From contig JALGVI010000072.1 of assembly GCA_029838215.1 (NCBI GenBank), positions 1 to 19,572 of the forward strand: 19,572 nucleotides of DNA, given 5' to 3'. Both the position numbers and the translations under genes were made by a program. The notes beneath the pieces are model-generated. The model made no database searches. It had not been told where the DNA came from and saw only the letters and a list, made by a program, of their open reading frames with translations. Each line of letters begins with the position of its first letter. Position 1 is the first letter of the stretch. Source of the stretch: Candidatus Helarchaeota archaeon. GTDB lineage: Archaea > Asgardarchaeota > Lokiarchaeia > Helarchaeales > RDOG01. Positions 1 through 19,572 of this stretch are shown piece by piece.

Positions 1-2
1 AT

Positions 3-1016
3 GAAAAGAAGTGGTATTGGTTCATTCTTTCAATTGTCTTCCTGTCATTGTCCGTCTTGTCAAATGAAGCTGGCATTTTCACGATTGTTGCACTTCCACT
101 TTTTGAACTTCTTGATGTCAAGTTCATGGATTTCTTGAAGCGAAATGTTTGGAAATACATGGGATTTATTCCCATTGCCTTGATATTTTTGGGTTCTCAT
201 TTGTTTACAAGTCAGGCATATCAACATGATTGGTATCACCTGCCTGTCGTGATTCCGATTGCCATCGCTTGGGCGGCGGGATTTCTTTTGATATATTATG
301 CTATTAAGACCGAAAAATGGTTCACCAAGCCGCCTTCAATTAATTTATTCCTTATTTCTTTGGCATATTTCGCCACTTTTACGATAATACTCAAGGGAAA
401 CCCACGATCTCCCTACATGCCAACAATGACTTATGCTTTGGTTGCAGTCGCACTTCTCGTTGCGCCAAACTATTCCAGCTTGGTGACTTTTTTTAGAAAA
501 GCGGTCTTCACGAAACATTATCCAAAGAAGAAATTCTATAAACTCATTGGTATGTCGGTCCTCATCACGCTCTCCACGTCATCTCTCGTAATAAATGGCA
601 TTTATTGGTTTCAAATGGGTTACCAATCTAGTGCCGTTGCTAATCAAGTGATTCAACAAACGGAAAACCCGACAAACACTTCGATATATGTCCTAAACGT
701 ACCCTTGATCTCAAATTTTTACATGGCGGCGGGTGAGGCTGAAGTCAATCGTCTCATACACATGAAAACAGGCATTTATTATTCAGTCAACGTGATATAT
801 CTTGAAAAGGACGTTCAAATTCTCGTGCCGAATCAAATTCACCTGCTATTCATTAATGGATTTACCCTTCTTTGCGATCCGGGACGTGGTGAAATCATTG
901 CAGAGAATTACTTCAATAATAACATCACTAACAATGCAAGTTGTGTTGTTTACTTGTATGATCCGTTCACGTTTCAGTTAACAAACGTGAGTGGGTTATT
1001 ATATGCGGAATTATAA
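3..1016 (+). CDS. 5'-partial multi-pass membrane protein with a soluble C-terminal domain; possibly a GT-C-like glycosyltransferase
   Basis: The frame is open from base 3 (EKKWYWFILSIVFLSLSVLS...), so the true start lies upstream of the window. It has about 6 hydrophobic segments and a C-terminal domain with N-x-S/T sequons (NTS, NIT, NAS, NVS). The function is a guess. Confidence 0.6.
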   Translation, partial: EKKWYWFILSIVFLSLSVLSNEAGIFTIVALPLFELLDVKFMDFLKRNVWKYMGFIPIALIFLGSHLFTSQAYQHDWYHLPVVIPIAIAWAAGFLLIYYAIKTEKWFTKPPSINLFLISLAYFATFTIILKGNPRSPYMPTMTYALVAVALLVAPNYSSLVTFFRKAVFTKHYPKKKFYKLIGMSVLITLSTSSLVINGIYWFQMGYQSSAVANQVIQQTENPTNTSIYVLNVPLISNFYMAAGEAEVNRLIHMKTGIYYSVNVIYLEKDVQILVPNQIHLLFINGFTLLCDPGRGEIIAENYFNNNITNNASCVVYLYDPFTFQLTNVSGLLYAEL

Positions 1017-1068
1017 AAAAAAACGTGAAATATTGAAAGAAATCTCTTCAATATTTAATTTATTTTCT

Positions 1069-1329
1069 TCAATCTTTCTTTATCTTGATGTCGATTGAAT
1101 GTACAACTGGATTATAGATTCGAAGATCATTGCAAAAGTTCCTCGTCATCTCTAATGCTTCTGTCTCGTCTTTTGCTTCGATTGAAACCCTCAAGTATTT
1201 TCCAGTTCGGACTGACTTTACCTGTTCATATCCTCCTTTATTTAGAAGATCTCGCTGAATTGTCGTGCCTTCCGGGTCTTTTGCGGCAGGTTTATTCTCA
1301 ATAATTATTTCAACAACATGTATTGGCAT
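1069..1329 (-). CDS. purS: Phosphoribosylformylglycinamidine synthase subunit PurS
   Basis: 86 aa with KDPEG, V-x-S-V-R-T-G-K and C-x-x-L-x-x-Y-N-P-V motifs; lies directly downstream of purC. Confidence 0.93.
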   Translation of the reverse strand: MPIHVVEIIIENKPAAKDPEGTTIQRDLLNKGGYEQVKSVRTGKYLRVSIEAKDETEALEMTRNFCNDLRIYNPVVHSIDIKIKKD

Positions 1330-1389
1330 CGTAGACTTGATCCATTAATTTTAATTTCTGATTTTTTCGCATTATCATTGCAGGGGTGT

Positions 1390-2439
1390 TCATTTACTAA
1401 AATCTTTCATGAAGTCTTTATATTTCTTTACGACATTCTCTAACTTGGGACACTCAAAAAGTTCCTTGTCCATTACTGCATTTGCTGTTGACATGTAAAT
1501 ATCTTCAAAGATCTTTTTTAATTCAGCAGGTAGCTTCGATGGTTGAATCTTGCATAATTCCTTCCATTCTTTGATTTTCTGCACGGACGCTTCTTTTTTG
1601 GCATTCATTAAGTCCTCATACCAGTTGGTTTTTCTATAAAACTGCCTTGCAATTTCTTTACTGACGGAAATGCCTTCGTATGTAAACCTACACTCGTCTA
1701 ACGTGCCGAGAACATCAACGAGCATCAGTTTTCTATTGGGATCATAAGCAAGTTCTATTTTTCCGTCCTCATTGACCAGCGAAACCTTTTTTACTGCTTC
1801 CGTTATGAGAGAATTAACGCTGCGTAATGTTTTCTTGATATTATCCACTTCACTATCCGTCAATCCCGATATTTCTTGAGCCTCTTTCCATGAAACATAT
1901 CTATCGCTTTCTTCCAGCTTCGTGCTCACGTCAAAGATAGGTGAACTTAATCGCTCTCCCGGTTCTGGAAAGTGATCCAATCCCAATTCTTCTAAAGTCA
2001 GATCTCCATTCTTCAATCGCCTGAAAACGCTTGAGCCCTTAGGAAGACCATTTCTATAAATTATCTCGAGTGGAATTAAGAAATTGCTTAAATCGGGCTT
2101 GTACCGTGAATAATCATACTTTTTATTCTCAAATTTTGGCTTGATGACTCTTACTAAGCTAACTTCCATCACATTCGTAGGTTCTTCAATCTCGTCCAAT
2201 CTGGAAACTTTTCCATCCTTTGTCACCAGCCCACGATAATGCGTCCTTATGCCTTGCTTTTCAGCCTTTTCAAAAAAATAAGCACCCATTAAACAAAGGG
2301 AAGCACCCTTATTTTGGATGTGGTCGGGCATTTCACCCCAGTCAAACACGGAATACCTATTCGAAAAGACAAATCGTCCAATTCCCAGTTCTTTTTCGGT
2401 AGTTTTTTTCAACACTTGCAGATCTTTCACACTACCCAT
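1390..2439 (-). CDS. purC: SAICAR synthetase, long archaeal type
   Basis: MGSVKD..., F-x-F-S-N-R-Y-S-V-F-D-W-G-x-M-P-D, STKLEESD, EDGKIE and DVLGTLDECRF motifs. Start placed at ATG 2439, behind an SD-like GGTGG, rather than at 2478. Confidence 0.93.
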   Translation of the reverse strand: MGSVKDLQVLKKTTEKELGIGRFVFSNRYSVFDWGEMPDHIQNKGASLCLMGAYFFEKAEKQGIRTHYRGLVTKDGKVSRLDEIEEPTNVMEVSLVRVIKPKFENKKYDYSRYKPDLSNFLIPLEIIYRNGLPKGSSVFRRLKNGDLTLEELGLDHFPEPGERLSSPIFDVSTKLEESDRYVSWKEAQEISGLTDSEVDNIKKTLRSVNSLITEAVKKVSLVNEDGKIELAYDPNRKLMLVDVLGTLDECRFTYEGISVSKEIARQFYRKTNWYEDLMNAKKEASVQKIKEWKELCKIQPSKLPAELKKIFEDIYMSTANAVMDKELFECPKLENVVKKYKDFMKDFSK

Positions 2440-2598
2440 TTTTTTCCACCAACACGTTAGCTCGGGTCTTGTTTTCATGTTAAAACATGATCAATCCATG
2501 ATAGAAAGACTTAAAGCCTATTCTTTTTAGTGAAATATCTTTTTAAGATTTCTTAAAGCTCTTGTTTTTTGTCGAAACCATGATTTGCTCTAAGATGC

Positions 2599-2611
2599 TT
2601 TATATATGATT
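2599..2611 (+). promoter_or_regulatory. Candidate TATA box for the 2683 ORF (TTTATATATGATT)
   Basis: TATA-like element in the divergent purC/2683 intergenic region; the same 13-mer recurs at 10667-10679. Confidence 0.4.
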
Positions 2612-2682
2612 AGTTTCCATTTATTAATACGATATTTATAACCTAACGACTTCACTTAAAAAAGAAAAGTGAGTGGATCATT

Positions 2683-3303
2683 GTGGATCGGAACCGCATA
2701 TTAGCCCAACTATTAACAGGAGGCATTGTTGCTGGAGTCGCAGTTTCTATTTTTGGTGCGTTTTGGTTTCTTCTAGACGTGATTTCCTTCATTTTGAATC
2801 CCGTCGTAGATATTCTAACGTTTTACTGGTTTCTCACATTACCCTTTACGAATACAGGGTTGTTTATCTTCATCATTGGAATGGGATTTATGGTCTTTTT
2901 TTTCCTGATCATTGCATTCATGGTTATCTATAAACGGGGCTACGGTGCAATATATGAAGCTCTTAATAAACAACCCATACAGTGGACAGAATCCGAACTA
3001 ATAGAGACAAAGAAAGAACGACGAATTGCAAACTTCATCTCGTGGGGTCTCATAATTTCCCTGGTCATAATTCTATTTGGAATGTTATTTTCACCCATTT
3101 CCAGTTTATCTGGGAGTGGAGGGTCGTGGCCCGTCACATTGTTGATAATCATTCTCAGCATTGCCACGAGGTTTCTTGGATTAGATATACTACTTTTAGG
3201 TCTTACAATTCTTCTTGGCTTTCTAATCTTGACTGCACTCGCACTATTAATAAAATACGGTCATAGGTTTTTCTTGAAACTATTTTTCAAGATCAACAAG
3301 TAA
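2683..3303 (+). CDS. Hypothetical membrane protein (about 5-6 TM helices)
   Basis: 206-aa ORF with a GTG start, long hydrophobic segments and one charged loop; followed by T-tracts. Confidence 0.75.
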   Translation: MDRNRILAQLLTGGIVAGVAVSIFGAFWFLLDVISFILNPVVDILTFYWFLTLPFTNTGLFIFIIGMGFMVFFFLIIAFMVIYKRGYGAIYEALNKQPIQWTESELIETKKERRIANFISWGLIISLVIILFGMLFSPISSLSGSGGSWPVTLLIIILSIATRFLGLDILLLGLTILLGFLILTALALLIKYGHRFFLKLFFKINK

Positions 3304-3323
3304 TCAAAAATTTCCAGAAGTTT

Positions 3324-3400
3324 CTCCTTTTTTTTATTTGAATTAAAGAAAAGCTCCTTTTATTCAATTCATTTTACTGAACTCAGAGATCTCCTTTTTT
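3324..3400 (+). terminator. Tandem oligo-T tracts (CTCCTTTT x3), candidate archaeal terminator
   Basis: CTCCTTTT occurs at 3324, 3354 and 3391, just after the stop codon at 3303. Confidence 0.4.
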
Positions 3401-3482
3401 GATTTTTTAGCAAAAATAACGTTTTTAAACCATTCAGCCCAATATATAATTTATTCACAATCTTTGAAAAATGACGTAGAGA

Positions 3483-4346
3483 GTGAAGTCCTTGGTTTAT
3501 AAACCCCCGAGTGTCAAACCCCCGAGTTTATGCCCTCGTTGTGGCGGTCCTTTGGTAAGTATAACGGATGACGAAGGCAATGTTAAGGGAAAAAGATGTC
3601 CTGCTTGTGGATTTGTGACTAGTAAAGGAGCTGCTGCCAGACCTGAAACTATTAAAATTAGGATGGATGAGCCAAAAAAGTCTAAAGAAGAAAGAATCTC
3701 CATTTTCAAGATGGTTCAAGACGATGTGGCTCCTACGACTGAATTGAGTTCTGATAATGTATGCCTCATCTTAGATCGAGACCAAAATAAAATCTTCATC
3801 TGGAAAGGGAAATATACGTCTCCAGGGGAACGATATCGTGCAGGTACTGCGGCGACTCGTTTAAAGAGCAGGGAACGATTATACGGTGCCGCTACGGTGA
3901 TCGTAGATGAAGGTGAAGAACCTGCTGATTTTCCCGATCTCTCAAAATTGAAGTCGCAAGTTGCTGTTGAAGATCAAAAACGGAAAAAAGAAGAAGACAA
4001 AATGAAAGAAGAAGCAAGGAAAAAAGAAGAAGAAGAAGAAGCAAAAAAGAAAGCTGAAGAAGAGGCAAAACGAAAAGCGGCTGAAGAAGCCAAAGAAAAA
4101 GCTGAGGCTGAAGCAAAACCATCTGCATCGGCTGAACCTACTGCGGCAGAAGACATGCGCATCAAATCATTGACCATCATCGACGGAATTGACGAAAACG
4201 TCGCAAGAAAACTCATCGAAATCAACATCACCTCCGTCGCACTACTAGCTACAGCTGACCCCTCAATGATATCTGAGAAAACGGGGATCGATGCTGACAA
4301 GATTCGCCAAATAAATCAGAATGCAAAGTCCATTTTAGGATTATGA
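3483..4346 (+). CDS. Zn-ribbon + gelsolin-like domain + E/K-rich helix + C-terminal helix-hairpin-helix protein
   Basis: CPRC...CPAC at aa 17-42; gelsolin-type ELSSDNVCLILD...IFIWKGK..SPGERYRA...VDEGEEPADF at aa ~72-152; E/K/A-rich run at aa 163-212; LTIIDGIDENVARKL..INITSVALLATAD...SEKTGI (HhH_5/RadA-N-like) at aa ~229-286. Confidence 0.85.
   Translation: MKSLVYKPPSVKPPSLCPRCGGPLVSITDDEGNVKGKRCPACGFVTSKGAAARPETIKIRMDEPKKSKEERISIFKMVQDDVAPTTELSSDNVCLILDRDQNKIFIWKGKYTSPGERYRAGTAATRLKSRERLYGAATVIVDEGEEPADFPDLSKLKSQVAVEDQKRKKEEDKMKEEARKKEEEEEAKKKAEEEAKRKAAEEAKEKAEAEAKPSASAEPTAAEDMRIKSLTIIDGIDENVARKLIEINITSVALLATADPSMISEKTGIDADKIRQINQNAKSILGL
3501..3527 (+). repeat. Exact 12-nt direct repeat AAACCCCCGAGT (15-nt period) encoding KPPS-V-KPPS
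   Basis: Identical copies at 3501-3512 and 3516-3527. Confidence 0.9.
3969..4118 (+). repeat. Low-complexity GAA/AAA/GCT region encoding an E/K/A-rich (single-alpha-helix-like) linker
   Basis: Translates as EDQKRKKEEDKMKEEARKKEEEEEAKKKAEEEAKRKAAEEAKEKAEAEAK. Confidence 0.8.
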
Positions 4347-4400
4347 ACACGTGTTTTTTACATTTCTTTTTTTATTTTTGAATGCATGTTGATGTGTCTC

Positions 4401-5693
4401 TCACGGGTATGTCCTATTAATCGTTCTTGGATATGCTATCGTATCTCTGATATTTTCCAATTCAAGTATCCAACGAATCACGCGTTCAACGCCAAGTCCC
4501 ATTCCCGCATGAGGCACGCTCCCATATCGCCGCAAGTCCACGTACCATTCATAATCTGCTGGATTTAGATTTTCGGCTTTAATTCTGTCCAATAGGATGT
4601 CCAAATCATGAATTCTCTGACCTCCTCCAATGATTTCACCATACCCCTTTGGTGCCAGTAAGTCCACGCAATCTACGATCTTTGGGTCTTCCGGATTTGG
4701 AGAATGGTAAAATGCCTTGGCTTCCTTGGGATAACTATGGACGAAAATGGGGAGGTCTTCGTCCTGAGTTAAAACGCGCTCTTCCTCCGTACCAAGATCG
4801 GTTCCCCACTCGAATTCTATTCCTTTCTTCGATAGGACCTCAACTGCTTCTGTATAGGATATTCTTTTAAACGGAGGCTGAACCTTGAGCAAGTCGTCCG
4901 CTTTAATGTTAAAAACTTCCAATTCCTTCGCGTGCGTTTTCGCAATCACTTCACAACAATATGATACTAATTCCTCTTCAACACGCATTAATTCCTGAAG
5001 TCCCATGTATGCCGCTTCGCACTCCAACATCCAGAATTCTGTTAGATGACGCGTGGTTCGGGATTTTTCGGCTCGAAAACTGGGTGCCACGGTCCAAACT
5101 TTCTCCAAGGAAAAGATCAAGGTCTCCAAGTAAAATTGACTTGACTGGGTTAGATATGCCTGTCCATCAAAATATTTCAAATTAAATAACGTGGCTCCTC
5201 CCTCGACGGCAGATCCCGTGAACATGGGTCCGTGAACTTGAATCCAACCTCTATTATTGAACCAATCCGTGAATGCTCTGAACAACGTGGCCCGTATCTT
5301 CATGACGTGTGAGAGTTTTTGCGATCTCAACCATAAATGACGCTTATTTAACAAGAAAGAAACGCTTTGATCTTTGGTAATTGGAAATGTTTCGGCAGGG
5401 TGAATGATGTTCAGACTTTGAACCTGAAGTTCATGACCACCCGGACTTCTCTCATCTTTTCTGACGATTCCGGTCACCTCAATTGCCGATTCAATCGTGA
5501 TTTTCTTGGCTACCGCAAATGCTTCGGGTGCTTCTTCTCGCACCACGGTCAATTGAATGATGCCCGTTGAATCCCTCAAGATAATAAATCGCATTTTTTT
5601 CGTTCCCCGAGCGCGATACACCCATCCGCGCAGGTTGGTCTGCTGCCCTACAAGATTGCCTTGCAAAACATCCTGAACGTGAATGAAATTCAT
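4401..5693 (-). CDS. asnS: Asparagine--tRNA ligase
   Basis: OB-fold N-terminus (LRGWV...ILRDSTG); QSSQFYLE, FRAEKSRTTRHLTEFWMLECE, GYGEIIGG and WYVDLRRYGSVPHAGMGLGVER motifs, all AsnRS-type. Confidence 0.93.
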   Translation of the reverse strand: MNFIHVQDVLQGNLVGQQTNLRGWVYRARGTKKMRFIILRDSTGIIQLTVVREEAPEAFAVAKKITIESAIEVTGIVRKDERSPGGHELQVQSLNIIHPAETFPITKDQSVSFLLNKRHLWLRSQKLSHVMKIRATLFRAFTDWFNNRGWIQVHGPMFTGSAVEGGATLFNLKYFDGQAYLTQSSQFYLETLIFSLEKVWTVAPSFRAEKSRTTRHLTEFWMLECEAAYMGLQELMRVEEELVSYCCEVIAKTHAKELEVFNIKADDLLKVQPPFKRISYTEAVEVLSKKGIEFEWGTDLGTEEERVLTQDEDLPIFVHSYPKEAKAFYHSPNPEDPKIVDCVDLLAPKGYGEIIGGGQRIHDLDILLDRIKAENLNPADYEWYVDLRRYGSVPHAGMGLGVERVIRWILELENIRDTIAYPRTINRTYP

Positions 5694-5761
5694 GGTTCTT
5701 CTTCCTTTTTAAAAATTTTTCGTTGTCTTATTTTAGATATAGCACCTAATTTGAAAAAAGT

Positions 5762-5784
5762 TTAAATTTAAAATTTAAATTTAA
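5762..5784. promoter_or_regulatory. Perfect AT-only inverted repeat TTAAATTTAAA-A-TTTAAATTTAA between divergent genes
   Basis: 11-bp arms at 5762-5772 and 5774-5784 with a 1-nt spacer, in the asnS/flavoprotein divergent region. Confidence 0.45.
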
Positions 5785-5890
5785 TGTTCCAGACCTAATC
5801 TACCATGATTCTAAAAAATCAATGATTTTCAAATGATTTATAAAGTATTTTGACTAATGATGGTCAAATTACAAATGAAGGTGTAATGTT

Positions 5891-7024
5891 TTGACAATTT
5901 TAACTCGGTTAACAAAAGATTTAGGCATGAAGGTACCCATCTTTCTTGCAGGAATGGGACCCTTCTCCACTTATAAGACAGCGGTTTTAGTGTCGAACAA
6001 CGGCGGTTGCGGGCTTACTAGTCATTGGGGTATTCTCTCAAAGGTTAATCCCAAAACTCACTTGATTGACCACGAAGAAGGCGTCTACATTAGTCCCCAA
6101 CAAAAAATGGAATTCGATCTTGATTACATTGATAAAAACCTTGAAGACGATAAAGTCATCGGTTGTAACATACGCGTGGCGCGAATCCAAGTCGATGCAC
6201 CTGCCGTTATCAGAACGGTCTTGAAGAAACGCAAGGAAAATCGAAAGATTAGAGAAGCCTTGAAAGTCATCGTGACCTCTGCAGGAAATCCAATGATTGC
6301 TCAGAAATTATTAAAGAAAGAAAAATATTTTGTCGATGGTAAAAAGGACATTTTACATTTCCACGTGAGCCCCACGTTAGCATTGTGCCAGAATACCTTT
6401 AAAGCGGGATGCGATGGTGTAATTGCCGTGGGATTTGAAGGCGGTGGACATCAATCTTACGAAGGCGTGAATACGAGCGTTCTCATTCCTGAAGTTCGTG
6501 AATGGATTGACAAAGAATGTCCAGAATTCTACCTCGTGGCTGGTGGCGGGTTCTATAATGGACGCACGCTTGCTTCAGCATTGGCACTTGGTGCAGAAGC
6601 CATTCAAATGGGAACACGTTTTATTGCGACTTCCGATGGCGATTTTCACATCAACTTCAAAAATGCCATAGTCAAGGCACGCGATGAAGACACGATGGTT
6701 TGTTCGGGAGCATTTGGTCCGATTCGACTGTTGAAAAACGAATATGCTCTGGCACATGCAAAAGTCTTAAGCAAAGCAGAAAAAATGGCTCAAGAAAAAG
6801 GTACCGGTGGCGTGGGAGTCGATCCAACACAATTGAACAAGCAATTGGCTGAAGACATGAAACGATATGATCTCGTTTATGAAGGTGATGTTGAACACGG
6901 CGCCGTGCTCTGCGGTGAAACCGTTGGTGGCATCAACTCGCTCAAGACTGTAAAGGAAGTCATAGAAGACATCATCGTCGAAGCCACGCAAGTCATGAAA
7001 ACAATGCCCAATATGATTGAGTAA
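5891..7024 (+). CDS. Nitronate monooxygenase / FabK-like FMN-dependent oxidoreductase
   Basis: PIFLAGMG, AVGFEGGGH, AGGGFYNGRTLASALALGAEAIQMGTRF and CGETVGGI motifs; TTG start behind GAAGGTG. Confidence 0.88.
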   Translation: MTILTRLTKDLGMKVPIFLAGMGPFSTYKTAVLVSNNGGCGLTSHWGILSKVNPKTHLIDHEEGVYISPQQKMEFDLDYIDKNLEDDKVIGCNIRVARIQVDAPAVIRTVLKKRKENRKIREALKVIVTSAGNPMIAQKLLKKEKYFVDGKKDILHFHVSPTLALCQNTFKAGCDGVIAVGFEGGGHQSYEGVNTSVLIPEVREWIDKECPEFYLVAGGGFYNGRTLASALALGAEAIQMGTRFIATSDGDFHINFKNAIVKARDEDTMVCSGAFGPIRLLKNEYALAHAKVLSKAEKMAQEKGTGGVGVDPTQLNKQLAEDMKRYDLVYEGDVEHGAVLCGETVGGINSLKTVKEVIEDIIVEATQVMKTMPNMIE

Positions 7025-7174
7025 GTCTTTGGCTTATTTTCAACTTTTTTCATTTTTTATCTCGGCTAGAAGCATTGATGCTAATCGTAAATTTTACTCT
7101 GAATGAAATTCTTCACGATCTCCCATTCATTCAAATATTTAAAGTCAGGATAAAAATCATGAGATGTTTTTATC

Positions 7175-7393
7175 ATGCGTCTTGAAGTCCGCATCATTCC
7201 AAATGCCCGGGAAACTCGTCTTGAGGTCATTGCTGATGATTGCATTAAGGTCTGGCTGAAGAATCCACCGGTAAAAGGAAAAGCTAACAAGGAATTAATC
7301 AAGTTTTTACGTTCCCATTTTAAGGCAAGTAAAGTGGAAATCATTTCGGGCCATTCGGGTAGGAAAAAAATAGTGATTATTGAAACGGACTAA
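7175..7393 (+). CDS. DUF167 / UPF0235 (YggU-like) protein
   Basis: V-R-I-I-P-N-A, PPVKGKANKELIKFL and V-E-I-I-S-G-x-S-G-R-K-K motifs. Confidence 0.92.
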   Translation: MRLEVRIIPNARETRLEVIADDCIKVWLKNPPVKGKANKELIKFLRSHFKASKVEIISGHSGRKKIVIIETD

Positions 7394-7420
7394 AGTCTTC
7401 ATGTTTAGAGAATCAGTGAA

Positions 7421-8284
7421 TTAAAAAATTTGAGACAGGTCAAATTCTTCTCCTAACTTGCCCTCATGAGAAACCGCAGTAACTCTAGTCAATCCTGGCA
7501 CGTGTTGGATTCCTTCGATTCCTTTTTTGATGGCATCGAATAATTTCACGACATCAAGGGAATCAATTATGATTTGGTATGCAATTTCATTCTCGTTAAT
7601 TGTAGACGATTCGATCCCGGGACAGAACGCCTGATTTATCGTTCCTTTATCTTTCATGAAGTCGTACTGAACCGAACCGATTTTTACACCAAATTTTGAA
7701 AGTCCTCCTGGATATGGACAAATGACTCCCGGTGTTTCTTGAATTATTTCTGCAAACATCATTCCTGCTTTTAGCATCGTTGTAGGGTCTCCACTCAACA
7801 CGATACTCGTGCTAACACCCCGTTTCAAGCCAAATTCGGAATCTAGGATGAATCCGTTTGGATCATCAAAGGATGGTAAAAGCCAGACTTGTCGGTCCTG
7901 AAATCGAGCCTTTTTTTGAAGTCCATCTCCGAACAGTGCAATGGAATCTCCAATTTTTACGTTTTCCACTTCAGGATCGGGTTCCATTGCATTCAGGCAG
8001 CATGCCGTTGGCGTTGGCAAGATACTTTGTGTCATTCGTCGTGCCATTTCCTTTTCCAATACGGCTTTTGTTGGTGCTGCGATCATCAGAATCACGCCCG
8101 GACGCCCGTCAGGACCATCCAACACCCGCAAGTCTATGCCGCCTTCTACGCCCTTTTTGTACCCAAATCCACTTGCGGCACGAGCTGCCGTAAGTGCCCA
8201 CTCAGGTGATACTGCCGTGATGAGAATCCGCCCTAACCATAGCGGAAATAACTCGCCCTTGCCTCTAATTTCTATGTTTTCCAA
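7421..8284 (-). CDS. Divergent formylmethanofuran:H4MPT formyltransferase paralog, probably catalytically altered
   Basis: Aligns along its full length to the adjacent Ftr (RILITA, PDGRPG, FGDG, PGG, FCP) but has YQIIID in place of LEIVLD and lacks the EAF, GGGNF, SGSK and GNYGG motifs. TTG start behind GAGGGT. Confidence 0.85.
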   Translation of the reverse strand: MENIEIRGKGELFPLWLGRILITAVSPEWALTAARAASGFGYKKGVEGGIDLRVLDGPDGRPGVILMIAAPTKAVLEKEMARRMTQSILPTPTACCLNAMEPDPEVENVKIGDSIALFGDGLQKKARFQDRQVWLLPSFDDPNGFILDSEFGLKRGVSTSIVLSGDPTTMLKAGMMFAEIIQETPGVICPYPGGLSKFGVKIGSVQYDFMKDKGTINQAFCPGIESSTINENEIAYQIIIDSLDVVKLFDAIKKGIEGIQHVPGLTRVTAVSHEGKLGEEFDLSQIF

Positions 8285-8310
8285 GTTGGACCCTCAAATA
8301 AAAAAATAGG

Positions 8311-9255
8311 TTATAAACCTAGGATTTCTTTTAAATAGATGTTATGCTTGCCGAGAGTGCCTCCGTAATTTCCTGCAGATATCTTTTTGATACCAGGGAC
8401 GGCTACTGCAGCCTTGATTCCATCTGCCATTGCCTGTTTGACCGCATCCAAAGTTATTCCATCAAGGACAATTTCGAGCACGCAATTCACGTCTGCTGGA
8501 ACTTTGGTTCCTTCGACTTGATCTTTTAGCGTCGGACATTCAAAATGGTTCGTTGAAGCATTCAAGAACTTGTATTTCATGCTTCCCGTCTTAGATCCTG
8601 ACCGGCAGACACCGCCGGGAAAGCTGGTGATCACGCCTTCAACTTTTCCTATTGCTTCGATGGCGTCCATTGATGCTTTTAATGTGTTATCCAAATTGTC
8701 TCCAAAAATGAAGAAGTTACCTCCACCAATGGCTTTTTTTGCCTTGAAACCATCTTCGAATATTGCTTCACCTTCCATCACGGGAATCTTCCAGATTGTT
8801 CGGTCCCCGAGTTGGTCCTTTTTCTGAAATCCATCTCCAAAATAAGATAATTGAAATCCCGTTCGGAATACGGCTGGAACTTTCTCTTCGGTTCCATCTT
8901 TCTTTTTCTTTTTATATAGGTCTGGTTCCGCCTTGAGCCAGTCAAAAACCGACACGGTTGGACAGGTCAAAAGACATTGCCCCATGCGATTTAAAAGCGT
9001 ATTTCCCAACTGTTTCCTGGGTGCAAAAAGCATTGCCGTAGCTCCCGGTCGTCCATCGGGAGTTTCAGTCTTTGGAATGACCAGATCTACTCCTGCTTCA
9101 CAATCGCATGCAATCGTGGAAACTGCAAATCCCGTGAAGGTTGAAATTGCGTTCTTTACCCACGTTTCATCGTGAGCGGTGATCAACACGCGTGCGCACC
9201 ACATGTTAAATGCTTCCGCATACGTGTCGTCTATCTTAACACCATTTAATTCCAA
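8311..9255 (-). CDS. ftr: Formylmethanofuran:tetrahydromethanopterin formyltransferase (canonical)
   Basis: DTYAEAF, TPDGRPG, FGDGFQ, IGGGNF, RSGSK, STNH, LEIVLDG and SAGNYGG motifs all present; TTG start behind GGTGG. Confidence 0.95.
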   Translation of the reverse strand: MELNGVKIDDTYAEAFNMWCARVLITAHDETWVKNAISTFTGFAVSTIACDCEAGVDLVIPKTETPDGRPGATAMLFAPRKQLGNTLLNRMGQCLLTCPTVSVFDWLKAEPDLYKKKKKDGTEEKVPAVFRTGFQLSYFGDGFQKKDQLGDRTIWKIPVMEGEAIFEDGFKAKKAIGGGNFFIFGDNLDNTLKASMDAIEAIGKVEGVITSFPGGVCRSGSKTGSMKYKFLNASTNHFECPTLKDQVEGTKVPADVNCVLEIVLDGITLDAVKQAMADGIKAAVAVPGIKKISAGNYGGTLGKHNIYLKEILGL

Positions 9256-9321
9256 TCAAAACCACCTTTTTTGTATTCAAGTGCAAAATTCTTTTAGTTA
9301 TCAATTAATAATTTGAGTCTG

Positions 9322-9329
9322 ATATAAAA
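9322..9329 (-). promoter_or_regulatory. Candidate TATA box for the ftr operon (TTTTATAT)
   Basis: Lies about 67 nt upstream of the ftr start in the divergent intergenic region. Confidence 0.4.
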
Positions 9330-9499
9330 GTTTAAGCACGATGATTTCCCTTGCTAAAGGCATTCAAATTCAAGTTTATCGCATCTAAAGGAAATATGAT
9401 GAAAAATAAGAAACCATCACGTGAAATTTCTTCTGAATTTCAAAGGATTTTCATACTCCAGTAGCCTGTCCAGATTGCCTCCTAGCTTAATTGACTTAC

Positions 9500-9513
9500 C
9501 GAAAATATAAATA
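9500..9513 (+). promoter_or_regulatory. Candidate BRE + TATA box (CGAAAA-TATAAATA) for fwdG/fwdF
   Basis: Purine-rich BRE-like element immediately followed by a consensus TATA box. Confidence 0.55.
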
Positions 9514-9611
9514 TACAATTTTCATATTTTGTGTGATTACAAGCCTTGAATTATCAAATTTAAATTTATCAAACTAAAATTTTGTACTTACGATGCAGAT
9601 TTCATGACGTG

Positions 9612-9872
9612 ATGAGAATGGAAACGGAACGTACTTACCTTCCCGTTGTGAATAAAGTCAGATGCACTGGCTGTGGTGATTGTACCATCGCCTGTCCCGT
9701 TGATGTTGATCTAAAGAAGCAAAATGAACCCACCATTCTAATAGTGACTAACGGGCTTTGTATCGTTCAGACTCCCGAAGCTTGCGATGGCTGTGGTAAC
9801 TGTGTCTCTGCTTGCAGCCAAGATGCAATTCACATAGAACTGGTAGGAGGCACGGCAGAAATCAAGCTATAG
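9612..9872 (+). CDS. 2x[4Fe-4S] ferredoxin, FwdG-like
   Basis: CTGCGDCTIACP and CDGCGNCVSAC separated by an ILIVTNG segment typical of FwdG. Start taken as ATG 9612 (or 9618) rather than TTG 9582. Confidence 0.85.
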   Translation: MRMETERTYLPVVNKVRCTGCGDCTIACPVDVDLKKQNEPTILIVTNGLCIVQTPEACDGCGNCVSACSQDAIHIELVGGTAEIKL

Positions 9873-9885
9873 GAGGTTATCATGC

Positions 9886-10578
9886 ATGATCCCGAGCTTT
9901 AAACATACAATCGAGAAAGATAATCAAGAATTGAGCATGCGGCTCCTTACATTGAAAACCAAGTTGATTCATCACCAAGAAAAGTGCATGGGCTGCAATA
10001 CATGCCGAATTGTATGTCCAAAGGATGCTGTTTCACGCGGACCTGTTGGGGCTGTGATGAAAAATCTCACGGAGAAAGTCCCTTCTGTTGTCTTTGACGT
10101 GAATAAATGTAGTTTCTGTGGTACCTGTGTATATCTATGTCCTTTTGGTGCACTAGAACTCCTAATCGATGACCAACAAGTCTTAAAACTAAAGGAAGAA
10201 AAGGCACTTCCCGATCTAGTAATCGAAATGAAGAAAACAACTGATGGAGCGCCAATAAAGTGCTTCTTTGAAGGAAAAATCACGATTAATGCCGACGTTT
10301 GCATCCCCGAATGTCAAAGTTGTGCCATCGGATGCCCTACTGGAGCAATTGAATATCCAAAAGCTGAAAAGCCGTGGGAAAAAGCCACGCGCGTTACTGT
10401 GGATGAAGAAAAATGCGTGAAATGTGGTACCTGCGTGCATATCTGTCCTTCAGAAGCCATTACGTTGGAACGTACAGAAATCAAGTTCAAAGGAGAACCT
10501 GAAAAAGATTATACTGTTCCATTCTGGCCCAATATCGTGGAAAAACTGAAGACTAAGCTACAGAGTCCAATAAAATAA
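9886..10578 (+). CDS. Polyferredoxin with four [4Fe-4S] motifs, short FwdF-like
   Basis: CMGCNTCRIVCP, CSFCGTCVYLCP, CIPECQSCAIGCP and CVKCGTCVHICP; FwdF-like RGPVGA and GEITI-type segments; strong SD (AGGAGGT) at 9871-9877. Confidence 0.85.
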   Translation: MIPSFKHTIEKDNQELSMRLLTLKTKLIHHQEKCMGCNTCRIVCPKDAVSRGPVGAVMKNLTEKVPSVVFDVNKCSFCGTCVYLCPFGALELLIDDQQVLKLKEEKALPDLVIEMKKTTDGAPIKCFFEGKITINADVCIPECQSCAIGCPTGAIEYPKAEKPWEKATRVTVDEEKCVKCGTCVHICPSEAITLERTEIKFKGEPEKDYTVPFWPNIVEKLKTKLQSPIK

Positions 10579-10758
10579 TCTCGCAATTTTTAATTCTGCC
10601 CCTTTTCTTACTTTTATCATTTTTAATTATTTTTTCGCAAATAATAGTTTCTTCCCAATTGATGATTTTATATATGATTTCTCGAAACGATCATTAATGT
10701 TTATTGAAAAAGTATATTCGGGAGCAAAATAATGTCTTTGACTCGAACAGCATCTCGT

Positions 10759-10836
10759 GATCGGACCTGCTTTCCCTACTTTTTCTCGCTCCCTCCTCCC
10801 ATCTTATCGGTTTCCTCCTCTTAAGTAGGTCCGATC
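10759..10836 (+). other. Intergenic stem-loop: 14-bp stem and a ~50-nt pyrimidine-rich loop; candidate ncRNA
   Basis: GATCGGACCTGCTT (10759-10772) pairs with AAGTAGGTCCGATC (10823-10836) with one G-U pair; the loop contains CCTCCTC twice. Confidence 0.45.
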
Positions 10837-10853
10837 CCCTAACTATCTTCATG

Positions 10854-11450
10854 TCAACTTGCTTCTTTTTCACGACGACAACGAAGGTAATGCAGTAAAT
10901 GAAGACCCAAAAACAAGCCGTAACCAATTAAAAGATAAAGCGAGAAGAAATCAAAAAGTAATAACAAGATCAGGCTGATGAAAAATATCGCCACTTCCAC
11001 GACCAAAATGATTTTTGAATGATAATACGTCATGGTGAAATAACACTGAGGAACGCGTCGTGGTGGGTCTGAAGGTGGTGATGGCGGCTTTAGGGTCCCA
11101 CCGATCAATAAATCCCTTTTTATTGGAGTTAAAGCACAGGTCCCCCAGTCGATCAAATCCAAACTGACATGAACGAGTCCTGCAAGTCCGGCATAGAGCA
11201 ACCATGGAAAATTAAAGAATGCAAGCAAGACTCCGAACCCCATTAATATCAGGTATAATGGAAAGCCGTGAGTAGGAAGCCGTCGATGATTGTAGTCCTT
11301 CGCAAACCGAGAAAATATGAAATCAAAATCAATGAGAATGGAAATGCCAACAATCAAGAGCAAGTCTAAATGAGAAAGATGCTGGAAAAAAAAAGTGCGG
11401 AGAAATATTGTTAAAATAATACCCGCCGATAAGTGGACGTTTATTTGCAA
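10854..11450 (-). CDS. Membrane-bound metal-dependent hydrolase (YdjM/DUF457-like)
   Basis: H-L-S-A-G, I-D-F-D, H-R-R-L-P-T-H-G and H-V-S-L-D-L-I-D metal-ligand pattern within hydrophobic helices. Confidence 0.8.
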   Translation of the reverse strand: MQINVHLSAGIILTIFLRTFFFQHLSHLDLLLIVGISILIDFDFIFSRFAKDYNHRRLPTHGFPLYLILMGFGVLLAFFNFPWLLYAGLAGLVHVSLDLIDWGTCALTPIKRDLLIGGTLKPPSPPSDPPRRVPQCYFTMTYYHSKIILVVEVAIFFISLILLLLFDFFSLYLLIGYGLFLGLHLLHYLRCRREKEAS

Positions 11451-11502
11451 GGTTGTTCATCCTCTTCATGCCACGTCAAATAAAAATTATCTGGAATCGT
11501 TC

Positions 11503-12690
11503 TTAGTGAAAACGTTCTCGCTCGACTCGCATGTAACATTCTGCAACCGATTCTTCAGGGATTTCATTTCGGACTTTCACGAGGTCGATTTTATTTGCGG
11601 GACAATTCGAAGCACAAACTCCACAACCAATGCATCGGTCTTCGTCGACTCTCCATTCTTCTTCATATTCTTCATGCGGCATGTAATGCCAGATTGCCTT
11701 GGTCGGACAAATCTCGACACAGCGATAACAATTTCTACACTCATTTTCGTTGAATTTAGCCATGTAATTGCTTCTCATGAAAGCTTTCGGATTTTGCATC
11801 TCAACCATGCCACGCAAGATTCCACAATGACAAGGACAGCAATTGCAAATGAAACCCATTTCTTGAGAATTATACGTGCAGTGAACAAGTCCTTTTTTCT
11901 CGCAGTCCAATAGGACTTCTAGAGCTTCTTCTTTTGTGAGTTCTTTGACTATCATTCCTGCTCTTTTAAAATGTTCGATATCTCCTAAGAGCATGCATAC
12001 ATCCACAGGATTATCGCACGGACCCCGCCCTGGTTTATCATTGTATCGGCTTTCCGTCCTGCAAGCACAGGGAATGACTGCAATTCCGTCTGCCCTTTCT
12101 ATTGCTGTCTTTACTTGTTCGAAAGGCAACACGACGGTTTCGTCGACCCCTAATTCTTCGTTAACCTCTACAATCTTGTTTGCCCGATCTGCTGGTAAAA
12201 TTCTCGCCCACGGGTAATTGCTGGCACACATTTCCATGAGAAACCCCTCATAGGCATATTTTTCCATGAGCTTAACAACTTTCTTTACTGTTTCATCAGA
12301 ATATGTTCCATCATTCATTCCGACTTTTGAAAAGAACCATTCAAAAACTCCAATGACCATTGGCCAAATTGAGTATTTCACCAGTTCCTTTCCTGTTGCA
12401 GTCGTTTTCCTTCTGGAATATATCATTCCTCTCTTGGCGAGATTTTCAACGATTTCGAGTATTTTTTCTTCAGAATATTTATCGGTTTTTGCTTGAATCC
12501 TTTGTACCAGCTTTCTGGGAGAAAGGGCATCAAGATGTGGTTGTTTAAAAAAGCCTAAAATTTCTGCTTCTTCTGGAGTGAAAATTAGTTGCAGGATTTT
12601 GAGCAGGTTTTTGGATTTTGGAGTGCGAATCGACCAGCGATTCATTATTTTTTGTAACCGCTCATAAACTTCAAGTTCTTTACCTGACAT
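11503..12690 (-). CDS. Uncharacterised 4Fe-4S protein with an N-terminal wHTH-like region and extra Cys clusters
   Basis: IFTPEEAEIL...LAKRGMI, CACR...C...CM, ICNCCPCHC, CRNCYRCVEICP and CIGCGVCASNCP motifs. Confidence 0.85.
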   Translation of the reverse strand: MSGKELEVYERLQKIMNRWSIRTPKSKNLLKILQLIFTPEEAEILGFFKQPHLDALSPRKLVQRIQAKTDKYSEEKILEIVENLAKRGMIYSRRKTTATGKELVKYSIWPMVIGVFEWFFSKVGMNDGTYSDETVKKVVKLMEKYAYEGFLMEMCASNYPWARILPADRANKIVEVNEELGVDETVVLPFEQVKTAIERADGIAVIPCACRTESRYNDKPGRGPCDNPVDVCMLLGDIEHFKRAGMIVKELTKEEALEVLLDCEKKGLVHCTYNSQEMGFICNCCPCHCGILRGMVEMQNPKAFMRSNYMAKFNENECRNCYRCVEICPTKAIWHYMPHEEYEEEWRVDEDRCIGCGVCASNCPANKIDLVKVRNEIPEESVAECYMRVERERFH

Positions 12691-12721
12691 TTTTATACAT
12701 CTCTATTTTTAATTTTTGAAT

Positions 12722-13150
12722 TTACATGTTAAATAATTTCATTATTTTCGGATAATTCTTTGATACCCAATTCTGGAGCTTCTTAAGGCTGGTGGCATTT
12801 CGCAGATTGGCAAAGAGAATTAATGAGCGCGACATGATTTTCGTATAGAGCAAGTTCTCCTCAACCGTCACCGTGAACTCCAAAATTTCTCTATTTGCCA
12901 CATCGAGATAGATCTTTGAAGATGAAGACACTAAATCCGGTAAGTCCGCTGCTAGCGAACGCTCGTTGATACCCTCATCCGTAGATGAAATAATCGGCAA
13001 GCCCTTATATGAAGCACTTGTTCCCACTATCAAAATGGCACTTGCATTTATCGAATTCCTTAATTTATCAAATTCCATCTCAAGTTCTTTTGCATTTTCC
13101 AAAGAACTATCTTTACTCAGAATTTTTTTTATAAAATCACTGATTCCCAT
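12722..13150 (-). CDS. Roadblock/LC7- or longin-like small protein
   Basis: Helix, then AILIV...GLPIISS...LAA, then alternating strands and a C-terminal helix, matching the Roadblock/profilin-like pattern. Confidence 0.55.
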   Translation of the reverse strand: MGISDFIKKILSKDSSLENAKELEMEFDKLRNSINASAILIVGTSASYKGLPIISSTDEGINERSLAADLPDLVSSSSKIYLDVANREILEFTVTVEENLLYTKIMSRSLILFANLRNATSLKKLQNWVSKNYPKIMKLFNM

Positions 13151-13213
13151 GGATAATCAACAAGATTCGTTTTGTTACAAATTAAATGGTAAACCAGTTT
13201 TTAAATCCGATTA

Positions 13214-14308
13214 TCAACCGATAAGAAGAAATATGGTATAAAGACCTGCAACGGAAAATATGGCTATCAACAAGATGTCTATTGTAAGAACGGAGAAGAA
13301 ATATAGTCCCTTACGGGATTTCAACAGTTTCCTGCCCTTCTCATAGATTTTTCCGAAGAAATCATGCTTATTACGAAGCTCCATGAAATAATAGAAATAA
13401 ATCAAGAATAATGGAAGCAAATATGTTCCGTGCTCAATGCGAAAAGTAAGAAATGAAAAATTAAATCGATTTGCACTTGCTGCAAACTGGGTGAGTCGAT
13501 TTAGGAAAAGAACGATCAAAGAATTACTGAGATATGCCGGATTGAGCAAAATCATTACAATATCAATTATGAACATGCAATTCAAAAGCAAGACCATCCC
13601 ACAAAATACCGTAAAATAGAGCCACTTTTTTTTAGCACGAAGAATAAAAACAGGAAGCGCAATGATCATGTGCAATTTAAACATGGATAATGCCAAAAAA
13701 ATGGCACTCGGGAGGTCTTTTTCCTCTAAACTGAACTTATACGCCAACATCAGCAAGAGAAGTACAACAAAATTGAGATTTAAAAGAAATAGCTCCACGT
13801 AAATTGAAATTAATCCGAGGTAAAAAATGGGAAATGTTTTATCAAAATTCTTCTCCATTAACTTGTTTGCATAGAACAAGCAAGCAACAGTCATGCAAAA
13901 ATATGCCACTACTCCAATAAAAGGGAAAAATGGGTTTGGAACGATTTGATACAACCAAAATGGCAAATAGAAGGGCAAGATGTAAAGGATCATGTATGGA
14001 AGGTAAGGCCAACCATAAAGGACTGCTGATGCTCCTGCCGGAGTAAAATAATAGAGAAGATGAAACCCACCCGTGACGAATAGGTTTGCTGAACTTATAT
14101 ATATGATGAAATCGGTCCAGATGGGAAAAATTGAAATGCTGAATTGGTTCGTTGCGAATAAATATGAATTTCTAACCAGACCAATTATCAATATTACGAG
14201 AGCAATGCTTGAATATACCAACATTCTATACTTAAAATTAAACTTCTCGACTGGAATCGCGTGCAGTCGCGCAGTAAGACTCTCTTCTTCCATCTTTTTG
14301 TGTCCCAC
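13214..14308 (-). CDS. Multi-pass membrane protein, GT87/DUF2029-like glycosyltransferase
   Basis: About 9-10 TM helices; Y-L-P...F-Y-L-P, N-L-N-F-V-V-L-L-L and S-A-I-F-L-A-L-S-M-F-K pattern resembling GT87. Confidence 0.55.
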   Translation of the reverse strand: MGHKKMEEESLTARLHAIPVEKFNFKYRMLVYSSIALVILIIGLVRNSYLFATNQFSISIFPIWTDFIIYISSANLFVTGGFHLLYYFTPAGASAVLYGWPYLPYMILYILPFYLPFWLYQIVPNPFFPFIGVVAYFCMTVACLFYANKLMEKNFDKTFPIFYLGLISIYVELFLLNLNFVVLLLLMLAYKFSLEEKDLPSAIFLALSMFKLHMIIALPVFILRAKKKWLYFTVFCGMVLLLNCMFIIDIVMILLNPAYLSNSLIVLFLNRLTQFAASANRFNFSFLTFRIEHGTYLLPLFLIYFYYFMELRNKHDFFGKIYEKGRKLLKSRKGLYFFSVLTIDILLIAIFSVAGLYTIFLLIG

Positions 14309-14332
14309 TAAACTAATTCTAATCCTTGTTAA

Positions 14333-14734
14333 TTAGCCACGTACTGATTTCTTCGGTTCTGGTTGCTTCTTTTTTCTTTTATATCGATGGGTCTTGTAAT
14401 TGTATTTTCCTCGAATTCTTTCAATCTCGCCATACGTATCCGTCAATTTTTGCAGGTATTTTTTCAGGTATTTATTTTTCAATGGATGGGGATTGTTGAG
14501 CCGTTCCAACACTTCATCTGATGATGGCTTTGAATTCAAGAGCTCTAATCGACTTAACGGAATTTGCACGGAAGATAATACCCACCCTTTTTCTTTTGTT
14601 TGAGCTCTTATCTGACCAACTCCTGCCTTCTCATCGATAGTCAATTTAGTCTGCCCTAGTTTCTGGGCTTTCTCATCTCGCACCTTAATTGAAACTATTT
14701 TCTCTTTCTTCTTCTTTCCATCGTTGGAGCCCAT
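14333..14734 (-). CDS. Hypothetical lysine-rich protein
   Basis: 133-aa ORF that exactly fills the gap in the minus-strand run; SD-like GAAGGG; no recognised motif. Confidence 0.7.
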   Translation of the reverse strand: MGSNDGKKKKEKIVSIKVRDEKAQKLGQTKLTIDEKAGVGQIRAQTKEKGWVLSSVQIPLSRLELLNSKPSSDEVLERLNNPHPLKNKYLKKYLQKLTDTYGEIERIRGKYNYKTHRYKRKKKQPEPKKSVRG

Positions 14735-14769
14735 GTTATCCCTTCAATTTATTTTTGATTCACTTTCTG

Positions 14770-15708
14770 CTAAACGAGATCTCGCAAGTATATTTTATGT
14801 TTTCCCAGCGTGCCTTCATAATTTCCTGTTGAAATTCCCCTAACACCAGGAACCGACGTTCCAATCTCAATGGATTTTTTCATGGCTTGCTTCATGCACT
14901 CTAAATTCATGGCGTCAAAAACAATCTCAGGAATGGAATTTATGCCCAACGGAATCTTCGAATCTGAAATCTGATTCCGTAATGATGGACAGTATTGATG
15001 GTTCGTGCTTGGTCCTATTATCTTCACATTCGGTTGACCTTCATATGGTGGTTTCGATCCTGCTGAGCAAATGTCAAATGGCGTGATGACTCCTTCCATT
15101 TTTAAAATTTCTTCAATGACTCTTTCTCCAACGGTAATCGCTGAATCAACGTCCTTGCAAAAATACCAAATATTTCCTCCGCTAATAGCACGTGCATATC
15201 CGAGTGTCTTCTCAATGTAGAAATCTTCTCCCATCATGATTGGCACTTGAATTAGATCACGCCCATTCAAAGAAATCAATTTCGAATATTTGTCACCACA
15301 ATATCCTACTCCGTCCATCATGTCAAATGTTCCGAGAGGATTCTCTACTGCATCGTAGATTTTCGTTGTTGGCACCACGAGAATACCCTGGCGCAGTCGC
15401 AAGCACAATTCCTTATAAAATCTTTTCAGGTCTCGCTCCAAATCTCCTGAATCCATGCCCCAAACTTGAGCAAGGAATCCCGGATTACCATCTGGCGTTT
15501 CCTTAGAAGATAGATATTTCTCGACACCGCCCTCCGTTCGCCCAACCACGACTGAAGGCAGACCAAGCCCAAGAGCGGCTCTTGCCAGAAGTCGATCCGT
15601 CCTTGCGGTAACCATGAATCTCGTGAAAAGACCATCGAACGCCTCACAATAAGTATCTTCTATTTCCACGTCATTAACGATCTTCAAAGGTTTCTCAAAT
15701 AACATCAT
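14770..15708 (-). CDS. Ftr-like formyltransferase paralog (second, 'Ftr-II' clade)
   Basis: EDTYCEAF, ETPDGNPG, CGD, ISGGN, DICSAGSK, GPSTNHQYCP, PEIVFD and GNYEG motifs; the catalytic Glu equivalent is retained; SD GAGGAG at 15712-15717. Confidence 0.9.
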   Translation of the reverse strand: MMLFEKPLKIVNDVEIEDTYCEAFDGLFTRFMVTARTDRLLARAALGLGLPSVVVGRTEGGVEKYLSSKETPDGNPGFLAQVWGMDSGDLERDLKRFYKELCLRLRQGILVVPTTKIYDAVENPLGTFDMMDGVGYCGDKYSKLISLNGRDLIQVPIMMGEDFYIEKTLGYARAISGGNIWYFCKDVDSAITVGERVIEEILKMEGVITPFDICSAGSKPPYEGQPNVKIIGPSTNHQYCPSLRNQISDSKIPLGINSIPEIVFDAMNLECMKQAMKKSIEIGTSVPGVRGISTGNYEGTLGKHKIYLRDLV

Positions 15709-15798
15709 GATCTCCTCAATACATGCATGTAAATGACTTGTAAAATCGAATCTTAAAATGATCTGTCTTTTGGTTTGTCAATAAAATTAAAAAATGGA

Positions 15799-15942
15799 TT
15801 ATTTTTCTTGGAATTGGAGAAAAATATCATTCAAAAGCATTAATAAGCTCAAGAACTCAACGAGAGACGTATCAATGTCTTGATCATCCTCGTCCCAAGC
15901 CAAACAAAAGAGTGGAGAATACCTATCGTAAAATAATGTCAT
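15799..15942 (-). CDS. Candidate 47-aa acidic small protein
   Basis: Translated by hand: MTLFYDRYSPLFCLAWDEDDQDIDTSLVEFLSLLMLLNDIFLQFQEK*, preceded by GTGAAGGA; fills an otherwise empty 350-nt gap. Confidence 0.4.
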   Translation of the reverse strand: MTLFYDRYSPLFCLAWDEDDQDIDTSLVEFLSLLMLLNDIFLQFQEK

Positions 15943-16060
15943 GATTCCTTCACGAGTTTTCCTTTTAAGAATGATCCCCTTAACTCCTTAATAAAGAAAA
16001 TTCTTTTTTGTCTTTTAGGTTTCTATCTATTTTTTTTGATATTTCTCTAGGTCCAAAAAC

Positions 16061-16981
16061 CTAATAATTCATCAAGGATTTTTTGAAACGTTTTAAAAAC
16101 ACGTCCTTTTTAACTCGAAAACACGTATCGATGGTTTTCACGACTGATTTTCTTCTAAATAACGCACCTCTAGTGAGTGGGTGAACAGTATTCACGTGGA
16201 GTTTTTCCGCTTTGGTTTCAAAAAGTGAAACATCACTTGCAGCAGCAATTGCAAGTGGATCGTGAAGAAAACAACCATCCAAGTGGTAGAATCTTCGTTC
16301 AAAACCAATGTAGAATTTTATTAGCCGTTCGATGAAATTGTTAATCTTCGTTTTTTTACCTAAAACCTCTTGCAAGTCCTTAGAAGTAAAAAGGAAACTG
16401 GTCGTCACGTCCAGTGGGACTAAAATCGTTGGAACCTCCGTCCGAATGCAGGCATCCGCAGCAATGACATCTGCAAAAAAATTATACTCTGCAAATGGCG
16501 TGATATTTCCGGGAACGTCGATTGCTCCGCCCATTATTATGAGCCGATTGACGTGCCGAAGTGAATCGGGATGTTTTTTCAAGAGCCGCGCGACGTTCGT
16601 GAGCGGACCTGTTGCGACCAAGTCAACATCTCCTGAAAACTCGTTCAACTTCTCATTTAAAAAATCGCTTGAATTCATTGAAACGGGACTCATTCGCGGA
16701 CGTGGAAGCTGAATGTTTGCAAGTCCATTTTCACCATGAACAAGTGCCGATGTTATCAATCGACCGCTAAATGGTTGCGAGGCTCCTTGAACAACGGGGA
16801 TGTCTTCTCTATCAATTAATTCCAAAACGCTCAATGCATTTCTTACACCATCATCAACTCTCGCATTACCTGCGACTATGCTAATGCCTAAAAGATTAAT
16901 CTCGGGCTCGTTCAGAGCAAATAAGATTGCCAATACATCGTCAATTCCCGGATCGCAATCCAGTAATATGTTCCTAATCAT
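16061..16981 (-). CDS. Inosine/uridine-preferring nucleoside hydrolase
   Basis: DCDPGIDD, HGENGL, ATGPLTN, MGG...GN...AEYNF, LDVT and LHDP motifs. The start is ATG 16981 or TTG 16999. Confidence 0.93.
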   Translation of the reverse strand: MIRNILLDCDPGIDDVLAILFALNEPEINLLGISIVAGNARVDDGVRNALSVLELIDREDIPVVQGASQPFSGRLITSALVHGENGLANIQLPRPRMSPVSMNSSDFLNEKLNEFSGDVDLVATGPLTNVARLLKKHPDSLRHVNRLIIMGGAIDVPGNITPFAEYNFFADVIAADACIRTEVPTILVPLDVTTSFLFTSKDLQEVLGKKTKINNFIERLIKFYIGFERRFYHLDGCFLHDPLAIAAASDVSLFETKAEKLHVNTVHPLTRGALFRRKSVVKTIDTCFRVKKDVFLKRFKKSLMNY

Positions 16982-17010
16982 GAGAAATTCCTGCAACAAA
17001 TTGTTTTTTT

Positions 17011-19183
17011 TTAAGACATGAGAGATGGCGAATTTAGTTTCAATAATAAATTATCAAATGCGATCGGAAGAAAAACACGTCCAATTAACCTAATGAGAAA
17101 TTGAGGGATCTCAAATGGATTCGTGAGACTAAAATTATAACTGTTTGAAGATAGCATTTCGCCATTGTGTTCCAATTTTATCTTCAAATACAAAGGACGC
17201 ACGTCATTTTCGGGATTTAACCTGAAAGAACGTTTCTTCAACCTTGAGATTGAATTCTCCGGAATTTTTTTAATCAGAACTTCTTGCTTGTCGAATATTT
17301 TTCCATGTCCATCCTGTAACTTATACATTAATTTGCAATTTTTAAAAGAAGAATGAAGATCGTTAATCAAAAAAGGTGAGACTTTGATCTCGTTTCCTTG
17401 TCGCTTCCATGTAAGGCTAACCAAGACTGGTTGATATGCCTCCTTGATCTTTTCATACGAGATTTTGGGATGTTTGAAGTAATCAATACATGACCAGCAA
17501 ACACACGGCCACGGTTCATTTAATTGCCAAAATAACGTGCCGAATATCTCATTTCCGTGTTTCAAGCCTTCTGCTTGTGCCAGTTGAGTTGTCTTCATGA
17601 ACGTTTCAGGATCACGCCAACAATCACCATACTTGCGTCCGTAACGGTCTAACTTCAACTTGGAGCCGTTATGAATCGAGATCATTTTCTTCCATTTGGA
17701 TATGTCAGGGCTGAAATACTTCAACGTGGCGAGAGAGGGTGCTGCCTGAAGCCCGTATTCGCTCACGAGCTGATCATCATTATAAATTGAAACATCGTAT
17801 CCATTAAATGAAAATAAAAGATGCCAAACAAGCCAGTTATGCCGCTCTTCCACGTAAGGCGATGTCATGAGATATGGGCGTGTCGGATCTAATTCCCTGC
17901 AGATCTTTCCTATATTTCGAAGAAGTTCTCTACTCATGAATGCATCCATTTCATTACCACCTGAATAGAAGACAACACTTGGATGATTTCGGAGTTCTTT
18001 TACGATTGCCGAGCATTCCTGTCGAATGAGCCGTTCGAAAAAACCCGGCTTTGAAAAATTTACTTGCGTGTAGTTGGCACAGGCAAAGGGAAATTCCTGC
18101 CATACCAAAATTCCTGTTTCATCGCAAATTTCATAAAACTTTTTTTTCTCTCGAATGCCGCCTCCCCAAACTCGTAACGTGTTGATATTGGCATCTTTTG
18201 CCATCTTGATTAGTTCTTCATAGTGTTCATCGACTCTTGCCAAAAAGGAGTCAGGGGGAACCCAATTCGCTCCTCTAATGAACTCGAAAAGATCATTTAC
18301 GTGAAATTGCCATCTTGCTCGATTCTTCTTAAAATAATTCGGTCTTTTTACTACAAAATCTCTTATTCCAAAGCGACCTTCAATTTGATCTTGAAGTTCG
18401 CCCTTGTTAAATAATTTTAAGCATAACGGATGTAAATAAGGCTCGCCGAGATCCCACGGATTCCATCGTTTCAAGTCTAATTCTCCAATCATTAAAAATC
18501 TCATTTGAAGAAAGGCTTGCTTCAAGCTCAATGTCTTGAATTTCATCTTGCTTGTTTTGAACGGTGATTTTCAGGATATGAGTTGGTTTCGGAGAATCAA
18601 ATTTCGATTGCAAAAAATAATCACTCAAAAAAATCTTACCCGTCTGCGTTAAAAACACGTCATCCCAAATCCCCATTGTAACAATCCGTGGCGCAAAATC
18701 CCAACCATAACTCATTTGACATTTAATTCCCTGGACGCGATTCTTTGGTGGTGGTAAGATTTGAACCAATAACCTATTGTGATCTTGAATTTGATCCGTA
18801 ACATCGAAGCCAACGCGGGAAAACATGCCCACGTGGTTTCCAAGTAATTTTTCATTCAACCAAAATCGTGCAAGATAATCCACGCCTTTAAAATTCAATT
18901 GAATGCAGCCGTTTTTTTCGGATTTTGAAAATGGAAAAGTGGCTTCGTACCACCATGTCTTTTCTTCAATCCACTTGATTTTCCTGTAATTATCATCGAC
19001 AAATGGGTCTTCAATTAATCCTGCGTTTAAAAGATCAAGCTGAACGTTTCCCGGAGTTGATGCGGGAATCCACTTGCTGTTATTTAAGTCACGGTAGGTT
19101 TTCACGCTGGAATTCTTGTCGGGAATTGCAAGTCTCCAATTGCACTCATTAAGATTAATATTTTTTCTCAAGGGGATTACCAT
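17011..19183 (-). pseudogene. GH2 beta-mannosidase split by a +1 frame change near 18500-18570 (pseudogene, recoded gene, or assembly error)
   Basis: ORF 18407-19183 has PGNVQLDL, WIEEKTWWY, GVDY and SYGWDF..GIWDDV. ORF 17011-18546 has WNPWDLGEPY, RGANWVP, LRVWGGG, WQEF, GGNE (acid/base), SEYG (nucleophile) and FWQLNEPWP. Confidence 0.8.
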
Positions 19184-19311
19184 CTTGATTTGTTTTATTG
19201 CATCGACAAAAGAGTAATTAGAATAAATTCTTTAATATTCTTATCTTTGATTTGGAATTTATAGATGTCCTAATCTTCCGATCTGAATGAACACGTCGAG
19301 GATTTAAGTTA

Positions 19312-19572
19312 ATGAGTCTCGTAGAGCAGAAAACTCGCTTGCGTCAGCTAATAAAGGAAAAAAAAGCACATCTTGAAGAAGATTTCATTCATTCAATGAG
19401 CATGACAATAATAAAGAATCTTCAGTCCTTGAATGAATATAAAAATGCGAAATTAATTATGTTTTTTGTTGGAAAAGATACTGAAGTTCAGACCGTTTCG
19501 GGGATCACGAAGGCTTTCGCCGAAAACAAACGCATTGCGGTTCCCATCACGCTCAGGGAAAAGCGAAACTTG
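19312..19572 (+). CDS. 5-formyltetrahydrofolate cyclo-ligase (3'-partial)
   Basis: Translated by hand: MSLVEQKTRLRQLIKEKKAHLEEDFIHSMSMTIIKNLQSLNEYKNAKLIMFFVGKDTEVQTVSGITKAFAENKRIAVP..., matching the K..LR...Y..AK.I......EV.T......K...VP pattern; open to the window end. Confidence 0.85.
   Translation, partial: MSLVEQKTRLRQLIKEKKAHLEEDFIHSMSMTIIKNLQSLNEYKNAKLIMFFVGKDTEVQTVSGITKAFAENKRIAVPITLREKRNL

Follow-up and report, generated by a model that had tools for sequence, protein, structure and literature searches.

A zinc ribbon-gelsolin protein with a charged helical spacer and a helix-hairpin-helix tail: a candidate actin-docking protein in Helarchaeota

The actin cytoskeleton of Asgard archaea is dynamic and drives shape change and crawling (PMC13716822), and almost nothing is known of what this cytoskeleton attaches to. 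The window analyzed here, a stretch of 19,572 nucleotides from a Helarchaeota contig, contains a gene in which a single gelsolin domain is combined with a zinc ribbon, a highly charged helix and a helix-hairpin-helix (HhH) domain. This raises the question of what such a protein would connect actin to, and a sequence-only reading had proposed a tether between actin and DNA. We place the protein among the 1DGelX-class Asgard gelsolins and give a slightly better than even chance to its being built as an actin-binding head, a spacer and a dock. The class was assigned by architecture, as the protein contains a single gelsolin domain and an extension of non-gelsolin sequence (the helix and the HhH domain, and the N-terminal ribbon as well), and the Thor 1DGelX was compared by description only.

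The gene and its surroundings

The longest open reading frame spans 3483-4346 on the plus strand, exactly as had been claimed, and encodes 287 aa from a GTG start. We favor an in-frame TTG at 3492 as the start codon because the N-terminus of the public gene call (P0002) is MVYKPPS, corresponding to this TTG, and because the N-termini of homologues (consensus MVxR...KKLCPRCG) align there. The gene would then cover 3492..4346 on the plus strand, with the stop codon at 4344-4346, and encode a protein of 284 aa, the form used for residue numbering throughout. A TATA-like A/T-rich box was read from the sequence at 3442..3449 on the plus strand (ATATATAA), 34-43 nt 5' of the two candidate starts, and is a possible archaeal promoter. 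The purine-rich (GAA/AAG) repeat of the E/K-coding stretch accounts for the antisense reading frames at 3497-4300, which were set aside as by-products.

The gene is solitary, with a 180 nt spacer upstream and a convergent gene downstream, and its neighbors encode an uncharacterized membrane protein and a class II aminoacyl-tRNA synthetase. No DNA-related genes were found in its neighborhood within the window, and no actin, profilin or Arp genes were adjacent to it. Two orthologues from a sister family shared the gene order GNAT acetyltransferase, gelsolin gene, longin-like 158-aa protein and Ras-family GTPase, and a third had the same first three genes followed by an unrelated 345-aa protein. 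This GNAT/longin/Ras synteny was not conserved in the window, and the best homologues in its own genome were located on other contigs. The longin/Ras adjacency was rejected as functional evidence since dozens of copies of both kinds of gene are present.

All four modules listed by the sequence-only reading were recovered with the same identities and in the same order, far above chance. No paper combining gelsolin, helix-hairpin-helix and Asgard was found in the literature that was searched, and the domain layout is undescribed.

The zinc ribbon-gelsolin head

The protein begins with a basic segment (aa 12-45, CPRC ... CPAC, pI 9.1; 3525..3626, plus strand) whose four cysteines, C14, C17, C36 and C39, were invariant in an alignment of 19 homologues. 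AF2 modeled this segment as a three-stranded ribbon (strands 22-25, 31-35 and 42-44) with pLDDT 82-86, and a search of the family profile against the PDB matched the RpoM (RpoM-2) ribbon 7oqy_Y (E 6e-6) and the S27ae ribbon (E 7e-4). With its two CxxC knuckles, the segment has the features of a C4 zinc ribbon of the RpoM/TFIIS-C/S27ae type and is predicted to bind metal. It is followed by a basic and mostly disordered linker (aa 46-66; 3627..3689, plus strand) that contains a conserved I/L-K-I/F motif in which K55 is nearly invariant among homologues, and that was modeled with pLDDT below 50 over aa 47-59. Together the ribbon and linker carry a net charge of +6 (pI 9.1-9.5).

The gelsolin domain (aa 67-150; 3690..3941, plus strand) contains a W-x-G motif, with W104 and G106 invariant in the family alignment, a long helix at 111-127 and an EGEEPxxFP end. 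Pfam PF00626 matched a single stretch of the protein with 24.4 bits against a cut-off of 21, and reached 26.6 bits in a six-frame genome search. Searching with the domain by phmmer returned villin (1.8e-9) and the Lokiarchaeota 2DGel (8.8e-8), and the domain was 43% identical to widespread Asgard single-gelsolin proteins of the P0038 type. The AF2 model of the domain had a pLDDT of about 90, and its best Foldseek match was Thor ProGel in complex with actin (7c2f_B; TM 0.76, rmsd 2.2 Å, probability 1.00), with 2DGel, gelsolin and villin also matched at a probability of 1.00. The gelsolin fold at aa 72-152, on which the sequence-only reading had staked its proposal, was borne out by this ProGel/actin match.

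The genome that carries the window also encodes an actin (440 bits) and an Arp-like protein, and in a paralogue the same zinc ribbon-gelsolin cassette is followed by two further, canonical gelsolin domains that scored over 100 bits. Gelsolin homology, a closest fold that was solved on actin and the presence of actin in the genome make it likely that the head binds actin. Contact with the organism's own actin would be made by the long helix of the gelsolin domain, as in the solved ProGel and 2DGel complexes. In L. ossiferum five gelsolin homologues co-immunoprecipitate with Lokiactin (PMC13716822). Alignment to Thor 2DGel D2 placed an Asn at the position of the type-II Ca2+ Asp, and this position was N/H/T/E/K/R/S/G/F across the family. 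The type-II Ca2+ site also includes a Glu where the long helix begins, and this Glu was present here and in most members. Given the variable type-II Asp, actin binding is probably not controlled by Ca2+. That Asp position and several helix positions differ from gelsolin G1, which counts against actin binding by the head.

It is also conceivable, and in our view highly improbable, that the gelsolin fold serves a partner other than actin and has no cytoskeletal role, as in Sec23/24, which carry a gelsolin-like domain for a non-actin partner. The Pfam (24 bits) and PDB (1e-9) scores are modest and actin, profilin and Arp are absent next to the gene, but all of the best sequence and fold matches were actin-binding gelsolin domains, the top one solved on actin, and both the genomic actin and the three-gelsolin paralogue argue for a cytoskeletal role. 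Manual alignment placed a Thr at the position of gelsolin G1 Ile103, which we take to be the key hydrophobic residue of the G1 helix. Thor 2DGel D1 nevertheless also has a small residue at this position (alignment read by eye), and its 2DGel complexes with rabbit actin have been solved (7c2g, 7c2h).

The distribution of the head was assessed across the phylum in 400 genomes, using a six-frame search with a profile of the zinc-ribbon-plus-gelsolin cassette. Six of the 7 species genomes of the window's own order, and no genome outside it, carried the full cassette, with a match that extended from about profile position 1-13 to 141-153. The seventh genome (G125) yielded the gelsolin part only, on a 3.6-kb contig, and outside the order the gelsolin part of the cassette alone was matched. 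The cassette was present in four architectures: zinc ribbon-gelsolin-spacer-tail, zinc ribbon followed by three gelsolin domains, a short-tailed form, and an N-terminal coiled coil with a C-terminal zinc ribbon-gelsolin. A pattern scan of genome contigs returned 4 loci, 2 of them from named Helarchaeota. The one-gelsolin gene occurred once per genome in the six genomes where it was recovered and encoded a charged spacer in all of them. The head would be an inherited two-domain cassette to which other parts are joined.

The charged spacer and the lineage-specific tail

The gelsolin domain is followed by an E/K/A-rich segment of 56 residues (aa 151-206; 3942..4109, plus strand) that is composed of 68% D/E/K/R and 18% Ala, with large hydrophobics (LIVFMWY) at 4/56 positions. 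Opposite charges are spaced i,i+4 in 12 E-to-K and 13 K-to-E pairs, and AF2 predicted one uninterrupted helix over the whole segment. Charged composition, i,i+4 opposite pairs and the absence of a hydrophobic seam match the pattern of ER/K single alpha-helices, and the segment most likely folds as one stable alpha-helix without forming a coiled coil. The stiff spacer of the sequence-only reading fits this composition and the single-helix prediction. If fully helical, the segment would hold the two ends of the protein about 8 nm apart. Tandem Repeats Finder detected a degenerate 21/24-bp tandem repeat at 3969-4118 that encodes the spacer, so that its length would change easily and could evolve. 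Among orthologues spacer length varied about eight-fold, from about 25 aa (P0028) to about 200 aa (P0018). A short flexible hinge of Pro/Ser/Ala follows (aa 207-217; 4110..4142, plus strand), with pLDDT below 50 for aa 207-214. The AF2 model of the whole protein had a pTM of 0.38, that is, the domains were not confidently placed relative to each other.

The protein ends with a five-helix (HhH)2 domain of the RadA/Rad51 N-terminal type (aa 218-284; 4143..4343, plus strand), modeled with pLDDT 93.7, and a RecA-type ATPase core is absent. Pfam HHH_5 scored 26.9 bits on the protein against a cut-off of 27, and 29.7 bits in the six-frame genome search. The tail superposed on the N-terminal domain (NTD) of SsoRadA with 1.1-1.4 Å over 57-58 residues (31-32% identity), and the tail family profile matched SsoRadA with E 6e-8. 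When the tail was used by itself as the query of a word-index search, nothing but its own protein came back, and the tail family was recovered through full-length matches of the head profile. In 7 orthologous tails 15 positions were invariant at 31-37% identity, and the tail appears to be under selection.

The end piece of the one-gelsolin form differs by lineage. The HhH tail, carried here and in a sister family, was found in the window's own genome, in G123 and G124 and in 7 further 50%-identity clusters. G126 and G127 carry a tail ending in ...EVW (Glu-Val-Trp), G128 carries a PE (PEVK-like) repeat tail and P0004, a close relative, has a Lys-rich tail. The tail has been replaced between lineages.

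If the HhH domain bound non-specifically to DNA, RNA or ribosomes, the protein would anchor the nucleoid or ribosomes to actin filaments, with the helix fixing how far apart they are held, a reading to which we give a low probability. The tail has the fold of the RadA/Rad51 NTD, which is a dsDNA binder, and in SsoRadA this binding needs K27 and K60, which are conserved in all RadA/Rad51 NTDs, and is strongly affected by the charge at K60 (PMC1964548). The tail of the window retains a Lys at the K27 position and has a Gln at the K60 position, with K57 and R59 near the latter and the Arg adjoining it. Alignment of the 7 gelsolin tails showed a residue other than Lys at the K60 counterpart in every one (Q/Q/E/E/N/E/D) and Lys at the K27 counterpart in just 3, whereas the three RadA paralogues of the same genome keep both. 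The tail is acidic (net charge -2, pI 4.85; two orthologue tails are at net 0 and -4). Net charge was rejected as a decisive test of DNA binding and the lysine test was used instead; charge alone does not exclude binding, since the RadA NTDs of the same genome look near neutral by eye. A weaker point against nucleic acid binding is that both hairpins of the tail read G-I-D, where the canonical HhH hairpin is G-h-G, as SsoRadA itself has G-I-S and G-I-P there.

Relatives of the tail also bear on this question. Within the window's taxonomic order, the next-best matches to the tail profile were repeats fused to the ribosomal protein eL13, small two-HhH proteins and a membrane protein, with RadA scoring lower. 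The eL13 fusions would suit binding to nucleic acid or ribosomes, as would the very Lys-rich tail that replaces the HhH domain in P0004, such tails being binders of polyanions, but the EVW and PE-repeat tails of other lineages do not resemble DNA binders and the gene lacks a DNA-related neighborhood. The claim that the HhH tail binds DNA therefore went unsupported, the tail being acidic, its K60 counterpart lost in 7/7 and its nearest HhH relatives not RadA, and the caveat attached to that claim, that HhH tags may not bind DNA, looks like the better half of the sequence-only reading. An actin-to-DNA link by the tail is unlikely because the tail is without one Lys that RadA needs to bind DNA. 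A wider form of the proposal, in which the tail binds DNA or rRNA and links actin to the nucleoid or ribosomes while the tails of the different lineages make the head a general cargo adaptor, has in our estimate a slim chance of being correct; if true, the protein would represent an early, prokaryotic version of the positioning of genomes or translation machinery by actin.

Other near fold relatives of the tail are NusA AR1/AR2, which are protein-binding domains. The acidic charge of the tail, the loss of the K60 counterpart and the resemblance to NusA AR1/AR2 suggest a tail of the protein-binding type, which would more probably contact a protein than DNA. As a dock, this conserved acidic (HhH)2 domain would most likely join the head, itself bound to actin, to a second component of the cell.

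Two other readings would pair the tail with a second copy of itself or with the head of the same molecule. (HhH)2 domains dimerize in XPF/ERCC1 and in archaeal Hef/XPF, but the closest fold relatives of this tail, the RadA NTD and NusA AR, are to our knowledge not homodimerization modules. Pairing of C-terminal domains would produce a two-headed dumb-bell that cross-links actin with a bundle spacing of twice the helix length, which we regard as improbable. Conserved ends joined by a spacer of variable length suit such a ruler, and Thor 1DGelX both severs and bundles filaments (PMC7444086 and its preprint), but proteins that end in EVW or PE repeats in other lineages would have to pair in some other way. 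Folding back within one molecule appears very doubtful. Engineered ER/K linkers set the effective concentration of contact between the parts they join, and NusA AR2, which the tail resembles, masks NusA's own RNA-binding domains. In the same way the E/K helix could set the effective concentration at which the acidic tail folds onto, and masks, the oppositely charged ribbon-linker head. The AF2 model, however, has no confident inter-domain contact, the charge of the tail varies among orthologues, and the eight-fold range of spacer length would greatly change the effective concentration.

With a head, spacer and dock, the family is a testable design in which the actin-binding head is conserved, the length of the spacer changes by repeat slippage and the tail is replaced by lineage. 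If the tails are docking modules, their partners would provide a first map of actin-linked structures in an uncultured Asgard lineage. How a single gelsolin domain acquires a second contact, the step proposed to have led from ProGel to proteins that sever, may also be visible in the zinc ribbon-gelsolin cassette. Should the protein prove ordinary, the gelsolin superfamily still gains a well-delimited subfamily restricted to one order and a domain combination that is undescribed.

Comparison with known systems

The spacer resembles the ER/K single alpha-helix spacers of myosin VI/X and caldesmon in being rich in E/K/R/A, with dense i,i+4 opposite-charge pairs, few hydrophobics and one predicted helix. 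It differs in being archaeal and in being encoded by a degenerate DNA repeat, and its helix is a prediction. The tail shares with NusA AR1/AR2 (PDB 1U9L, 1WCL, 1WCN) an acidic C-terminal (HhH)2 fold (TM 0.68-0.81; profile E about 1e-3). The NusA domains bind proteins (lambda N, RNAP alpha-CTD), in agreement with the PDB titles, and are not known as nucleic acid binders; unlike the tail they are bacterial, in tandem and without a long charged helix, and their sequence similarity to the tail is below that of RadA. The SsoRadA NTD (PDB 2BKE/2Z43) has the same five-helix fold, and its K27 has a counterpart here. In contrast to RadA, the domain here is acidic and C-terminal on a non-recombinase, and none of the gelsolin tails has a basic residue as the K60 counterpart.

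Among gelsolins the best structural match was Thor ProGel (PDB 7C2F chain B; TM 0.76, rmsd 2.2 Å over 84 columns). ProGel is a bare domain that is 21% identical to the domain here and binds rabbit actin weakly, with a Kd of 337 µM (PMC7444086). Loki2DGel, or MKD1-2DGel (PMC9433394; PDB 7WHG), is similar in that a charged linker, either helical or a PE repeat, lies between a gelsolin core and a terminal domain of small size, in addition to the sequence match at E 8.8e-8. It differs in having two gelsolin domains and Ca2+ regulation (Akıl et al. 2022, PMC9433394), and its zinc domain is C-terminal and found in Lokiarchaeota only, whereas here an RpoM/S27ae-type ribbon is N-terminal and the HhH domain C-terminal.

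Thor 1DGelX binds rabbit actin with a Kd of 7.7 µM and nucleates, severs and bundles filaments without Ca2+ (Akıl et al. 2020, PNAS, PMC7444086). In its paper, domain X is presented only as a predicted coiled coil and neither a zinc ribbon nor an HhH domain is mentioned (PMC7444086). Among the 400 genomes, the complete zinc ribbon-gelsolin cassette did not occur outside the window's order. The two proteins are alike in that one gelsolin domain is followed by a long, predicted helical extension (PMC7444086), and the Ca2+ independence of Thor 1DGelX is paralleled here by a type-II Ca2+ Asp position that is not conserved.

The gene and its gelsolin-bearing head

The gene occupies 3483-4346 on the forward strand, exactly where the sequence-only reading had placed it, and encodes 287 aa from a GTG start. 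The public gene call and an N-terminus alignment of 19 homologues (consensus MVxR...KKLCPRCG) instead favour a start at an in-frame TTG (3492), for a product of 284 aa, and residues are numbered here on that form. The gene is solitary. It is preceded by a 180 nt A/T-rich spacer containing a ATATATAA box (3442-3449, read from the sequence), beyond which lies a gene for an uncharacterised membrane protein, and is followed by a convergent class II aminoacyl-tRNA synthetase gene.

The full-length protein was modelled with AF2 using a 19-sequence alignment (mean pLDDT 82). The model contained a ribbon (aa 12-45), a disordered basic linker, a gelsolin domain (aa 69-140, pLDDT about 90), a single unbroken helix (aa 151-206), a short hinge and a five-helix domain (aa 218-282, pLDDT about 95). 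Several Pfam zinc ribbons matched aa 14-46, all weakly; the four cysteines were invariant across the family in the homologue alignment, and the family profile retrieved the RpoM-2 and S27ae zinc ribbons from the PDB. The gelsolin domain scored 24.4 bits against Pfam Gelsolin (cut-off 21), and phmmer against the PDB matched villin (1.8e-9), gelsolin, adseverin and CapG along with two-domain Asgard gelsolins (2DGels; Loki 7whg, 8.8e-8). The top Foldseek match in the PDB was the Thorarchaeota ProGel/rabbit actin complex (TM 0.76, rmsd 2.2 Å), followed by Thor 2DGel, gelsolin, villin and adseverin domains. As all of these, ProGel included, were matched at probability 1.00, the gelsolin fold proposed from sequence was borne out. 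The counterpart domain of a widespread Asgard group, whose proteins continue into an acidic linker and end in a conserved helix, shared 43% identity with it (E 2e-25). Another Asgard protein, P0068 (243 aa), is a further case of a single gelsolin head with a different partner domain, here Roadblock/LC7 (Pfam 22.5 bits, cut-off 23).

The host genome (3.6 Mb, 94% complete) encodes an actin (440 bits against Pfam Actin), an Arp-like protein, another single-gelsolin protein and weaker gelsolin matches. In L. ossiferum five gelsolin homologues co-purify with Lokiactin (PMC13716822). A role for the protein outside the actin system is considered very unlikely. The genome also carries a paralogue in which two canonical gelsolin domains follow the ribbon-gelsolin unit (Zn-Gel-Gel-Gel; C99:26870-27625, reverse strand); the gene is cut by the contig end, so the assembly lacks its ribbon.

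The charged helix and the HhH tail

Acidic and basic residues (D/E/K/R) make up 68% of the helix and alanine 18%, with large hydrophobics at 4 of 56 positions and 25 opposite-charge i,i+4 pairs. Judged by sequence, this composition bears the hallmark of an ER/K single alpha-helix and not of a coiled coil, and the helix would span ~8 nm if fully helical. It is encoded by a degenerate 21/24-bp tandem repeat (3969-4118), and in the HhH-tailed form the shortest spacer had about 25 aa (P0028) and the longest about 200 aa (P0018). In sister-family orthologues (P0020, P0024, P0026, P0029 and locus L031) the hinge between EK helix and HhH varies except for a short conserved stretch, approximately (S/E)-h-W-x-x-V-A-D-A-T-K-P, which may be a linear binding motif; the studied protein keeps a mere remnant, AEAKP.

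Folded alone, the C-terminal domain (pLDDT 93.7) superposed on the SsoRadA N-terminal domain (NTD) at 1.1-1.4 Å with 31-32% identity, and also on NusA AR1/AR2 and the RAD51 NTD. The orthologous tails share 15 invariant positions, and a profile of seven of them matched SsoRadA (E 6e-8) and NusA (about 1e-3). The SsoRadA NTD binds dsDNA; K27 and K60, lysines present in all RadA/Rad51 NTDs, are required for this, and positive charge at K60 strongly affects the binding (PMC1964548). The seven gelsolin tails were aligned with the NTD of each of the host genome's three RadA paralogues. The RadA paralogues all have lysine at the counterparts of both K27 and K60. In the tails K27 is kept in three of seven, including the studied protein, but the K60 counterpart is Q, Q, E, E, N, E or D, with Q in the studied protein preceded by an arginine. 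Thus the sole testable mark of RadA-style dsDNA binding is absent from the tails, which lowers the probability that they bind nucleic acid. The tail is also acidic (pI 4.85), and the DNA binding suggested from sequence was not supported. Both hairpins read G-I-D, which is weak evidence against binding since SsoRadA itself has G-I-S and G-I-P there. A tail linking the head to nucleic acid would fit the basic residues near the K60 position, the near-neutral look of RadA NTDs themselves and the Lys-rich tail that substitutes for HhH in a close relative, but given the missing lysine and the acidic domain we regard it as unlikely.

When the tail profile was run across the genomes of the order, RadA was outranked by the final repeat of an eL13 fusion, by small two-HhH proteins and by an HhH-flanked membrane protein. 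Other HhH_5 domains in the host genome sit on ordinary DNA enzymes (Hef, UvrC, Hel308, a MutS-like protein and RadA). The tail thus falls in a tag-like subgroup of HhH domains. Dimerisation through the tail, making the protein a cross-linker, is improbable, and self-masking, in which the acidic tail would cover the basic head, is highly so.

The eL13 fusion (C85:6995-8341, forward strand, equal to L077:355-1695; Pfam L13e 25.1 bits, cut-off 24.9) carries four or five HhH_5 repeats and recurs in three other genomes of the order (G125, G126, G127); its last repeat is the tail's closest relative in the host genome (34 bits). A 486-aa HhH-flanked membrane protein of G124 (C119; L074:1486-2943) combines two HhH domains with a multi-pass membrane segment and, at its C-terminus, a DUF4332/HhH pair. 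One of the three RadA paralogues (C122:4102-5295, reverse strand) is extended at its N-terminus by 80 aa, E/K- and K-rich, ahead of its HhH domain.

Architectures and distribution of the family

Relatives found by word-index search were Helarchaeota-named apart from one Lokiarchaeota-named and one Hodarchaeota-named protein, with similarity confined to the N-terminal half (40-62% identity). An exhaustive search with the head profile gave 379 matches. The best of these, together with six-frame loci, revealed four architectures around one zinc-ribbon-plus-gelsolin cassette: cassette, charged spacer and terminal element (A); cassette followed by two more canonical gelsolin domains (B); short-tailed forms (C); and a conserved N-terminal motif, a long true coiled coil and a C-terminal cassette (D). 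Type B corresponds to what Akıl et al. 2022 describe in Helarchaeota as a 2DGel whose N-terminal gelsolin domain is divergent (PMC9433394). Among 400 genomes of the phylum, the full cassette (profile about 1-13 to 141-153) was found only in the protein's own order, in six of seven species genomes; the seventh, G125, yielded the gelsolin part alone on a 3.6-kb contig, and matches outside the order were likewise to the gelsolin part alone.

Type A was present once per genome in the six genomes where it was recovered. It ends in HhH in the host genome, G123 and G124, in ...EVW in G126 and G127, in a PE repeat in G128 and in a Lys-rich tail in P0004. The HhH-tailed form comprises eight clusters at 50% identity. 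In the cassette tree HhH-tailed rows fell in two places, one of them grouping the studied protein with the EK/Lys-tailed P0003 and P0004 and the other being the sister clade of the EVW pair; tails have thus been replaced or lost more than once. The EVW pair, from a third family of the order (L061, G127:C11; L062, G126:C120), has an EK or EVK repeat spacer before its ...EEVW or ...LEVW end.

Type D formed a separate clade (100/100 support). Its members (P0033-P0069; L063, G128:C2; L064, G123:C48; L065, G124:C193) have an MSIEWDKI... motif and a 150-280-aa coiled coil before the cassette; no copy was found in the host genome. Within the clade holding the studied family, the cassettes of three-gelsolin and one-gelsolin paralogues clustered by lineage, not architecture (100/99), suggesting that paralogues have undergone gene conversion or that the three-domain form arose repeatedly. 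Gene order was compared around the sister-family orthologues P0020, P0024 and P0026 (L021:5302-8831; L022:287-2702; a Logan contig of P0024). At the P0020 and P0024 loci a GNAT acetyltransferase gene, the Zn-Gel-EK-HhH gene, a longin-like 158-aa protein gene and a Ras-family GTPase gene with a long N-terminal extension follow one another. The P0026 locus retains the first three, followed by an unrelated 345-aa protein; this order is not retained in the window.

Comparison with published gelsolins

The best-supported model, with a little better than an even chance of being right, is a predicted actin-binding head joined by a helical spacer of evolvable length to an exchangeable docking tail. 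The literature searched held no description of the N-terminal ribbon-gelsolin cassette, its four architectures or their restriction to one order, and no report of an HhH domain on a gelsolin. The class to which the protein belongs, a single gelsolin domain with an extension, is already published: Thor 1DGelX binds rabbit actin with a Kd of 7.7 µM and nucleates, severs and bundles without Ca2+ (PMC7444086). The design of a charged linker and a small end domain is published as well, in the Loki and Heimdall 2DGels, which are actin regulators with charged linkers and small terminal domains (PMC9433394).

Follow-up and report, generated by a model that had tools for sequence, protein, structure and literature searches.

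A Helarchaeales-restricted Ftr paralog with glutamine at the catalytic glutamate position, encoded directly behind canonical ftr

The window, the whole 19,572-nucleotide stretch of Candidatus Helarchaeota DNA that was analyzed, carries three Ftr-family genes on its minus strand (P0001, here termed ftrQ, P0002 and P0004). The features considered are:

7421–8284, minus strand: ftrQ (P0001), 287 aa, TTG start, frame intact; paralog of Ftr fold in which Gln takes the place of the catalytic Glu
7574–7576, minus strand: CAA codon of Gln237 of ftrQ, equivalent of Glu245 in Methanopyrus kandleri Ftr
8285–8310, minus strand: ftr-ftrQ spacer, 26 nt, with a T7 run (8300–8306) and a GAGGG Shine-Dalgarno sequence (8291–8295)
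8311–9255, minus strand: canonical ftr (P0002), encoding 314 aa and leading the ftr-ftrQ pair; Glu261, GGGNF, SGSK, ASTNH and GNYGG present
~7175–7393, plus strand: convergent PF1765-like gene (tblastn), which ends the ftr-ftrQ unit
14770–15708, minus strand: third Ftr paralog (P0004), Glu261 kept

The ftr stop codon (8311–8313) lies 26 nt from ftrQ, and GAGGG is placed 6 nt before the TTG start. An earlier note on this DNA had described an intact 287-aa frame with its own Shine-Dalgarno sequence 26 nt behind ftr, and the open frame, the GAGGG motif and the spacer bear it out. An 87-aa ORF at 7081–7344 on the minus strand was rejected as a real gene: it is the shadow of the plus-strand PF1765-like gene, which was detected by tblastn with the PF1765-like neighbors of four ortholog loci (E 5e-22 to 3e-12). 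Hence, ftr and ftrQ form a two-gene unit, and they are probably co-transcribed. A bacterial-type promoter and terminator scan, a tool unsuited to archaea, revealed no minus-strand site between or just after ftr and ftrQ, with overall counts at about the shuffle mean. Farther upstream, P0004 is followed by four genes (11503–14734, minus strand) for proteins of 133, 364, 142 and 395 aa, the last with a C-terminal 2x[4Fe-4S] domain; apart from this domain, Pfam gave no match to them, with E values up to 1 allowed.

The genome of the window encodes FwdA, two FwdB, FwdC and Mch, all over curated cut-offs, so that the methanofuran/H4MPT route is encoded. These genes are scattered over contigs C12, C109, C27, C122 and C58, and no fwdB, fwdC or fwdD was found beside fwdA (1.5 kb read on each side). 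The MCR/ACR alpha subunit was not found in this 94% complete genome, and a link to alkane oxidation was dropped on that account.

The ftrQ product matched both Pfam domains over cut-off (FTR, PF01913, 91 bits; FTR_C, PF02741, 81 bits). Its NCBIfam score (177 bits) was under the equivalog and subfamily cut-offs of 292.6 and 297 (NF002554/TIGR03119), and P0002 scored 398 bits with NF002554 (cut-off 297). The AlphaFold2 (AF2) model of FtrQ (pLDDT 94.2) superposed on 1ftr_A with a TM score of 0.92, an rmsd of 2.0 Å and 33% identity, and on FhcD (6S6Y_D) with a TM score of 0.88. By its model and by both Pfam domains, FtrQ keeps the two-lobe Ftr fold.

A search of 5.8 billion proteins returned 14 relatives at 51–73% identity, labeled Helarchaeales, Helarchaeota, Lokiarchaeota or Hodarchaeota, followed by a drop to ordinary Ftrs at 36% identity or less. 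Codon 237 of ftrQ is CAA, within the motif A-Y-Q-I-I-I-D, and by phmmer against the PDB (E 1.8e-42) Gln237 aligned exactly with Glu245 of 1ftr within a conserved Y-[EQ]-I-[IV] stretch, the flanking Tyr and Ile being identical. Gln was present in 13 of 13 full-length orthologs and in one fragment that covers the site, with the reading [YF]-Q-I-[IV]. Glu was present in all 44 canonical Ftrs compared and in 0 of 13 members of the Q clade, so that Gln at this position is more than a chance replacement. The site codon was CAA in 7 of 7 loci read, with flanking codons varying synonymously, and GAA in 4 of 4 genes of a sister clade (see below). P0002 and P0004 both have Glu at residue 261.

The replacement is not confined to one residue. 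Among the 63 columns that are at least 80% conserved in the 44 canonical Ftrs, the Q clade has kept 43 and changed 20. PDGRPG, Arg83, Pro-Thr92-93, the Lys of SGSK, Tyr207 and Cys-Pro221-222 are kept, and the catalytic Glu, the GG of GGGN, the Ser of SGSK, ASTN and GNYGG are changed. In ftrQ itself, GELF replaces AEAF, FGVK replaces SGSK, and GGGNF and GNYGG are lost. FtrQ therefore departs from the family both in the conserved motifs GGGN, SGSK, ASTN and GNYGG and in the conserved oxyanion-stabilizing Glu (Glu245 in M. kandleri Ftr, Glu252 in FhcD). The loss of this key catalytic residue is fixed in the clade, although Gln mimics a protonated Glu. The earlier note had read Q237 (CAA at 7574–7576) in AYQIIID, E261 in both other paralogs, EAF to ELF, SGSK to FGVK, and the absence of GGGNF and GNYGG, and each of these readings was seen again. 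The alignment to M. kandleri Ftr that it proposed as a check placed Q237, by phmmer, at the Glu245 position.

The note had also proposed a search for E-to-Q orthologs syntenic with ftr and an estimate of their dN/dS. Such orthologs exist: an ftr-type gene was found upstream in 7 of 7 distinct ortholog loci read. In six of these seven loci the spacer is 26–37 nt long and contains an oligo-T run, followed mostly by GGAG or GAGG (tight loci besides the window number six, five of them distinct, because L054 and L055 are copies of one sequence). The exception is L053 (4218–6000; MAG GCA_054384095), in which ~800 nt, including a 68-aa ORF, separate ftr and the Q gene. The upstream ftr of L053 is interrupted by one in-frame stop, located in what looks like a 9-codon insertion; a misassembly, a small insertion and genuine decay of this ftr are all conceivable causes. 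The frame was intact in 13 of 13 full-length orthologs, and 72 columns are invariant within the clade. The dN/dS ratio was at most ~0.06–0.13 in the closest ortholog pairs, which is an upper bound and the only usable estimate, as dS was saturated or undefined in every pair. The dN of ftrQ was 1.3–2.9 times that of the partner ftr, and it was far below dS. These data point to purifying selection despite the residue loss and indicate, from the ortholog comparisons, that ftrQ is functional and selectively maintained rather than decaying, as the earlier note had held.

The distribution of ftrQ is narrow. Of the species genomes surveyed (161 of the class, 301 sampled from the phylum), only that of the window and one other of the same family carried ftrQ, and five other genomes of the order had no ftrQ ortholog. 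A pattern scan of 185,579 species genomes detected a single other carrier, Helarchaeota LW55_61, and no further orthologs came from JGI metagenome contigs scanned for Q-clade patterns. When 1.84 billion 50%-cluster representatives were searched exhaustively with HMMER, the Q clade appeared as a single 50% cluster (337 bits), with the next match at 143 bits. Thus, ftrQ is restricted to one family of the Helarchaeales (Asgard). The expectation of orthologs in "other Asgard genomes" was right as to their existence and synteny, but the range is much narrower than this wording implied. No description of a Gln clade of Ftr was found in the literature searched.

A tree was inferred with IQ-TREE (LG+C20, SH-aLRT support). 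The Q clade was monophyletic (support 99), and its inner topology mirrored the one in the upstream ftr clade, which would follow from joint inheritance of the ftr-ftrQ pair. P0004 belongs to an order-wide clade (support 100), and genes of its type were found in 7 of 7 genomes of the order. The sister of the Q clade (support 97) comes from another family of the order and includes the published Helarchaeota Hel_GB_A. Derived motifs link this sister paralog (Hel_GB_A SUPS01000133; P0068) to the Q clade: both have E-x-F-P-[FL]-[YW] and PYP-x-G, and both have lost the first Gly residues of GGGN. Unlike ftrQ, it has kept the Glu (Y-E-I-E-I, GAA codon) in a protein of 304 aa, and it is encoded outside the ftr operon, behind a gene for a 380-aa polytopic membrane protein and divergent from ftr (two P0068 contigs read). 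The classic Helarchaeota thus have a Glu-keeping sister clade with remodeled coenzyme motifs, which is new. Because this sister clade has the same remodeled motifs and keeps the Glu, the tree and motifs indicate that divergence of the paralog preceded E-to-Q, and that GAA to CAA, one transversion, took place later, on the stem branch of the family to which the window belongs. Both clades are long-stemmed, and long-branch attraction is possible, but it is made less likely by the motifs and the order that they have in common. The sister paralog lies 11 nt behind the membrane-protein gene (L063:5847–7915, plus strand; L064). The membrane protein had no Pfam match; its C-terminal G-D-A-x-A-x-x-V-G resembles, by eye, CTP-transferase/dolichol-kinase-like proteins.

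As a textbook enzyme, Ftr works without a prosthetic group, and a single key residue has been proposed for it. For Glu245, the 2006 work of Acharya et al. in J Mol Biol is said to agree with a protonated Glu that acts on the oxyanion. Being uncharged and an isostere of protonated Glu, Gln could donate the oxyanion hydrogen bond but could not relay a proton. The E-to-Q replacement alone is therefore no proof that catalysis is lost, because Gln mimics the protonated Glu as oxyanion hydrogen-bond donor, and FtrQ is at most a putative pseudoenzyme. The earlier claim of a retained non-catalytic partner stands in its first half, by synteny and by dN far below dS; its second half does not follow from an isostere of protonated Glu.

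The active site of Ftr and FhcD is formed at the homodimer interface, where the conserved Glu is presumably protonated and stabilizes the oxyanion; in Fhc, methylofuran is anchored at its anionic tail by positively charged residues (PMC6926001). A complex model of P0002 with P0001 reached a score of 0.86, when the best of three controls reached 0.00. Of 80 solved complexes, 58 attained this score; of 110 mismatched pairs, 2 did. Contact agreement between runs of the P0002/P0001 model was at least 92%, the pLDDT of the partner was at least 86, and Q237 and E261 were both within the modeled interface. The model may nonetheless pass by mere likeness to, or memory of, Ftr and FhcD homodimers, because these have been solved. 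Fixed differences accounted for 12% of the predicted interface columns vs. 7% elsewhere, and Arg35, Lys43, Arg82 and Phe198 are newly conserved in the Q clade at the predicted interface. The consensus was the same as that of the partner ftr in 37% of the interface columns vs. 39% in the rest of the protein.

P0002 has a lysine-rich insertion at residues ~104–130 (window 8900–8960, minus strand; e.g., L-Y-K-K-K-K-K-D-G-T-E-E-K-V-P). It is typical of canonical Ftr in the Helarchaeales, is absent from other Ftrs, and is longest in the family with ftrQ. It was rejected as a heteromer-specific element, as shorter forms occur in families without ftrQ and it maps outside the predicted interface.

Several known systems resemble the ftr-ftrQ pair in part. 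When compared to the solved Ftrs (EC 2.3.1.101; M. kandleri 1FTR/2FHJ, M. barkeri 1M5S and A. fulgidus 1M5H), FtrQ shares the two-lobe fold, both Pfam domains and many structural motifs, but differs in Gln for Glu245, in altered GGGN, SGSK, ASTN and GNYGG, in the sub-cut-off NCBIfam score and in gene arrangement, ftrQ being a second gene that follows a canonical ftr. FhcD of FhcABCD (6S6Y_D) is an Ftr-fold protein of a multi-subunit assembly with its active site at the dimer interface (PMC6926001). Unlike FtrQ, FhcD is active as a homodimer and has retained the Glu (Glu252), and no fhcA, fhcB or fhcC gene is found beside ftrQ. FhcB, which had been put forward as a precedent for an inactive homolog, is indeed inactive, but it is homologous to FwdB rather than to Ftr. 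The Ftr-like subunit of Eha hydrogenase is taken as a complex subunit and not as a formyltransferase (PMC3087415), and the "Ftr2" paralogs of ANME, Archaeoglobales and Methanopyrus are divergent, uncharacterized second Ftr copies (PMC9012536). The Eha subunit is a closer precedent than FhcB, and it and the Ftr2 paralogs, both divergent second copies of Ftr, are the closest precedents. In contrast to them, ftrQ lies outside an eha operon and forms a separate Helarchaeales-specific clade.

The Glu is not universal in the wider Ftr family: Gln, Arg or Ala takes its place in a bacterial clade, and Thr in one further sequence. Independent losses of this Glu, to Arg, Gln or Ala, are seen in these bacterial homologs (Rhodomicrobium WP_088343710.1, P0036 and P0128), which belong to another clade and lie in an fhcBADC-like operon or beside pterin-synthesis genes. 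In the fhcB-A-D-C-like operon of Rhodomicrobium (L065:5351–9787, plus strand), the FhcD homolog WP_088343710.1 carries Arg in place of the catalytic Glu, and the operon looks like one for a second, Glu-less Fhc-like complex. P0128 (Ala; L066:138–2897, plus strand) is encoded directly behind genes for PTPS and for a DUF6513/pterin-binding DUF4346 protein, which suggests a role linked to pterin synthesis.

Our tentative preference is that FtrQ is a partner subunit in mixed dimers with Ftr and contributes a coenzyme-binding surface. In place of the Glu that stabilizes the tetrahedral oxyanion, Gln is fixed in the clade, along with replacements at 19 further family-conserved positions, and several of these lie in the dimer-interface cleft where the coenzymes bind. 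FtrQ would no longer act as a stand-alone Ftr and would pair with Ftr as a mixed dimer or tetramer. In the heterodimer, one composite site would contain Glu and the other Gln, and the surface of the Q subunit, including Arg35, Lys43 and Arg82, might hold or present anionic methanofuran or tune the enzyme. We infer the formation of heteromers, and a reduced or altered turnover. The partner reading is supported by Gln in every ortholog that spans the Glu245 position, by the monophyly of the Q clade and its topology mirroring that of ftr, by the ftr-type gene upstream in each distinct locus, by the low dN/dS and the 43 kept columns, by the differences and newly conserved residues at the predicted interface, by the complex model, by the encoded Fwd and Mch proteins, by the position of the Ftr active site at the homodimer interface (PMC6926001) and by the Eha precedent (PMC3087415). 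Against it, the complex model may pass by likeness to solved homodimers; the interface columns resemble the partner no more than other columns do; the Glu-keeping sister lies outside the ftr operon, behind a membrane-protein gene; the oligo-T run after ftr could be an archaeal terminator; and FtrQ with its Gln may still be active. We regard as unlikely the more specific possibilities that FtrQ is a coenzyme-holding subunit, with methanofuran kept at the mixed-dimer interface by the new Arg and Lys residues, or a fully active Gln-type formyltransferase.

It is conceivable, if somewhat doubtful, that FtrQ is instead a neofunctionalized stand-alone transferase, which would form its own homodimers and transfer formyl or another acyl group between a different donor-acceptor pair, with Gln sufficing. 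The 20 family-conserved positions that were replaced and then fixed in the clade, with parts of GGGN, SGSK, ASTN and GNYGG among them, would fit such a change. The sister clade, with the same motifs but a kept Glu and a different operon, implies a functional shift before E-to-Q, and other Glu-less Ftr homologs occur in other contexts (Rhodomicrobium P0067 in the fhcBADC-like operon; P0128 with PTPS and a pterin-binding domain protein). However, ftr was the only tightly recurring neighbor in the ortholog loci read, with no linked gene for another substrate, and the data point to no alternative substrate that could be named. The partner reading keeps our preference.

FtrQ might also remain a formylmethanofuran:H4MPT formyltransferase, as an isoenzyme in which Gln237 would be the oxyanion hydrogen-bond donor, perhaps with an altered pH dependence or direction bias. 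This is improbable: the neutrality and isostery of Gln would allow it, as would the 43 of 63 conserved columns that were kept (PDGRPG, the SGSK Lys, Tyr207 and Cys-Pro221-222 included), but Glu is invariant in the 44 canonical Ftrs, many further coenzyme-motif residues are lost, the NCBIfam equivalog score is far under cut-off, and Gln would presumably be unable to shuttle a proton from N5 to the leaving amine. That ftrQ is a decaying duplicate without function is hardly credible, and we count it as refuted by ortholog conservation and selection. The lost key residue and a dN 1.3–2.9 times that of ftr would be in line with decay, but 13 of 13 full-length orthologs, 50–73% identical, are intact, with 72 invariant columns, dN is far below dS and the fold is modeled with high confidence.

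The clade does not extend beyond one uncultured family of the Helarchaeales, which limits the reach of the finding. Within this family and its sister, the genes offer, for a homodimer with an active site at the interface, a datable series that leads from (i) duplication to (ii) motif remodeling with the Glu kept and (iii) Glu-to-Gln and fixation in the ftr operon. A natural Glu-to-Gln form beside an unchanged copy provides a comparison that tests whether the Glu acts as a hydrogen-bond donor only or also as a proton relay. If FtrQ does hold the coenzyme, a diffusible carrier would have become quasi-prosthetic, as an archaeal counterpart of the methylofuran anchoring of bacterial Fhc. If Gln-type FtrQ is fully active, the "catalytic" Glu of Ftr would be a neutral hydrogen-bond donor only.
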